Of a DNA stretch of 64,000 nucleotides, positions 1-64,000 are shown in pieces. The stretch spans positions 8,808 to 72,807 of the forward strand of contig CALIMJ010000038.1 of the NCBI GenBank assembly GCA_938028835.1, in the 5' to 3' direction. This DNA is from an uncultured bacterium. GTDB taxonomy: Bacteria > Sysuimicrobiota > Sysuimicrobiia > Sysuimicrobiales > Sysuimicrobiaceae. The first letter of the stretch is position 1, and each line of letters starts with the position of its first letter. The notes under the pieces are model-generated. The model had not been told where the DNA came from and ran no database searches. It worked only from the letters and a program-made list of their open reading frames with translations. Both the position numbers and the translations under genes were made by a program.

Positions 1-2
1 TG

Positions 3-149
3 GACGGGCGGGGCGACGGGGTGGTCCTGAGCGTGCTGCACGGGCGGGACGGCTCGTACGCTTACGCCAAGGCCCTCCGGGACGGCAAGCCCTCCCACCC
101 CCTTTCGGAAGAGGAACGTCAGGCGGTGGCTCAGGCCCTGGGAGCCTGA
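3..149 (+). CDS. 3' end of an unidentified upstream CDS (partial, runs off the window start)
   Basis: Open frame from window edge to TGA at 147-149 with high GC3; product not recognisable from 49 aa. Confidence 0.3.
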   Translation, partial: DGRGDGVVLSVLHGRDGSYAYAKALRDGKPSHPLSEEERQAVAQALGA

Positions 150-182
150 CTTGCCGCGCGGGAACACAGGAGGAGGTGGTTT

Positions 183-851
183 TTGCTGTTCCGGGATCGG
201 CGTCACGCGGGCGCGGTCCTGGGGGACCTGGTGCGACGGCACCTGTCCGCGGACGGTGCCACCGCCCTGGTCCTCGGGATCCCGCGGGGAGGCGTGGTGG
301 TGGCCTCAGAGGTGGCCAGGGCCTTGGGCGCCGAGCTGGACCTGGCGGTCCCCCGGAAGCTGCGCGCGCCGTACAACCCTGAGCTCGCGATAGGCGCCGT
401 GGCGGAGGACGGCAGCGTGTACGTGGACGAGCGGGTCACCACCTCCCTGCGGGTGCCGCAGGAGTACCTGCAGCAGGAGGTGGCCTACCAGCTGGAGGAA
501 ATCCGCCGGCGGCTGCAGGCCTACCGCCAGGACCGGCCGGCCCCCGAGGTTTCGGGGCGCAGCGTGGTGCTGGTGGACGACGGCATCGCCACCGGTTCCA
601 CCATGGTGGCGGCGGTGAGGTCCGTCCGCCGCAGGGGCGCAGCGCGGGTGGTCGTGGCGGTCCCCGTGGCTCCTCCGGAGGCCGTCCGGCGGCTGCGGGC
701 GGAGGGCTGTGAGGTACTGTGCGTCCGGGAAGAGCCCCTGTTCGTGGCAGTGGGCCAGTTCTACGAGGACTTCACCCAGGTCTCGGACGAAGAGGTCCAG
801 GCGCTACTGCAGGAGTTCTGGCGGAAAAAGGAGGCGAGCGGTGGACCGTGA
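183..851 (+). CDS. Phosphoribosyltransferase-family protein (COG1926-like predicted PRTase)
   Basis: TTG start 6 nt after AGGAGGAGG RBS; PRPP-binding-like VVLVDDGIATGSTM motif; 222 aa. Confidence 0.7.
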   Translation: MLFRDRRHAGAVLGDLVRRHLSADGATALVLGIPRGGVVVASEVARALGAELDLAVPRKLRAPYNPELAIGAVAEDGSVYVDERVTTSLRVPQEYLQQEVAYQLEEIRRRLQAYRQDRPAPEVSGRSVVLVDDGIATGSTMVAAVRSVRRRGAARVVVAVPVAPPEAVRRLRAEGCEVLCVREEPLFVAVGQFYEDFTQVSDEEVQALLQEFWRKKEASGGP

Positions 852-2421
852 GGGCGTGCTGGACCGCCTGCGGGAGGCCGCGGCCGAGCTGGAAAGGCTG
901 GTGGAAGCCCTACCGGAGGGGCTGCTGCGGGAGCCCCTGGAGCGGTGGACCCCGCTGGACGTGGCCGCGCACCTGGTGGGCTGGAACGGGCACGTGGCAC
1001 GCGGCCTACAGCAGCTAGTCCAGGGGCAGGCCCCCTTCTACCTCCCCCAGGCGGAGCAGGACTACGCGGAGCTGAACGCAGAGTCGGTGGCGCGGTGGGG
1101 CGGACTGGACCGGGCCGCGCTGCTGGGTGAGCTGCGGGCGTCCCTAGACGAGCTCCTGGTGTTCCTGACGTCGCTGCCTGCGGAACTGTGGGATCGGGAC
1201 TTCGGGGTCCGGCACCGGGACCGGCCGGTCACCGTGCTGTGGACTGTTGGCGCGCTGGCGCAGGACTACGTCTCGCGTACGGAGCGGTTGCGGGCCTGGG
1301 CCGCCCGGCGCGGGATCGAGGTGCCGCGGCAGGGCCTGCTCCGCACGGCTCTGTACCAACGGCACGTGCAGCTTGGGGCCCGCAGGGTGCCGTTTGCGGG
1401 CTGGGAGATGCCCGTGCAGTACCGGGGGATCGTGGCGGAACACCAGGCGGTGCGGACCTCTGCGGGGCTGTTCGACGTCTCCCACATGGGCGAGATCCGC
1501 ATCTGGGGGCCCGGCGCGCTGGCGACCCTCGACCGCTTGCTGTGTAACGATCCCCGGCGGCTCGCGGTGGGCCAGGCCCTGTACACGCCCATGTGCCGCC
1601 CCAACGGCGGGGTGCTGGACGACCTGGTGGTCTGCCGGCTGGGCGAGGACCGGTATCTCCTGGTGGTGAACGCCAGCCGGCGGGAGGTGGACAGCCAGTG
1701 GGTACGGGACCACGCGCGGGACTGCCGCGTCCGGGACGTGTCGTTCTTCACGTCGCTGTTGGCGCTGCAGGGCCCGAGGGCCCAGGAGTTGCTGCAGCGC
1801 CTCACCGAGTTTGACCTGTCCGGCCTTCCCCGCTTCCGCCTGACGCCGCCGATCCGGGTGGCGGGGGTCCGGGCTGTGGTATCGCGGACTGGATACACGG
1901 GCGAGGACGGTTTCGAAATCCTCACGGACTGGCTCGACGCGCCGCGGGTGTGGGACGCCCTGGTGGAGCTGGGAGCAACCCCCTGCGGCCTGGGCGCCCG
2001 CGACACCCTGCGGCTGGAGGCAGGCTACCTGCTGTACGGCCAGGACATGGACGAGTCCACCACCCCGCTGGAGGCGGGTTTGGGCTGGACGGTGAAACTC
2101 GAGGGCCGGGAGTTCGTGGGTGCTGGTGCCCTGCGCCGCCAGAAAGCGGAGGGGGTGCGGCGGCGTCTGTGCGGGCTCGTGCTGGAGGGGAGGGCCATCG
2201 CACGGTCGGGCTGTGCGGTGCTCCGCGACGGCGAGGTGGTGGGGCGGGTGACCAGCGGTACCTTCGGCCCGTCGGTGCAGCGCAGCATCGCCCTGGCCTA
2301 CCTACCCACGGAGCTGTCCGCAGCCGGTACTCGGGTGGAGGTGGCAGTGCGGGATCAGCGGGTCGCCGCGGAGGTGGCCAGCCTGCCCTTCTACCGGAGG
2401 GCTTCACGCGGTGGGATATAG
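841..2421 (+). CDS. gcvT: DinB_2/MDMPI-N-like domain fused in frame to glycine cleavage T-protein (aminomethyltransferase)
   Basis: GTG 841 sits 6 nt after GGAGG (830-834). N-terminal ~160 aa carry the WTPLDVAAHLVGW MDMPI_N/DinB_2 signature. From ~aa 165 the sequence is canonical GcvT (LYQRHVQLGARRVPFAGWEMPVQY ... TGYTGEDGFEI ... GARDTLRLEAGY). No stop codon and no ATG or good RBS at the domain junction (only GTG 1321 with a weak SD). Confidence 0.7.
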   Translation: MDREGVLDRLREAAAELERLVEALPEGLLREPLERWTPLDVAAHLVGWNGHVARGLQQLVQGQAPFYLPQAEQDYAELNAESVARWGGLDRAALLGELRASLDELLVFLTSLPAELWDRDFGVRHRDRPVTVLWTVGALAQDYVSRTERLRAWAARRGIEVPRQGLLRTALYQRHVQLGARRVPFAGWEMPVQYRGIVAEHQAVRTSAGLFDVSHMGEIRIWGPGALATLDRLLCNDPRRLAVGQALYTPMCRPNGGVLDDLVVCRLGEDRYLLVVNASRREVDSQWVRDHARDCRVRDVSFFTSLLALQGPRAQELLQRLTEFDLSGLPRFRLTPPIRVAGVRAVVSRTGYTGEDGFEILTDWLDAPRVWDALVELGATPCGLGARDTLRLEAGYLLYGQDMDESTTPLEAGLGWTVKLEGREFVGAGALRRQKAEGVRRRLCGLVLEGRAIARSGCAVLRDGEVVGRVTSGTFGPSVQRSIALAYLPTELSAAGTRVEVAVRDQRVAAEVASLPFYRRASRGGI

Positions 2422-2457
2422 TGGGGCTGTCGAGCGAAGTTGCGGAGGGAGGCGGAC

Positions 2458-2838
2458 GTGTATCCGGAGGACTATCGCTACAGCAGCGAGCACGAGTGGG
2501 CCAAGCGGGAAAACGGTAGGGTCCGGGTGGGGATCACCCGGTTCGCCGCAGACCGCCTCACGGACGTGGTGTACGTGGAGCTGCCCCAGGTGGGCTCGGA
2601 GGTGCGTTTCATGCAGCCCTTCGGGGTCGTGGAGTCCGTGAAGGCCGCCAGCGAGCTGTACGCGCCAGTATCCGGGAGGGTGGTGGAAGTGAACGAGCGG
2701 CTGCGGGACCACCCCGAGCTGGTGAACCAGGACCCGCACGGCGAGGGGTGGATGATCGTGGTGGAGGCCACGGACCCCTCCGAGCTGGATCGGCTGATGG
2801 ACGCCCAGGGGTACCGGCGGCACATCGGGGAGGCCTAG
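2458..2838 (+). CDS. gcvH: Glycine cleavage system H protein (lipoyl carrier)
   Basis: GTG 5 nt after GGAGGGAGG; EHEWAK, lipoyl-lysine context VESVKAASELYAPVSG; 126 aa. Longest ORF starts at TTG 2440. Confidence 0.85.
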   Translation: MYPEDYRYSSEHEWAKRENGRVRVGITRFAADRLTDVVYVELPQVGSEVRFMQPFGVVESVKAASELYAPVSGRVVEVNERLRDHPELVNQDPHGEGWMIVVEATDPSELDRLMDAQGYRRHIGEA

Positions 2839-2839
2839 G

Positions 2840-4213
2840 GTGCGCTACATCCCCACCACCCCCGGAGAGCGCGAGCACATGCTGCGGGTGATCGGCGTGC
2901 GCTCCGTGGCGGACCTGTTCGCGGACGTCCCCGACAGCGTTCGGCTGCGCCGGCCCCTCCGCCTGCGGCCCGCCCTCAGCGACCCGGAGGTGCTCCGGTA
3001 TCTGAGCTCCCTGGCAGACCGGAACGCCCACGCCGACCGCATGACCTGCTTCGTGGGCGCGGGGGCCTACGACCACTTCGTGCCGCCCGCGGTGTGGCAG
3101 CTGGTCGGCCGGGGCGAGTTCCTGACCGCCTACACCCCCTACCAGGCCGAGATCATGCAGGGCGAGCTGCAGGCGACCTACGAGTACCAGACCATGGTGT
3201 GCGAGCTCCTGGGGATGGAGGTCGCCAACGCCTCCATGTACGACGGCGCCTCCGCCCTGGGGGAAGCCGCGGTGATGGCGCGGGACCTCACGAAGCGGGA
3301 TCGGGTGGTGGTGAGCCGCGCAGTCCACCCGGAGTACCGGCAGGTGCTGCGCACGTACACCGAGCCGCTGGGGATCCGGGTGGTGGAGCTGCCGCACCAA
3401 GCCGGCACCACGCCGCCGAACCCGCGCGCGGTGGACCGGCGTACCGCGGCCGTGGTGGTGCAACACCCCAACTTCTTCGGCTGCCTGGAGGACGTGCGGG
3501 GCTGGGCGGAGGCCGCGCACCGGGTGGGCGCTCTGCTGGTGGTGGCCTGCTCAGACCCCCTGGCCTTCGGCCTGCTGGAGCCGCCGGGCCCTCTCGGGGC
3601 GGACATCGTGGCCGCGGAGGGCCAGCCGCTGGGCAACCCGCTAAACTTCGGCGGCCCGTACCTCGGCATCATCGCCACCCGGCAGGAGTTCGTGCGGCGC
3701 ATGCCGGGGCGTCTGGTGGGCGCCACCGTGGACCGTCACGGCCGCCGGGGCTTCGTCCTGACCCTGCAGACCCGCGAGCAGCACATCCGGCGGGAGAAGG
3801 CCACCAGCAACATCTGCACCAACGAAGCCCTGAACGCGCTGGCGGCGGCGGCGTACCTGAGCTTGCTGGGCCCCCAGGGGGTCCGGCAGGTGGCGGAGCT
3901 GTGCCTGCGCAAGGCGGACTACCTGAAGTCGCGGGTGGCGGAGCTGCCAGGCTTCCAGCTGCCGTTCCCCGCTCCCACGTTTCACGAGTTCGTGGTGCGG
4001 GCCCCCCGGCCGGCGGAGGCGCTGGTCCGGGCCCTGAGCCGGGAGGGGTTCCTGGCAGGCCTGCCCTTGGGGAAGTTCTACCGGGGGATGCGGGACTGCC
4101 TGCTGGTGGCCACCACAGAGAACCGGACCCGGGAGGAGATGGATCGGTTCGTGGAGGCCCTGGCCCGCGCTTGCCGGCGCGGGCGACACGTGGTGGGAGG
4201 TCGGATGGGATGA
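2840..4213 (+). CDS. gcvPA: Glycine dehydrogenase (decarboxylating) subunit 1
   Basis: GTG start after GGGGAGG; N-terminal P-protein half ([14 protein letters not shown]...); 1 nt after gcvH stop. Confidence 0.85.
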
Positions 4214-5664
4214 GGGACTTCCCGTTGATCTTCGAGCGGAGCGTGCCGGGCCGCCGCGGGTTTGGGTTGCCGGAGTCGGACGTGCCCGCCCAACCCCTGG
4301 AGGAGCTGGTGCCGCCGCAGGCCTTGCGGAGGCGGCCGCCCGCCCTGCCCGAGGTGAGCGAGCTGGATGTGGTCCGCCACTACACCCGGCTCAGCCACCG
4401 TAACTTCTCCATCGACGAGGGGTTCTACCCCCTGGGCTCCTGCACCATGAAGTACAACCCCAAGCTGCATGAGGAGCTGGCGCGGCTGCCGGGCTTCGCC
4501 CGCCTCCACCCCTACACGCCCGAGGAGCTGGCCCAGGGAGCGCTGCAGCTCCTGTGGGAACTGGGGGAGGAGCTGCGGGAGCTGGCGGGGATGGACGCGG
4601 TGACCTTCCAGCCCGCCGCGGGCGCCCACGGGGAGCTGGTGGGCCTGCTGGTGATCCGCGCCTACTTCGCTTCCCGGGGCGAGAAGCGCACCCGGGTCAT
4701 CGTCCCGGACTCCGCGCACGGCACCAACCCGGCCACCGCGGCCATGGTGGGGTACGAAGTGGTCACCGTGCGATCCGACGCCCGGGGCAATCTGGACTTG
4801 GCGGCCCTGGAGCAGTACCTGGACGAGCGCACCGCGGCGCTGATGTTGACCAACCCCAACACCCTGGGGCTCTTCGAGGAACAGGTGGACCGGATCTCGG
4901 AGCGCGTGCACGCCGTGGGCGCGCAGATGTACCTGGACGGGGCCAACTTCAACGCCATGGTGGGCATCACGCGGCCCGGTGACCAGGGGTTTGACGTGAT
5001 GCACATGAACCTGCACAAGACCTTCTCCACTCCCCACGGCGGGGGCGGTCCCGGAGCCGGGGTGGTGGCGGTGAAGTCCCACCTGGAGCCCTTCCTGCCC
5101 GTCCCCGTGGTGGTCCGGGACGGTGACCGGTACCGGCTGGACTTCGACCGGCCGCAGTCGGTGGGCCGGGTGCGGGCCTTCTACGGGAACTTCGCGAACC
5201 TGGTGCGGGCGTACGCGTATCTCCGGACGCTGGGAGCGGAGGGGCTGCGGGCGGTGGCGGAACACGCGGTCCTGCACGCCAACTACCTGCGCGTCCGGCT
5301 GGCCCCGTACTACGAGATCCCGTACCAGCGCATCTGCAAACACGAGTTCGTCGCCTCAGGCGTGCGACAGAAGCGGCGGGACGGGGTCACGACCCGGGAC
5401 ATCGCCAAGCGGCTGCTGGACTACGGTTTCCACGCTCCGACGGTGTACTTCCCCCTGATCGTGGAAGAGGCCATCATGATCGAGCCCACGGAAACGGAGA
5501 GCCTGCAGACCCTGGACGCGTTCGTGGACGCCATGGTCGCCATCGACCGGGAGTGCCGGGAGGACCCGGAAAAGGTGCGCACCGCTCCCCACACCACCGC
5601 TGTGGGCCGCCTGGACGAGGTGCGGGCGGCCCGCCAGCTGGACCTCCGGTGGAGGCCTGCCTGA
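4210..5664 (+). CDS. gcvPB: Glycine dehydrogenase (decarboxylating) subunit 2 (PLP-binding)
   Basis: ATG 4210 overlaps gcvPA TGA (ATGA); [30 protein letters not shown]-lysine motif; 484 aa. Confidence 0.85.
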
Positions 5665-5704
5665 AGTTTCCGGGGGCGGGCAGCAGGGAATCCGCGACGT
5701 GCCC

Positions 5705-5720
5705 TAGAAAGCGTTTTCTA
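5705..5720. promoter_or_regulatory. AT-rich imperfect palindrome TAGAAAGCGTTTTCTA between gcvPB and the cupin-tctCBA operon (candidate operator)
   Basis: 16-bp inverted repeat (half sites AGAAAGC / GTTTTCT) followed by AAAAAA. It is one of the few AT-rich islands in a ~70% GC window. There is no downstream U-tract, so it is unlikely to be an intrinsic terminator. Confidence 0.35.
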
Positions 5721-5748
5721 AAAAAGGCCGTCGTCGGGGAGGTGCCCC

Positions 5749-6141
5749 TTGGAACCGAAGCCCGCGCGAATCCGGGTGGTGGACGTGGAGGGGTGGGAGT
5801 TTCCTGCGGGCCGGCGGACGCGGGTTTTCGCGGGTGTGGCGGGGCTACCCACCCGGAACTTCGTCATGGGCCAGAGCCAGATCTATCCGGGCGGTGGGAT
5901 CCCCCGACACGCGCACGAGAACGAGGAGGTCTACCTGATCCTCAAAGGTCGGGCGCACATGACGGTCGGGGACGAGACGTTCGAGGTCTCGGAGGGGACC
6001 GCGGTCTACCTGCCGCCCAACGTCCCGCACGGGCTGACGAACGCGGGGGAGGAGGACGTGCTCCTGCTGTTCGTGTACTCGCCGGCCACGTTGGTGTCCC
6101 ACTGGAGTGAGGAACGACAGAAAGGAGGGAGGAGGACATGA
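5749..6141 (+). CDS. Cupin-2 domain protein
   Basis: TTG 6 nt after GGGGAGG; cupin motifs HAHENEEVYLILKG ... TAVYLPPNVPHG; 130 aa. Confidence 0.65.
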   Translation: MEPKPARIRVVDVEGWEFPAGRRTRVFAGVAGLPTRNFVMGQSQIYPGGGIPRHAHENEEVYLILKGRAHMTVGDETFEVSEGTAVYLPPNVPHGLTNAGEEDVLLLFVYSPATLVSHWSEERQKGGRRT

Positions 6142-7139
6142 GCAAGCGGTGGGTTGTTCTGCTCCTCGTGACCGTGCTGGCCACGGCAGGGCTCGCCTCC
6201 GCGGCCCCAAGCTGGCGACCCTCCCGCCCCATTACCGTCATCGTGCCTTGGCCCGCCGGAGGCTCCACGGACATGACGGCCCGGGTGCTCGCGAGCCAGA
6301 TGGAGCGGTTTTTGGGGCAGCGCATCGTGATCGTGAACACACCGGGAGCCGGAGGCGCTATTGGGATGAAGGAAGCCTGGGATCGTCCACGGGACGGTTA
6401 CACCTGGGCGGCCAACTCCAGCACGGCGGTCATCAGCTACCCTGTACTCGGTCAGCTGGAGGTCACCCACCGTGACTGGCTGTACTTCTACGTCCTGTAC
6501 GCGCCCAACGTGATCGCCGTTCCCGCCAACTCGCCGTTCCGGACCGCGAAGGACCTCGCAGACGCCATGCGGGCGCGACCCGGAGCCGTTCGTGTCTCCT
6601 CCGCCGGGGCGGGCAGTTCTGGACACCTGGGTGCAGAGACATTCCGGCTTGTTGTGGGCGCTACCTACCGCCACGTGGCGTACGCGGGCGGCGCGCCCGC
6701 GGTGGTCGCGGCGGTCCAGGGGGAGGTGGAGGCGGTCATGCAACTTTCCATGGAAGTGGCGGAGATGCTCCGGGCAGGTCGTCTCCGGGCACTGGCGGTG
6801 ATGTCCCGTAGTCCGCTGACCATGGAGGGCTACGGGGTGATCCCCCCTATTAGCCAGGTGTTTCCTAACTTTCCGGAGACCGGTTCGTACTTCGGGCTGA
6901 TGGTGCCGAAAGACATGCCCGCTGACATCGTGGCTGCGGTGGAGGCGGCTTTTCGTCCCGCCTCAGAAGCTCCCGCGGTGCGTCTGTTCGCGCGCCAGAA
7001 CGGGGTGGTGGCGGTGAGCCTGTCGGGCCGTCAAGCTACAGAGGTGACGGAGCAGAAGGCCCGGCGGGTGGCCTGGACCCTGTTCGAGGCGGGGCTGGCG
7101 AAAAAGACGCCGACGGAGCTGGGGATTCCCCGGCCTTGA
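6138..7139 (+). CDS. tctC: Tripartite tricarboxylate transporter substrate-binding protein (TctC/Bug family)
   Basis: ATGA overlap with cupin stop; signal peptide, then the Bug-family core PITVIVPWPAGGSTDMTAR ... NTPGAGGAIG. Confidence 0.8.
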   Translation: MSKRWVVLLLVTVLATAGLASAAPSWRPSRPITVIVPWPAGGSTDMTARVLASQMERFLGQRIVIVNTPGAGGAIGMKEAWDRPRDGYTWAANSSTAVISYPVLGQLEVTHRDWLYFYVLYAPNVIAVPANSPFRTAKDLADAMRARPGAVRVSSAGAGSSGHLGAETFRLVVGATYRHVAYAGGAPAVVAAVQGEVEAVMQLSMEVAEMLRAGRLRALAVMSRSPLTMEGYGVIPPISQVFPNFPETGSYFGLMVPKDMPADIVAAVEAAFRPASEAPAVRLFARQNGVVAVSLSGRQATEVTEQKARRVAWTLFEAGLAKKTPTELGIPRP

Positions 7140-7140
7140 G

Positions 7141-7638
7141 GTGCAGGAGGGGGATGTGACGGAGGGGCGGCCGACAACGGCTTCCCTTGCAGACACGGCT
7201 GGCGCCGTCGTTCTGGCAGGGGTGGCTCTGGGATTCCTTAAGGCCGCGCTGGACATCCCTGCTGACACCGCCCTTTGGACCTGGTACGACTCTCCGGGGC
7301 TGACGCCGGCCCTGTTGGCCGGCGGCCTCTTGCTCCAGTCGCTGGTCCTCCTGGCGAGATCCCTACTGGCACCGGGGAGGGGAATCGGTGGGACGGCCGG
7401 GCTCAGGGGGGCGCGCTCGTGGGGCGCAGGACGCGTCCTGGCGGCCTTGGCTTTCTGCGTGGCCTTTGTGGCCCTCATGGGGCGGGTACCCTTCGGGGTC
7501 CTGGTGGCGGCGCTGGTGTTCGCCGTGACGGTGGCCTTCCGCGGAACGGACGCACCCCGTGCGGCGGTTCTGGCGGTGCTCACTGCGATCGGGGTCGTGC
7601 TGGTGTTCGGCCGGCTGTTTTTCGTGCCGCTGCCATGA
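7141..7638 (+). CDS. tctB: Tripartite tricarboxylate transporter small membrane protein (TctB family)
   Basis: Small 4-TM hydrophobic protein between tctC and tctA; start could be GTG 7141 or 7156. Confidence 0.6.
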   Translation: MQEGDVTEGRPTTASLADTAGAVVLAGVALGFLKAALDIPADTALWTWYDSPGLTPALLAGGLLLQSLVLLARSLLAPGRGIGGTAGLRGARSWGAGRVLAALAFCVAFVALMGRVPFGVLVAALVFAVTVAFRGTDAPRAAVLAVLTAIGVVLVFGRLFFVPLP

Positions 7639-9149
7639 ACGCGCTCGCATTCCTGTCGGAACTGGCGCGGCTGGCCACGGACCCTGCGACGGTGGCGCTG
7701 GTCCTCGTGGGCGCCCAGGTGGGCATCGTCTTCGGCATGCTGCCAGGGTTGACCGCCACCATGGCCATGTCGTTGCTGACCGGGCTTACCTTCTCGCTGC
7801 CGGCGAGTCAGGCGGTGGCGGTGCTGCTGGGAGCGTACGTGGGCGCCATCACAGGAGGGAGCCGGTCTGCGGTCCTCCTCAACATCCCAGGGACTCCGGC
7901 TCAGGCTGCCGTGTGCCTGGACGGGTTCCCGTTGGCCATGCAGGGCCGCGCGGCCGAGGCCATCGGGCTTTCTGTGACGGCCTCCACCCTGGGAACCCTG
8001 TTCGGCGTCGCGATGCTGGCCCTGTTCGCACCGCTCTTGGGTCAGGTGGCGCTCCAGTTCGGTACGTGGGAGTTCTTCTGGCTGGCGGTGTTCGGCGTCG
8101 TGATCGCCGGGAGCCTAACCGGGGGGCGGGACGCGCTGAAGGGGTGGATCGCCGGGACCCTAGGGCTTTTGCTGGCCACCGTGGGGCAGGACGGCATCCA
8201 CGCGTATCCCCGCTTCACCCTGGGCCGGGTGGAACTCCAAGGGGGGTTCGCCCTGATCCCGGTCCTGGTGGGCGCGTACGGGATGTCAGAGATCCTGACG
8301 GTCCTGCGCCGGAGTGAGCGCGCGGTGGTGCACACGCGCCTGGACCGGGTCCTGCCGCGTTTCAAGGAGGTGTTCCGGCATCGGTGGCACATCCTGAGGT
8401 CTGGACTCATCGGGACGTTCGTGGGGATCATCCCGGGTGTGGGCGAGGATATCGCCTCGTGGGTCTCCTACGACGTGGCCCGGAGGACAAGCCGGAGCCC
8501 GGAGCAGTTCGGGAGGGGATCCATCGAGGGGCTCATTGCGGCGGAGACGGGGGATAATGCGTGTATCGGGGGTGCGTGCGTTCCGGTGCTTACGCTCGGG
8601 GTGCCGGGAAGCGCGCCGGCTGCTGTACTGCTTGCCGCTCTGACGATCCACGGGCTGAAACCCGGCCCGCTGCTGGTGCTGCAGCACCCGGAGACCGTGT
8701 GGCAGGTCGTGGCGCTGTTCCTCCTGGCGACCCTGGCGGTATTCGTGCTCAGTTTGACGCTGGTGCGCCCCATGGTCCGGATCCTGCTGATCCCGCGGGA
8801 AGCGCTGATGCCCGTGGTGTATGTGCTGTGCGTGGTCGGGAGCTTCGCCATTTCGGCTCGGATCTTCGATGTGTGGGTGATGCTCGGGTTCGGCCTGCTG
8901 GGGTTTGCCCTGAGGGAGACGGGGTATCCGGTGGCGCCCCTGGTTCTGGGGTTCATCCTGGGGCCGATGGCGGACGACAACTTGCGGCGCGGGCTGGCCC
9001 TTACGGGCGGCGATCCGGCAGCGTTCTTCACACGGCCGATCTCCGCGGTCCTGGTGGCGCTCATCGTCTTCACGGTGGTCGGCCGGACGCTCCTGGGGTC
9101 GCGGGTCCGTCGGCGTGGGGCACGGGAAGAGGCGCCGGCCCTGACGTGA
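7635..9149 (+). CDS. tctA: Tripartite tricarboxylate transporter large permease (TctA family)
   Basis: ATG 7635 overlaps tctB TGA (ATGA); polytopic membrane protein, 504 aa; TctA-like glycine-rich repeats. Confidence 0.8.
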   Translation: MNALAFLSELARLATDPATVALVLVGAQVGIVFGMLPGLTATMAMSLLTGLTFSLPASQAVAVLLGAYVGAITGGSRSAVLLNIPGTPAQAAVCLDGFPLAMQGRAAEAIGLSVTASTLGTLFGVAMLALFAPLLGQVALQFGTWEFFWLAVFGVVIAGSLTGGRDALKGWIAGTLGLLLATVGQDGIHAYPRFTLGRVELQGGFALIPVLVGAYGMSEILTVLRRSERAVVHTRLDRVLPRFKEVFRHRWHILRSGLIGTFVGIIPGVGEDIASWVSYDVARRTSRSPEQFGRGSIEGLIAAETGDNACIGGACVPVLTLGVPGSAPAAVLLAALTIHGLKPGPLLVLQHPETVWQVVALFLLATLAVFVLSLTLVRPMVRILLIPREALMPVVYVLCVVGSFAISARIFDVWVMLGFGLLGFALRETGYPVAPLVLGFILGPMADDNLRRGLALTGGDPAAFFTRPISAVLVALIVFTVVGRTLLGSRVRRRGAREEAPALT

Positions 9150-9997
9150 GCGGCTTCGGGATGCGCCTGGCGTACACCGTAGCCGCTCCGGACGGCGGCG
9201 CCCCTGCCCTGGCGTGGTGCGGTCCGCTGGAGACTGTCCTAGAGAGGGTGCGCGTGGCGGGGTTCGAGGGGGTCGAACTGTACGTGGTGGACCCCGGCCG
9301 ACTGGACCCGGTGCGGTTGGCGGGACGCATCGCGGAAGCGGGGCTGACCCCAGCGGCCGTGTGCACGGGGGAAGTCTACGGGCGTGACGGGTTACACCTG
9401 TCCGCCCGCGAGGAGGAAGTGCGGAGGGCGGCGATGGCGCGGAGCCGGGCGATCATCGACCTCGCGGCCGCCCTCCGGGTGCCCGTGAACGTGGGCCGGC
9501 TGCGCGGTCCCGCGGCTGGAGACCCGGGCGCCGCGCGCCGCGCGCTGGACGCCCTGGGTGAGCTGGCCGCGTACGCGTGGGCCCGCGGGACTTACCTGGT
9601 CCTCGAACCTGTGAACCACCACGAGCTGGACTTGGTCAACACTACCTCGGAGGGGATCTCCTGGGTCCGCCAGGTGAACCACGAGGGGCTGCGTCTCATG
9701 CTGGACCTGTATCACGTGCAGCTCGGCGACGTATCTGTACCGGCGGCCTTCGTGGCCGCATGGGCCGCCGGGGTCCTGGCGCACGTGCACGTGTCCGACA
9801 GCAACCGGCTTGCCCCCGGATGGGGCCACTTCCCCCTCAGGGACGTGCTGGCGGTCCTGGAAGCCGTGGGTTACACAGGCTGGGTCACGGTGGAATGTTT
9901 GCAGCGTCCGAGCCCCGAAGCGACGGCCCGTCAGGCTGGAAGCCACCTCCGCAGGCTTCTGGAGGAGCTGCAGGGGAGCCCCGCCGGGCTCCGATAG
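9146..9997 (+). CDS. Sugar phosphate isomerase/epimerase (xylose-isomerase-like TIM barrel)
   Basis: GTGA overlap with tctA stop (alternative ATG at 9161); AP-endonuclease-2/XylA-like TIM-barrel pattern (LVLEPVNHHE..., HVHVSDSNR); 278-283 aa. Confidence 0.6.
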   Translation: MSGFGMRLAYTVAAPDGGAPALAWCGPLETVLERVRVAGFEGVELYVVDPGRLDPVRLAGRIAEAGLTPAAVCTGEVYGRDGLHLSAREEEVRRAAMARSRAIIDLAAALRVPVNVGRLRGPAAGDPGAARRALDALGELAAYAWARGTYLVLEPVNHHELDLVNTTSEGISWVRQVNHEGLRLMLDLYHVQLGDVSVPAAFVAAWAAGVLAHVHVSDSNRLAPGWGHFPLRDVLAVLEAVGYTGWVTVECLQRPSPEATARQAGSHLRRLLEELQGSPAGLR

Positions 9998-10000
9998 GAT

Positions 10001-11161
10001 TCAGGCGTCCACTCCAGCCAGCCTGAGGAAGGCCCGCATACGGTGGGCCGCGAGCTCCGGGTCGTGAAGGAGTCCCGCGCGATCGGCCAGGACAAACACC
10101 TCCACCAGATGGAGAACAGACCGGGCGCTCTCCATCCCTGCCACCATGCGGAAGTGAGGTTGGTGTCCGTTGATGTAGGCCAGGAAGACCAAGCCGGTCT
10201 TATACCGGTAGGTGGGGGGTCCGAAGATGTGGCGGCTAAGTGGAACACACGGTGCCAAAATCTCCTCGTAAGCCGCCGCGTCGCCCCGGTCGAGGGCTTG
10301 CAGCGCCGCAGAAGCCGCGGGCGCGATGGCATCGAAAATGCCCAGGAGTGCGTGGCTGATATGCTGACCGTCTCCCCGGATCAATTCCACGAAGTGGAAG
10401 TCGTCTCCAGTGTAGACCCGCACGGACGGGGGCAGGCGGCGCCGAAGCTGGACCTCGACCTCCGGATCCAGCAGGGAGACCTTGACCCCTTCCACGCGAT
10501 CCGCGTGTTCGCCCACGAGATCCACGAAGAACTCGAGCGCGTCGCGGGGGTCCCGGTAGCCCCAGTAGCCGCGCAGCGAGGGGTCGAAGGCCTCACCCAG
10601 CCAGTGGACCATTACGCGCCGGCTGGCAGACCGGAACAGGCTGACGTAGACCCTGCGGTAATCCCCGGGCTCCCGGGCTGCCGCACACAGGGCCCGGCTG
10701 CTCATAAGGACCGCCTGGGCCCCGTGGCCCTCAACCCACTCCAGCTGCCGGCGGTAGCTGGCCTCCACCTCGTCAAGGCTGGCCTGGCCGGGAGCGAGAT
10801 CGTCGGTGTTCACGCCGCACACAACAGGCGCGTGGGAGGGGTTCGCAAGTTCAGCTGTCCGGCGGCAGAGTTCCATGGCCGTGGCGGGGTCGAGGCCCAT
10901 CCCCCGTTGCGCGGTGTCCATGGCTTCCGCCACGCCGAGGCCCCAGGACCATAGGTGGGCTCGGTACGCTAGGGTAGCCTCCCAGTCCAGATGACACTTC
11001 CCTTCCTCCGGCTCCCGCCAGGGGTCTGCCACCACATGGGCGGCGGCGTAGGCGACCCGGGAGCGGATCGGATCCCGGGGACGGGAGAAAGCCCGGGGAG
11101 GACCGAGTCGGTACCGGACCAGCGATCGGTCAGGCTGGGGCAGGAGTACCTCTACGGCCAT
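10001..11161 (-). CDS. DUF993-family protein (function unknown)
   Basis: ATG 11161 is 2 nt after the stop of the upstream Gfo/Idh/MocA gene; 386 aa. I recall DUF993-family proteins pairing with Gfo/Idh/MocA oxidoreductases, but cannot verify that here. Confidence 0.5.
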   Translation of the reverse strand: MAVEVLLPQPDRSLVRYRLGPPRAFSRPRDPIRSRVAYAAAHVVADPWREPEEGKCHLDWEATLAYRAHLWSWGLGVAEAMDTAQRGMGLDPATAMELCRRTAELANPSHAPVVCGVNTDDLAPGQASLDEVEASYRRQLEWVEGHGAQAVLMSSRALCAAAREPGDYRRVYVSLFRSASRRVMVHWLGEAFDPSLRGYWGYRDPRDALEFFVDLVGEHADRVEGVKVSLLDPEVEVQLRRRLPPSVRVYTGDDFHFVELIRGDGQHISHALLGIFDAIAPAASAALQALDRGDAAAYEEILAPCVPLSRHIFGPPTYRYKTGLVFLAYINGHQPHFRMVAGMESARSVLHLVEVFVLADRAGLLHDPELAAHRMRAFLRLAGVDA

Positions 11162-11163
11162 GG

Positions 11164-12312
11164 CTAGAGCTCCAGCTCCGGTAGGTCTACCCAGCGCCGC
11201 TCCCGCCAGGAGGTATAGGCCGCTTCCACCACCTGGAGCCCTCGGGCGCCCTCGAGGAAATCCCAGTGGTACGGGGCTCCGCCCAGGGCGTGCTGTAAGA
11301 AGAGCTCCCACTGCACCTTGAAGGCGTTGTCGAAGGGCTCGTTGTCGGGGACAGGAGTCCAGTCCGCGTAGTAGTCGTGATCCTTGGGAATGTCCGGGTT
11401 CCACACCGCCCGGGGCGTGCAGACGCGGTGCTGCACGTAACAGTCCCGCAACCCCGCCACCGCGCTCCCGTGGGCCCCGTCCACCTGGATCTGCAGCAGG
11501 TCATCCCGTCGGACCCGCACAGTCCACGAGGACAGGACGTGGGCGACGATCCCGCCGTCCAGCTCCAGAATGGCGTACGCCGCGTCCTCCGCCGTGCAGG
11601 CGTAGGGCCGGCCGCGCTCGTCGTAGCGCTGTGGAACGTGGGTGGCCCCCAGACACACGAGGGCTCGGATGCGCCCGAACAGGTTCTCCAGAACGTACTG
11701 CCAGTGGCAGAACATGTCCAGGACGATGCCGCCGCCGTCCTCTCGGCGGTAGTTCCACGACGGCCGCTGGGCCGGTTGCCAGTCACCCTCGAACACCCAG
11801 TAGCCGAACTGCATGTGGACGGATAGGACCCGGCCGAAGAAGGTTGAGTCCACCAGCCTCTTCAACTTGCGAATTCCCGGCAGGAACAGCTTGTCCTGCA
11901 CCACCCCGTTGGCCACCCCCTTCTGCCGGGCAAGGCGTGCCAGGTCCAGGGCGGACGCAAAATCCGAGGCCACCGGCTTCTCGCAGTACACGTGTTTGCC
12001 GGCGGCGAGGGCGCGTCGGACGGCCTCCGCTCGGGCTGAGGTGACCTGCGCGTCGAAGTAGATGAGGGCGTCAGGGTCCGAGAGCGCCTCGTCCAGGGAA
12101 GCCGTCCACCGCCGGATCCCGTGGGCTCGAGCAAGGGCCTGCAGCTTTTCGGGGTCGCGGCCCACCAGCACGGGCTCGGGGACCACTGTGGTCCCGTCTG
12201 CGAGGGGAACACCCCCCTGTTGCCGGATGGCCAGGATGGAGCGGACCAAGTGCTGGTTGCGTCCCATCCGGCCGGTAACCCCGTTCATGAGAATGCGCAC
12301 GGTACGGGTCAT
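11164..12312 (-). CDS. Gfo/Idh/MocA-family NAD(P)-dependent oxidoreductase
   Basis: ATG 12312 (MTRTVRILMNGVTGRMG Rossmann motif) after a GGAGA RBS. The six-frame track starts earlier at a TTG. C-terminal alpha/beta domain is typical of the family. Confidence 0.75.
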   Translation of the reverse strand: MTRTVRILMNGVTGRMGRNQHLVRSILAIRQQGGVPLADGTTVVPEPVLVGRDPEKLQALARAHGIRRWTASLDEALSDPDALIYFDAQVTSARAEAVRRALAAGKHVYCEKPVASDFASALDLARLARQKGVANGVVQDKLFLPGIRKLKRLVDSTFFGRVLSVHMQFGYWVFEGDWQPAQRPSWNYRREDGGGIVLDMFCHWQYVLENLFGRIRALVCLGATHVPQRYDERGRPYACTAEDAAYAILELDGGIVAHVLSSWTVRVRRDDLLQIQVDGAHGSAVAGLRDCYVQHRVCTPRAVWNPDIPKDHDYYADWTPVPDNEPFDNAFKVQWELFLQHALGGAPYHWDFLEGARGLQVVEAAYTSWRERRWVDLPELEL

Positions 12313-12392
12313 GGAAAGGGTTTTCTCCAAGAACCTCCCTGTTTCCTCCCGCTTCCGGGCCTGTCGCCACTTTGTCTCGCGGGTGGGCGGTG

Positions 12393-12413
12393 TTGACAGG
12401 ACCGTTACCCTAG
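12393..12413 (+). promoter_or_regulatory. Candidate lacI-side promoter/operator: TTGACA (12393-12398) and perfect 10-bp palindrome ACCCTAGGGT (12404-12413)
   Basis: Lies in the divergent 119-bp intergenic region between the Gfo/Idh/MocA operon and lacI. No convincing -10 at 17 bp. Also a repeated GAAAGGGNTTTC motif at 12314 and 12415 abutting both start codons. Confidence 0.25.
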
Positions 12414-12431
12414 GGTCTGAAAGGGATTTCC

Positions 12432-13451
12432 ATGCCGACGCTGGCAGAAGTGGCGAGGACGGCCGGGGTGTCCCTGGCGACGGCCAGCCGGGTTCTCAGC
12501 GGCAGCGGCTACCGGGTCCGGCCGGAGCTCCGGCGGAGGGTGCTGGCCGCCGCGCGGAGCCTGAACTATGTGCCCAACGCCCACGCGCAGGCCCTGGTCC
12601 GGGCGCGCACGCAGGTGGTGGGGGTGGTCGCCCACGACGTCAGCGACCCGTACTTCGCCGAAATCGTACGGGGCGTACAGCGCATCGCCAGTCGGGCGGG
12701 ACGGCTCACCATCATCTGTAACACCTACCGCGATCCCGATCGAGAGGTGGAGTACGTGCGGCTCCTCCACGCCCAGCGGGTGGAGGCCATCGTGCTGGCT
12801 GGGAGCGGGCGCGACGACCGTAGCTACGGGCAGAAGATGTTGGCGGCCGTGGAGGCTTACCTGGCCACCGGGGGGCGGCTGGTGGTGATCAGCCGTCACC
12901 ATTTACCCGGTGACGCGGTGCTGCCGGACAACTTCGGGGGAGCCAGGGCCCTGGCCCACTACCTGGCGGATCTGGGGCATCGTAGGGTAGCCATGATCGC
13001 GGGGCCTCCACGGCTGACAACCACGCGGGATCGGGTGGAGGGCTTCCGCCAGGGGTTGTCGGAGAGAGGCATCCCCCTGGATCCCACCTGGGTGTTGCCC
13101 GGCGACTTCGGCCGAGACAGCGGAGAGGCGGCGGCGGAAGAGCTCCTCCGCAGAGGGCTGCGTGCAACTGCCATCTTTGCCCTGAACGACCAGATGGCTG
13201 TGGGAGCCCTGGCAGCCCTTCGGCGGGCGGGGGTCCGGGTCCCCGACGACGTCTCCCTAGCGGGTTTCGACGACATGGCGATCGCTCGCGACGTCACACC
13301 CACGCTGACCACGGTCCGCATCCCCATGGAGGAGATGGGGGTCCGGGCCATGGAGCTGGCCTTGGAGAACTCCGGCGAAGACCTTCGCGTGGCGTTTTTC
13401 CCCGCTGTGGTGATCCCCAGGGAAAGCACGGCTCCACCGAAGGGGGCTTAG
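12432..13451 (+). CDS. LacI-family transcriptional regulator
   Basis: N-terminal HTH (LAEVARTAGVSLATASRVLSG), periplasmic-binding-like effector domain; 339 aa. Confidence 0.85.
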   Translation: MPTLAEVARTAGVSLATASRVLSGSGYRVRPELRRRVLAAARSLNYVPNAHAQALVRARTQVVGVVAHDVSDPYFAEIVRGVQRIASRAGRLTIICNTYRDPDREVEYVRLLHAQRVEAIVLAGSGRDDRSYGQKMLAAVEAYLATGGRLVVISRHHLPGDAVLPDNFGGARALAHYLADLGHRRVAMIAGPPRLTTTRDRVEGFRQGLSERGIPLDPTWVLPGDFGRDSGEAAAEELLRRGLRATAIFALNDQMAVGALAALRRAGVRVPDDVSLAGFDDMAIARDVTPTLTTVRIPMEEMGVRAMELALENSGEDLRVAFFPAVVIPRESTAPPKGA

Positions 13452-13456
13452 CAGAG

Positions 13457-14602
13457 GTGGGGACGGATCTGCAGGCGCGGATCGCTCGGGTGGATGTGTA
13501 CGTGGTGGGACTCCCGGTCCGGCGGCCCTTCGCCATCTCCGGAGGAGCGGTGACCCGTGTGGGGGAACCCGCGGTGCGCGTGCTGGTCAAGGTTACCGAC
13601 ACGGACGGCGTGTACGGCTGGGGTGAGGCGACTCCGTTGCCGTCGTGGACGTACGAGACCACCGAGTCCATCGTGGGGACACTGCGCGGCTATCTGGCCC
13701 CCGCGGTTCACGGCCATCCGCTCTGGGATCTGGATGGGCTCCACCGGACGTTCGACCGCGTCATCCAGCGTGGCTTCTCCATCGGTGCCCCGCTGGCCAA
13801 GGCTGCCCTGGACGTGGGCGTCCACGACCTTGTGGGCCGGCGTCTCGGGGTGCCCGTGGGTGTCTGGCGCGGATCCCGGAGGCGGGAGGAGATCGAGCTG
13901 GCGTGGGTGGTGTCGCCCGAAAGCGTGGAGGCGGCGGAGGCCAGCGTGGAGGAGGGACGGGCTGCGGGCTACCGCGCGTTCAAAGTCAAAATCGGACTGC
14001 ACACGGAAGACGAAGATGTGGCCATCGTCCGGGCTGTCCGAAGGCGTGCGGGATCCGCTTTCCTGTGGGTGGACGCCAACCAGGCTTACCGACCGCAGGA
14101 AGCGCTGCGGGTGGCCCGGCGACTTTCCGAGCTGGACGTGGCGGTTTTCGAGCAGCCCTTGAGGAGCAACGACCTGTTCGGCCTCGCGTGGCTGCGCGAG
14201 CGGTCACCGATCCCCGTTGCCTTGGACGAGACCCTGCGACACCCGCAGGACCTGCTGACCGCGGTTCGACTCGGGTGTCTGGACGTGGCTATCGCCAAGG
14301 TCCAGCGCAACGCGGGCCTGTGGTTGTCGTGGAGACTCTGCGCGCTCGCGGAGGACTCCGGGATCGACCTGATGGGATCCGGGCTCACCGACTCCGACCT
14401 TGGGCTGGCTGCCTCCCTGCACCTGTTCAGTGGTTTCGGCCTCCGCCATCCGGCGGACCTGAACGGGCGGCAGTTCCTTGAGAGCCCGTACGCGGTGCAG
14501 ACCGTTCGCGTGGAAGGCGGGCGCGCCACGGTCCCCTTGGGCCCTGGGCTGGGGGTGGAGGTGGACGAGGGGGCCGTCCGGCGCCTCAGCCTCTCGATCT
14601 GA
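13457..14602 (+). CDS. Enolase-superfamily enzyme, MLE/dipeptide-epimerase-like subgroup
   Basis: FKVKIG (KxK) motif, barrel acid residues (WVDANQAY ... VFEQPL ... ALDE); 381 aa; directly downstream of lacI. Confidence 0.7.
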   Translation: MGTDLQARIARVDVYVVGLPVRRPFAISGGAVTRVGEPAVRVLVKVTDTDGVYGWGEATPLPSWTYETTESIVGTLRGYLAPAVHGHPLWDLDGLHRTFDRVIQRGFSIGAPLAKAALDVGVHDLVGRRLGVPVGVWRGSRRREEIELAWVVSPESVEAAEASVEEGRAAGYRAFKVKIGLHTEDEDVAIVRAVRRRAGSAFLWVDANQAYRPQEALRVARRLSELDVAVFEQPLRSNDLFGLAWLRERSPIPVALDETLRHPQDLLTAVRLGCLDVAIAKVQRNAGLWLSWRLCALAEDSGIDLMGSGLTDSDLGLAASLHLFSGFGLRHPADLNGRQFLESPYAVQTVRVEGGRATVPLGPGLGVEVDEGAVRRLSLSI

Positions 14603-14663
14603 CCTTCGAATTAGACAACTTGGCCGCGGGATTGCTCTCCCAGGGTAAGCAGGGGAGGCTGTC

Positions 14664-16298
14664 GTGACCCTTTCGAGCCGGCTGGTGGTGGTCACCCTCG
14701 TGGCGGTGATCCCCGTGGCCCTGAGCCTGGGCTACACGTACCGCCGGGAGCGAGCAAGACAGCTGGTCCTCGTGGAGGATCGGGCACGGCGATCCGCGGA
14801 GCTCCTCGCCGCGGACACCGGCCGCCTGCTGGAGGACGCCCGGCGGGAACTGGTGCGCCTGGGTCTGGTTGGTGCGGTCCGCGAGGGGGAGCGGGAGGGC
14901 TGCAACCAGCGGCTCGCCCGCACCGTGGCGGACGGCCAGCTGTTTGCAGGCGTCCTGAGGGTGGACCGCTGGGGTCGGCCGGTGTGCGCCTCCCACCCGA
15001 TGGCTGCCATGGGCTGGGCCAGCCAGCCCGCCAGCCGGGCGCTGGTGCGGACGGCGAGGTTCTCGGTGGGCGTGTACGTAGACGGAGGTAGTGCCTTGGG
15101 CCTAGCGGTGGCCGTACCCGTTCTGGACGCCAGGTACCGGTCGACCCTCGGCACCCTGCTGGCCGCAGTGCACCGAGACCGCCTGCAGGGCCTGGTACGC
15201 GGCCGGCCGGCCGTGGCGGGGGAGACCTGGGCGGTAGTGGACCCGCGCGGGCGGGTGCTGGCCGCCTGGCCAGAAGGCGCTGCCCAACGACGGAGACCCT
15301 GGGCGGTCTGGGACCGGCGCGACATCCCGTCGGACGGGGTAGCACAAGCCGGCTGGACTTCCGCAGCGACCTTCCGGCGGAGCAAGGGCCACGCGACGGC
15401 CCACGTGGCCCTGGCGGATGGCGCGGTCGTGGCGGTGTGGGCGGTATCCGAGGACGTGTTGTTCGCGGACCTGCGGGCCGCAGCGCGGAACAGCTGGCTG
15501 GCCCTGGGGTTGGCCGCGGTCTGCGCGGCGGCGGTGGTGTGGGGGGCGAGCCGGTGGCTGGTGTTGCAGCCCGTGCAGGCTCTCGTGCGGGCGGCCGAGC
15601 GGGTGCGCGCAGGGGACCTGTGGGCGCGTACGGGGCTGGCCTACGACGGCACCGAGCTGGGCTCCCTGGCCGCCGCCTTCGACGAGATGGTGGACGCCCT
15701 CCGGGCCCGGGAGGCGGAGCTCGCCGCGGCCTATGACACCACCCTGGAGGGGTGGTCCAGGGCCCTGGATCTGAGGGATCGCGAGACCCGGGGACACACC
15801 CTGCGCGTGGCCTCCCTAGCGGTGGAACTGGCCCGGGCCATGGGCGTGCCAGAGGATCAGGTGGTGCACCTTCGCCGGGGGGCCCTCCTGCACGACATCG
15901 GCAAGATGGCCATCCCCGACGAGATCCTCCACAAGCCGGGGCCCCTGACGCCCGAGGAGATGGCGGTCATGCGGCGCCACCCCCAGTACGCCTACGAGCT
16001 CCTGTGGCCCATCCACTACCTGCGTCCGGCCCTGGACATCCCCTACTGCCACCACGAGAGGTGGGACGGTACAGGCTACCCCCGCGGCCTGCGGGGAGAG
16101 GAGATCCCCCTGCCGGCCCGGATCTTCGCGGTGGTGGACGTCTGGGACGCGCTTTCGAACCCTCGGCCTTACCGGGCCGCCTGGCCGCGGGACCAGGTCC
16201 GGGCCTACCTGCAGGAGCAGGCCGGCCGCCAGTTCGACCCTGAGGTGGTGGCAGCGTTCCTGCGGCTGCTGGACGGCCGGGAAGCGGAAGCGAGCTAG
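14664..16298 (+). CDS. Membrane sensor - HAMP - HD-GYP c-di-GMP phosphodiesterase-type signalling protein
   Basis: GTG 6 nt after GGGGAGG; N-terminal TM helix, ~270-aa extracytoplasmic region, second TM, HAMP, then an HD-GYP domain (LHDIGKMAIPDEIL ... HHERWDGTGYPRGL). Confidence 0.75.
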   Translation: MTLSSRLVVVTLVAVIPVALSLGYTYRRERARQLVLVEDRARRSAELLAADTGRLLEDARRELVRLGLVGAVREGEREGCNQRLARTVADGQLFAGVLRVDRWGRPVCASHPMAAMGWASQPASRALVRTARFSVGVYVDGGSALGLAVAVPVLDARYRSTLGTLLAAVHRDRLQGLVRGRPAVAGETWAVVDPRGRVLAAWPEGAAQRRRPWAVWDRRDIPSDGVAQAGWTSAATFRRSKGHATAHVALADGAVVAVWAVSEDVLFADLRAAARNSWLALGLAAVCAAAVVWGASRWLVLQPVQALVRAAERVRAGDLWARTGLAYDGTELGSLAAAFDEMVDALRAREAELAAAYDTTLEGWSRALDLRDRETRGHTLRVASLAVELARAMGVPEDQVVHLRRGALLHDIGKMAIPDEILHKPGPLTPEEMAVMRRHPQYAYELLWPIHYLRPALDIPYCHHERWDGTGYPRGLRGEEIPLPARIFAVVDVWDALSNPRPYRAAWPRDQVRAYLQEQAGRQFDPEVVAAFLRLLDGREAEAS

Positions 16299-16302
16299 CG
16301 GC

Positions 16303-16773
16303 TCACTTGGAGTGCTTGTCGGCCACCTTCGTGGCCCCGTAAGCTTCCGGCTTGGTCTTGGCCGCGTACCCGGAACCCGTGACCATGCCCACCACCTCGC
16401 GGATGATGGACTTGGTCTCCCCTCGGTCGCCCACGTCCACGTGGATCTCCACGGGCAGCTGCGAGTGGCCGTTGCGGGCCAGCCCTGCGGAGAGGCGGGA
16501 GGCCACCTCCAGGCTCAGCGAAACCTCGTAGAGGATCCTCTGGCGGAGGCTGTCCATCTTGCGGGCGTAGTGCTTCCGGTAAAAGTACCGGCCGCCCTGC
16601 CCGACCCGGTGGATCACGATGGCGGTCACAAAGCAGGTGTGGTCCGAGACGAGAGAGTCCGTGCCCACGATCAGGTGGTAGGGCCGCTCGGGCTGTTCCT
16701 CCACGAACGCCACCACGTGGCGGAACATCTCGTCGAACGTCATGCGCCCCAGGGTGGGGCTTACGTACTCCAT
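16303..16773 (-). CDS. ykuK: YkuK/DUF458-family RNase-H-fold protein
   Basis: ATG 16773; matches the B. subtilis YkuK pattern (FDE..., LIVGTDSLV, CFVTAIVIHR, HVDVGDRGETK); 156 aa. Confidence 0.55.
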   Translation of the reverse strand: MEYVSPTLGRMTFDEMFRHVVAFVEEQPERPYHLIVGTDSLVSDHTCFVTAIVIHRVGQGGRYFYRKHYARKMDSLRQRILYEVSLSLEVASRLSAGLARNGHSQLPVEIHVDVGDRGETKSIIREVVGMVTGSGYAAKTKPEAYGATKVADKHSK

Positions 16774-16829
16774 GGCGGACTCCCAGGCCAGTATAGGCCG
16801 GCCCGACGGGTTCCTTCCACGGGCCGGGC

Positions 16830-17423
16830 CTACAGCTCGCGCCGACCCTCCAGGGCCCTGGCGAGGGTCACCTCGTCCGCGTACTCCAGGTCCCCACCCA
16901 CGGGCAGCCCGTGCGCCAGCCGCGTCACCCGGACCCCCAGGGGACGGATGAGCCGGGCGAGGTAGAGGGCGGTGGCGTCTCCCTCCACGCGAGGGTTGGT
17001 GGCCACGATGACCTCGCGCACCTCGCCGCTGCGCAGGCGGTCCAGTAGCTCGCGGATGCGCAGGTCCTCCGGGCCCACCCCGTCCAGCGGTGAGATGGCG
17101 CCCCCGAGCACGTGGTAGCGGCCTCGGAACTCCCGGGCCCGCTCGATGGCCAGCACGTCCCGCGAGTCCTCCACCACGCAAAGGACGGAGGGGTCGCGAG
17201 TGGGGCTGGTGCAGATGGCACACGGGTCCGTGTCCGTGAGGTGGAAGCAGACCGAGCACGGCTTCACCCGCGCCTTGGCTTCCAGCAGAGCTTCGGCCAG
17301 CTGCCGGACCTCGTCCTCGGACATCCGGAGGACGTGCAGCGCCAGGCGCTGGGCGGTTTTCGGCCCCACCGTGGGCAGCCGCGACAGCTGCTCGATCAGG
17401 CGGGCCAGAGCCTCAGGCAGCAT
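16830..17423 (-). CDS. recR: Recombination protein RecR
   Basis: ATG 17423; HhH ([13 protein letters not shown]), C4 zinc finger ([16 protein letters not shown]), Toprim; 197 aa. Confidence 0.9.
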
Positions 17424-17428
17424 CCCTT

Positions 17429-17740
17429 TTACGCCAGACCCGGGAGGCCGAGGTCTCCGGCGATCCCCTTCAGGCGCTGCTCCGCGTGTGCACGGGCCTG
17501 CTCCTGGGCGTGGTGCAGGGCCGCCAGCACCAGGTCCTCCAGGGTCTCCACGTCCACGGGGTCCACCACTTCCGGCGCGATGTGCACCTCCAGGACGCGG
17601 CCATGGCCGTCCACCACCACCCGGACGGTGCCGCCGCCCGCACTGGCCTCCACGCGTTCCTGCGCGAGCTCCTCCTGCACGCGGGCGAACTCCTCCTGCA
17701 CCTTCTGGACCTGCCGGAGCACCTTGCTTATGTCCCGCAC
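17429..17740 (-). CDS. ybaB: Nucleoid-associated protein YbaB/EbfC
   Basis: 103 aa; YbaB family, [11 protein letters not shown]...; sits between dnaX and recR as in Firmicutes. Confidence 0.85.
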
Positions 17741-17756
17741 GGCTCACCTCTTTAAG

Positions 17757-19379
17757 CTACTCCTCCGGTGCCTCCAGCGGCCGGAAGGCCACAGCGGGCC
17801 CCAGGAGGTGCGCGGCCTGCTCCACCAGCGGGTCCCTGGGCGGCTCGTGCGGTGGAGAGGGTGGGGTGTCCGCCACCACGAACCGCAGCCGCAGGCGCCG
17901 GCCGAGGGCCTGCTGCAGGGCCTGTTCTACCAGAATCCGGTGCCGCGAATCCTGCAGGGTGCCGGCTGCGAACTCCCCGCCCGCTGGGAACTCCACCACG
18001 AGCTCGTCTGCGTCCAGCGCGGCGGGCTTGCCGTCCGCCAGCAGCGCGAAGGTGTAGGCACGCCTGGCCTTGACCTCCTCCAGGACGCGGGGCCACCGCG
18101 CCACCACCGAATCCCAGTCCAGCTCGGGTTCTACGGGTAGGGCGGACTGGATCGCAGGTCCGTCCGCCTCCGCAGTCCGGCCGGCCGGTACCGGCGCTTG
18201 TGCCGGCGGGGCGGGCGGTTCGGGTTCTGTCGCCTGCAGCATCCGCTCCAGCCTGAGCACGCGGCCACGCAGGCCCTCCAGGGTGGGGTCCGCGTCGGGC
18301 CGCGCCAGGCGCAGCAGGGCCAACTCCAGGTTGAGCCGGGGCTGGGTACTCCACCGGGCCTCGCTCTCCGCGGCCGCCAAGAGGGAGATGGCCCGCAGGA
18401 GCTCCTCTGGAGGGAAGCCCTGGGCCTGCTGGAGCAGCCGCGCGACCCGATCCCCAGGCGCATCCACCAGGTCCCGGAGGTCTGGGGAGGTACGCAGGAG
18501 CAGCAGGTCCCGGAAGTGGGAAACCAGACGCCGCAGCACCGCGCGGGGGTCCCGGCCGCTTTCCGCCACCCGTGCGGCCAGCCGCAGGGCGGCAGGGGCG
18601 TCGGAGTTCTGCACCGCCTCCGTGACCGCGTCCACCAGCTCGTCCTCCAGCAGGCCCAAAAGGCGGACCACGTCCGCTTCGTGGATGGGCCCTTCCACGC
18701 TGCTGGCCAGCTGGTCCAGCACACTCTCCGCATCCCGCAGCGCCCCGTCCGCGGACCGGGCGATCAGGTGCAGGGCGCCGGGGGTGATCTGCAGCCCCTC
18801 CTCCTGGGCGATGCGGGACAGCCGCTCCACCACCAGGGGCGTGGGGATCCGTCGGAACTCGAACCGCTGGCACCGGGAAAGGATCGTGGTGGGCAGCCGG
18901 TGGGGTTCGGTGGTCACCAATACGAACACCACGTGCGGGGGCGGCTCCTCCAGGGTCTTCAGCAGCGCGTTCTCCGCCTCCGTGGTGAGCATGTGGGCCT
19001 CGTCCAGGATGTACACCTTGTACCGGCTGGCCGCGGGCGCCAGGCGGACCCGCTCGCGGATCTCCCGGATCTCGTCGATCCCCCGGTTGCTGGCGGCGTC
19101 CAGCTCGATGACGTCCAGGGAGCTGCCCTCGGCGATGGCCCGGCACGCTGCGCAGCGGTTGCATGGGTCCGGCGTGGGCCCCTGCTCGCAGTTGAGGGCC
19201 TTGGCGAGGATCCGGGCGGTGGTGGTCTTTCCGGTACCGCGGTGGCCGCTGAACAGGTACGCGTGGCTGATCCGGCCGGTGGCGAGGGCGCCCCGCAGGG
19301 TACGGGTCACCGGCTCCTGCCCCACTACGTCGCCGAAGGACTGGGGCCTCCACTTGCGGTACAGAGAGAGATGCGCCAT
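17757..19379 (-). CDS. dnaX: DNA polymerase III subunits gamma/tau
   Basis: ATG 19379 (MAHLSLYRKWRPQSF...), Walker A GHRGTGKTT, zinc module CNRCAACR, Pro-rich tau C-terminal region; 540 aa. The longer six-frame ORF upstream is non-coding. Confidence 0.9.
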   Translation of the reverse strand: MAHLSLYRKWRPQSFGDVVGQEPVTRTLRGALATGRISHAYLFSGHRGTGKTTTARILAKALNCEQGPTPDPCNRCAACRAIAEGSSLDVIELDAASNRGIDEIREIRERVRLAPAASRYKVYILDEAHMLTTEAENALLKTLEEPPPHVVFVLVTTEPHRLPTTILSRCQRFEFRRIPTPLVVERLSRIAQEEGLQITPGALHLIARSADGALRDAESVLDQLASSVEGPIHEADVVRLLGLLEDELVDAVTEAVQNSDAPAALRLAARVAESGRDPRAVLRRLVSHFRDLLLLRTSPDLRDLVDAPGDRVARLLQQAQGFPPEELLRAISLLAAAESEARWSTQPRLNLELALLRLARPDADPTLEGLRGRVLRLERMLQATEPEPPAPPAQAPVPAGRTAEADGPAIQSALPVEPELDWDSVVARWPRVLEEVKARRAYTFALLADGKPAALDADELVVEFPAGGEFAAGTLQDSRHRILVEQALQQALGRRLRLRFVVADTPPSPPHEPPRDPLVEQAAHLLGPAVAFRPLEAPEE

Positions 19380-19420
19380 GGGTCCGGAGCGGGCCTGCCG
19401 ACACTGGTATTCTACCTGAA

Positions 19421-20308
19421 GTGGGACCGGACAGCTCCCTGCTGGCAGTGCGGATCGGCCTGGTGGCCCTGCAGGGGCTTGGCGCCTTGTGGGTCTACCA
19501 GGATGCCAGGCGGTGGTCCCGGGCCGCGTGGTGGTGGGGCCTGTTGGTGGCCGCAGGCGGGCCAGTGACCTTCCCCGCGTACGTGTTGCTGTTCCGGCCA
19601 CCCGCCGGGGAGTGGGGTGCCGCAGAGGTCCTCGCGGTGGCGAGTTTCGGGTTGCTCGCGGTCCCGCTGGCTGCCGGCCTGTTGGTGTACCCGTGGGAAG
19701 GGTTCGGGGCCGTGGCCACGGCGGTGGTGGCGCAGAGTGCGGCGCTGCTGGCAGGCTGCTGGCAGGTGCTGCGGCGCTACCGGCGGACGTGGTCCGGGCT
19801 GGGCCTCAGCCGGGCGGGCGCGCCGCGGTGGGCGGCGGTGGGAGTGGCGGCGGGGATTCCTCTCGTGGCCGCGGTCCACTACGCGGTGCAGCCCGCCGCG
19901 GTGTACCTGCTGGGACTGGTGGTGGGCCAGGAGCGCGCCCGAACCCTAGCAGAGCTGGAGCAGTGGTCCAATCCCCTCGTCCAGGCGATGCCCCCTCTGA
20001 GCGACTGGCCCGCGGTGGCCCTGTTCGCGGCCTTGGTGTGCGGGCTCGTGCCCCTGGCGGAGGAGGTATTCTTCCGAGGCCTAGCTTACCGCGCGGCCCG
20101 GCGCAGGCTCCCTCCGGGGTGGGCTGCGGGGCTGGTCGCGTTGGCCTTCGCCGCGGTGCACCTGCAGGTGGTGAACTTCCTGCCCATCGCGGTGCTGGGG
20201 TGGGCCTTCGCGGTGGCGGTGGAGCGCACGCGCAGCCTCGTGCCCGCGGTGGCGATGCACGCGGTCAACAACCTGGTGGCCCTCGTGGTGGCCTACGGGC
20301 AGCGGTAG
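19421..20308 (+). CDS. CPBP-family intramembrane metalloprotease (CAAX protease/Abi)
   Basis: Motifs EEVFFRG, FAAVH, HAVNN; multi-TM; 295 aa; start codon uncertain (no RBS). Confidence 0.7.
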   Translation: MGPDSSLLAVRIGLVALQGLGALWVYQDARRWSRAAWWWGLLVAAGGPVTFPAYVLLFRPPAGEWGAAEVLAVASFGLLAVPLAAGLLVYPWEGFGAVATAVVAQSAALLAGCWQVLRRYRRTWSGLGLSRAGAPRWAAVGVAAGIPLVAAVHYAVQPAAVYLLGLVVGQERARTLAELEQWSNPLVQAMPPLSDWPAVALFAALVCGLVPLAEEVFFRGLAYRAARRRLPPGWAAGLVALAFAAVHLQVVNFLPIAVLGWAFAVAVERTRSLVPAVAMHAVNNLVALVVAYGQR

Positions 20309-20666
20309 CGCGTCGGGCTTTGGGTGTGTGAGCGGCCGTGCACCCGCCGTCGACGCCACGACCGCGGCGGACCCCGCGTACCGACTCCGGCCAGGTGCCC
20401 CCGCGGCGCCCGGGAGGGTCTGCTTACCGTTGCTTCCTTCCGGACCTGGCGGGGTTCGCAGGTTCCCGTCGCGCAGGACCCAGCCGTCCTCGCCGGGGAC
20501 CGCGGACCGGACCCGTAGCCGCGCCGCCTCGGGCGGGAGTTCAGCCCCCCTATGGCGGATCGGGGGTACAGGGAACCGCCAGCTCCCCGCCTAGCACGGC
20601 CGCGCCCCGAGTATAGCACCGCCAGGAGCTCCGAGCCGGCCCCGCGAAGCAACCGCAGGAGGGTTC

Positions 20667-21617
20667 GTGTTGCGGAACTCCCAGGCGGATGTGTTCGAAC
20701 GGGCGCCCGCCCGGCCGCTGCGGCTGGGCCGGGCGGAGGTGTACGTGGGCACGTGCTCGTGGACGCGGGGTTTCGAGTCCTTCTACCCCCGGGGCTTCCG
20801 CAGTCGCCCGGAGGCGCGCCTGCGGTACTACGCCACGGTGTTCCCCACGGTGGAGGTGGACGCCACGTACTACGCCCTGCTCCCCCCGGACACCGCCCGG
20901 AAGTACGTGGCGTGGACGCCGGATGGGTTCCTGCTGAACGTGAAGGCCTTCGGGCTATTTACCGGCCAAGGCGCGGAGACAGCCCGTCTGCCGGAGGGGG
21001 TCCGGGCGCTCCTGCCGGGTGCTCTGCGGACCCGTCGGCGCGTGGTGGACCGCGACCTCCCGGAGGAGGTGGAGACGCTGTGCTGGGAACTGTTCCTGGA
21101 CTTCTGCCGGCCGCTCCGGGAGGCGGGGAAGCTCGGCTACCTGCTGTTCCAGTTCCCCCGGTGGGTCACCTACTCGGAGCGGTTCTTCCGCAGGCTGGAT
21201 TACCTGGTCCGCATGACCCGGGGCTACCGGCTGGCGGTGGAGTTCCGCCACGGGTCGTGGGTGGAGGCTTCGGTGCGGGACCGGGTGTGGGGCGCCCTGC
21301 GGGAGCGGGGCCTCGTGTATGTGGTGCCGGACGAGCCGCAGCTGGAGTGGACCGTTCCACCGGAGGTGGCGGTCACCGCGGACTGGTCGGTGGTGCGGTT
21401 CCACGGCCGCAACGCGGAGGCCTGGTCCGCCCGCGGCGCGGACGTGAAGGAGCGGTTCGACTACCTGTACACCGAGGAGGAGCTGCGTCCCTGGGCGCGG
21501 CGCGCGCGGCGGCTGGCCGCGGAGGTGGACCGGCTGTTCCTCATGATGAACAACTGCGAGCGGGGCCAGGCCGCGGTGAACGCGCAGATGCTGCTGGACC
21601 TGCTGGGGGGAGGCTGA
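20667..21617 (+). CDS. DUF72-family protein (YecE-like)
   Basis: GGAGGG RBS; DUF72 pattern (VYVGTCSWTRG..., YYATVFPTVEVDATYY, FEFRHGSW); 316 aa. Confidence 0.7.
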   Translation: MLRNSQADVFERAPARPLRLGRAEVYVGTCSWTRGFESFYPRGFRSRPEARLRYYATVFPTVEVDATYYALLPPDTARKYVAWTPDGFLLNVKAFGLFTGQGAETARLPEGVRALLPGALRTRRRVVDRDLPEEVETLCWELFLDFCRPLREAGKLGYLLFQFPRWVTYSERFFRRLDYLVRMTRGYRLAVEFRHGSWVEASVRDRVWGALRERGLVYVVPDEPQLEWTVPPEVAVTADWSVVRFHGRNAEAWSARGADVKERFDYLYTEEELRPWARRARRLAAEVDRLFLMMNNCERGQAAVNAQMLLDLLGGG

Positions 21618-21618
21618 G

Positions 21619-22551
21619 CTGAGCCCGCCGACCCTGCAGGACGTCCTGGACGCGCAAAGGCGGATCCAGCCCTGGGTCCTGCGGACCCCCGTGGTCTCCG
21701 CCTGGGCCCTGGGGATTTGCCTGAAGCTGGAGTCGCTGCAGGTCACTGGGTCGTTCAAGCCCCGGGGCGCGTTCAACCACATCCTGCGCCACCGCGACCG
21801 GTGCAGGCAGGGAGTTGTGACCGCCTCCTCCGGCAACCACGGCCAGGCCGTGGCCTACGCGGCGCGGTCTCTGGGCCTGCCCGCGGTGGTGGTGGTGCCC
21901 GAGGACGTGGTGGCGGTGAAGGAGCGGAGCATCCGGGCCTGGGGAGCAGAGGTGGTGCGGTGTGGCCGCACCACCGCGGACCGCATCGCCGCGGCCCTGG
22001 ACCTGGCACAGATCCGGGGGCTGCACTACGTCCCGCCCTTCGACGATCCGGATGTTATCGCCGGACAGGGCACGGTGGGGCTGGAAATCCTCACCCAGTT
22101 CCCTGCGGTGCGAACCGTAGCGGTGCCGTGTGGCGGCGGGGGGCTGCTCTCAGGCGTGGCCGTGGCGGTGAAGAACCTGCGGCCGGACGTCCAGGTGGTG
22201 GCGGTGGAGCCGGAGGGAGCCGCGTGCTTTTTCGCTTCCTGGAAGGCGGGCAGGCGGGTGCGCCTGAACCGGGTACAGACCGTGGCGGACGGGCTGAGGG
22301 CGGTGGAGCCGGGAGAGCTGACCTGGAGGTGTGCTTCCCAGTTCGTGGACCGCTTCGTGACCGTGACCGACGTGGAGATCCAGCGGACGGTGGTGCGCCT
22401 GTTGGAGGTGGCGAAAGTGGTGGCGGAGCCCTCGGGGGCGGCCGCGGTGGCTTACTGCCTCCGGGAACCGTCGGAGGGGACGCTGGCGGTGGTAAGCGGA
22501 GGCAACCTGGACCCGGAGCTGATGGTGCGGTGGGTGAGGGAGGCCCCTTGA
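21619..22551 (+). CDS. Threonine/serine dehydratase-like PLP-dependent enzyme; 5' boundary uncertain (first canonical start is GTG 21691)
   Basis: PLP motif LQVTGSFKPRGAFN, glycine loop SSGNHGQAVAYAA. The conserved N-terminal segment (PTLQDVLDAQRRIQPWVLRTPVV) is encoded at 21619-21690 in frame. That stretch has only a CTG as a possible start, 2 nt after the DUF72 stop. Confidence 0.65.
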   Translation: MSPPTLQDVLDAQRRIQPWVLRTPVVSAWALGICLKLESLQVTGSFKPRGAFNHILRHRDRCRQGVVTASSGNHGQAVAYAARSLGLPAVVVVPEDVVAVKERSIRAWGAEVVRCGRTTADRIAAALDLAQIRGLHYVPPFDDPDVIAGQGTVGLEILTQFPAVRTVAVPCGGGGLLSGVAVAVKNLRPDVQVVAVEPEGAACFFASWKAGRRVRLNRVQTVADGLRAVEPGELTWRCASQFVDRFVTVTDVEIQRTVVRLLEVAKVVAEPSGAAAVAYCLREPSEGTLAVVSGGNLDPELMVRWVREAP

Positions 22552-22576
22552 CATGCGAATACCTGTTCGCCATAAT
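22548..22576 (+). promoter_or_regulatory. Near-consensus sigma-A promoter TTGACA-17-CATAAT
   Basis: TTGACA at 22548-22553, 17-nt spacer, CATAAT at 22571-22576. AT-rich consensus elements stand out in a ~70% GC background. Predicted TSS ~22583, i.e. ~170 nt before the RNase-H-like ORF. Confidence 0.5.
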
Positions 22577-22753
22577 GGCCACAGAAAAGGCGTCGGGGTG
22601 CCGGTTTGGTGGCGCGCGCGTACGCGGTCGAGGGAACCCGGACGAGGCGCAGGGTTCGCAGGCTGTGGCAGGCCCTGGGGGACGACCGTCGACTCGTGCG
22701 CCTCAAGCTCTCCCTGGTGGCCGTCCTGTACCTCTGTGCGGCGACGGTGGCGC

Positions 22754-23173
22754 GTGGCGGCTAAGTGGCTGCACCTGGTGGTCGGTGCGTTCCCTCAGTC
22801 CCGGGGTAGCCGCTACGGGGTGGTGGTGGCCTCGGACGGGGTCAGCGTCCGCAGCTGGGGCGGCTGGCAGACGGAGGCGGACGAACCGGCTGCTGCGATC
22901 CGGGCGGTCCTGGAGGGGCTTTGGGTGGCTCGGTCGTTCGGCCGCAGGGTGCGGGTATGCGTTCACCCGCCGGAGGTGGCTTCTTGGCTGGGTCGGCGCG
23001 CACCGGTCCCCGACCGTCACGTTCGGTATTTCGTCCAGGTGAGGGCCCTCAGCCATACCTACCGGCAGGTGGAGTTCCTCCCGGCGAGTCCTGCGGAGGT
23101 GGAGCTGGCCCGCCGGGCCGCTGGACCGGGTGGGCCGCTGGCCGCGGGCGATCTGGAGCTTGCTTCCCGGTGA
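22754..23173 (+). CDS. RNase-H-like fold protein (degenerate); function unknown
   Basis: High-GC3 frame; VVVASDG ... QTEADEPAAAIRAVLEGL resembles the RNase HI beta1 / alphaA region, but the later catalytic Asp residues are not evident. Alternative GTG at 22736. Confidence 0.3.
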   Translation: MAAKWLHLVVGAFPQSRGSRYGVVVASDGVSVRSWGGWQTEADEPAAAIRAVLEGLWVARSFGRRVRVCVHPPEVASWLGRRAPVPDRHVRYFVQVRALSHTYRQVEFLPASPAEVELARRAAGPGGPLAAGDLELASR

Positions 23174-23222
23174 GGCCCTGAACCGCAGGGCATCCGAGGC
23201 CGTATGGACGGGTGTGGGGCTG

Positions 23223-23299
23223 TGGCGCGCCCGGAGGGACTCGAACCCCCAACCTTCTGATCCGTAGTCAGATGCTCTGTCCAGTTGAGCTACGGGCGC
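23223..23299 (-). tRNA. tRNA-Arg (anticodon ACG)
   Basis: Manual cloverleaf: 7-bp acceptor GCGCCCG/CGGGCGC, anticodon loop CUACGGA, T-loop GGTTCGAGTCC, encoded CCA. Confidence 0.85.
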
Positions 23300-23307
23300 G
23301 GGACCGG

Positions 23308-23787
23308 ATGAATTCTAGCAGAGCCCTTCCCCTGGTGTCCACGGCGCTGGTGGTGCTGCTGGCGGCGGGCGCCGCGCGAGCCGCACCGCGCGGGCGGACC
23401 CTTATCGTGCCGGGTCGGGCAGTGGGCCCGGTGGTTCTCGGGATGACCCCGCAGCAGGTGGTACGGGAGCTGGGGCCTCCCGTGGGTCCTGCCCGGGCCC
23501 ACGCGGGGGCGAAACTGTCCTGGCCGGGCCGGGGGATCACGGTGCGGCTGGACCGGGAAGGACGGGTGGACGCGGTGTTCGTGGAGAGTCCGGAGTACCG
23601 CACCGCGGGAGGGGTCGGGGTGGGTAGTAGACGGGAGGAGGTGGTGGCGGCGTTCGGGCCCGCCTCCCACGCCCAGGAGGACGGCACCACCCTCATCCTG
23701 GCATACCCCGCCCTGGGAATCTCCTTTGCCATCCGCAAGGACCGGCAGGACCGTGTGGAGCTTGTGATGGTATACCGGCCCGGCTGA
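23308..23787 (+). CDS. Secreted protein of unknown function (signal peptide)
   Basis: ATG 23308; N-terminal signal peptide ALVVLLAAGAARAAP; 159 aa. Confidence 0.5.
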   Translation: MNSSRALPLVSTALVVLLAAGAARAAPRGRTLIVPGRAVGPVVLGMTPQQVVRELGPPVGPARAHAGAKLSWPGRGITVRLDREGRVDAVFVESPEYRTAGGVGVGSRREEVVAAFGPASHAQEDGTTLILAYPALGISFAIRKDRQDRVELVMVYRPG

Positions 23788-23802
23788 GCCCCAGCGCGGT
23801 GT

Positions 23803-24909
23803 TCAGGGAGTCGCACGGAGGGTCACCACCTGCCGGGGAAGGCGGCTCAGCACCTCCGGCCCGGAAGGGCCCAGGATCACCGCCTCCTCCAGGCGGATGC
23901 CGAAATCTCCGGGCAGGTAGATCCCCGGCTCCACCGTGAAGGCCATCCCCACTTCGAGGATTTCGGAGTTCGTCCCGTGGAGGGAGGGTGGCTCATGCAC
24001 GGAAAGCCCCAGCCCGTGGCCGGTCCGGTGTAGGAAGTGGGCGCCGTAGCCCGCAGCTTCGATCACCTGCCGGGCCGCCCGATCCACATGGGAAGCCGGG
24101 ACACCCGGCTGCGCGGCTGCGAGCGCTGCCTGGAGCGCCCGGTCCACCACCTGCCACACCTCCCAGAACCGCTGGGTGGGCTCTCCAAGGAAACCCACCC
24201 GGGTCACGTCGGAGCAGTAGCCCTCCACCCTCGCCCCCAGGTCCACAAGGATGGGCTCTCCCGGCTGCAGCCGCCTGCCTCCAGGCCTGTGGTGGGGCAG
24301 GGCGCTGTTTGGACCCGAGGCCACCAGCACGAAGGGCACCTCGTCCGCTCCGGCCGCGGCCATGGCCCTCCGGGCGGCTTCTGCGACTTCTCCCTCCGAA
24401 GTCCCCACCCGGCAGGCCCGGAAGGCCGCCTGCACCCCCTCGTCCGCAACCCGAGCGGCCCGGCGCAGGGCCTCCACCTCGAAGGGGTCCTTGCGCGCTC
24501 TCAGGGGTGCCAGCAGGGCGGAGGCCAGGCAGTAGCGAGCGTGCGGCAGGCGGCTTTGGATCAGTAGAAGGTGGTCGGCCCTGAGGTCGTCCGACACCGC
24601 CACGCACTGGGGCGGTCCTCCCAGGAAGGCGAGGGCATCCAGCAGGGCGGAACCCGGGTCGTCCGCGTCCCCGTAGGCGAACACAGATACGGCGATGCTC
24701 TGCTGGACTGATTCCAGGTTCAGCCTGGGACTGACGACCGCCTGGCCGTCTGGAGTCACCAGCAGGAGGCACAGCCGTTCGTCCGCTAGCGGCGACCAGC
24801 CGCACACGTAGCGGAAGTCGTCCCCCGGTCCCAGGGCCACAAGCTCGCAGCCTGCGGCGGCCATCCGCCCACGCAGGCGCTCAAGGCGTGCGGGCTGCGG
24901 GCTGGCCAC
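23803..24909 (-). CDS. M24-family Xaa-Pro aminopeptidase/prolidase
   Basis: Creatinase N-domain plus pita-bread fold with metal ligands (HRTGHGLGLSVHE, ...EPGIY); 368 aa; begins 1 nt after the upstream gene's stop. Confidence 0.8.
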   Translation of the reverse strand: MASPQPARLERLRGRMAAAGCELVALGPGDDFRYVCGWSPLADERLCLLLVTPDGQAVVSPRLNLESVQQSIAVSVFAYGDADDPGSALLDALAFLGGPPQCVAVSDDLRADHLLLIQSRLPHARYCLASALLAPLRARKDPFEVEALRRAARVADEGVQAAFRACRVGTSEGEVAEAARRAMAAAGADEVPFVLVASGPNSALPHHRPGGRRLQPGEPILVDLGARVEGYCSDVTRVGFLGEPTQRFWEVWQVVDRALQAALAAAQPGVPASHVDRAARQVIEAAGYGAHFLHRTGHGLGLSVHEPPSLHGTNSEILEVGMAFTVEPGIYLPGDFGIRLEEAVILGPSGPEVLSRLPRQVVTLRATP

Positions 24910-25725
24910 CTACCACCACGAGAACTTCTTCCGGACCTCCCGGGCGGTCTCCGGCGCGATGTCCACGGGCAGCAGGTTCTCGTACTCGCCCATCCGCGTT
25001 ACCAGGCGGGCCCCGTTGGGTGCCCACTTGCCCTGGAACTTGCCCAGCTCCGGCACGTACGCGATGCTGCCACCCTGCATCATGATTCCGCCGTAGAACT
25101 CCCCGTACTGGCCCACGGCCAGGACCGGCATCAGAAGCTCCATGGTCCGCGCCCGGACCGCGGACTGCATGGTCTCCAACATGTAGGGCATGTCGGACGA
25201 CGCCACCATCTGGACCACGAGGATCTCCGCCCCCGCGTTGGCCAGCTTCCGAGCGATCTCGGGGACCAGCAGCTCGTAGCCGCCCAGGATCCCCACCTTC
25301 ACCCCGTGGATGGTGGTGGGCCGGTTGGGCCCCGGGTCGTACAAGCCACGCTCGGTGGGGTAGAAGACCTGCTTGTAGTGCTTGCTGATGATCTTGCCGG
25401 TGGGGGCGATGACGAATGAGCAAATGCGGGGTTTGGGGACCTTCCGGGCCCCTTTGGGCTTCGGGATCAGCTCCCGCGTGGCGCCGCAGATCACGTAGAC
25501 GTTGGCTTCCCGGGCCGCCTGGCTCAGGCGGTCGGTGATGGGGCAGGGGATGGGCATGGGTTTGACGTTGCCCAGGAAGTATTCGGAGAAGGCTACCACC
25601 GCAGCCCCCTCCCGGCCCGCCCGGCGGATGAACTCCACCGCCTTCTCCAGGTTGTCGGTGGTGCCCTCCTCCCAGGACCGGCTCTCCCCCCACCGGTAGC
25701 GGATCTGCGCGAGTCCGAATCGCAC
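24910..25725 (-). CDS. Carbon-nitrogen hydrolase (nitrilase superfamily) protein
   Basis: GTG 25725 after GGAGGTGA RBS; CN-hydrolase triad context (AFSEYF, ...K..., ICSFVIAPTGK); 271 aa. Confidence 0.7.
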   Translation of the reverse strand: MRFGLAQIRYRWGESRSWEEGTTDNLEKAVEFIRRAGREGAAVVAFSEYFLGNVKPMPIPCPITDRLSQAAREANVYVICGATRELIPKPKGARKVPKPRICSFVIAPTGKIISKHYKQVFYPTERGLYDPGPNRPTTIHGVKVGILGGYELLVPEIARKLANAGAEILVVQMVASSDMPYMLETMQSAVRARTMELLMPVLAVGQYGEFYGGIMMQGGSIAYVPELGKFQGKWAPNGARLVTRMGEYENLLPVDIAPETAREVRKKFSWW

Positions 25726-25875
25726 CGCCTCACCTCCTGGGTCGAACAGCGGTTGGTCACAAACGCGTGCGTCCGACCGCGTGTTCCGCTCGATTTTATT
25801 ACGCGCTGCAGCCGGCCCTTCTCCTGCACCGGCGCGCAGGGACCGCGGTCCGGCGGTCGAACTCTCCCCACGTCC

Positions 25876-26649
25876 ATGCCTGTACGGACGGCTGGCCCCC
25901 AGGAGTCGGAGGCGCGGCGGCGGCGCCGGGTCCGGGGGATCCTGGAAGCCCTCAAGGCCCGCTACCCGGACCCCCAGATCCCGCTGACGCACCGATCGTC
26001 CTTCGAACTGTTGATCGCCACCATTCTGTCGGCCCAGTGCACCGACGAGACCGTAAACCGCGTGACCCCGCAGCTGTTCCGCCGGTTCCCGGGCCCCCAG
26101 GCCCTCGCGCAAGCGGATCTGGCGGTGGTGGAGGAGCTCATCCGGCCCACCGGGTTCTTCCGGCAGAAGGCCCGGGCCATCGTGGAGTGCAGCCGCAGGC
26201 TGGTGGCCGAGCACGGAGGCGAGGTCCCTCCGGACATGGAAGCCCTGGTGCGGCTGCCGGGGGTGGGCCGCAAGACCGCCAACGTCCTGTTCGCGGCCGC
26301 GGAGATCGAGCGGTGGCCCGGTTGGCCGCACACCCGCAGCCGTCCCGACGGAACCGGGATCGTGGTGGACACCCACGTGACCCGCTTGAGTCGGCGGCTT
26401 AGCCTGACCGAGGAGGTGGAGGCGGAGGCCATCGAGCGGGACCTGATGCGGCTGGTCCCCCCGGAGGAGTGGTCCCGTTTTTCCCTGCGGCTCATTTACT
26501 TCGGCCGGGAGGTGTGTACGGCCCGGGATCCCCGCTGCGCCACCTGCCCGCTGCGGCGGCTGTGTCCGTCCGCGCCCTACGAAGGCTTCCCGCCGTGGAT
26601 GGTCTCGGCGGCCAGGGGCGCCGCGCGGCGGGGTCGCAGGACCCGGTAG
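25876..26649 (+). CDS. nth: Endonuclease III (DNA glycosylase/AP lyase)
   Basis: HhH-GPD (LPGVGRKTANVLF), catalytic K/D (VVDTHV), 4Fe-4S cluster C-x6-C-x2-C-x5-C; 257 aa with a ~19-aa insertion (EIERWPGWPHTRSRPDGTG). Confidence 0.85.
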   Translation: MPVRTAGPQESEARRRRRVRGILEALKARYPDPQIPLTHRSSFELLIATILSAQCTDETVNRVTPQLFRRFPGPQALAQADLAVVEELIRPTGFFRQKARAIVECSRRLVAEHGGEVPPDMEALVRLPGVGRKTANVLFAAAEIERWPGWPHTRSRPDGTGIVVDTHVTRLSRRLSLTEEVEAEAIERDLMRLVPPEEWSRFSLRLIYFGREVCTARDPRCATCPLRRLCPSAPYEGFPPWMVSAARGAARRGRRTR

Positions 26650-26662
26650 GCCCCTACGGCCC

Positions 26663-27304
26663 GTGACCGTAGAATTGACCGGACTTTCTTCGGCGGAGGT
26701 GAGGGAATTGCGCGACCCGAGGAGGGAGCGGACCCTGGTGTTGGTGAAACCCGACGGGGTGCAGAGGGGCCTGGTGGGGGAGATCCTAGCGCGGTTCGAG
26801 CGGGCCGGGCTGAAGCTGGTGGCCCTGAAGATGGTGCGGGCGCCCCGGGAGCTTCTGGAGCGCCACTATCCTGCGGACGAAACGTTCCTCCGGGCCATCG
26901 GCGGCAAGACCAAGGAGGCGTTCGAGGCCTACGGCCTGGACGTCCGGGGGCGGATGGGCACCGAGGACCCGGTGGAGGTGGGCCGCCAGGTGCGGGAGTG
27001 GCTGGTGGAGTTCATGGCGTCTGGCCCCGTGGTGGCGGCGGTGGTGGAGGGCGTGCACGCGGTGAGCGCGGTCCGCAAGCTGGTGGGGCAGACGCTGCCC
27101 GTCTTCGCGGATCCAGGGACCATCCGCGGAGACTGGAGCACCGACTCACCCACCCTCGCCAATCTCGAGCAGCGGCCGGTTCGGAACCTGGTCCACGCCT
27201 CGGGAACCCTGGAGGAGGCGGATTACGAGATCCGGCTCTGGTTCCAGGAGGACGAGATCCACTCCTACCGCAGGGCCGACGAGGCTGCCCTGTTCGGCAG
27301 CTGA
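26663..27304 (+). CDS. ndk: Nucleoside-diphosphate kinase, long variant
   Basis: ERTLVLVKPDGVQRGLVGEILARFERAGLKLVALKM N-terminus and NLVHASG (His-loop variant of NxxHGSD); 213 aa versus a typical ~140. Confidence 0.65.
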   Translation: MTVELTGLSSAEVRELRDPRRERTLVLVKPDGVQRGLVGEILARFERAGLKLVALKMVRAPRELLERHYPADETFLRAIGGKTKEAFEAYGLDVRGRMGTEDPVEVGRQVREWLVEFMASGPVVAAVVEGVHAVSAVRKLVGQTLPVFADPGTIRGDWSTDSPTLANLEQRPVRNLVHASGTLEEADYEIRLWFQEDEIHSYRRADEAALFGS

Positions 27305-27329
27305 GAGGGCAGACGCCGCAGGCCGTGGC

Positions 27330-28109
27330 CTACCCCGGCCGCTCTAGACCAGGGATGCGGGCAAGGACCCACGCGCCGGCCTGGACCAGCCACCCCGGCT
27401 CGAGTCCGCCGGCGAGATCCTCGGGCGCTACGAGGTCCACCACGACACCTCCCACGTCCACCCGCAGGTTGACGAAGGGCCGGCGGGTGAGGGGGTTGGT
27501 GCGGCGGTGCAGCTGCTCCACGGTGCCCGCGATCCACGCGGTGGCGTCGGGTCTGTCCCCATCCGCGCCCTCGTCCAGGCTGGTGTGCCAGGTGCTGGCA
27601 AAGGTCCGGGGCGGCAGGCGGAACCCCGTGGCGTGCTGACTCGCGGCCCACTCCAGGCTGTCCCGGAAGCCCACCAGAGCGTCCGCGAAGCACGCCAGCT
27701 CCAGGTCCATGGACGCTGGCAGGGGAGGTAGGTACTGCACCACGCAAAGGAAGTCCACGAGGTCGCAGACCAGGGGGAACCGGCCGCTGTATGGCTCTGC
27801 GGGGTCTGTGGGGTCCAGCCACACCTCCCCCCACCCTTCCTCCGGGTTTTCAGGATCGTGTCCGACGGCGACGACCGCAGCCCGGTGACGGGCGCCGGTC
27901 TCAAAGAAGGGGAGCAGCCCGAGGGGCTGCCCGGTAGGCCCGAGCTCAGCCCAAAGCTCCACCCCGTCCCCCACCTGCCACCGCCGCAGGCCGAATCCGG
28001 GCTCCGCAGCGAGGGGTTGGCCCAGCCGCGCCGCTTGCTCCGCGAGGGCCTCCACGTCGGAGCCCCGTGGGAGCTGGAACCCCACGCAATCGAAGTACGT
28101 CATCATCAA
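27330..28109 (-). CDS. Hypothetical protein (no recognisable domain)
   Basis: 259-aa high-GC3 ORF starting MMMTYFDCVGF...; no motif I can assign. Confidence 0.45.
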   Translation of the reverse strand: MMMTYFDCVGFQLPRGSDVEALAEQAARLGQPLAAEPGFGLRRWQVGDGVELWAELGPTGQPLGLLPFFETGARHRAAVVAVGHDPENPEEGWGEVWLDPTDPAEPYSGRFPLVCDLVDFLCVVQYLPPLPASMDLELACFADALVGFRDSLEWAASQHATGFRLPPRTFASTWHTSLDEGADGDRPDATAWIAGTVEQLHRRTNPLTRRPFVNLRVDVGGVVVDLVAPEDLAGGLEPGWLVQAGAWVLARIPGLERPG

Positions 28110-28225
28110 AAAGACAGGAGACCGCCCCCGGGCGGCCTCCTGCGTCGGTCGCCTGGACGCCGGTCCGGCGTGCCGCCTAGACCACGGGAGTGTCCCGGCG
28201 GTTCACGCGTGTGCCGGACTGGCTC

Positions 28226-28654
28226 TTAGCGGCGGCCCCCCCGACGGGAGCCGCGCCGCGTGGCCCCGCGCTTGGTGGCCGGCCGGCGGGCCGTACGCCG
28301 CGGAGCCGTCTTGCGGGCCGTGGCCGCCTTCCGCGCAGCCCGACGGGGCGCGGCCTTTTTCGCCGCAGTCTTCCGCGCGGGCTTGCGGGCCGGCTTCTTG
28401 GCGGCAGCCTTCCGGGCCGGCCGGGCGGCTTTCTTCGCGGGCCGCGCGGGCTTGCGGGCCGCGGGCCGGCGCTTGGGTGCCGCCGGCGCGGGCGCCGCGG
28501 GTGCAGGCTCCCCGGGCGCCGGCGTCATGGGCGCTTCCATTTCGCCGTACATGTCCTCCGCCTCCTCGTCCGTCGTCAACGACAGGTCGCCCTGTTCGTC
28601 GAACTCTTCTTCCGCGAGCTCCTCGTGGAATCCTCCTGGGCGGCGTTCCTCCAT
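28226..28654 (-). CDS. Disordered acidic-N / Lys-Ala-Pro-Arg-rich-C protein (histone-H1-like, putative nucleoid/DNA-binding)
   Basis: ATG 28654 after GGGAGG; acidic head (EELAEEEFDEQGDLSLTTDEEAEDMYGEMEAP), then ~90 aa of PAARKPARPAKKAARPARKAAAKKPARKP repeats. Confidence 0.45.
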   Translation of the reverse strand: MEERRPGGFHEELAEEEFDEQGDLSLTTDEEAEDMYGEMEAPMTPAPGEPAPAAPAPAAPKRRPAARKPARPAKKAARPARKAAAKKPARKPARKTAAKKAAPRRAARKAATARKTAPRRTARRPATKRGATRRGSRRGGRR

Positions 28655-29145
28655 GGCCACGCGCCTCCCCCACGAAACCGTCTTTCGGCACGATTCTAGT
28701 ACCCACAACGCCCGGGAGCTATCGGAAGCGTGCGGAAGTGGCTTGCGGTCTGTGCGGATCGCCTTCTGGCGCGACAGCGGTCCGGCCCCCAGGGACCAGG
28801 GGCCTCCTCCCGCCACCACCAGGGCGACGGCACACAGCAACAGGACCGTGTCGAGGACGAAGCCCCCAGGTAGCCGCGGGGCCAGAGCACCCGCAGAATC
28901 GCCACCCCCATCTCCGCGGCCAGCAGGGCCGCCACCGGCCGGGTCACGAGCTTCAGCAGGGGCAGCACTCCGCCTCTCAGTTCCGGCGCGGCCACCGCGC
29001 GCGCCAGCCCCTCAGGCGCCGGGAACCCCGTGGCCACGGCAGACCCACGAAGCGGTCCATGCCCAGTTCAGGTACCCGTAGGGGACGAACACGGTGGCCA
29101 GGGCCACCCGGACCAGCAGGAGGCCGAGATCCGTCCCCACCGCGC

Positions 29146-29621
29146 TCAGTACCCGGAACTCTCCAGGTCCGGGTCGTTGGCCTGGATAGCCCGAAGCAGG
29201 CGGTCGGCCAGCTGACGGTCCAGGCGGCGGAGGGTCTCGTAGCGCTCGGTGGCCTTCTGGCGGTCCCCCATGGCCAGGTACGTCCGGGCCAGGTAGTCGT
29301 GGGCGGGCGCGTAGTCGGGCCGGAGGCTCAACGCGCGGCGGTAGGCGTCCACGGAGCGCTCGTAGTCACGGAGCTTGCGGTACGCGTACCCGAGGTTCGT
29401 CCACGCCTCTACGAACCGGGGTCCAGCCGGACTGCCTGCAGGTACGCGCGGACCGCCTGGTCCCACTGCTGGCGGCGGAAGTGCTCCACTCCCTGCCGGT
29501 AGAACCTCAGGGCTTCCTCGCCCACCCCACCTCCGGGCTCCCCTGCTGGGTCCGCCCCCGCCACAGCGCCCAGGCAGACGACCAGGGCCGCGGTCCACAG
29601 AAGCCTGCGCACAGCCCCCAC
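29146..29621 (-). pseudogene. TPR-repeat secreted protein interrupted by a frameshift
   Basis: Frame A (29409-29621): signal peptide plus first TPR, ending LDPGS*. Frame B (29146-~29420): continues with TPR repeats (AWTNLGYAYRKLRDYERSVDAYRRALSLRPDYAPAH...). The junction at ~29405-29420 needs a 1-nt indel. Confidence 0.55.
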
Positions 29622-29763
29622 CTCCTCTCCGGGGTATGGTGGAGCGTGCGTGCCACGGCTCGGTCACACCCTTACCAACGACGCCGGAGGCCCTAGCTAG
29701 GACTTCCCCGGTCTGGTGGCGACGATCTCTCCCCGGAGCCAGCCCGATCCAGGAGTTCCCAGT

Positions 29764-30852
29764 TTAACTCGCCAGGCCTCGGATCCGGAGCCTCAGGTCG
29801 TTGGGCGAGTCCGCATGCCGCAGCGCTTCCTCCACGGTCGCGAGCCCGCGCTGGATCAAGTCGTACAGGGCTTGATCGAAGGTCTGCATCCCGTCCTGGG
29901 TGCCTGCCTGGATGGCCTGCTTGATGGCCCCCACGTCACCCCTTCGCACCAGCTCCCGAATCCTGGGGGTGGCCACCAGCACCTCCAGCGCGGCCACCCG
30001 GCCGTTCCCGTCAGCCCGGGGGAGCAGCCGCTGGGAGACGATGCCCTCCAGGGTGATGGACAGCCTGTGCAGGATCTCCTGGGTGTGGTCGGGTGGGAAG
30101 AAGGCCAGCAGCCGTTCCAGCGCCTGGGCTGCGTTCATCGTGTGCAGGGTGCTGAGCACGAGGTGACCGGTCTCCGCGAAGTACAGGGCTGCGTCCGCGG
30201 ACTCCCGGTCCCGCATCTCCCCGATGAGCAGGACGTCTGGCGCCTGTCGCAGCGCGGCGCGGAGGGCGTGGTGGAAGGAGGGGGTGTCCGTGGCCACTTC
30301 CCGCTGGCTGACCAGGCTGCGCTTGTCGGGGTGCAGGAACTCGATGGGGTCCTCGATGGTCACGATGTGGCCGTCCTCGTGGGTGTTCCGGTGGTCGATC
30401 ATGGCCGCCAGGGTGGTGGACTTGCCGGAGCCGGTAGGGCCCGTGACCAGGACCAGCCCGCGCCTGCGCATGACCAGGTCCTTCAGGACCTCGGGGAGTC
30501 CGAGGTCTTCGAACGACGGGATGTCGGTCCGGACCCTCCGTGCCACGAGGGCAAGGGTCCCGCGCTGGCGGTACACGTTGACCCGGAACCGCCCCACGCC
30601 GGGCAGGCTGTACGCCAAATCCACGCTGTACTCCTGGCGCAGCTGCTCCAGCTGGCCCGCGTCCAGGATCTCCCGCACCAGGGCCTCGACCGCCGCGGGG
30701 CTGACCTTGGGCGTCTCCAGGGGCTGTAGCCGGCCATGGACCCGGTACGCGGGCGGGGACCCCACCTTCACGTAAAGGTCGCTGGCGTCCCGCTCGGCCA
30801 TACCCCGCAGCAGGTCCGCGGCCCGGAGCTCCGCAGGGGCCGCCGCGCTCAC
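29764..30852 (-). CDS. pilU: PilT-family type IV pilus retraction ATPase (PilU-like paralogue)
   Basis: GTG 30852 overlaps pilT stop (GTGA); Walker A GPTGSGKST, Asp box, Walker B, His box; 362 aa. Confidence 0.8.
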   Translation of the reverse strand: MSAAAPAELRAADLLRGMAERDASDLYVKVGSPPAYRVHGRLQPLETPKVSPAAVEALVREILDAGQLEQLRQEYSVDLAYSLPGVGRFRVNVYRQRGTLALVARRVRTDIPSFEDLGLPEVLKDLVMRRRGLVLVTGPTGSGKSTTLAAMIDHRNTHEDGHIVTIEDPIEFLHPDKRSLVSQREVATDTPSFHHALRAALRQAPDVLLIGEMRDRESADAALYFAETGHLVLSTLHTMNAAQALERLLAFFPPDHTQEILHRLSITLEGIVSQRLLPRADGNGRVAALEVLVATPRIRELVRRGDVGAIKQAIQAGTQDGMQTFDQALYDLIQRGLATVEEALRHADSPNDLRLRIRGLAS

Positions 30853-31943
30853 GGCGTCCCCCACGCGGAGGCCAAAGCCGCAGTGGGGGCTTCCCGGGCG
30901 AAGGCGTGCTTGTCCACCGCCCACCGGTAGGCCACCTCCGCGGTGATCCGGCCCGTCTTCAGCAGGTGCCGCAGGCTCTGGTCCAGGCTCTGCATCCCGT
31001 CCTTCAGCCCCGTCTGGATGGCGGAGGGGATCTGGTGGACCTTGTTCTCCCGGATCAGGTTGCGGACGGCGGGCGTGGCCACCATGACCTCCACCGCGGG
31101 CACCCGGCCGGTGCCGTCCGCGGTGGGCAGCAGCAGCTGCGCGACCACGCCCACCAGGGATTCGGCCAGCTGGACCCGGACCTGGTCCTGCTGGTGGCTG
31201 GGGAACACGTCGATGATCCGGTTGACGGTCTGTGCGGCGCTACTGGTGTGCAGGGTGCTCAGCACCAGGTGGCCCGTCTCCGCCGCGGTCAGCGCCAGGG
31301 CAATCGTCTCCAGATCCCGCATCTCTCCCACCAGGATCACGTCCGGGTCCTCGCGGAGGGCGGCCCGCAGGGCCGCCGCGAAGGACCGGGCGTGCACCCC
31401 CACCTCCCGCTGGTTGACGATGCTGCGCTTGTGCGTGTGCACGAACTCGATGGGGTCCTCCAGGGTGATGATGTGGGCGGTGCGGCGCTGGTTGATCAGG
31501 TCCACCATAGCCGCCAGGGTAGTGGATTTCCCGGCACCGGTGGGGCCCGTGACCACGATGAGGCCCCGGTCCCGCAGGGCCAGGTCCTCCAGCACCGGCG
31601 GCAGACCGAGCTCCCGGATGGTCTTGATGCGCGAGGGGATGAGTCGGAACACCGCCCCCTCGCCCAGCCGCTGGAAGAACACGTTGACCCGAAACCGCCC
31701 CAGGTTCGCGAGCTCCACGGAGAAGTCCAGGTCCAGGTGTTCCTCGAACCGCGCCTTCTGTGCGTCCGTGAGGATGTCGTACACCATGGCGTGCACGTCC
31801 TCCCGGGAGAGGGGGGGCCAGCCCTCTACGTCCACGAGCTCGCCGTTCACGCGGAGCTTGGGTGGCACTCCCACGGTGAGGTGGAGGTCGGAGGCGGCCT
31901 TCTGCTTGGCCAGGATCAGCAGTTCCGTAATGTCCAACGTCAT
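30849..31943 (-). CDS. pilT: Twitching motility ATPase PilT
   Basis: GPTGAGKSTT, HIITLEDPIEF, VILVGEMRD, AAETGHLVLSTLHT; 364 aa; ATGA overlap with upstream gene. Confidence 0.85.
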   Translation of the reverse strand: MTLDITELLILAKQKAASDLHLTVGVPPKLRVNGELVDVEGWPPLSREDVHAMVYDILTDAQKARFEEHLDLDFSVELANLGRFRVNVFFQRLGEGAVFRLIPSRIKTIRELGLPPVLEDLALRDRGLIVVTGPTGAGKSTTLAAMVDLINQRRTAHIITLEDPIEFVHTHKRSIVNQREVGVHARSFAAALRAALREDPDVILVGEMRDLETIALALTAAETGHLVLSTLHTSSAAQTVNRIIDVFPSHQQDQVRVQLAESLVGVVAQLLLPTADGTGRVPAVEVMVATPAVRNLIRENKVHQIPSAIQTGLKDGMQSLDQSLRHLLKTGRITAEVAYRWAVDKHAFAREAPTAALASAWGTP

Positions 31944-33436
31944 CCCTCCAGGACCGGTACGAGGAACTCAGGGGCTACGCGCAGCTCCTCCACGAGGCGA
32001 CGGGCCGAGGCCTCCAAGGGCGCCCCTTGCCCCTGGGCGGGAGCCCACTCGTACGCCACCGCGTGGCTGGAAAAGCCCGTGTACCGGCAGCCCTCGCAGC
32101 CCCCGGGAGAGGCCCAGCGCACGGGGACCTGAGGGGTCGGCCACGGGGGTGGGGCGTGGTGCACCGTGGCGCACCGACACAGTGCCGGCACGGGCACGAC
32201 GGACAGGACCCCGCGGACGGCCACAACCGCGGCTTCCGCACCCACAGCGGCGTGGACATGACGGGCCCGGTAACCCGGCAGGCCCAGGACGAGCCTCTGG
32301 CCCGGCCACCACGCCAGGAGGGGCTGGCGCAGGGCGCTGAGCGCCGGCGTGTCCGCCACCAGGGCGTCGGGACGTGCCTGCTGCCACAGGGGTGCGTCAG
32401 CTTCGGGGCATTCCACCACGCCCGGGATCGGGCGAACCCCACCGGCCCCGGCCAGCACGACGATCCCGCCCCATCGAGAGGCCAGCCGCGCCGCCAGGGA
32501 CCGCAGCAGGCGGGCCCGCAGCCCCGCCTCCGAGCAGGCCACCACCAGAAGCCCGCCCCCGTGCAGAGCCTGGAGGGCGGAGTCCCACACCTCCGCCGGC
32601 AGGCCCACGTCGTCCTGGAGCGGGTCCGCAGGAATCGGGCTGAGTGGGCCCGCCAGCCCTGCTCCCCAGCGCGTCCGGACCGGTCGCAGCGCCGCCTCCA
32701 CCGACCGGTCGGCCAGGACCACCTCGAACGCGAGCACGCCCTGGGAGCCCGCGCGATCCGCCAGTGCAGCGAGGGAGTCCCAAGGGACCTGCGGACCGTC
32801 GGCGGGGAACACTCCCGTAGGGGTGCGGTAGCGGACCCGCACCGTCCTCCCGGGGAGCGGCTCTACGTACACGTGGGTGGCTCCCTTCTGGGCCGCGTTG
32901 CTGAGCGCAAGGCGCAAGGCCAGGTCGTTATTCTGCTCCGGGGGCGGTGCCCCCGCCAGTAAGTCCAGGACCTCCCGGATGTTGGGGGCCAGGGCCACCA
33001 CGGGACAGGGCCGCAGCCCGGTGAGCTGCTGGACTTCCGCCAGCACCCGGTGGTCGGTGGGGTCGGCTAGGGCCATCGCCAGCTCACCCTGAGCTGCGAG
33101 GAGCGGTAGGACCCCGAGCCGGCGCTGTGCTTCCGCCCGCAGCAGCTTGAGCGCCTCGGGATCAACCATGTCGGGCCGCAGGTGTACGTAGGGCAGCTCC
33201 AGCTGCGTGCTGAGGGCCCACGCCACGTCGTCCTCTGTAGCGAAACCGAGGCGGACCAGGGCCTCGCCCAGGCGGATGCCGTGCTGCAGCTGGAACGTCA
33301 CCGCATGCTCCAGCTGCTGCGGGCTGATCACACGGGCCTGGAGGAGGATCTCCCCCAGGGGCCGGTGTGGGGTGGGTACCACGGGTCGGACCTCCACCTC
33401 GCTCGCCAAGGTGGGGTGTAGCAAGTTCCTTGCCAC
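31940..33436 (-). CDS. PilB/GspE-family pseudo-ATPase: N-terminal T2SSE_N/MshEN-like domain, degenerate ATPase core, retained C-terminal tetracysteine motif
   Basis: N-terminus has two 24-residue MshEN-like motifs (PLGEILLQARVISPQQLEHAVTFQ; RLGEALVRLGFATEDDVAWALSTQ). The Walker A position reads LLVVACSEAGLRARL instead of GPTGSGKTT. C-terminus keeps CRC...CEGCRYTGFS. 498 aa, first gene of the pilT operon. Confidence 0.6.
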   Translation of the reverse strand: MARNLLHPTLASEVEVRPVVPTPHRPLGEILLQARVISPQQLEHAVTFQLQHGIRLGEALVRLGFATEDDVAWALSTQLELPYVHLRPDMVDPEALKLLRAEAQRRLGVLPLLAAQGELAMALADPTDHRVLAEVQQLTGLRPCPVVALAPNIREVLDLLAGAPPPEQNNDLALRLALSNAAQKGATHVYVEPLPGRTVRVRYRTPTGVFPADGPQVPWDSLAALADRAGSQGVLAFEVVLADRSVEAALRPVRTRWGAGLAGPLSPIPADPLQDDVGLPAEVWDSALQALHGGGLLVVACSEAGLRARLLRSLAARLASRWGGIVVLAGAGGVRPIPGVVECPEADAPLWQQARPDALVADTPALSALRQPLLAWWPGQRLVLGLPGYRARHVHAAVGAEAAVVAVRGVLSVVPVPALCRCATVHHAPPPWPTPQVPVRWASPGGCEGCRYTGFSSHAVAYEWAPAQGQGAPLEASARRLVEELRVAPEFLVPVLEG

Positions 33437-33509
33437 CCCGGGTAGCCGATTGGGTTCTAGCCGACCGGCGGCGACGCGGGCCGTGTGTTCGCGGAAAAGG
33501 TCCGGGGAC

Positions 33510-33584
33510 TGGCTCCGGCGGTAGGACTCGAACCTACAACCCCCTGGTTAACAGCCAGGTGCTCTACCATTGAGCTACGCCGGA
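33510..33584 (-). tRNA. tRNA-Asn (anticodon GTT)
   Basis: Manual cloverleaf: acceptor UCCGGCG/CGCCGGA, anticodon loop CUGUUAA, T-arm GTAGGTTCGAGTCCTAC, discriminator G plus CCA. Confidence 0.85.
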
Positions 33585-33662
33585 ACGCGCGGGCAACGCG
33601 CCCTCCATCTTACGCGGGGCGGGGTGCGGTGTCAAAGGGGGCCGGTGAGGGAGGTGAGGTGC

Positions 33663-34802
33663 GTGAGCCGGTCGGAGGTGGCAGCGAACGCCCTGGTGGC
33701 GAGCCTGGTGGTGGCGGCCACCTACGGCGTGCTGTGGTTGCTGGTCCGGATCACCGACATCCTGGTCCTGGTGCTCATCTCGGCGATCCTGGCCTCTGGA
33801 CTGGCTCCCACGGTGACCCGCCTCGAACAGACGCGGGTGGGACGCCGCAGCCTCGGCCGCGCGTGGGCCATCGCGTTGACGGTGGTGGGGGTCCTGATGG
33901 CCGTGGGGCTGATGGTGAGCGTGCTGGTGACCCCCCTGGTCCAGCAGGCGGGCGCCTTCTTCGACCGGCTGCCGGAGTACGTACAGGAGGCGGAGGAGTG
34001 GCTGCGGCAGCTGCGGGTGCGCTACCCGTGGGTACCGGACGCCAGCCGTTGGGTGGCCCGGCTGCCGGAGGAGGTGCAGAACGTCGTGCAGTACTTCGGC
34101 CCCGCCGCGGGCGTGTTCGGGCGGTTCGTGGGCGGGCTGTTCACCGCCACCACGGTCCTGGTGCTGGTAATCTACATGCTCATCGAGGGGCCGCGGCTGA
34201 AGCAGGGGTTCGTGCGGCTTTTCCCACCCTCTCAGCGGCCACTGGTGGTGCAGGTGCTGGACGGGGTCGCGGCCAAGTTCAGCGGCTGGGTGCGGGGCAC
34301 CTTCCTGATGGGTTTTTCCATCTTCGTCATGGCCACCGTAGGGCTCATCCTCCTGGGCATCCCGTATCCCTTCGTCCTGGGGCTCGCAGCAGGCGTGGCG
34401 GAGCTCATCCCGGTGGTGGGGCCGTTTTTGGGAGCGGTACCGGCGGTGCTGGTGGCGCTGTTCCAGCCCACGTGGAAGCTGGTGGGGGTGGTGGTGCTGT
34501 TCGTCTTGGCGCAGCAGATCGAGCAGAACGTGCTGGTGCCGCGGATCATGAGCCGCGCGGTGGGTCTTTCCCCCATCCTCGCCATCTTCGCCTTGTTGGC
34601 GGGAGGGGCGTTGATGGGCGCGGTGGGGGTGCTGCTGTCCATCCCGGTGGCCGCGGCGCTGCAGGTGGTGGCCACGGAGGTGGTCCGGGTGGTGCTGCCG
34701 TACACCCGGTCGGACGTCTACGTGCTGGAGGACGCCGCGGACCCCGGCCGTCCCGCGGCCGGGACCGGGGCCGGCCACGAGGGAAGCGCCGGCCGGACCT
34801 AG
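33663..34802 (+). CDS. AI-2E family transporter (PerM/YhhT, UPF0118)
   Basis: GTG after GGGAGGTGAGG; 8-TM pattern and the GLAAGVAELIPVVGPFLGAVPAVLVA signature region; start codon approximate. Confidence 0.65.
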   Translation: MSRSEVAANALVASLVVAATYGVLWLLVRITDILVLVLISAILASGLAPTVTRLEQTRVGRRSLGRAWAIALTVVGVLMAVGLMVSVLVTPLVQQAGAFFDRLPEYVQEAEEWLRQLRVRYPWVPDASRWVARLPEEVQNVVQYFGPAAGVFGRFVGGLFTATTVLVLVIYMLIEGPRLKQGFVRLFPPSQRPLVVQVLDGVAAKFSGWVRGTFLMGFSIFVMATVGLILLGIPYPFVLGLAAGVAELIPVVGPFLGAVPAVLVALFQPTWKLVGVVVLFVLAQQIEQNVLVPRIMSRAVGLSPILAIFALLAGGALMGAVGVLLSIPVAAALQVVATEVVRVVLPYTRSDVYVLEDAADPGRPAAGTGAGHEGSAGRT

Positions 34803-35890
34803 GGCGGAGGTTCCAGCAGGCCGAACGCGCGCCATGCCTCCAGCTTGCCCCGTACCCGGCGGATCACCTCGTCGGTGAACTCCGTAGTGGTGGCCGCACC
34901 GCCCAGGTCTGGGGTGCGCACGCCGTCCTGTACGGCCTCGAAGGTGGCCTCGTAGATCGCACGGGAGGCCCGGGCCGCCGCCGAGTCACCCAGGTACGAT
35001 AGGGCGGCCGCGGTGGCCAGGATCATGGCCATGGGGTTGGCCAGGTTCTTGCCGTACAGGCGCGGGGCCGTCCCGTGGGGCGCCTCCGCGAGCGCCACCC
35101 GCACCTGCAGGTCGTCGTCCAGGGCCAGGACCACCGACTCCGCCCCCGCGATGCTGCCGAACATCTGCAGCACGAGGTCCGACAGGGTGTCCCCGTCGCG
35201 GTTCAAAGCCGGAATGACGAGCGCTTCCCCAGTGGTCTGCAGCAGCAGCGCGTACACCGCATCGATCAGCTGCGGCTCGTACGGGACGTCCGGGTGGCGT
35301 CGGGCCGCGGCGTCCAGTTCCTCCTTCAGCAGGCCCTCGTAGGTGGGGCTGACGGTATACTTCGGCCCCCCAAACACCTTTGCCCCCATGCGACGGGCGT
35401 GCCGGAAGCTGAACTCCGCCACCACCCGGCAGGTCCGGCGGCTCACCCGGGTGGTGCGGTACGCCACCTCCTCTAGGCCCTCGCCTTCCCTCCACTCCCG
35501 CGCGCCGTAGGCGTCTTCCACGGCCATGCGCACCACCGCGATGGGCGCCAGCACGCCCGCCAGGGGGCGCACCCCCGGGATCCGGCGGCCGGTGCGGAGG
35601 ATCACCTGGGCCCCGATGAGCTCCCGCAGCAGGGCGTTGGGGCTACCGACGTCGCCCGGTGCCTCCGGGGTCGTGGTGGCCGCCTTGAGGCCCACCCGAT
35701 GTCGGCGCAGGGCTTCCGCGGCCTCGTGCACCACGCGGTTCCCCGTGGCCCGGCGGTGCGCGAGACTCAGGTTGAACCGCACCAGGTGCAGGGGGAAGCC
35801 GCACACGCCGGGTTCCAGCAGCCGCAGGGCTTGCTCCAAAAGCTCCTGGCCCGTGAGGTCGCCTTCCAGGACGACGAGGCTCAGGTCCAT
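34799..35890 (-). CDS. Isocitrate/isopropylmalate dehydrogenase family protein
   Basis: ATG 35890; beta-decarboxylating dehydrogenase motifs (NLANPMAMILATAAALSYLGD); 363 aa. Confidence 0.7.
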   Translation of the reverse strand: MDLSLVVLEGDLTGQELLEQALRLLEPGVCGFPLHLVRFNLSLAHRRATGNRVVHEAAEALRRHRVGLKAATTTPEAPGDVGSPNALLRELIGAQVILRTGRRIPGVRPLAGVLAPIAVVRMAVEDAYGAREWREGEGLEEVAYRTTRVSRRTCRVVAEFSFRHARRMGAKVFGGPKYTVSPTYEGLLKEELDAAARRHPDVPYEPQLIDAVYALLLQTTGEALVIPALNRDGDTLSDLVLQMFGSIAGAESVVLALDDDLQVRVALAEAPHGTAPRLYGKNLANPMAMILATAAALSYLGDSAAARASRAIYEATFEAVQDGVRTPDLGGAATTTEFTDEVIRRVRGKLEAWRAFGLLEPPP

Positions 35891-35897
35891 CGTACCT

Positions 35898-38540
35898 TCA
35901 GTCGTCCTGCAGGGCTTCCCGCACCCGGGCCACCAGTTCGCTGATGAGGAACGGCTTCTGCAGGAAGCCCTTCGCCCCGCGGGCCACAGCGTCGCGGGCG
36001 GCACGCTCGTGTGTGTACCCGCTGGTCAGGAGGATCCGGGCCTCCGGGTCCAGGGTTCGCAGGGCGTCAAAGGTCTGGGTGCCGGAGAGGCCGGGCATGG
36101 TCATGTCCAGGATCACCAGGTCGATCCCCCCCGCGTGCTCCTGGTACAGGCGCAGCGCTTCCTGGCCGTCCGTGGCCACCAGCACCCGGTACCCGCGGCG
36201 GGTCAGCACGTCCCGGAGCAGGTTGCACAGAGGCTCCTCGTCGTCCACCACCAGGATGGTCTCCCCAGCTCCTCCGTCCACCTCCGCCTCCCCCGGCTCC
36301 TCGGGTTCCCCCGCGCCGCTCGCGACCGGCAGGTACATCCGCACCGCGGTGCCCTTCCCTACTTCGCTGTCCACCTCCAGAAAGCCCCCGTGGTTGCGGA
36401 CGATGCCGTACACCATGGCCAGCCCCAGCCCGGTCCCCTTTCCGGGTCCCTTGGTGGTGAAGAAGGGCTCGAACATGCGGGCCCTCACGTGCTCGTCCAT
36501 CCCCACGCCCGTGTCCCGCACGGTCAGGCACACGTACGGCCGCAGGACCGGCGGTTCCCCGGAGGTGGGGTCGGGTGCGATGACCGGTTGCAGGATCAGC
36601 TCGAGGACGCCGCCGTCCGGCATGGCGTCGCGGGCGTTCATGCACAGGTTGAGGACCGCTTGGTGGAGCTGGCTCGCGTCCCCCTCCACCATGGGCAGGT
36701 CGGAGGGGAAGCGCGTGCGCAGCTCGATGCGGGGGTCCAGGGTGCTGCGGAACAGCTCCGTCACCTCGGAGCACAGGCGGGCCAGGTCCAGGGGACGGAC
36801 CTCGAACTTACCCTTGCGGGCGAACCCCAGCAGCTGGCGGGTCAGCTCGGAGGCGCGCAGGGCAGACCGCTCCAGGACATCAAAGTACTGCTGCAGCTCC
36901 GGGCTGCTGGGCAGTTCCTCCTTCAGCAGCCCCAGGTAGCCCACGATGGTACCGAGGATGTTGTTGAAGTCGTGGGCGATGCCGCCCGCGAGGGTGCCGA
37001 TGCTCTCCATCTTCTGTGCCTGCAGGAGCTCCTCTTCCAGGCGCTTGTTGGCGGTGATGTCGCGGTACACACCGAGCACGCCCACCGGCCTTCCCTGGGC
37101 GTCCCGCTGGACCGAGAGGGAGGCGGACACCCAGCTGACTTGGCCGTCCGCGGTCCGGTGCTGCAGCTCCCCGCGCCAGATCCCGTCCCGCAGGAGGTGC
37201 TGGCGCAGGCGCGCGAGGCTGTCCCGGGCCTCGGGCTGCACCAGGGCGTCGAAGTCGCGGCCCACCACGTCGCTGGCCAGCCACCCGTACAGAGCCTCCG
37301 CGGCACGGTTCCAGTACACCACCCGCCCGTCCCAGTCCGTGGCTACGATGGCGTCCTGCACCTGTTCCAGCAGGCTGGCCTGGAAGTGCAGCATCTCCGC
37401 CACGCGCCGGTGCTCCGTGAGATCCCGCACGATCCCCAGCAACATGGGTTTGCCCCGGAGGACCACCCGGTTGGCCTGCAGCTCGCACTCCAGGCGGCTT
37501 CCGTCGGGGCGCACACCCACGAAGCCCACCGCCTCCCCAGGGGACGGGGAGGAGAGCCGTTCCCGCAGGTAGTTGGCGAGCTTGGGGTGGTCCTCGGGCG
37601 CGCACAACGCCAGGGGGCCGAGCCGGCCCACGCACTCCGCAGACGTGGTGCGGAACATCTGCAGGAACCGGCGGTTGACGAAGCGGAACAGCCCGTCCTC
37701 CAGGAGGAACACCCCGTCGGGGGATTCCTCGATGAGGGTACGGTAGCGGGCTTCCGACTCCCGCAGCTCCTCCTCCAGGTGGCGCTGCTCGGTGATGTCC
37801 AGGGCGATGGCCAGCACGAACTGGAGATGTCCCTGGGGGTGACGCATGGGTGCCAGCAGCACCTCCAGGACCCTGGAGGGGGAGGCTGGGCGGCGGGCGT
37901 CCGTGGGCGGCCACGCGAAGTTCTGCAGCTTGACCGCCTGCCCCCGCAGCGCTTCCTCCAAGGCGCTGCGGTGCTGGGGGCCGAACACGGAGCCACCCCG
38001 GAGTGCGTTGGGCGGATCCCCGGACGGAGCCGGGCCTGGACCGAACAGCTCCACCCACGCGCGGTTGGTGGCGATGACCCGGCCGTCCAAGTCGAGCGCC
38101 TGTGCGGGCAGGGGGAAGTCGTGCAGGGCCTGTCGGAGGTGGGAAGCCAGTTCCCGCGCGCCCCCCGCCCCTGGCGGTGTGATGGACCACACCAGAGACC
38201 TGCCCGCGGCCTCGGCGCGGGCGGAGGCCTGCACCACAGTCCCGTCTGCGCGGCGGAGCCCCAGCTCCCCGGTCCACCGCTTGAGCCGCCGCGCCTCCGC
38301 CAGCACGTGGAGGGCCTCGGCAGAGCCGTCCGTCAGCGCGCGGAACGGCAGGCCCACCACCGATCCTGGCTCGAGGCCCACCAGGTCGGCCGCGGGGCGG
38401 TTGGCGGCCACCACCACACCCTGCTCGTCCACCTCCAGCACCGCGTCCGAGACGGCCCGGAGCACCGCCGCTAGGCGCTCGGAAGCTTCCGCCGCCCTAG
38501 GGTCGTCGACGTGTCTTTTCCGCCGCCACAACATCCCCAC
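35898..38540 (-). CDS. Multi-PAS hybrid sensor histidine kinase with C-terminal receiver
   Basis: Four PAS-like segments, HisKA (AHDFNNILGTIVGY), HATPase_c (GTGLGLAMV), REC (ILVVDDEEPL ... DLVILDMTMPGLSG); 880 aa. Confidence 0.8.
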   Translation of the reverse strand: MGMLWRRKRHVDDPRAAEASERLAAVLRAVSDAVLEVDEQGVVVAANRPAADLVGLEPGSVVGLPFRALTDGSAEALHVLAEARRLKRWTGELGLRRADGTVVQASARAEAAGRSLVWSITPPGAGGARELASHLRQALHDFPLPAQALDLDGRVIATNRAWVELFGPGPAPSGDPPNALRGGSVFGPQHRSALEEALRGQAVKLQNFAWPPTDARRPASPSRVLEVLLAPMRHPQGHLQFVLAIALDITEQRHLEEELRESEARYRTLIEESPDGVFLLEDGLFRFVNRRFLQMFRTTSAECVGRLGPLALCAPEDHPKLANYLRERLSSPSPGEAVGFVGVRPDGSRLECELQANRVVLRGKPMLLGIVRDLTEHRRVAEMLHFQASLLEQVQDAIVATDWDGRVVYWNRAAEALYGWLASDVVGRDFDALVQPEARDSLARLRQHLLRDGIWRGELQHRTADGQVSWVSASLSVQRDAQGRPVGVLGVYRDITANKRLEEELLQAQKMESIGTLAGGIAHDFNNILGTIVGYLGLLKEELPSSPELQQYFDVLERSALRASELTRQLLGFARKGKFEVRPLDLARLCSEVTELFRSTLDPRIELRTRFPSDLPMVEGDASQLHQAVLNLCMNARDAMPDGGVLELILQPVIAPDPTSGEPPVLRPYVCLTVRDTGVGMDEHVRARMFEPFFTTKGPGKGTGLGLAMVYGIVRNHGGFLEVDSEVGKGTAVRMYLPVASGAGEPEEPGEAEVDGGAGETILVVDDEEPLCNLLRDVLTRRGYRVLVATDGQEALRLYQEHAGGIDLVILDMTMPGLSGTQTFDALRTLDPEARILLTSGYTHERAARDAVARGAKGFLQKPFLISELVARVREALQDD

Positions 38541-38573
38541 GCCCCCGGAGCAACTGGCGTGCCCGACCCGGAC

Positions 38574-39572
38574 CTACGCGTGCAGCTCCAGGATGTCCCC
38601 GTCCTCCAGCACGTGGTCCCGCCCCACCATCTGGCCGTGGTAGCCCCGGCCCCACAGACGGGCATACTTCAGTTTCTCCGCCAGCTCCTTGTGGATGACC
38701 TCCGCGGCGTCGCGCACCGTGGATCCCCGAGGCAGCACGAAGGGGGCCTGCAGGTCAGGCTTCTGGCCCGGTGGCTTGCTGTACACGCGGATCTTGTGGA
38801 GGACCGTGAAGATCCTGCCCCGCAGCTGTTCCAGGCCGTCCCCGCGCACCGCGGACACCGGCAGGGGCTGGGCCGGCAGGCGGTCGCCCAGCAGCTCGAC
38901 CAGCACGGCCAGGTTCTCCCGGGCTCCCGGCAGGTCCCACTTGTTGGCCACCACCACGGTGCGCTTGTGGGCTCCCCGCGGCAGGGAGGGATCGTCCGGG
39001 AGCTCCGCCTGCTCGCCCACCAGGAACACCCGGTTGTCCGGCAGCAGCCGCAGGGTGTCCTCCAGGTACAGGATCCCGTCGTCGCTGCAGTCGAGCACCA
39101 GCACCGCCGCGTCGGCACCCCGGATCAGGCCGTAGAGCCACCCCTCGTCGAACTCCCGGCACACCGGCGGGGTGTCCACCAGCTGCACCTGCACGTTCTC
39201 GAAGTGCATCATGCCGGGTTGGGGCACCCGCGTGGTCAGGGGATAGGGCGCCACCTCTGGCGCGGCATTGGTGAGGGCGGCCAGCAGGCTGGACTTCCCG
39301 GAGTTGGGCGGGCCCACGAGGACCACCTGGCCGGCGCCTTCCCTGGGGATGTGGAAGAACGGTTGGGCCCGGGCGCCTCCCCGACGGGTCTGCATCTCCT
39401 GGCGTAACCGGGCGATCTTGCGTTTGATGTCAGCCTGGAGCTTCTCCGTCCCCTTGTGTTTGGGCACGGTGCGCAGCATCTCCTCGAGGGCCTCCAGGCG
39501 CTCCTGCGGGGAGGCCGCCTGGCGGTATCGCTGCTCCGCGTTGAGATACTCAGGTGTCAGGTTCGCCGGCAT
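38574..39572 (-). CDS. Obg/DRG-family GTPase with C-terminal TGS domain
   Basis: G1 GPPNSGKSS, G3 DTPP, G4 NKWD, C-terminal TGS-like segment (IRVYSKPPGQ...); 332 aa. Confidence 0.65.
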   Translation of the reverse strand: MPANLTPEYLNAEQRYRQAASPQERLEALEEMLRTVPKHKGTEKLQADIKRKIARLRQEMQTRRGGARAQPFFHIPREGAGQVVLVGPPNSGKSSLLAALTNAAPEVAPYPLTTRVPQPGMMHFENVQVQLVDTPPVCREFDEGWLYGLIRGADAAVLVLDCSDDGILYLEDTLRLLPDNRVFLVGEQAELPDDPSLPRGAHKRTVVVANKWDLPGARENLAVLVELLGDRLPAQPLPVSAVRGDGLEQLRGRIFTVLHKIRVYSKPPGQKPDLQAPFVLPRGSTVRDAAEVIHKELAEKLKYARLWGRGYHGQMVGRDHVLEDGDILELHA

Positions 39573-39625
39573 CGGGGCTCCCTCTCCTCCATCGTAACGG
39601 GCGGCCTGTTGCCGCCGCGGCGGCT

Positions 39626-41830
39626 ATGATAGGTGGGATGGCGCGCGCTGTTCCGCCTAGGACGACCCGGGTACACCCCGCCCTGCGCCCGCTCCTGCGG
39701 GCTTCGGGGGTGCCGGCGCCGGGGCCCTTCGAGCCTTCCCCTTTCCAGCTGCAGGCGCTGGAGGCGTTCCGGGAGGCCGACGTCCTCGTGGAGGCGCCCA
39801 CAGGAAGCGGGAAGACGTGGATCGCGGAGCAGGCGATCCGGGAGGGGCTGGGGTCCGGGCGCAGGTGCTGGTACACCACACCCCTGAAGGCCCTGTCGAA
39901 CCAGAAGCACCGACGGTTCTGCGGGCTGTACGGGGAGGAGCGCGTGGGGCTGCTAACCGGGGAACGGCGGGTGCGGCCGGAAGCCCCGGTGGTGGTTGCC
40001 ACCACCGAGGTGCTGCGCAACACGCTGTACGACCCGCAGCAGGCGCCTGACCTGGTGGTCCTGGACGAGGCCCACTACCTCAGCGACCCGGAGCGCGGGA
40101 CCGCGTGGGAGGAGGTGATCCTGTACGCGCCCCCCACCACCCGGCTGCTGTTGCTGTCCGCCACCCTGCCGAACGCCGCCGAACTGGCGGACTGGATGGC
40201 GGAGGTCCGCGGGCGCCGGCCCGTGGTGGTCGCGGAGCGCGTGCGGCCCGTGCCCCTGGAGTTCCTGGCTGCGGACGCGGAAGGCCGACTGGTGCCCCTG
40301 GATCGGGCCACGGCGCAAGGCCGCCGGCCCCGGGACTGGGTGGCGGCCGTGATGGCGGCGCTGGAGGAGGCCGGGCTGTTGCCCGCCATTTTCTTCTTTC
40401 CCGCGCGCAGGCTGTGCGACGAGGCGGTGCAACGGCTGGGCAGGCAGGCCGCGCGGGGTGAAGGGGATCGGCGGGAGGTGTGGCGGCGGTGGGAGGAGGA
40501 GTTCCCGCACCTGCGCGGACACCCGTTCCGTGCACCCCTCCTGCGGGCAGGGGTGGCGCCGCACCACGCAGGCCACACCACCGCGTGGCGCCTGGTGGTG
40601 GAGGATCTGCTGGAAAAGGGGCTGTTGCGGGCGGTGTGCGCCACCACCACCCTGGCCGCGGGCCTCGACGTACCCGCCCGGACTGTGGTGCTGACCACCC
40701 TGGTGCGGAGCAGCCCAGAGGGGATGGTCTACCTGTCGGCGACCGAGTTCCACCAGATGACGGGACGGGCCGGCCGCCGGGGCAAGGACACGGTTGGCTT
40801 CGTGGTTCTGCCGGCCCTGGACCCAGACGAACTCGCGCAGGCGGAGGCCCTGATGGGCTCAAGCCCCGAACCCATCCGGTCCGCGTTCGCCCCCACCTAC
40901 CCGCTGGTGTTGAACTTGCTGCGGACGAGGCCCGTGGAGGCCGCGGTGGCAGAGCTGGGCCGTTCCCTGGCCGCTTATCAGCGGAGGCGCCAGGTGGAGC
41001 AGGTGCGCCGGCGCCTGGAGTCGATCCCACCGGACCCTCTAGTGGATCGGCCCTGTGGGGACCGGCTGTACACGCGGGTGCGGTACGAGCGTCTGCGGGA
41101 GCGTCCGGAAGTTCACGCGGCGGATCTGGCCGCTTGGCCCTGCCGCACCTGCCCCGTGGAGGGGCGATGCGTAGAGTCCCTGGAGGCCCTGCGGCGGATG
41201 GAGCAGCAGCGGTCCCGGTTACGCCGGGAGTTGCTGCAGCTCGAGGGCGAACTGCAGGACGTGTTCCGCGCCCGCGCGCGCGTCCTCCAGCGCCTGGGCT
41301 ACCTGGACCCCGCCTACCGGTCCACCGCGGAAGGCAACTGGGCCGCGCGGCTGCGGCACCCCAGGTGTCTGGTGCTGGCGGAGCTGGTCCGCAGGGGCCT
41401 GCTGCCCACAGACCCACACCGGCTGTGCGGCTACGCCGCGGCCCTGAGCACCGAGCGAGCTCCCCGGCTCGGCCAGGAGGCGGGTCTGGACGTGCTGGCG
41501 CGCCTGGTGGAGGCGCTGGCGGAGGTGGAGACCCAGGAGGGGCTGCCGCCGGAGGGCTTGGTGGATGAGTTCCGCCCGCAGTGGGACCGGGCCTTACGGA
41601 GGGTGCTGCCCTCCAGCGCGGACCGCCGGGCGTGGGCGGCTCAGGCGTGGAGTGCGGGAGCGGACTTTTCGGTCCTCTGCCGGGAGCTGGACGTGGCCGA
41701 GGGAGATCTGCAGCGCATCCTTCTGCAGGCGGCGGAGATCTGCAACCAGCTGGCGGAGCTGCCTCAGGCGGAGGTTTCCCGGCCCGCAACCCAGGCTCGG
41801 GACCGTCTGCTGCGGCCCCCCGTGGTCTAG
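39626..41830 (+). CDS. Ski2/HelY-like DEAD/DEAH-box helicase
   Basis: Motif I APTGSGKT, Ia TTPLKALSNQK, II DEAHY, III SAT; Ski2-type arch/C-terminal region; ~735 aa. Start is ATG 39626 or 39638. Confidence 0.75.
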   Translation: MIGGMARAVPPRTTRVHPALRPLLRASGVPAPGPFEPSPFQLQALEAFREADVLVEAPTGSGKTWIAEQAIREGLGSGRRCWYTTPLKALSNQKHRRFCGLYGEERVGLLTGERRVRPEAPVVVATTEVLRNTLYDPQQAPDLVVLDEAHYLSDPERGTAWEEVILYAPPTTRLLLLSATLPNAAELADWMAEVRGRRPVVVAERVRPVPLEFLAADAEGRLVPLDRATAQGRRPRDWVAAVMAALEEAGLLPAIFFFPARRLCDEAVQRLGRQAARGEGDRREVWRRWEEEFPHLRGHPFRAPLLRAGVAPHHAGHTTAWRLVVEDLLEKGLLRAVCATTTLAAGLDVPARTVVLTTLVRSSPEGMVYLSATEFHQMTGRAGRRGKDTVGFVVLPALDPDELAQAEALMGSSPEPIRSAFAPTYPLVLNLLRTRPVEAAVAELGRSLAAYQRRRQVEQVRRRLESIPPDPLVDRPCGDRLYTRVRYERLRERPEVHAADLAAWPCRTCPVEGRCVESLEALRRMEQQRSRLRRELLQLEGELQDVFRARARVLQRLGYLDPAYRSTAEGNWAARLRHPRCLVLAELVRRGLLPTDPHRLCGYAAALSTERAPRLGQEAGLDVLARLVEALAEVETQEGLPPEGLVDEFRPQWDRALRRVLPSSADRRAWAAQAWSAGADFSVLCRELDVAEGDLQRILLQAAEICNQLAELPQAEVSRPATQARDRLLRPPVV

Positions 41831-41851
41831 ACGCCTCGAAAGGGGGTGGGT

Positions 41852-43162
41852 CTACGGGCGCCCCGTGACGTGGAGCTGACCTGCCGGCGTGAACTGTTCG
41901 GTCTCCGTGGAGCCCGCCAGGGCCACGGTGGAGCTGACCCCCAGGGCCTGAAGCACCGTGTCGAAGTACCCGGTGCCCGCCTCCCTCTGGTGCCGGGTGG
42001 CGGTGTACCCGTCCTGCTCCATCTGGAACTCCCGCTCCTGCAACTCCACGTAGGCGGCCATCCCCCGCCGCGCGTAGTCGTGGGCCAGCTGGAAAGCGGA
42101 GGCGCAGAGCGCGTGGAAGCCTGCCAGGGTCACGAACTGGAACCGGTAGCCCAGGGCCGCTAGCTCCTGCTGGAAGCCCGCGATGGACTGCGGGTCCAGG
42201 TGCCGGCGCCAGTGGAAGCTCGGAGAGCAGTTGTAGGCCAGCAGCTTGCCCGGGAAGCGGGCGTGGATGGCCTCCGCGAAACGCGCGGCCTCCTCCAGGT
42301 CCGGCCGGGAGGTCTCAAACCACAAAAGGTCCGCGTAGGGCGCGTACGCCAGAGCGCGGTGGATGGCGGCTTCCAGCCCCGACCGGACCACATGGTAGCC
42401 CTCAGGGGTGCGCTGGCCGGTGAGGAAGGACGCGTCGTAAGGGTCCGCGTCGCTGGTGAGCAGGCGGGCGTCCCGGGCGTCGGTCCGGGCCACGAGCACC
42501 GTGGGCACGTCGCAGACATCCGCGGCCAGCCGGGCTGCCTGCAGGACCCGCACGAACTGGGCGGTGGGGACCAGGACCTTGCCGCCCAGGTGCCCGCACT
42601 TCTTTTCGGAGGCGAGCTGGTCCTCGAAGTGCACCGCAGCGGCGCCCGCCTCGATGAAGGCGCGGGTCACCTCGAAGGCGCTGAGGGGGCCACCGAATCC
42701 CGCCTCCGCGTCGGCCACGATGGGGACGAGCCAGTCGCGGTGCACCCGGCCCTCAGCCCACTCGATCTGGTCCGCCCGGCGCAGGGCGTTGTTGATCCTG
42801 CGGACCAGCGCCGGCCCGCTGGTCCACGGGTAAAGCCCGAGGTCCGGGTAGGTGGTCTCCGCCAGGTTGCTGTCCGCAGCCACCTGCCAGCCACTCAGGT
42901 AGATGGCCTGTAGCCCCGCCCGAACCATCTGTACGGCCTGCATCCCGGACAGCGCGCCTAGGGCCGCCACGAACGGTTCCTCGTGCAGTGCCCTCCACAG
43001 CCGCTCGGCGCCCCGACGGGCCAGGCTGTACTCCACGCGCACCGAGCCGCGCAGGCGCACCACGTCTCGGGCGGAGTACAGACGGCGGACTCCCCTCCAG
43101 CGAGGCTCCGTGTGCCAGCGGTGCTCGAGCTCAAACGCCTCCCGCTCCAGGGCACTCTCCAT
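41852..43162 (-). CDS. aceA: Isocitrate lyase
   Basis: ATG 43162 after GGAGGG; catalytic KKCGH motif, ICL signature; 436 aa. Confidence 0.85.
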
Positions 43163-43209
43163 CTCGCCCTCCTGACCTGGGACTCGTTGTCGACCGGGGA
43201 AGGGGACGG

Positions 43210-43389
43210 CTAGGACGCTTCCGGCAGGGCCGCCAGCTCCGCTTCCAGCTCCCCGAGCGCCGCGCACGCCGCGCAGTAGGCGGTCCCCTCGGGGGTGTAC
43301 GCACAGTTCGGGCAGCAGGGAGCGCCACAGCTCTGGCAGGTCCACGCCTCGAACCAGCGCACCGTCCTTCCACACCAACACGTCGCCAT
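43210..43389 (-). CDS. Small Cys-rich zinc-ribbon-like protein (59 aa)
   Basis: ATG 43389 5 nt after GAGGTGA; 9 Cys in 35 aa (CWCGRTV...[14 protein letters not shown]...YCAAC), then a short helical tail; 47 nt upstream of aceA. Confidence 0.45.
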
Positions 43390-43545
43390 GGCAGTCACCT
43401 CGCCCCTACTGTGCGCGCCCGGCCCGGCGACCCTCCACGGCCCGGCGACCAACTCCCCCGAGCGGGGGGCGAATGGTTCAAAAACGGTGATGAGTGGGCG
43501 CACCCGCAAGGGCCTCAGATAAACGTTGTTGATCAGTCGCTGGTC

Positions 43546-44253
43546 CTAAAGGTGCAGCAGCAGGCGGAGGGTTCGGGCCGCGGATCGGCTCACGGGGATC
43601 TCAGTTCCGCGGTCGTCGTCCAGCTTGAGCAGCAGTGTCCCGGAGAAGTAGGGGTGGACCTCCCGGACGCAATCCAGGTTCACCACGTAGCTGCGGTGTA
43701 CCCGGACGAACTGGGCGGAGGGCAGCCGGCGTTGCAGGTGGCCCACGTTGCAGCTGGCCTCTACCGTCCCGTTCCGCGTGACGACCCGGCAGGTGTCGCC
43801 CTGCGCCTGCACGTACAGGATGTCGGAGGGGTCTACGAGCACCACGTGGTCGCCCGTGGGTACCGCCACCCGGGAAGCGGGGACCGGCTCTTCCTGCAAC
43901 AGCCGCTCCAGGGTCTTCCGCAACCGGGTGCGGTCCACGGGCTTGAGCAGGTAGTCAAAGGCCGCGGCCTCGAAGGCCTCCAGAGCGTGGTCCTCGAACC
44001 CCGAGACCAGCACGACCCGGGGTTTGCGGGGTAACGCAGCCAGTCTCCGGAGCAGGTCCAGGCCGGAAAGCCCGGGCATCCGGATGTCGAGGAACAGGGC
44101 GTCCACGGGCCCCTCGCGCAGCCGTTCCAGGGCGGCCTCCGCCGAGTCCACGGATTCCACGTCCTCCTGCCCCTCTTCCCGGAGCAGCTCTTCCAGGTAG
44201 CGGCGGGCTTCCGGGTCGTCGTCGGCCACCAGCAGCCGGAGGCGGCGGGTCAC
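43546..44253 (-). CDS. LytTR-family response regulator
   Basis: GTG 44253 overlaps kinase stop (GTGA); REC (RLLVADDD ... DALFLDIRMPGLSG) plus LytTR DNA-binding domain; 235 aa. Confidence 0.8.
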   Translation of the reverse strand: MTRRLRLLVADDDPEARRYLEELLREEGQEDVESVDSAEAALERLREGPVDALFLDIRMPGLSGLDLLRRLAALPRKPRVVLVSGFEDHALEAFEAAAFDYLLKPVDRTRLRKTLERLLQEEPVPASRVAVPTGDHVVLVDPSDILYVQAQGDTCRVVTRNGTVEASCNVGHLQRRLPSAQFVRVHRSYVVNLDCVREVHPYFSGTLLLKLDDDRGTEIPVSRSAARTLRLLLHL

Positions 44254-45386
44254 GACCTTCCCTCCACACGCCGCGGCAGCCATACGGTCACCCGGGTGCC
44301 GCGGCCCTCCTCGCTCTCCACCCGCAGGCCCGCCGCCTCTCCGTAGATGGCCCGCAGCCTGCGCTGCACGTTGAACAGCCCGATCCCCAACCCCGACCCG
44401 ACTCCCCGCTCGGTGACCACCTGCAGGCGGCCTTCCGGGATGCCCACCCCGTCGTCCTCTACCACCAGGACTAGGTCGTCCCCCCGTACCCCAGCCTGCA
44501 CCCGGACCGTCCCGGAGCCCGTCTTCGGCTCCACCCCGTGCACCACGGCGTTTTCCACCAACGGCTGCACGGTCAGGACGGGGACCAGCTCGCCCAGCAG
44601 GTCCCCGGGCACGTCCACCTGCGCCCGGAGGCGCGACCCCAGCCGGGCCCGCTCGATGGCCAGGTACTGCTCCACGTACCACAGCTCTTCCTCCAGGGTG
44701 CAGAACTCCCCGTGGGAGCGGAGCGCGTGCCGCAAGAACTCTGCGAAGTCGGTGAGCAGCCTGCGGGCCCGCTCGGGATCCCGGCCCACCACCGCAGCCA
44801 CCGAGTGGAGGGTGTTGAACACGAAGTGCGGGGAGATCTCCGCCCGCAGGGCCCGCAGCTCTTCTCGAGTAAGCCGCTCCACCTCCGCGTCCAGGAGGGC
44901 CAGCTCCAGCTGGGCGCCCAGCAGGTCACCCACCAGGGCTGCCCCCTCCACCACCTCCTGAGCGAAGGGACGGCCGTCGGTGCGGTAGAACTTGAGGGCC
45001 GCCGGCACCATCCCGCGGACCCGCAGGGGGACCACCAGGGCTGCCGTGAGGGGGCAGCGCGGCTCCGGGCAGCCGATCTCCTCTCGGGTGTGCGCCACCT
45101 GTACCTGGCCAGTGCGGAGGACGCGTTTGGTGAACTCCGTGGTGACGGGCTGGCCCGCTACGTGGTGGTCGTCGCCTGCGCCCACGAAGGCCAGGACCTG
45201 AGCTCGGCCCACTAGGGCCACGGCGTCCGCGCCCACGGCCTCACGCAGCATGCGGGCTACCTCCGCGGCGGCCTCTCGGGTGAGGCCGCGGCGGAAGACG
45301 TCTCGGGCCTGCCGGCTGACCTCCACCAGCTTCTGCACGGTGGGGACCAGCAGGGCCCGGTGGAGGCCGTCCACCACCCGTGGCAT
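44250..45386 (-). CDS. Cytoplasmic GAF-domain sensor histidine kinase (LytS/YehU-type His_kinase + HATPase_c)
   Basis: GAF-like N-terminal half, H-box EISPHFVFNTLHSVA, HATPase (GVGSGLGIGLFNVQRRL); no TM segments; 378 aa. Confidence 0.75.
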   Translation of the reverse strand: MPRVVDGLHRALLVPTVQKLVEVSRQARDVFRRGLTREAAAEVARMLREAVGADAVALVGRAQVLAFVGAGDDHHVAGQPVTTEFTKRVLRTGQVQVAHTREEIGCPEPRCPLTAALVVPLRVRGMVPAALKFYRTDGRPFAQEVVEGAALVGDLLGAQLELALLDAEVERLTREELRALRAEISPHFVFNTLHSVAAVVGRDPERARRLLTDFAEFLRHALRSHGEFCTLEEELWYVEQYLAIERARLGSRLRAQVDVPGDLLGELVPVLTVQPLVENAVVHGVEPKTGSGTVRVQAGVRGDDLVLVVEDDGVGIPEGRLQVVTERGVGSGLGIGLFNVQRRLRAIYGEAAGLRVESEEGRGTRVTVWLPRRVEGRS

Positions 45387-45512
45387 GCCAGCCAGCTCCT
45401 GCGTTTACCAGGATAGCGCGCCCGCAGGCGAGCCTGGGCCCAACTTTATTTATCCACCGGCGCGATGCCGCCCACAGGAACCGCCGGCTGGGCCTCGAAA
45501 ACTCTCCTAACC

Positions 45513-46334
45513 ATGAGGCAGGCAGAGGGCGAGCGCACGTTCGGATTCGAGAAGTTCAGCAGCCACGGGTTCTTCCGTGAGGTCAACCGCTGGTTGGTGG
45601 AGCACGTCGGCATCCGACCGGGAGACACGGTGGTGGACTTGGGCTGCGGGCCTGGCGCCGTTACGCAGCTCATCCTGGAGCACGTGGACCCACAGGCGGG
45701 CGCGGTGGTCTATGCCATCGACCCTTCGCCCTCCGCGCTGGAAACCGCGCGCCAACGCATCCGGTCCGCCGTGGTGCGGTTCCTGGAGGGGACCGCGGAG
45801 CGGCTCAGCCAGCTGGTACCCGCCGCGGACGTGGTGCTGTTCTGCAACGCCATCCACCTCGTGCAGGACAAGGTTCAGGTGGTGCGGGAAGCCCTGGCCG
45901 TCCTGCGCCCGGGTGGCGTGTTCGGCTTCAACACCACCTTCTTCGAGGGCGCCTACCCTCCCGAGACGCTGCGGTTCTACAAGCTGTGGATGCTGCGGGC
46001 GGTCCGGCACCTGAAGGAACGCGGCCTGGAGGTCGCCAGGGGCGTGAAGGCCACCGCCATGCGCTGGCTGACTCCGGAGGAGTACGAGGAGCTCCTGCGG
46101 GCGAACGGGTTCGGGGACGTACGCGTCCACCTGCAGCGGCAGGAGCTGTCCTGCCAGAGCCTGGAAGACATCAGCGAGTTCTCCCTGTTCATCGAGGGCG
46201 CGCTGCCCGGTGTGCCGCTCCAGGAGGCGTGCGAAGCCCTCAAGCTGGGCGTCCGGCAGGCGTTTCAGGAGATGGCCCTGGCCGCGGTGCCCCGCAATTG
46301 GCTCCAGGTCATCGCCCGGCGCGGCACCCGCTGA
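45513..46334 (+). CDS. Class I SAM-dependent methyltransferase
   Basis: Motif I VVDLGCGPG, motif post-I, LRPGGVF; longest ORF begins at 45465. Confidence 0.65.
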   Translation: MRQAEGERTFGFEKFSSHGFFREVNRWLVEHVGIRPGDTVVDLGCGPGAVTQLILEHVDPQAGAVVYAIDPSPSALETARQRIRSAVVRFLEGTAERLSQLVPAADVVLFCNAIHLVQDKVQVVREALAVLRPGGVFGFNTTFFEGAYPPETLRFYKLWMLRAVRHLKERGLEVARGVKATAMRWLTPEEYEELLRANGFGDVRVHLQRQELSCQSLEDISEFSLFIEGALPGVPLQEACEALKLGVRQAFQEMALAAVPRNWLQVIARRGTR

Positions 46335-46403
46335 CACCGGTGCCTCCCCGGGAAGTGGGGTGGCCGCGCCGGTGGCGCCGGTCCGAGCTCGAAGCCGGGT
46401 GGG

Positions 46404-46610
46404 TTAGCCGATGACGCGGACGTTGGAGGCCTGGGGGCCCTTCTGACCCTGCGTGACCTCGAACTCCACCTTCTGGCCTTCCTGGAGGTTCCGGTACCCC
46501 TCCCCCACGATGGCGGTGTAGTGTACGAACACGTCCTTGCTGCCGTCGTCGGGAGTGATGAACCCGTACCCCTTCTCCGGGCTGAACCACTTCACGGTTC
46601 CCCTGGGCAT
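46404..46610 (-). CDS. csp: Cold-shock protein (CspA family)
   Basis: 68 aa; RNP1 KGYGFI, RNP2 VFVHY. Confidence 0.9.
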
Positions 46611-46654
46611 CCTACGCCTCCGTGCCGTTCTGCCCGCACAACGCGGGACAGGCC

Positions 46655-46683
46655 CATCATCGGCCAGCCCCCCGGCTTTGTCA
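46655..46683 (-). promoter_or_regulatory. Candidate csp promoter (TTGACA-17-GATGAT on the minus strand)
   Basis: Minus-strand TTGACA (plus 46678-46683) and GATGAT (plus 46655-46660); ~45-nt 5'UTR ending in GGAGG. Confidence 0.35.
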
Positions 46684-46730
46684 ACGGGCCGGCAAAGGAA
46701 CGCCACCGCGCAGGGAGAAAGGAACATCGG

Positions 46731-47876
46731 ATGACGTGTCCCCTGGTGTACAGCCCCGAGTGCCGTCGCTACGACTTCGGCGGCGGACACCCCCTGAACT
46801 CCAGGCGCCTGGAGCTCGCCACCGACCTCCTGCGGGAGCTGGGGCTCCTGGAGCGTCACGGCGTGGTGCCGCCCCGCGTGGCGTCGGACGAAGAGCTGGG
46901 GTGGGTGCACAGCGCGGAGTATGTGGCGGCCGTCCGCGCCCTCAGCGAGCGGCCGGACCACCCCTTGTTGAGCCGCCTGTACGGGTTCGGGCCGGGGGAC
47001 AACCCGCCGTTCCGGGGCATGCATGAGGCCGCCGCCACCATCGTGGGAGGGGCCCTGGTGGCGGCGGAGGGGATCGCGTCCGGGGCGTTCCTGCACGCGT
47101 TCCACATCTCCGGGGGCCTCCACCACGCGCAGCGGGCCCAGGCCAGCGGTTTCTGCGTGTACAACGACGTGGCGGTGGCCTGCGAGTTCTTCCGGCGTCG
47201 CGGGTGGCGGGTGCTGTACGTGGACGCGGACGCCCACCACGGCGACGGGACCCAGGCCCTCTTCTACGACACGGATGAGGTCTTGACCCTCTCCCTGCAC
47301 GAGACGGGTCGGTACCTGTTCCCCGGCACCGGGGAGCCCGAGGAGCTGGGCGAGGGGCGCGGGTACGGCTTCAGCGTGAACGTGCCCCTGTTGCCTCTCA
47401 CGGACGACGCCTCGTGGGTGGAGTGCTTCGAGTGCGTGGTACCCCCGGTGGCCCGCGCGTTCCGTCCGGACGTGGTGGTGACCCAGCACGGGTGCGACAC
47501 GCACCGCCGCGACCCGCTCACCGACCTCGGCTGCACCGTGTACACCGCGGAGTACTTCGCCCGCCGGATGCACGAGCTGAGCCACGAGCTCTGCGACGGC
47601 CGGTGGCTGGCTACGGGCGGCGGGGGGTACGATATCTGGCTGACGGTGCCGCGAGCCTGGACCCTGGTCTACGGGGTGGTCTCCCACCAGGACGTACCCG
47701 ACGAGGTACCGGACACCTGGCGCCAGCGGTGGCGACCGTTGGCACCGGTGGATCTGCCGCGCCGGATGCGGGAGGATCCCTCCTCCGACGCGCCGCCCGT
47801 GGTACGGGCGCAGAACCTGGAGACCGCTGACCGGGTCACGCGCCGGGTCCTGGAGATCCTGGGGGGGCGCGCGTGA
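46731..47876 (+). CDS. acuC: Histone deacetylase-family protein (acetoin utilisation AcuC-like)
   Basis: ATG after GGGAGAAAGGAAC; HDAC motifs (HHGDG, SGGLHHA, DxH); 381 aa. Confidence 0.8.
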
Positions 47877-48241
47877 GGCCTGTGGTGTGGCTGGACAACA
47901 GCCCGTGGAGCTGGGAGGCCCTGGGCTACGCCCTTCAGCTGGCCCGGGCCCGACGGGTGGGGTTGGTGGCGGTGTGCGACCCCGGCCTGTCGCCACAGGA
48001 CCGGGATCGGGCGGTGGCCGAGGGCGCGGCGTGGAACGTGGACGTGGAGGTCCGCGTCCCGCCACCGGGAAGCCGCACCGAGTGGGAGGTGTGGCGGGCA
48101 GGCGGGGAGGAGGGAGCGGAGGTGGTGGTGGCCCCCAGGCGAACCGCGACCCGCAAGGTGGTGTTCGGAGCCGGCTTGGTGTGGCTGCTCACCAACGCGC
48201 CCGGCCCGGTGGTGGTGTACCGGTCCCCCAAGGAGCCGTGA
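47873..48241 (+). CDS. Universal stress protein-family (short) protein
   Basis: GTGA overlap with acuC; USP C-terminal ATP-binding-like [22 protein letters not shown]; 122 aa. Confidence 0.45.
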
Positions 48242-48242
48242 G

Positions 48243-48800
48243 TTGAGCATGCCGGCCGCAGCCTTTTGGGACCGGATGGGCCGGCCGGTGCAACTGGGGG
48301 AGTACCGGCCGGAGGAGCGCGGCCTGCTTGTGGCCATGTACCGCGCCTTCGACCCCGACCAGCGGGCGCAGGGGATCCCACCCCTGCACCCCCTGCGGCT
48401 GGCGGAGTGGGTCGAGGTCCTCACGGAGGGGGTGAACGTGGTGGCCAGGTGCGAGGGCCGGGTGGTGGGCCACGCCGCGCTGGTCCCCGACCGGGCAGGG
48501 TCCCATGAGCTGGCCATCTTCGTGCACCAGGACTACCAGGGCGCCGGGATCGGCAGCCGGCTGTTGCAGGCCCTGCTGGAACTGGGACGCGCCCGGGGTG
48601 TCCGCCACGTGTGGCTCACCGTGGAGCCGTGGAACGCGCGGGCCCAGGCCCTCTACCGCCGCGTGGGGTTCCAGCGCTCCGCCGCGGACCCGTGGGAGGA
48701 GGTGTGGGAGCTAGAGCTGGGCGAGCTTCCTGTTACCGGCCCACCCGGTGGTACTCCGGATTCGGGTGCCAGCCCAGAGCGTTCGCCAGGCGGTTGGTGA
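48243..48800 (+). CDS. GNAT-family N-acetyltransferase
   Basis: Acetyl-CoA motif A (QGAGIGSRLLQALLELGRARG); 3' end overlaps the convergent gene by ~68 nt. Confidence 0.65.
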   Translation: MSMPAAAFWDRMGRPVQLGEYRPEERGLLVAMYRAFDPDQRAQGIPPLHPLRLAEWVEVLTEGVNVVARCEGRVVGHAALVPDRAGSHELAIFVHQDYQGAGIGSRLLQALLELGRARGVRHVWLTVEPWNARAQALYRRVGFQRSAADPWEEVWELELGELPVTGPPGGTPDSGASPERSPGGW

Positions 48801-49305
48801 AGTTGAACATGGCAGCCACCTGGGCGATATCGAAGATGTCCTCGTCAGCCCAGCCGGCCTCCCGCAGGGCCTGGACGTCCGCCTCCGTCATGCGGTGTGG
48901 CTCCGTGGTGAGCTTGGCGGCGAAGTCCAGCATCGCCCGGTCCTTGCGGTCCAGGGGGGCGTGGCGGTAGTCGGTGGCGAGGGTGTCCGCCAGTACGGGA
49001 TCCTCGGTGAGCAACCGCAGGGCCGCTCCGTGGCTGGTGGAGCAGTAGTGGCACCGGTTGAGGGAGGAAACCACCACTGCGATCATCTCCCGCTGCACCT
49101 TCGTGAGGTTCGACGGACCCCGCATCAGGTAGTCGTAGTACTGCCACCAGCGGACGCAGTGCTCGGGCCGCACCGCGAAGATGCGGAACACGTTGGGGAA
49201 GATCCCCAGCCTCTCCACGGAGGCCCGCCCCAGCTCCCGGACCGCCTGCGGGAGCTCAACCTCCTCGGGGACACGGATCCACGCGAGCCGCCGTACGTCC
49301 GCCAC
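48733..49305 (-). CDS. Carboxymuconolactone decarboxylase / AhpD-like peroxidase-related protein
   Basis: CMD core with CxxxH (NRCHYCSTSHGAAL); 190 aa. Confidence 0.7.
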   Translation of the reverse strand: MADVRRLAWIRVPEEVELPQAVRELGRASVERLGIFPNVFRIFAVRPEHCVRWWQYYDYLMRGPSNLTKVQREMIAVVVSSLNRCHYCSTSHGAALRLLTEDPVLADTLATDYRHAPLDRKDRAMLDFAAKLTTEPHRMTEADVQALREAGWADEDIFDIAQVAAMFNFTNRLANALGWHPNPEYHRVGR

Positions 49306-49308
49306 GGG

Positions 49309-49659
49309 CTACCCCCGCCGGAACTCCTCGTACACCCGGTCGGTCTTGGCCGCCATCACGAAGTCGTTGCGGTGCAGGCCCCGGATCTTGTGGGTCCACC
49401 AGCTGACGGTGACCCTGCCCCACTCCGTGAGCAGGGCCGGGTGGTGTCCCTGCTCCTCCGCCAGCTCCCCTACCCGGTTGGTGAAGCGCAGGGCCTCGGC
49501 GAAGTTGGGGAAGGGGAAGGTGCGCTCTAGACGCGGGATACCGTCCCGCTCCACCACGGTCCACTCGGGGACCTCGCGGCGCAGCTCGGCCACCTCCGCC
49601 TCCGTGAGCGGGGGCTCGCCTCCCCGGCAGGGTACACAGCGCGTTTCGGCAAGACCCAT
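49309..49659 (-). CDS. phhB: Pterin-4a-carbinolamine dehydratase (PCD/DCoH)
   Basis: PCD signature ([30 protein letters not shown]); 116 aa. Confidence 0.8.
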
Positions 49660-49697
49660 AGCCTACAGCCTCCAGGATAGCACGGGTGGGCCGGCCC

Positions 49698-50099
49698 TCA
49701 CGGGGTCAGGACCACCGTGGGCAGCGCCTGCCCGCGGTCCCGGGCGGCACGGGCCACCAGCCGGCCCCCGAGGTGGTACCAGAGGCGGATACGGACCAGG
49801 CGGCGCAGCCCCTCGTGCGCCAGGGGCGGTTGGAACACCCGGCTGATGGCGATCTCCGACATGTCCCGGAAGAACCACCCCCAGTCCCCGCGATCCGGGG
49901 GCAGGGCCCGCACGCCATCCATGCGCACGTGCACGTCCACCTGTTGGCCCGAGGCGTCCAGGTGGACGGCGGTGACGGTGCCCGCGCCGATGAAGGACTC
50001 GACGAGGCGTCGCACCGCGGCGGCGGTGGGCAAAGCCGCCCCGTGGGCAGCGGCCACCGCCACCGCCGTTCCCAGCACCCCCGCCAGCCACCGGTGCAC
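49698..50099 (-). CDS. Hypothetical protein; start uncertain
   Basis: High-GC3 frame (longest ORF to 50162) upstream of the PCD gene; no domain assigned. The 49663-50256 ORF in the track is a low-complexity artefact of another frame. Confidence 0.3.
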   Translation of the reverse strand: MHRWLAGVLGTAVAVAAAHGAALPTAAAVRRLVESFIGAGTVTAVHLDASGQQVDVHVRMDGVRALPPDRGDWGWFFRDMSEIAISRVFQPPLAHEGLRRLVRIRLWYHLGGRLVARAARDRGQALPTVVLTP

Positions 50100-50281
50100 C
50101 TCCCCCGGTCTTCGCGGATCGCCACCCCGGTTCCTGCGGGAGCCCCTCCACCTCACGGACATAGACCGCAGCTATCCGTGGCATAGCGCGCATCGATTGG
50201 AAGGCGGTCACGGGGCGTGCTAGGTTGGGCGTGCGGGGACCGCCCGGAGGCGGCACCCGGTTGGGTCCGGAGGGAGAGGCC

Positions 50282-52162
50282 GTGCGCGTGAACCACGTGA
50301 AGCTCCTGGTCGGGGGGGTTCAGCTCCGCGACGGCGTGACCACCGTCACCGACATTCTCGGGAAGATCTTTACCCGCGCGGGGCTGTTCGCGGTGGCCAT
50401 GGAGAAGGGCTACGCGTCCACCATCTACGGGGCGCACCAGTTCGACCCCATGCTGGTCACCGAGGAACCTCCGGTGTCCTACGGAGATGCCGAGGTGGAC
50501 GTGCTGGTGGCCCTGGACTACGACAGCAACCCGGACGCCCCGGAGCAGCCCAACCGCGACACGGTGCTGCGGCACGGCGGCAAGCTGCGGGACGGCGGGA
50601 TCCTGGTGTACGACTCGTCGACCGGCGAGATCCCCACCGGAGCCCTGGAGGCGCGGGGCATCCAGGTCTTCCCCATCCCCGCCCGCAGGATCGCGCAGGC
50701 GGAGCTGAAGCGGGAGATCGTGAAGAACGTGGTGATGACCGGGGCCCTGTTCCGCCTGCTGCAGTTCGACTCCGACGAGACGTACCTACGGCAGCTGCTG
50801 GAGGAGCGGTTCCTGCGGAAGGGCCGTGAGGTGGTGGAGCTGAACCTGCAGGCGGCGCGGCGAGGCCGTCAGGAAGTGGAGCGAGTGCTGGAGGCGAACG
50901 GCTACGAGCTCCCCGTGCGGCTGGAGCCGCGGCCGGGCCGGCACCGGGCCGTGTACATCTCCGGGAACGAGTGTCTCGGGCTGGGCGCCATCGCGGGGGG
51001 GGTGCGCTTCTACGCGGGCTACCCCATCACGCCGGCCAGCAGCATCCTCGAGTTCATGGAGCAGTGGCTGCCCCGGTACGGCGGGCGCGCCCTGCAGGGC
51101 CAGAACGAACGGGAGAGCATTCGGGCCGCTCTGGGTGCTGCCCTGGCGGGGGTGCGGTCCATGGTGGGCAGCTCCGGGCCGGGGATCTCGCTGAAGGTGG
51201 AGGAGTTCGGAGTCAGCGGGGCGACGGAGACCCCCGTGATCGTGGTGGACGCTCAGCGAGCGGGGCCCTCTACGGGCATGCCCACGCGTCCGGAACAGGG
51301 CGACCTGAACCTGGTGATCGGGGGCGGCCACGGGGACTTCCCGCGGATCGTTCTGGCACCGGGCACCGTGGAGGAGTGCTACACCCTGATGCTGGAGGCG
51401 TGTGAGCTGTCGGACAAGTACCAGTGCCCGGTGTTCTTCCTGACGGACCTGAACCTTTCGGAGGGGAAGAAGACGGTGCTCGAGGAGGTGTTCCGGCGGC
51501 CTCAGGTGGTCCGGCACGGGATCGTGCGGGAGGAGGTCCGCTCTAAGCCCTACCGGCGGTTCGAGATCACCCCCTCCGGCATCTCTCCGCGCAGCGTGCC
51601 GGGCACCCCGGGTGTGGTCTTCAAGGCGAGCGGGGCGGAGCACGACGAGTTCGGGTTCGTGTCCATCGACCCGCGCAAGCGGGCGGCCATGATGGAGAAG
51701 CGCATGCGGAAGCTGGACACCTACCTCCGGGAGGACTGGAAGCCGCCGCAGGTGTTCGGCTCCGTGCGGGGGAACCCGGTACTGGTCGGCTGGGGGAACA
51801 CCCGGCCCGTGCTGGAGGAGGCGCGCTTGCTCCTGCAGCGCCGCGGGGTGCCGGTGGCCTTGGTCCACTTCACCCACGTCTTCCCGTTGCACCGCAGGAA
51901 GCTGGAGGCCCTGTTCGCGGACGCGGGCCCCGTGGTGGTGGTGGAGCAGAACTTCAGCGGTCAGTTTGCAGACCTGCTGCAGCGGGAGCTTCGGATCGCC
52001 ACCCGTCGGGTCAACAAGTACAACGGGGTGCCCCTCTACCCCACCGAGGTGGCGGAGGCCGTGCTGCAGGCCCTGCGGCGGGAGGGCGCGGTGGTGCGGA
52101 TCGGGGGCGACAGCCAGCCCGTGCCCGTGGAGGTAGGCCGCAATGAACACGAAGGGGATTAA
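50282..52162 (+). CDS. korA: 2-oxoacid:ferredoxin oxidoreductase, fused gamma-alpha subunit
   Basis: GTG after GGAGGGAGAGG; N-terminal gamma-like domain plus alpha domain (ISGNECLGLGAIAGG, YPITPAS). Confidence 0.8.
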   Translation: MRVNHVKLLVGGVQLRDGVTTVTDILGKIFTRAGLFAVAMEKGYASTIYGAHQFDPMLVTEEPPVSYGDAEVDVLVALDYDSNPDAPEQPNRDTVLRHGGKLRDGGILVYDSSTGEIPTGALEARGIQVFPIPARRIAQAELKREIVKNVVMTGALFRLLQFDSDETYLRQLLEERFLRKGREVVELNLQAARRGRQEVERVLEANGYELPVRLEPRPGRHRAVYISGNECLGLGAIAGGVRFYAGYPITPASSILEFMEQWLPRYGGRALQGQNERESIRAALGAALAGVRSMVGSSGPGISLKVEEFGVSGATETPVIVVDAQRAGPSTGMPTRPEQGDLNLVIGGGHGDFPRIVLAPGTVEECYTLMLEACELSDKYQCPVFFLTDLNLSEGKKTVLEEVFRRPQVVRHGIVREEVRSKPYRRFEITPSGISPRSVPGTPGVVFKASGAEHDEFGFVSIDPRKRAAMMEKRMRKLDTYLREDWKPPQVFGSVRGNPVLVGWGNTRPVLEEARLLLQRRGVPVALVHFTHVFPLHRRKLEALFADAGPVVVVEQNFSGQFADLLQRELRIATRRVNKYNGVPLYPTEVAEAVLQALRREGAVVRIGGDSQPVPVEVGRNEHEGD

Positions 52163-53006
52163 GCTCTGGGAGGAGAACGCCGTCCCTAAGCACCGCATCC
52201 AGTGGTGCCCGGGTTGCGGGGACTTCGGGGTGCTGGCGGCCCTCAAGCAGGCCCTCACGGAACTGGAGGTCATGCCCCACGAGCTGCTCCTGGTGGGCGG
52301 GATCGGTTGCTCGGGCCAGATCCGCAACTACCTGAACGGCAACGCGTTCCACGGTACCCACGGGGGCGCCCTCGCCTACGGGCTGGGCGCGAAGATGGCC
52401 AACCCGGACCTGAAGGTCATCTGCCTGGCGGGGGATGGCGACACCCTGGCCATCGGGGTGGAGAACTTCGTGCACGTGTGCCGGCGGGACCCCGACATGG
52501 TGCTGCTGGTCATGAACAACGGGGTGTACGGGCTTACGAAGGGACAGGACTCCCCCACCGCGGGCCTGGGGCAACCGGACGAACGCGGCAGCCGGGAGGA
52601 GCACCCGCCCATGGTGGACGCGCTCCTGCTGGCGCTGGCCAGCGAGGCCACCTTCGTGGCGCAGTCCTTCAGTGGGGACGTCAAGCACACGGCGCGGATG
52701 ATCGTGGAGGCCATCCAGCACCCCGGCTTCGCGTTCATCAACGACTTCTCCCCCTGCGTCACCTACAACCGCTTCAACACCTACGACTGGTTCCGGGAGC
52801 GGGTGGAGTACGTGCCGGACGACCACGACCCCTCCGACCGGGACGCGGCCTGGAGGTTGGTGCGAGAGTTCGCGCGCCGGGGCAAGATCCCCCTGGGCGT
52901 GGTGTACCGGAACCCGCGGCCGAAGCGGCCCCAGCGCCGGCTCCCCATGTGGGAGGACGAGCTGTCCGGGGTGGACCTGGATCCGGTCCTGGCGGGCTAC
53001 CGCTAG
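52143..53006 (+). CDS. korB: 2-oxoacid:ferredoxin oxidoreductase beta subunit (TPP-binding)
   Basis: WCPGCGDFG, TPP motif GDGDTLAIG; 287 aa; 20-nt overlap with korA. Confidence 0.85.
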   Translation: MNTKGIKLWEENAVPKHRIQWCPGCGDFGVLAALKQALTELEVMPHELLLVGGIGCSGQIRNYLNGNAFHGTHGGALAYGLGAKMANPDLKVICLAGDGDTLAIGVENFVHVCRRDPDMVLLVMNNGVYGLTKGQDSPTAGLGQPDERGSREEHPPMVDALLLALASEATFVAQSFSGDVKHTARMIVEAIQHPGFAFINDFSPCVTYNRFNTYDWFRERVEYVPDDHDPSDRDAAWRLVREFARRGKIPLGVVYRNPRPKRPQRRLPMWEDELSGVDLDPVLAGYR

Positions 53007-53016
53007 ATCTTCGCGG

Positions 53017-53373
53017 TTAGGTATTTCGGGCCACGACGATCTCGCTGTCGAAAAACCTCTCCTGGAACTCCACGAGGGCTCGGATCTCGTGCGCGGAGAA
53101 CGCCCTGCCTTCGGGCGCGACGACCAGCTTGTCTTCCTCGTCGTCGTGTCGGATGACGACACCGACCACAACGCCCTCGAAGGCCTGGAGGGGCTCGTAG
53201 ACGCCCAGAAGGTACGCATCCACGGGCGACCCGTCGCCGGACAGGGTGCCCGGCACGAACCCGTAGTTCACCGTGTACCAGATCGGATGACCGGCGGGGT
53301 GACGGCTCCCGAGCGGCCGGTCGACTTGGACGCGGACGCGTGCGCCCAGAAACTGCCGGAGGTCCGGTTTCAC
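53017..53373 (-). CDS. Short inorganic-pyrophosphatase-like protein
   Basis: Matches the family-I PPase core YTVNYGFVPGTLSGDGSPVDAYLLG (cf. [23 protein letters not shown]), but is only 118 aa and lacks the N-terminal strands. Confidence 0.45.
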   Translation of the reverse strand: MKPDLRQFLGARVRVQVDRPLGSRHPAGHPIWYTVNYGFVPGTLSGDGSPVDAYLLGVYEPLQAFEGVVVGVVIRHDDEEDKLVVAPEGRAFSAHEIRALVEFQERFFDSEIVVARNT

Positions 53374-53451
53374 GTGTCCCTCAGGAGAGCTGCGGGCACC
53401 CCGGAGGACGCGGAAGAACGGCCTTCAGACCCGGGGCCATCCCAACGCGCC

Positions 53452-53658
53452 CTAGTGGGCCCCGCAGCTGCAGGTTCCCCCGCACCCGCAACCCTCTGGT
53501 GAGCGGGCCGGGCGTGGAGCCGCGATGAGGGACACCAGACGACGGACGTCGTGGGACCCGCAGCGTTCGCAGAAGACACCGTCGGCGTCCGCGTACCCTA
53601 CTAGGCGTTCGAAGCGGTCCCCGCACTGGGTGCAGACGTACTCGTAGACCGGCATGGC
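53452..53658 (-). CDS. FmdB-family zinc-ribbon protein
   Basis: MPVYEYVCTQCGDRFE ... CERCGS, C-terminal Cys/Gly tail; 68 aa from ATG 53658. Confidence 0.7.
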   Translation of the reverse strand, partial: AMPVYEYVCTQCGDRFERLVGYADADGVFCERCGSHDVRRLVSLIAAPRPARSPEGCGCGGTCSCGAH

Positions 53659-53704
53659 GTCCCCTCCCTCCGCGGTCCATGATAGCAGGGGAGGGAAACG
53701 TCCC

Positions 53705-54355
53705 ATGGAGGAGCAGGCGCTGCGGGTACCCGTGGACGGGGATGGCGTGTTCGGAGACCTTTCGGTCCCGCGGGGAGCGAAGGGGCTGGTGGTGTTCGCT
53801 CACGGCAGCGGGAGTAGCCGCTTCAGCCCCCGCAACCGGTTCGTGGCGCGGAGGCTACGGGAGCGAGGGCTGGCCACCCTGCTGCTCGATCTCCTCACCG
53901 CCCAGGAGGAGCAGGAGGACGTGGGGACCGGCCGGTACCGGTTCGACATCGGGCTGCTGGCCGACCGGCTGCTGCGGGCGGTTGGCTGGACGGCCGACCA
54001 CGACGACCTCCGGGGGCTCCGGGTGGGCCTTTTCGGAGCCAGTACGGGCGCGGCCGCGGCCCTGCGGGCGGCGGCCGCGGCTCCCGAGCGCGTCGGCGCG
54101 GTGGTGTCCCGCGGGGGCAGGCCGGACCTGGCGCGGGAAGTCCTGCCTCGGGTCAGGGCGCCCACCCTGCTGATCGTCGGAGGGGCGGACGAGCCCGTCC
54201 TGCAGCTGAACCGGGAGGCCCTCCGGCTGCTCACGTGCGAGAAACGCCTCGAGGTGGTCCCAGGCGCGGGCCACCTGTTCGAAGAGCCGGGTGCCCTCGA
54301 CCGCGTGGCCGACCTGGCCGCGGACTGGTTCGCGCGGTACCTAGCAGGCTCCTAA
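53705..54355 (+). CDS. Dienelactone-hydrolase-family alpha/beta hydrolase
   Basis: VVFAHGSGSSRFS, nucleophile elbow GASTGAAAAL, LLIVGGADE, GAGHLFEE; 216 aa. Confidence 0.7.
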   Translation: MEEQALRVPVDGDGVFGDLSVPRGAKGLVVFAHGSGSSRFSPRNRFVARRLRERGLATLLLDLLTAQEEQEDVGTGRYRFDIGLLADRLLRAVGWTADHDDLRGLRVGLFGASTGAAAALRAAAAAPERVGAVVSRGGRPDLAREVLPRVRAPTLLIVGGADEPVLQLNREALRLLTCEKRLEVVPGAGHLFEEPGALDRVADLAADWFARYLAGS

Positions 54356-54765
54356 GCGCCCAGAAGCTGGGCCGCCCGTTCGTAGTCCTCGGCCCTCACC
54401 CAGAGGATCATCCCGTAGCGGCCCGCACCCGCGGTGGTGGCGGCTGCAGCAGTGATGTTGATCCCCCCCTCGCTGAGCTTGCGGATGTGCTCGGCGGCCG
54501 CCCCGACCCGGTCGTCGCCCTGTACCAGGAACGCCCGCTTGGGCGCGCTGAGCTGCCAGCCCTCCTGCGCGGCCACCCGCCGGAGCGCGTCGGGGTCCTC
54601 TGCCACCAGGTCCAGCTGGGCGCGCCCGCCCTCCACGGGGAACCCGAGATAAGCCAGCAGGTTCACCCCCGCCCGCTGCAGGGCCGCCAGTATCCGGAGC
54701 CCTTCGCCAGGCCGGTCCGGCACCACCACGTACTGGTACTCCACGCGCCGCACCACGTCCGCCAT
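54352..54765 (-). CDS. ACT-domain pair protein
   Basis: Two ACT-like beta-alpha-beta-beta-alpha-beta halves; 137 aa; 4-nt convergent overlap with the DLH gene. Confidence 0.5.
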   Translation of the reverse strand: MADVVRRVEYQYVVVPDRPGEGLRILAALQRAGVNLLAYLGFPVEGGRAQLDLVAEDPDALRRVAAQEGWQLSAPKRAFLVQGDDRVGAAAEHIRKLSEGGINITAAAATTAGAGRYGMILWVRAEDYERAAQLLGA

Positions 54766-54896
54766 GGCGCACCCCCCTTGTCCTTTCTGTCAGGTCCATT
54801 GTGCAGCAGCCGCGAGCCCGGCGACACGAGGTGTTGACGCAGCCTGCCGGGAGAAGCTAGACTTTAGCCTAAGCAAATTTAGTCGGAGGCAAACCA

Positions 54897-55550
54897 GTGA
54901 CCTCGGCCGCGGTGCAGGACTACCTGAAGGCGATCTACAAGCTGGGCCGGTCGGGCGTGCCGGTGGCCACCAACGCTATCGCCGCGCACCTGCGCGTGGC
55001 ACCCGCCTCCGTTACCAAGATGCTGAAGCGGATGAGCGCGCAGGGGCTGGTGACGCACACGCCGTACCACGGTGTGCGCCTGACGGCGGCCGGCCAGCGG
55101 GCGGCCCTGGAGGTGATCCGACACCACCGGCTGCTGGAGCTGTACCTGACGGTGAAGTTGGGGCTGCCCATCGAGCAGGCCCACGAGGAGGCGGAGCGGC
55201 TGGAGCACGCCCTGTCGGAGGACCTGGAAGAGCGTATCGCGCGGGTGCTGGGCGACCCCACCTCAGACCCTCACGGCGACCCCATCCCCAGCTCGGCCGG
55301 GGAGCTGCAGGAAGAGCAGCACCCCCGGCTTTCCGAGGCCGCGGCGGGCAAGACGTTCCGTGTGGAACGGGTCAGCGACAGCGATCCGGAACGACTCCGG
55401 CGTCTTGCCTCCCTGGCCCTACTGCCCGGCGCGCAGCTCCGGGTGCTGCGGAGGTCCGGCGGGTCGGTGACCGTGCAGACCGCAGAAGCCACCCACCGGC
55501 TGCCGGTGCGGGCCGCGGAGGGCGTGTTCGTGCGGGAGGTGCGGGAGTGA
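54897..55550 (+). CDS. mntR: DtxR/MntR-family metal-dependent transcriptional repressor (Mn-type, with FeoA/SH3-like C-domain)
   Basis: HTH (AIAAHLRVAPASVTKMLKRM), metal-site helix EQAHEEAERLEH (Glu at the DtxR Cys102 position, as in Mn-type repressors), DPHGDPIP; 217 aa. Confidence 0.8.
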   Translation: MTSAAVQDYLKAIYKLGRSGVPVATNAIAAHLRVAPASVTKMLKRMSAQGLVTHTPYHGVRLTAAGQRAALEVIRHHRLLELYLTVKLGLPIEQAHEEAERLEHALSEDLEERIARVLGDPTSDPHGDPIPSSAGELQEEQHPRLSEAAAGKTFRVERVSDSDPERLRRLASLALLPGAQLRVLRRSGGSVTVQTAEATHRLPVRAAEGVFVREVRE

Positions 55551-56452
55551 GGGGTACCGGGGCGCTCGTGGCCGCCGTGCTCCTGCTCCTTGTCCTCGCG
55601 GGCTGCGCGCCCGCTCCGGCTCCCTCGGCCACGCGGCCCAAGGCGGTGGCGACCATCAACATCCTGGCGGACTTCGTCTCGCAGCTGGCGGGCGACCGGG
55701 TGGAGGTGGTGAGCCTGATCCCGGTGGGCGGCGATCCCCACACGTACGAGCCGGTGCCCCGAGACGTGCAGAAGGTGGCGGAAGCGCAGATCGTCTTCTA
55801 CAACGGGCTGGGGCTGGAGAAGTGGCTGGAGGAGCTCATCGAGAACGCCGGCGGCCGCCGGGTGTCGGTGGAGCTCACCCGCGGTCTGCGGCCCGCCGTC
55901 CAGACGGAGGGACGGTACCGCGGAGACCCCGACCCGCACCTGTGGATGGACCCCGTGTTCGCCAAGCAGTACGTCCTGAACGCGCGGGACGCGCTGCGGT
56001 CTTTCGACCCGGCCGGCGCGGCCACCTACGAGGCCAACGCGGCCCGCGTGTTGCGGGAGCTGGACGCCCTGCACGCCTGGATCCAGGAGCAGGTCACCCG
56101 CATCCCTCCTCACCGGCGCAAGCTGGTTACCACCCACGACGCGTTCCGCTACTTCGGCCAGCGGTACGGGTTCCGGGTGGTGGGCACCATCTGGGGAATC
56201 AGCACCGAGGACGAGCCCTCCGCGCAGGAGATCGCGCGCCTGGTGGACCGCATCCGCGCGGAGCGGGTCCCCGCGGTGTTCGTGGAGACCACCGTCAACC
56301 CCAAGCTGATGGAGCGGGTGGCGCGGGAGGCGGGGGTCCGCATCGGCCAGAAGCTGTACGGGGACTCCCTGGGACCTCCAGGCAGCGGCGCGGACACCTA
56401 CGTGGGGATGATGCGGCACAACGTTCGGGCCATCGTGGAGGCGCTGCGGTGA
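55547..56452 (+). CDS. Metal (Mn/Zn) ABC transporter substrate-binding lipoprotein (TroA/ZnuA/MntC cluster-9 family)
   Basis: GTGA overlap with mntR after GGGAGG; lipoprotein signal LAGC; cluster-9 fold (INILADFV, GGDPHTYEP, DPHLWMDP, THDAFRYF). Confidence 0.8.
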   Translation: MRGTGALVAAVLLLLVLAGCAPAPAPSATRPKAVATINILADFVSQLAGDRVEVVSLIPVGGDPHTYEPVPRDVQKVAEAQIVFYNGLGLEKWLEELIENAGGRRVSVELTRGLRPAVQTEGRYRGDPDPHLWMDPVFAKQYVLNARDALRSFDPAGAATYEANAARVLRELDALHAWIQEQVTRIPPHRRKLVTTHDAFRYFGQRYGFRVVGTIWGISTEDEPSAQEIARLVDRIRAERVPAVFVETTVNPKLMERVAREAGVRIGQKLYGDSLGPPGSGADTYVGMMRHNVRAIVEALR

Positions 56453-57210
56453 GGGACGTTCCCGCCATCCGGGTGGAGAACCTGACGGTGTCCTACCGGG
56501 GCAAGCCGGCCATCCGGAACGTGAGCGTTGTCGTGGGGCAAGGGCTGCGGGTGGGGCTCATCGGCCCCAACGGCGCGGGCAAGTCCACCCTGCTGCGGGC
56601 TTTGGTGGGGCTTCTGGTGCCGGACACCGGGCGGGTGGAGCTGTTTGGCCGGCCCGTCCGGGAGGCGCGCAAGCTGGTGGCCTACGTGCCGCAGCGCAGC
56701 GAAGTGGACTGGGACTACCCCGTGGTGGCGGAGGAGGTGGTCCTCATGGGACGGTTCCCCCACGTGGGCTGGGTGCGCCGGCCGCGGCCGGAGGACCGGC
56801 GCGTGGCGCGCGAGTGCCTGCGGCAGGTAGGGATGGAAGCCCTGGCGCACCGTCAGATCGGACAGCTGTCCGGGGGCCAGCAGCAGCGAGTTTTCCTGGC
56901 GAGGGCTCTGGCCCAGGAAGCCCGGCTGCTCCTCCTGGACGAGCCCTTCGTGGGTGTGGACGCAGCCACCGAGGAGGCCATCTACGGTCTGCTGGACCGG
57001 TTGCGGGAGGAGGGGCGGACGGTGGTGGTGGCCACCCACGACCTGAGCCGCGCCCAGACCGCTTTCGACCGGCTGCTGCTGCTGAACCAGCACGTGGTGG
57101 CCTACGGCCCGCCCGCGGAGGTGTTCCAGCCTGCGCTGCTGCAGCGCACCTACGGGGGCCGGCTCACCCTCCTGGAGGTGGCGGACCAGAGGATGGCGAT
57201 CAGGCCATGA
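56449..57210 (+). CDS. Metal ABC transporter ATP-binding protein
   Basis: GTGA overlap; Walker A GPNGAGKST, signature LSGGQQQR, Walker B LLLLDEP; 253 aa. Confidence 0.85.
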   Translation: MRDVPAIRVENLTVSYRGKPAIRNVSVVVGQGLRVGLIGPNGAGKSTLLRALVGLLVPDTGRVELFGRPVREARKLVAYVPQRSEVDWDYPVVAEEVVLMGRFPHVGWVRRPRPEDRRVARECLRQVGMEALAHRQIGQLSGGQQQRVFLARALAQEARLLLLDEPFVGVDAATEEAIYGLLDRLREEGRTVVVATHDLSRAQTAFDRLLLLNQHVVAYGPPAEVFQPALLQRTYGGRLTLLEVADQRMAIRP

Positions 57211-58736
57211 GCCTGTGGGAGCTGGTGGTCGAACCCCTGCAGTACACCTTCATGCAGCGGGCCCTGACGGCCGCCCTACTGGTGGGCAGCATCTGCGCGG
57301 TGCTCAGCTGCTTCCTGCTGGTCAAGCGGTGGGCCCTGTTGGGCGACGCCATCTCGCACGCGGTGCTTCCAGGGGTGGCCCTCGCGTACCTGTTGGGCCT
57401 GCCCTTCTTCGTGGGGGCGGTGACCACGGGAATTTTGACCGCGCTGGGGATCTCCGCGGTGGAGCGGCACACCCGGATCAAGGAGGACTCCGCGATGGGC
57501 ATCGTGTTCACGGGCGCCTTTGCCCTGGGCTTCGTCCTGGTGAGCCGCATCCGCAGCAAGGCGGTGGACCTGTTCCACATCCTGTTCGGGAACGTGCTGG
57601 GGGTCTCGGACTCGGACCTCGTGCTGACCGCGGTCACGGGCGCGGTGGTGTTGGGAGCGGTCCTGCTGCTGTACAAGGAGCTGGTCCTGTGGACGTTCGA
57701 CCCGGTCGCCGCCGCGGCCATGGGGCTGCCCACGGGCGTGCTGCACTACACCCTCATGTTCCTGCTGTCGCTCACCATCGTGGCGTCCCTGCAAACCGTC
57801 GGCATCGTCCTGGTCGTGGCCATGCTGATCACCCCCGGCGGCGTGGCCTTCCTCCTGACGGACCGCATGTCGCGGATGCTCGGCCTGGCGGTGGCGGTCG
57901 GGGTGGTGTCCACCGTCACAGGCCTGTACCTCTCCTACTACCTGAACGTGGCCTCCGGTGCCACCATGGTCCTCGTGGCGAGCCTGTTGTTCTGCGCGGC
58001 GGTGCTCCTGGGCCCCCGGGAGGGGTTGGTGTGGGAGTGGATGCGGCGCAGGCGCCTGGCGGAGGAACGGGTGGCGGAGGACTTCCTCAAACAGGCCTAC
58101 GTGCTCGGCCCGGAGGGCTGGGCACCGGAACGGGTGGCGGAGCGGGTGGGCCTTTCGGCGCGCCGGGCCTGGCAGCTCCTGCGGAGGCTGCAGAAGGCGG
58201 GGCTGGTGCGCTGGGACGGGTCACGGGTGAGCCTGAGCGAGGCCGGGAGGGCGAGGGCGGTGGAGCTGGTCCGTTCGCACCGCCTGTGGGAACGGTACCT
58301 GGTGGAACAGGCGGGCCTGTCGTGGGCGGAGGTCCACGCGGAGGCGGAGCGGCTCGAGCACCTGAGCCCGACGGAGCTGGCGGCCCGGTTGGACGAGGCC
58401 CTGGGCCATCCCCGGCGGGACCCCCACGGGTCGCCGATCCCCCCCGAGGTCGCAGGCGCGGTGCCTTCGGTCCGCCTGCTGGATCGCGCACCGGGCGAGC
58501 GGGTGGAGGTGCGGGAGGTGGAGGACGAGGACCCGGAGGTCCTGCGGGCCCTCGAGGCGCGCGGGGTGCGGCCGGGCGTCCGTCTGGAGGTGTTGGAACG
58601 GGCTCCGGGTGGCCTGCGGGTGCGGTGCGACGGAGAGGAGGTGTGGCTGGACGCGCACCTGGCGGCCGCGGTGTACACGCAGGCGGAGGCAGGGTCCAGG
58701 GACGACGACGGGATGTCTGAGCTCCAAGGTGTGTAG
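57207..58736 (+). CDS. ABC-3 metal permease (MntB/ZnuB-like) fused to a C-terminal DtxR-family repressor domain
   Basis: ATGA overlap with the ATPase gene. First ~280 aa are an ABC-3 permease (8 TM). The remaining ~225 aa are a complete DtxR-like module: HTH, VRSHRLWERYLVEQAGLSWAEVHAEAERLEHLSPTE, DPHGSPIP, and an FeoA-like C-domain. No stop separates the two. Confidence 0.75.
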   Translation: MSLWELVVEPLQYTFMQRALTAALLVGSICAVLSCFLLVKRWALLGDAISHAVLPGVALAYLLGLPFFVGAVTTGILTALGISAVERHTRIKEDSAMGIVFTGAFALGFVLVSRIRSKAVDLFHILFGNVLGVSDSDLVLTAVTGAVVLGAVLLLYKELVLWTFDPVAAAAMGLPTGVLHYTLMFLLSLTIVASLQTVGIVLVVAMLITPGGVAFLLTDRMSRMLGLAVAVGVVSTVTGLYLSYYLNVASGATMVLVASLLFCAAVLLGPREGLVWEWMRRRRLAEERVAEDFLKQAYVLGPEGWAPERVAERVGLSARRAWQLLRRLQKAGLVRWDGSRVSLSEAGRARAVELVRSHRLWERYLVEQAGLSWAEVHAEAERLEHLSPTELAARLDEALGHPRRDPHGSPIPPEVAGAVPSVRLLDRAPGERVEVREVEDEDPEVLRALEARGVRPGVRLEVLERAPGGLRVRCDGEEVWLDAHLAAAVYTQAEAGSRDDDGMSELQGV

Positions 58737-58761
58737 CAGCCGGCCGCGGCAGGCGGGGTCC

Positions 58762-59505
58762 TCAGCGGAGGATCTTCGACAGGAAGGCCCGGGTGCGCTC
58801 GTGGCGGGGCTGGGTGAAGAAGGTTTCGGGCGGCGCTACCTCCACGACGGCGCCCTCGTCCAGGAAGACGATGCGGTCCGCCACCTCCCGCGCAAACCCC
58901 ATCTCATGAGTCACCACCACCATGGTCATCCCCCGGCGGGCCAGGTCCCGCATCACGTCCAGCACCTCCTGGATCATCTCCGGGTCCAGGGCGGAGGTGG
59001 GCTCGTCGAACAGCATGATCTTCGGCTGCATGGCCAGCGCCCGGGCGATGGCCACACGCTGCTGCTGCCCGCCCGACAGCTGCGACGGGTAGCTATCCGC
59101 CTTCTCGGGGATCCCCACGCGTTCCAGCAGCTCCCGGGCCACCCGCTCCGCTTGCTCGCGGGGCCACTTCCGCACGAGCACCGGCGCGAGGGTGATGTTC
59201 TGGAGCACCGTCAGGTGCGGGAACAGGTTGAACTGCTGGAAGACCATGCCCACCTCCCGGCGGACCGCGTCCACGTGGCGGAGGTCGTCGGTGAGCTCGA
59301 TCCCGTCCACCACGATGCGCCCCCGGTCGTGTCGCTCCAGCCGGTTGATGCAGCGGATGAGGGTGGACTTCCCTGATCCGGACGGCCCGCAGACGACTAC
59401 GACCTCCCCCGGCCACACCTCCAGGTCGATCCCCCGGAGCACATGGAGCCGCCCGAACCACTTGTGCACGCCCTGCAGGAGGATGATGGGGTCTATGCGG
59501 CTCAC
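58762..59505 (-). CDS. Polar amino-acid ABC transporter ATP-binding protein
   Basis: GTG 59505 overlaps permease stop (GTGA); [34 protein letters not shown]; 247 aa. Confidence 0.85.
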
Positions 59506-60152
59506 GGGACCTCCGCCGCCAGCCGGCGTTCCAGGCGTTGGGTAGCCACGGACAGCGGGTAGCACAGGAGGAAGTACAGCGCCGCCACCACGAGCCAGAT
59601 TTCGAAGGACGCGAGGGTGCGTTCCACGACGCGCCGGCCCGCGGTGGTCAGCTCGAACACGTTCACGATGGCGGCCAGGGAGGTGTCCTTCAGCAGGGTG
59701 GTGAACAGCCCCATGAGGGGCGGCAGGGTGCGCCGCAAGGCCTGCGGCAGGATGACCCAGCGAAGCGTCTGGGGGGAGCTCAACCCCAAGGACCGGGCCG
59801 CTTCCCACTGGCCCCGGGGCAGGGACTGGATGGCCCCCCGGACGATCTCCGCGGTGTTGGCGGCGGCGAAGAAGGTCATGGCCACGCTGGCGGCTACGAA
59901 GGCGTTCAGCCGGATCCCCACCGCCGGCAGACCGAAGAAGATGAAGAAGATCTGCATGATCAGCGGGGTGTCCCGGAACAGCTCCACGAAGACCGTAGCC
60001 GCCGCGTACACCGCGCCGCGGCCCAGACGCGCGATCCCCACCACAAACCCCAGGACCGTACCCAGGGCCATCACCAGCAGGCCCAGCAGCACGGTACCCT
60101 GAAGGCCCTCCAGGAGGTACGGCAGGTTGGCGGCCACGACGGTCCAGCGCAT
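59502..60152 (-). CDS. Amino-acid ABC transporter permease (His/Glu/Gln/Arg/opine family)
   Basis: EAA-loop region ([25 protein letters not shown]); 216 aa. Confidence 0.8.
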
Positions 60153-60158
60153 GGTCGA

Positions 60159-60830
60159 TCAACGGTCCCGTACCCGCAGGTACGCCAGGGCCCGGGACTC
60201 CACGTTCCGCAGGGCCCACACGAGCAGGAGGACGAGGGCCAGGTACAGGAGCGTGGCCATCCCGTATACCTCGAAGCTGCGGAACGTCCACGCTTCCAGG
60301 TCGCGGGCCACGAAGGTGAGCTCCACCATGCCGATGGCGGACACCAGGGACGAGTTCTTCACCAGGGCCACGAAGTTGTTGCCCAGGGCGGGGAGACTGA
60401 TGCGCACCGCCACGGGGAGCACCACGTGGCGGAAGCGCTGCCAGCCAGACAGCCCCAGGGCCGCGGCTGCCTCTCGGAGGCCCCGGGGGACCGCCTCCAG
60501 TCCGGCACGGAAGACCTCTGCGTTGTAGGCGGCGGTGTACAGGGAAAGCGCCAGCAGGCCGGACTGGAAGGGCGACAGGCGCAGCCCCACTCGGGGCAGG
60601 CCGAAGAACACGAAGAAGATCTGCACCAGCAAGGGCGTGTTGCGGAAGACCTCCACGTAGGCGGCCCCCAACCAGCGCAGCGGGGGCAAGGGGGCCGTGC
60701 GGGCGGCCGCGACAGCGACTCCCACGGCAGCAGCCAGGGCGATGGCGAGGGCGGAGACCTGGAGGGTCAGCAGGGCCCCGCGCAGGAGGGTGGGTAGCGC
60801 ATCGACCCAGAACTGCGCGGGGCCCGCCAT
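60159..60830 (-). CDS. Amino-acid ABC transporter permease (second membrane subunit)
   Basis: EAA-loop ([25 protein letters not shown]); 223 aa. Confidence 0.8.
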
Positions 60831-60840
60831 GGGAGCGTGA

Positions 60841-61656
60841 CTAGAGCTGGAGCTCCAGCGGGCACTTGGTCGCCGGCAGCAGCTGCCCGGCCACTTCCCC
60901 GAACCACTTGCCCACCAGCTTGGCGTGGACGCCCTGGGCCCGCAGGCGGGCCAGGGCCACGTTGATGGCGGCCAGCAGGTCCGTGTCGCCCTTGCGGACG
61001 CCGATCCCGTACGGACCCGGCATCTGCGGCGGCCAGCCCACTACCTTCAGGGTGGCGTCCTGCTTGGCGAAGGCCAGCAGCAGCACGTCGTCCTGCACGA
61101 AGGCCTCGGCGCGGCCGTCCTTGAGGGCGAGGAGGGCCTCGGAGTTCTGGCCGAAGGTGATCCGCTGGGCCTGAGGCGCCAGGGTTGCCACCACGCGGTC
61201 ACCGGTGGAGCCCTGGACGGTGGCCACCCGTCTGCCGTTGAGGTCCGTGAACCTGGTGATGGTGGTGTTGTCGCGGCGCACCAGGATCAGGTGACCGGAG
61301 CAGAAGTACGGCACGCTGAAGTCCACCACCTGCTTGCGGGCGCGGGTGATGGTCATGGTGGCCACCACCGCGTCGATCTGCTCCGTCTGAAGCATGGGGA
61401 TGCGGTTCGCGGAGGTCACCGCCACCAGCCGGACGCGGTCGGGGCTGCCCAGCACGATGCGGGCGATCTCCCGGCTCAGGTCGATGTCGAAGCCCTGGAG
61501 CTGACCGCGCTCGTCCACGAAGCCGAAGGGCGGGAAGTCCGCCTTCACGCCCACCACCAGAACGCCCCGCTGGCGAGCCACGTCCAGGGTGCCCGCGGCG
61601 AAGGCCACCCCGCTGACCAGCGCAGCCACGCAGACCGCCGCCAGCAGCTTCCTCAT
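60841..61656 (-). CDS. Amino-acid ABC transporter substrate-binding protein (family 3)
   Basis: ATG 61656 after GGGAGGTGAGG; signal peptide, SBP_bac_3 pattern (LVVGVKADFPPFGF..., GFDIDL); 271 aa. Confidence 0.8.
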   Translation of the reverse strand: MRKLLAAVCVAALVSGVAFAAGTLDVARQRGVLVVGVKADFPPFGFVDERGQLQGFDIDLSREIARIVLGSPDRVRLVAVTSANRIPMLQTEQIDAVVATMTITRARKQVVDFSVPYFCSGHLILVRRDNTTITRFTDLNGRRVATVQGSTGDRVVATLAPQAQRITFGQNSEALLALKDGRAEAFVQDDVLLLAFAKQDATLKVVGWPPQMPGPYGIGVRKGDTDLLAAINVALARLRAQGVHAKLVGKWFGEVAGQLLPATKCPLELQL

Positions 61657-61729
61657 CCGCCTCACCTCCCCGCTGGGGATTCGCAACCCAGAAGGTAACG
61701 CGAGGGACGGCGGGGGGCAACCGGGTGGG

Positions 61730-63148
61730 CTAGGCGGGACCCTTGCCGGGGTTCAGGATGCCCTCGGGGTCCAGCAGGACCTTGATCCGCCGCATCCACT
61801 CCAGGGCGGGGCCGTGTTCTGCGGCCAGGAACTTGCGCTTGCGCAGCCCCACCCCGTGCTCTCCGGTGGCGGTGCCCCCCACCTCCAGGGCCCGGTGCAC
61901 CAGCCGCTCGCTGTAGGCCTCCGCGCGGGGGTACTGGTCGGGCGGGGTGGCCACGAACACGTGGAAGTTGCCGTCCCCCACGTGCCCCACGATGCCGCCC
62001 ACGAGCGCCATCTCCTGGAGGAGCTGGTGGGCGAAGGCCACCAGCTCGGGGAGCTGCGACAGCGGCACCGCCACGTCCGTGGTGAGGAACGCGTGCCCGG
62101 GGTACGCGTGGGTCGCCGCCCAGTACACCTTGTGGCGGGCCTCCCACACGGCGCTGCGCTCCTCGGGGGTGTGGGCGGCCTGCACGAGTCCGGCCCCGTG
62201 GTCCCGGCAGACGCCCAGCACCGCCTCCGTCTCGGCCCGCAGGGCTTCCTGGGTGGACGAGTGGAACTCGAGGAACAGGGCCGGCTGTTCGGGGTCCCGG
62301 CGATCCAGGAAGGCGTTGACCACCCGCATGCTGAGGTCGTCCACCAGCTCCAGGCGCGCCACCGGTAGGCCCGTGGCCATGATCTCGTAGGCGGCCTCCG
62401 ACGCGGCCTCCACGGACGGGAAGAAGGCGCGGGCGGCGTGTACGTGCGCGGGGAGTGGGTGCAGGCGGACCGTGAGGCGCGTGATAACGCCCAGGGTCCC
62501 CTCCGAGCCGATGAACAGGTCCTTCAGGTCGTATCCGGAGCTGGTCTTGCGCACCGGCCGGCCCAGCTCCAACACCTGGCCGTCCGCCAGCACCACCTGG
62601 AGTCCCAGGACGTTGTGCCGCATGCCGCCGTACCGGACCGTGGTGGTGCCGGACGCGTTGGTGGCCGCCATGCCTCCCAGGGAGGCATCGGCGCCCGGGT
62701 CCACGGGGAAGAACAGCCCGTGGTGGCGCACCGCCCGGTTCAACGCGCCGTGGGTCACCCCGGGCTCCACGGTGGCCAGGAAGTCCTCGGGCCGCACCTC
62801 CAGGATCCGATCCATGCGGGAGAGGTCGAGGCTGATGGCAGGGCCCAGGGGGACCAGGGCCCCCTCGAGGCTGCTCCCCGCGCCGTAGGGAATCACCGGG
62901 ACTCGGTACTCCCGGGCCACGGCCAGGACCGCGCGGACGTCCTCCACACTGTGGGCGAAGACTACCGCCAGCGGCCGACGCGACTCTGGGTAGCCCTCGT
63001 CCCGCCCGTGACTGTCCAGGACAGACTCCACCGTGGACACACGGCCTGCTCCCAGTCGCTCTACAAGGTCGGACACCAGCTCCACGGGCTGTAACCTCCC
63101 GGTGCGCCTAGGCTCGGATCCATGATACGCGGTGCGGCTTGCTGTCAT
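61730..63148 (-). CDS. glcD: FAD-linked oxidase (GlcD / D-lactate dehydrogenase family)
   Basis: ATG 63148; FAD-binding PCMH domain (VIPYGAGSSLEGA), FAD-oxidase C-terminal domain; 472 aa. Confidence 0.8.
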   Translation of the reverse strand: MTASRTAYHGSEPRRTGRLQPVELVSDLVERLGAGRVSTVESVLDSHGRDEGYPESRRPLAVVFAHSVEDVRAVLAVAREYRVPVIPYGAGSSLEGALVPLGPAISLDLSRMDRILEVRPEDFLATVEPGVTHGALNRAVRHHGLFFPVDPGADASLGGMAATNASGTTTVRYGGMRHNVLGLQVVLADGQVLELGRPVRKTSSGYDLKDLFIGSEGTLGVITRLTVRLHPLPAHVHAARAFFPSVEAASEAAYEIMATGLPVARLELVDDLSMRVVNAFLDRRDPEQPALFLEFHSSTQEALRAETEAVLGVCRDHGAGLVQAAHTPEERSAVWEARHKVYWAATHAYPGHAFLTTDVAVPLSQLPELVAFAHQLLQEMALVGGIVGHVGDGNFHVFVATPPDQYPRAEAYSERLVHRALEVGGTATGEHGVGLRKRKFLAAEHGPALEWMRRIKVLLDPEGILNPGKGPA

Positions 63149-63606
63149 CCGGACGCATCGGGGGCAGCCGGGCGCCTTCGGACCAGCAGCACCAGCTCGC
63201 CGGACTGAACCACCTCCTCCCGCTGGTTGACGACCTCGACCCGGTGGACCACTACCCCACGCCGCGGGTCCCTGGTCGCGCGCTTTTCCGCCAGCCGGGT
63301 CCGCGCTCGGATGGTGTCCCCCAGGAACACGGGCTTCAGAAAACGCCAGGAACGGACTTCCAGGAGGGCGAGCACTGCGGCTTCGGGGGTGGCCCGCTGC
63401 CGGAGCCCGGTCACCATGGACAGGACCAGCAGGCCGTGCGCCACGCGCTGCCCGAACGGGGTGGCAGCCGTGTAGGTGGCGTCCAGGTGCAAGGGGTTGA
63501 AGTCGCCAGACACCCCCGCGAAGTTGACCACGTCCGCCTCGGTGACCGTACGCCCGGGAGTTTCGAACTCCGTTCCTTCCTGCAAGTCCTCGGAATAGAC
63601 GGGCAT
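63145..63606 (-). CDS. MaoC-family (R)-specific enoyl-CoA hydratase-like hot-dog protein
   Basis: Hot-dog motif (GDFNPLHLD ... AHGLL); 153 aa; ATGA overlap with glcD start. Confidence 0.75.
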   Translation of the reverse strand: MPVYSEDLQEGTEFETPGRTVTEADVVNFAGVSGDFNPLHLDATYTAATPFGQRVAHGLLVLSMVTGLRQRATPEAAVLALLEVRSWRFLKPVFLGDTIRARTRLAEKRATRDPRRGVVVHRVEVVNQREEVVQSGELVLLVRRRPAAPDASG

Positions 63607-63726
63607 GGGTTCTCCCGCGGCCTCCCTGCACTAACGGCTCCTGTTTGAGGGTACCCCGGGGCCTGGCCAGGTCCACGGAGCGATCCCGCAGGCGGGGAGT
63701 TGGAGCCACATGGCTGGACCCGACGA

Positions 63727-63801
63727 TGGAGCGGGCGACGGGATTCGAACCCGCGGCCCTCGGCTTGGGAAGCCGATGCTCTACCCCTGAGCTACACCCG
63801 C
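63727..63801 (-). tRNA. tRNA-Gly (anticodon CCC)
   Basis: Manual cloverleaf: acceptor GCGGGTG/CGCCCGC (one G-U), anticodon loop UUCCCAA, T-loop GGTTCGAATCC, encoded CCA. Confidence 0.85.
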
Positions 63802-63905
63802 CCGCTCGCCCCTATTTTACCACGGGTTTACCACGGGCCCGCTAGGTCCCCGGCCGCCAGGGTCCCTGGCGTTTTGGGGCGAAGTAGGCACCTGTGGCGG
63901 CCGAA

Positions 63906-64000
63906 GTGGTGCTGCTCCACTACTCCGCACCCCCCGTGGTGGGCGGCGTGGAGTCCGTCCTGGGCCAGCAGGCCCGGTGGCTGAGGCGGGCCGGATACCG
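63906..64000 (+). CDS. 5' end of a GT4-family glycosyltransferase (partial, runs off the window end)
   Basis: VVLLHYSAPPVVGGVESVLGQQARWL matches the GT4 N-terminal glycine-rich pattern; GTG start assumed. Confidence 0.35.
   Translation, partial: MVLLHYSAPPVVGGVESVLGQQARWLRRAGY

Follow-up and report, generated by a model that had tools for sequence, protein, structure and literature searches.

A cluster A-I metal importer operon with two DtxR-family modules, one of them fused to the permease

An ABC permease that ends in a DtxR-type metal sensor, in an operon that already encodes a standalone regulator of the same family, raises the question of what the fused module does. Such an operon lies in a 64,000-nucleotide stretch of bacterial DNA, which is called here the window. 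The ORF listing of the 64-kb window showed four overlapping plus-strand genes at 54897-58736, whose junctions are, in order, GTGA, GTGA and ATGA (Table 1). A preliminary description made from the letters had given the order as regulator, lipoprotein, ATPase and permease with 4-nt overlaps, and had described two DtxR-family modules, one of them permease-fused; our analysis agreed on each point and placed the operon among the cluster A-I metal ABC importers. This is a real four-gene metal-uptake operon with a single permease gene, and its permease carries a complete DtxR-type metal-sensor module. The same operon order was found in relatives.

Table 1. Coordinates of the genes, domains and candidate regulatory sites of the operon (positions in the window).
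Feature	Position	Strand	Remarks
Sigma-70-type promoter TTGACG-18-TAGACT	54834..54863	+	promoter-like site search
Candidate operator box 1, TTTAGCCTAAGCAAAT	54863..54878	.	MntR-type 16-bp imperfect palindrome TTTAG-N6-CTAAA
Candidate operator box 2, TTTAGTCGGAGGCAAA	54878..54893	.	abuts box 1, 15-bp register
Standalone DtxR/MntR-family regulator	54897-55550	+	217 aa; wHTH, metal/dimerisation and FeoA/SH3 domains
ZnuA/PsaA/TroA-family (cluster A-I) substrate-binding lipoprotein	55547-56452	+	301 aa; lipobox LAGC
ABC ATPase	56449-57210	+	253 aa; ABC_tran 7.5e-32
Fused ABC-3 permease/DtxR-module protein, YtgCR-type	57207-58736	+	509 aa
Permease domain, aa 12-267	57240..58007	+	8 TM helices
Junction Pro270..Asp292	58014..58082	+	23 residues, strongly basic
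In-frame ATG, Met279	58041..58043	+	probable codon behind '58058' in the preliminary description
In-frame GTG, Val289	58071..58073	+	GGAGGA 5 nt upstream
Winged-helix domain of the fused module, aa 291-344	58077..58238	+	fold kept; Asp292 metal ligand
Metal-binding/dimerisation domain, aa 345-412	58239..58442	+	Pfam, ligand conservation
FeoA/SH3-like domain, aa 423-490	58473..58676	+	Pfam, AlphaFold2 model

The permease frame had been said to run without a stop into the second DtxR module, and both the ORF and its Pfam domains bore this out: ABC-3 (5e-85) is followed by PF02742 (9e-27) and FeoA (2e-13). No PF01325 match was found in the fused protein by Pfam, where only a weak HTH_24 match at residues 310-335 was seen. 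The two motifs named earlier, AEVHAEAERLEH and DPHGSPIP, are both found in the fused module. The permease part of the fused protein matches the structure of Streptococcus pneumoniae PsaC (7kyp; E 1e-62, TM-score 0.87, 41% identity), and Asp47 and His51, which are invariant in the homologues, correspond to Asp46 and His50 of the PsaC translocation-pathway metal site. The AlphaFold2 model of the protein, a monomer with a whole-protein pTM of 0.74, superposes on the whole Mn-bound repressor 5zr6 with a TM-score of 0.83.

Fusions of this kind, for which a search of other genomes had been proposed, proved abundant: well over 100 fused homologues were identified in many phyla. An uninterrupted fused ORF with a junction of identical length is shared by 118 database and 52 locus-derived homologues, which indicates that the fused frame is not an artefact. 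In the fused homologues, Asp292 (Met10 of DtxR) is conserved in 117/118, His358 (His79), Glu362 (Glu83), Glu384 (Glu105) and His385 (His106) in all 118, and His377 (His98) in 115; the DPHG..IP motif is nearly invariant. At position 381 (Cys102 of DtxR) Glu, His and Asp are the three commonest residues, and the window has Glu. It is therefore extremely unlikely that the module is a relic in decay or that an assembly or sequencing error produced the fusion. Relaxed selection on the winged helix and linker would fit a relic, but the dimerisation/metal domain has a dN/dS of 0.13 with invariant ligands, and the same ORF stands in well over 100 independent assemblies; the conservation data effectively refute this reading.

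Selection on the DNA-reading part of the fused module is relaxed. The median dN/dS of the fused winged helix, 0.56, compares with 0.23 in the standalone HTH; the fused dimerisation domain stands at 0.13 and the permease at 0.10. The fused HTH exceeded the standalone HTH in 21/21 pairs. Of 34 fused proteins, all matched PF02742 but only 7 matched PF01325. The fused recognition helix (about 317-331) is hypervariable, with 35-59% identity even among relatives that have conserved promoter boxes, yet it is basic (median net charge +3; at least +2 in 85%), and a winged helix of 65-73 residues is retained in 118/118. The preliminary description had raised the case of a C-terminal module lacking DNA-binding residues. 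This holds in part: the winged-helix fold is kept, while its recognition helix varies strongly under relaxed selection, so that the DNA-reading domain looks, from these alignments, poorly constrained. A fused module that keeps all of its metal ligands while its DNA-reading domain evolves fast (about 0.56 versus 0.23) is new here.

The standalone regulator starts with GTG, 7 nt downstream of GGAGG. Both PF01325 (6e-18, 65 bits; cut-off 26) and PF02742 (6e-28, 97 bits; cut-off 27) score above the Pfam thresholds, which places it in the DtxR/MntR family, and FeoA matches with 2.5e-12. Its best PDB match is 8pvt (E 2.6e-50). The best NCBIfam model is the Thermus-type MntR, at 210.7 bits against a cut-off of 350; judged by sequence, it is a family member without curated MntR equivalog status. 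It has an MntR-like recognition helix, PASVTKMLKRM, of which PASVTKM is conserved from Armatimonadota to Ignavibacteria and Saprospiraceae. Both modules carry Asp at the Met10 position and, as had been noted, Glu at the Cys102 position of DtxR.

Upstream of this gene, where a search for DtxR-box palindromes had been suggested, two abutting TTTAG-N6-CTAAA boxes were found. The promoter is the only promoter-like site in 54600-58900 (0.1 expected), and the orthologous promoters keep a TTGAC -35 and a TAnnnT -10. Box 1 begins at the last base of the -10 and has a match at the equivalent place in 7/7 orthologous promoters. Box 2 overlaps the Shine-Dalgarno sequence of the first gene; in six relatives the second box begins exactly 15 bp past the first, and the window's own box 2 was detected only at three mismatches. 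The palindromes overlap the promoter that is the predicted target of the standalone regulator and form its candidate operator. A standalone regulator with a conserved MntR-like helix beside two abutting boxes just past the -10, conserved in seven promoters, is likewise new. In other phyla, the same box type stands upstream of fused operons whose fused recognition helices are unrelated, which counts against the fused module reading the boxes.

Our preferred reading, held tentatively and with rather less than even confidence, is that the locus encodes an autoregulated importer of the YtgCR type plus a second repressor, a canonical one, with a single promoter under negative feedback by two DtxR-family sensors. 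The metal-loaded MntR-type repressor of the first gene would bind the two 16-bp boxes, which extend from the -10 across the transcription start and ribosome-binding site, and would thereby turn off the whole operon. The permease C-terminus would lead, on the cytoplasmic side, through the basic junction into the complete DtxR module. We place this C-terminus in the cytoplasm because PsaC-GFP fusions served for expression of the pneumococcal permease and because the junction is strongly basic. Since there is only one permease gene, a permease homodimer would carry two modules, the stoichiometry of one DtxR dimer. The fused module would sense metal beside the transporter and, by analogy with Chlamydia YtgCR, may act as a second feedback layer, as a repressor either released by proteolysis or tethered. 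That imported metal might be coupled to regulation had already been proposed for this locus; the idea is reasonable, but it is the published YtgCR model, in which the repressor part is reported to be cleaved off and not to act as a tethered domain only.

In the model published for Chlamydia trachomatis, the operon regulates itself: the DtxR part is reportedly released by cleavage and represses the ytg promoter (PMC5599777, PMC6504234, PMC7755916). Repression of the ytg and trpBA promoters by the last 139 residues of YtgC depends on the operator and on iron, and a C-terminal fragment of about 28-30 kDa was found in infected cells and in E. coli (PMC5599777, PMC7755916, PMC6504234). The cleavage site and protease are not known even there (PMC5599777). 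In our proteins the junction is 23 residues long in 170/170 sequences (118/118 database and 52/52 locus-derived homologues), with a median net charge of +5. AlphaFold2 predicts residues 274-300 as one continuous helix from just past TM8 into DtxR helix alpha-1 (pLDDT about 89-95). As modelled, largely helical and of fixed length, the junction gives no hint of a cleavable loop; such an exact length is unexpected if the linker exists solely for cutting, and counts against cleavage. This exact permease-to-sensor linker, predicted as one continuous helix, is the third new feature.

The same observations favour a close rival, which we consider possible but somewhat doubtful: that the fused module, instead of reading operators as a repressor, serves as a metal sensor built into the transporter on its cytoplasmic side and throttles it by trans-inhibition. 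Metal binding between Asp292 on helix alpha-1 and Glu384-His385 of the dimerisation domain would act through the rigid, length-invariant helix on TM8, or would clamp the ATPase dimer; the importer would turn itself off at sufficient cytoplasmic metal and leave transcription to the standalone MntR-type protein. The junction length invariant across phyla, the predicted continuous helix, the invariant metal ligands beside a hypervariable recognition helix, the boxes accompanying unrelated fused helices elsewhere, and the canonical regulator and conserved boxes already present in the operon all fit this rival, as does an ATPase that lacks a regulatory domain. Two wider parallels also count for it: SH3 domains of the FeoA type go with the Feo iron transporter, and substrate trans-inhibition occurs in MetNI and ModBC. 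However, experiments offer no precedent for a DtxR module that acts on a transporter, the sole studied homologue binds DNA, and a winged helix that is always full-length and basic fits nucleic-acid binding. If true, the DtxR fold would serve as an allosteric transporter regulator, and trans-inhibition would run via the membrane subunit of an ABC importer.

A direct partnership of the two modules is improbable. The membrane-bound module would pair with the standalone regulator, sequestering or releasing it by metal status, and both paralogous modules (38% identical in the window) are indeed retained in one operon across the clade (68-94% identity), with dimerisation domains conserved in both. 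But most fused loci lack a standalone gene within 6 kb, so pairing cannot explain the fusion in general.

An internal start might also yield most of the DtxR part as a separate soluble protein, the fusion being incidental. The ATG once placed at 58058 is absent: this out-of-frame position reads AGGCGCCTGG. The idea of an independent soluble product thus lost its coordinate, though the in-frame ATG and GTG of Table 1 are candidates, and the spacing of the GTG from its Shine-Dalgarno sequence resembles the real starts of the operon. However, the GTG with its Shine-Dalgarno sequence was limited to the window and its relative of 94% identity and was absent in eight other loci; neither candidate start is conserved in relatives, and Met279 and Val289 are not conserved in homologue A1; no internal promoter was found in 54600-58900; and the junction of fixed length points to the fused form as the product under selection. 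We regard this origin as quite improbable.

As to the metal, the importer shows the full cluster A-I set, with a ZnuA-type binding protein (PF01297, 9e-95), an ATPase, and an ABC-3 permease that has the Asp/His site in TM2. The predicted ligands of the binding protein, His65, His131, His197 and Asp273, form a His-His-His-Asp site like that of TroA and AztC, versus His-His-Glu-Asp in PsaA/MntA-type proteins; alignment with MntA (5hx7) showed no Mn-type Glu, the third ligand being His197 (THDAF versus TSEGAF). NCBIfam models for MntC and AztC scored near-equally, both below cut-off. The metal may be Mn or another of this Mn/Zn/Fe-type importer class: both regulators look Mn-type from their residues, the site of the binding protein does not.

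Several known systems resemble parts of this operon. In MetNI and ModBC a covalent cytoplasmic substrate-sensing domain shuts the transporter when substrate is plentiful; it sits on the ATPase C-terminus and does not have the DtxR fold. The window resembles them only if the fused module acts on transport, and its sensor is on the permease C-terminus. In the Pfam scan of the 253-aa window ATPase, ABC_tran was the sole domain, with no C-terminal regulatory domain; this sets it outside the MetNI/ModBC type, and the two may still work alike. S. pneumoniae PsaBCA is similar in permease fold, in its 8 TM helices and in the TM2 metal site, but PsaC ends soon past TM8, its regulator PsaR is separate, and PsaA has the His-His-Glu-Asp site.

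The troABCDR operons of Treponema pallidum and T. denticola likewise encode a cluster A-I importer with a DtxR-family regulator gene beside the permease gene, and TroA has a His3Asp site like the window binding protein. TroR is a separate protein encoded last, whereas the window has one regulator first and the second fused to the permease. One Spirochaetaceae locus (L036) has permease and regulator as adjacent but separate genes. TroR is a DtxR-family Mn/Zn/Fe-responsive repressor (PMC2628430). In NCBIfam, the regulator, the binding protein and the ATPase score best against Thermus MntR and Deinococcus MntC and MntA, all below the curated equivalog cut-offs, and Deinococcus MntR/DR2539-type regulators are described in a review as separate genes, without mention of a permease fusion.

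The closest system is Chlamydia trachomatis YtgCR (CT069/CTL0325, ytgABCD), so the fusion itself is not new; it is widespread, and orthologous fusions have been reported in 11 phyla (PMC5599777, PMC7755916, PMC6504234). By its published description, YtgCR is also one ORF with an ABC-3 permease followed by a DtxR-like domain with conserved DtxR metal ligands, and its operon encodes a cluster A-I binding protein and an ABC ATPase as well; the window keeps all of these, the ligands being D292, H358, E362, H377, E381, E384 and H385. YtgR, however, is only the last 139 residues and hence without an FeoA/SH3 domain, whereas the window module is about 220 residues long and includes FeoA. A second permease gene, ytgD, is present in Chlamydia and missing from the window, and the window operon, unlike ytg, has a standalone regulator with conserved boxes of its own. 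The regulators of the window look Mn-type, whereas YtgR is reported to be Fe-dependent.

Our analysis showed that four genes on the + strand of the window form one operon with two DtxR modules, of which the second is fused to the permease. The ORFs are joined by 4-nt overlaps (GTGA, GTGA, and ATGA), GGAGG precedes the GTG start of each of the first three genes by about 7 nt, and the G+C content of the region is about 70%. No internal promoter or terminator was found within the operon. The standalone and fused DtxR modules share 38% identity across 192 residues, and the metal sites of both are intact. In each module, Asp stands in place of DtxR Met10 and Glu in place of Cys102, which is the Mn-type pattern in the literature on DtxR/MntR selectivity. 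The preliminary description is therefore correct, apart from an ATG placed at 58058, which does not exist. The actual in-frame ATG and GTG are listed in the table. An assembly or frameshift artefact was ruled out by the identical ORF in more than 100 assemblies. None of the four operon proteins has an equivalog-level assignment in NCBIfam.

Features of the operon and its surroundings in the window
Feature	Coordinates	Strand	Details
118-aa ORF	53017-53373	-	partial inorganic-pyrophosphatase domain (PF00719, E 3e-8, profile positions 32-108/153)
Sigma-70-like promoter	54834-54863	+	TTGACG-18-TAGACT; sole such site in 54600-58900
Putative operator box 1	54863-54878	.	TTTAG-N6-CTAAA pattern; directly after the -10
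Putative operator box 2	54878-54893	.	overlaps ribosome-binding site; three mismatches to the pattern
Standalone regulator	54897-55550	+	217 aa; Pfam Fe_dep_repress, Fe_dep_repr_C, FeoA
Binding protein	55547-56452	+	301 aa; ZnuA family (Pfam); lipobox LAGC
ATPase	56449-57210	+	253 aa; Pfam ABC_tran
Fused permease-DtxR	57207-58736	+	509 aa; ABC-3 12-267 (E 5e-85), Fe_dep_repr_C 345-412 (E 9e-27), FeoA 423-490 (E 2e-13)
In-frame ATG	58041	+	Met279
In-frame GTG	58071	+	Val289; GGAGGA 5 nt upstream
Polar amino-acid ABC transporter	58762-61686	-	convergent; 25 bp past the fused-gene stop

The closest protein to the fused permease in a large protein collection comes from an Armatimonadota metagenome-assembled genome (94% identity). 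Its contig has the same upstream neighbours as the window, namely genes for a pyruvate/2-oxoacid:ferredoxin oxidoreductase, a Zn-ribbon protein, a dienelactone hydrolase-like protein, and an ACT-domain protein, and the same convergent polar amino-acid transporter downstream. All four genes of the operon, the standalone regulator among them, are kept together in relatives with 68-94% identity in the fused protein, and the operon was also found in the more distant bacterium HR37. The 118-aa ORF lies between the oxidoreductase beta-subunit and Zn-ribbon genes; no gene is called there in three homologous loci of other genomes (L081, L084, and L093). In the amino-acid transporter, the ATPase domain was identified by Pfam, and two permeases and a binding protein were assigned through the genes of syntenic relatives (BPD_transp_1 and SBP_bac_3). 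The 509-aa ORF listed at 58762-60291 is the transporter's ATPase gene, over-extended because the frame is rich in G+C. The stretch between the fused gene and this transporter contained no terminator-like hairpin.

A search of the same collection (E <= 1e-5) gave 6,696 matches, fused and unfused pooled. Nearly all of the best 120 of these were 490-515 aa long and contained ABC-3, Fe_dep_repr_C, and FeoA, and a further class of fused homologues of about 415 aa is without FeoA. Their sources include Armatimonadota, Bacillota, Gemmatimonadota, Methylomirabilales, Bipolaricaulota, and one Woesearchaeota record, and some already bear the JGI name 'ABC-type Mn2+/Zn2+ transport system permease subunit/Mn-dependent DtxR family transcriptional regulator'. 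Among species-representative genomes, the gene is fused in 42 of the 80 best loci, including those of Symbiobacterium thermophilum, Thermaerobacter, Ignavibacteria, Phycisphaerae, Acidimicrobiales, and Euzebyaceae, as well as many Saprospiraceae (Lewinella cohaerens, Flavilitoribacter nigricans, and Portibacter marinus). The fusion noticed in the window is common and present in genomes of many phyla. No solved structure was found that spans the whole fusion; PsaC (7kyp) matches the permease half, and whole DtxR-family repressors (5zr6, IdeR, SloR, and ScaR) match the remainder.

The fused gene is solitary in Saprospiraceae and related Bacteroidota (loci L019, L025, L033, and about 20 others, at about 5900-7500): in the 6 kb flanking it to the left and right, neither a binding-protein gene nor an ABC ATPase gene could be detected. 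With these neighbours missing, looking for a shared operator ahead of the Saprospiraceae fused genes met with no success. The locus of a Spirochaetaceae MAG (L036:5824-7538) is unfused: 6852 is the last position of its permease ORF, which is followed, after about 25 nt and in a different frame, by the start of a canonical MntR-like gene of its own (MPSSTVEQYIKIIY...). These two resemble troD-troR of troABCDR, which are likewise adjacent separate genes. This arrangement is likely the pre-fusion state and a plausible precursor of the fusion.

The promoter upstream of the operon was the one sigma-70-like site found against 0.1 expected. When the sequences upstream of seven orthologous operons were aligned, they shared a -35, a TAnnnT -10, and then two abutting TTTAG-N6-CTAAA boxes, whose starts are exactly 15 bp apart in 6/6 relatives. 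An inverted-repeat search upstream of 54897 found nothing; the boxes are short and imperfect, and it took this alignment to bring them to light. Over the 64-kb window the pattern has 3 matches against 2.2 expected, two of them being boxes 1 and 2. This count is not significant by itself; it is position and conservation that support the boxes. Box 1 also resembles the core of the DtxR iron box (TTAGCCTAA), but this likeness is specific to the window and not kept in the orthologues, and was set aside. The half-site resembles the E. coli MntR box (ATAGC-N4-GCTAT), and the recognition helix of the standalone regulator (PASVTKMLKRM) is MntR-like and almost unchanged out to Ignavibacteria and Saprospiraceae. 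On these two resemblances we infer that the boxes are read by the standalone regulator, which, when loaded with metal, would repress the operon at both.

With Asp and Glu as their selectivity residues, the regulators look Mn-type. The best PDB relatives of the binding protein are the Mn/Fe proteins MntA, YfeA, PsaA, and MntC. Its third ligand aligns as His197, giving a predicted His3Asp site; MntA has Glu at the third ligand, and TroA and AztC have a His3Asp site. The NCBIfam models for Deinococcus MntC and the zinc protein AztC scored nearly equally, both below their cut-offs. For the operon as a whole, Mn is the best call for the metal, with Zn as a possibility.

The C-terminus of the permease is probably cytoplasmic, as judged from fusions of PsaC to GFP. 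The permease would be a homodimer because the operon has only one permease gene, and it would then present two fused modules, able to form one DtxR dimer and to give feedback on the imported metal. Two accounts of this feedback were considered. In the first, modelled on the permease-repressor fusion YtgCR of Chlamydia trachomatis, the fused module is released or stays tethered and then represses transcription; we put this first, tentatively, and it is the sole account with experimental precedent. In the second, which we rank not far behind, the module regulates the transporter itself.

The junction from Pro270, after TM8, to Asp292 is exactly 23 residues long in 118/118 database proteins and in 52/52 proteins from genome loci of several phyla, and is strongly basic (median charge +5). 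Its invariant length is better explained by regulation of the transporter. The AlphaFold2 monomer model of the fused protein (mean pLDDT 88.5, pTM 0.74) has TM8 at 250-268, a short turn, and a continuous helix at 274-300 comprising the linker and DtxR helix alpha-1 (pLDDT about 89-95). This predicted continuity into the ligand-bearing alpha-1 would also fit regulation of the transporter better. Met279 and Val289 are not conserved in relatives. The Val289 GTG together with its SD occurs only in the window and the 94% relative, and no start-plus-SD was found at the domain boundary in other relatives. An internal translation start was thus ruled out as a conserved mechanism, but independent initiation may occur within this strain.

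In the alignment of the 118 database proteins, the metal ligands (DtxR counterparts in parentheses) vary little or not at all: His358 (His79), Glu362 (Glu83), Glu384 (Glu105), and His385 (His106) are each present in 118/118, Asp292 (Met10) in 117/118, and His377 (His98) in 115/118; at position 381 (Cys102), most sequences have Glu, His, or Asp. The winged-helix domain is present in all 118, with 65-73 residues. Few parts of the protein are as poorly conserved as the recognition helix of this domain, and Pfam detected PF01325 in only 7/34 fused proteins versus 34/34 for PF02742. Despite this sequence turnover, the net charge of the recognition helix has a median of +3 and is at least +2 in 85% of the sequences. 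The constant retention of a full, basic winged helix is explained by repression of transcription after the YtgCR model.

Among seven matched operons, identity was 66-84% for the standalone HTH, 35-56% for the fused HTH, 71-91% for the fused dimerisation domain, and 79-93% for the permease. Median dN/dS values (Nei-Gojobori, 21 non-independent pairs with dS about 0.6-0.8, hence rough) were 0.10 for the permease, 0.13 for the fused dimerisation domain, 0.18 for the standalone dimerisation domain, 0.23 for the standalone HTH, 0.38 for the fused FeoA, 0.55 for the linker, and 0.56 for the fused HTH, the last exceeding the standalone HTH in 21/21 pairs. In Bacteroidota the fused HTH has 31% identity versus 65% for the dimerisation domain, and Planctomycetota show the same imbalance. 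The imbalance thus belongs to the fusion family rather than being an effect of a second regulator, and confinement of the variability to loci with a standalone regulator was ruled out. A fast-evolving recognition helix beside conserved boxes is better explained if the module acts on the transporter.

The same box type lies upstream of fused operons in Symbiobacterium (L001, about 4267-4282, TTTAGCCATGGCTAAA), a Bacteroidia MAG (L041, about 4228-4243, TTTAGATTTGCCTAAA), and another Armatimonadota genome (L089:3229-3244, TTTAGGTTAGACTAAA), whose fused helices are unrelated. Regulation of the transporter accounts for this as well. No standalone DtxR gene was found within 5-6 kb of these three operons. 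Internal initiation, heterodimer sequestration, and a relic or artefact share the remaining probability and are unlikely even when taken together.

Limits on bacterial uptake of Mn, Zn, and Fe are usually credited to soluble repressors. To our knowledge, permease-repressor fusions are the only case in which sensor and transporter are one polypeptide, and the studies we know of are confined to Chlamydia, an organism that does not lend itself to manipulation. The operon and its relatives represent a free-living, high-GC version in which the DtxR module is complete and which, unusually, has a canonical regulator as well. Metal ligands and a 23-residue junction, predicted to be largely helical, that do not vary, together with a DNA-reading head that evolves fast, raise the question of whether the sensor acts on DNA or on the transporter, and this conservation pattern in a tractable free-living example makes the question directly testable. 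Action on the transporter would be a new mode of ABC importer regulation, and action on DNA would extend a known mechanism to more phyla.

The YtgC(R) protein of Chlamydia trachomatis (CT069/CTL0325) consists of an ABC-3 permease and a C-terminal DtxR-like domain, whose repression of the ytg and trpBA promoters depends on both metal and operator; a C-terminal fragment of about 28-30 kDa was detected both in infected cells and in E. coli, and orthologous permease-DtxR fusions were reported in 11 phyla (PMC5599777, PMC7755916, PMC6504234). The functional DtxR domain of YtgR is the last 139 residues, about 16 kDa (PMC5599777, PMC6504234). Given this difference in size, the natural fragment would keep part of the permease, possibly TM helices, which bears on the true solubility of the 'released' repressors in this family. 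Compared with the published description, the window fusion is, as judged by its architecture, operon context, and predicted metal ligands, a YtgCR-type member. The fusion is real, but not a new kind of system. Unlike the Chlamydia protein, it keeps the FeoA/SH3 domain, and its operon differs from that of Chlamydia in having a single permease gene and in adding a canonical MntR-type regulator with its own predicted operator.
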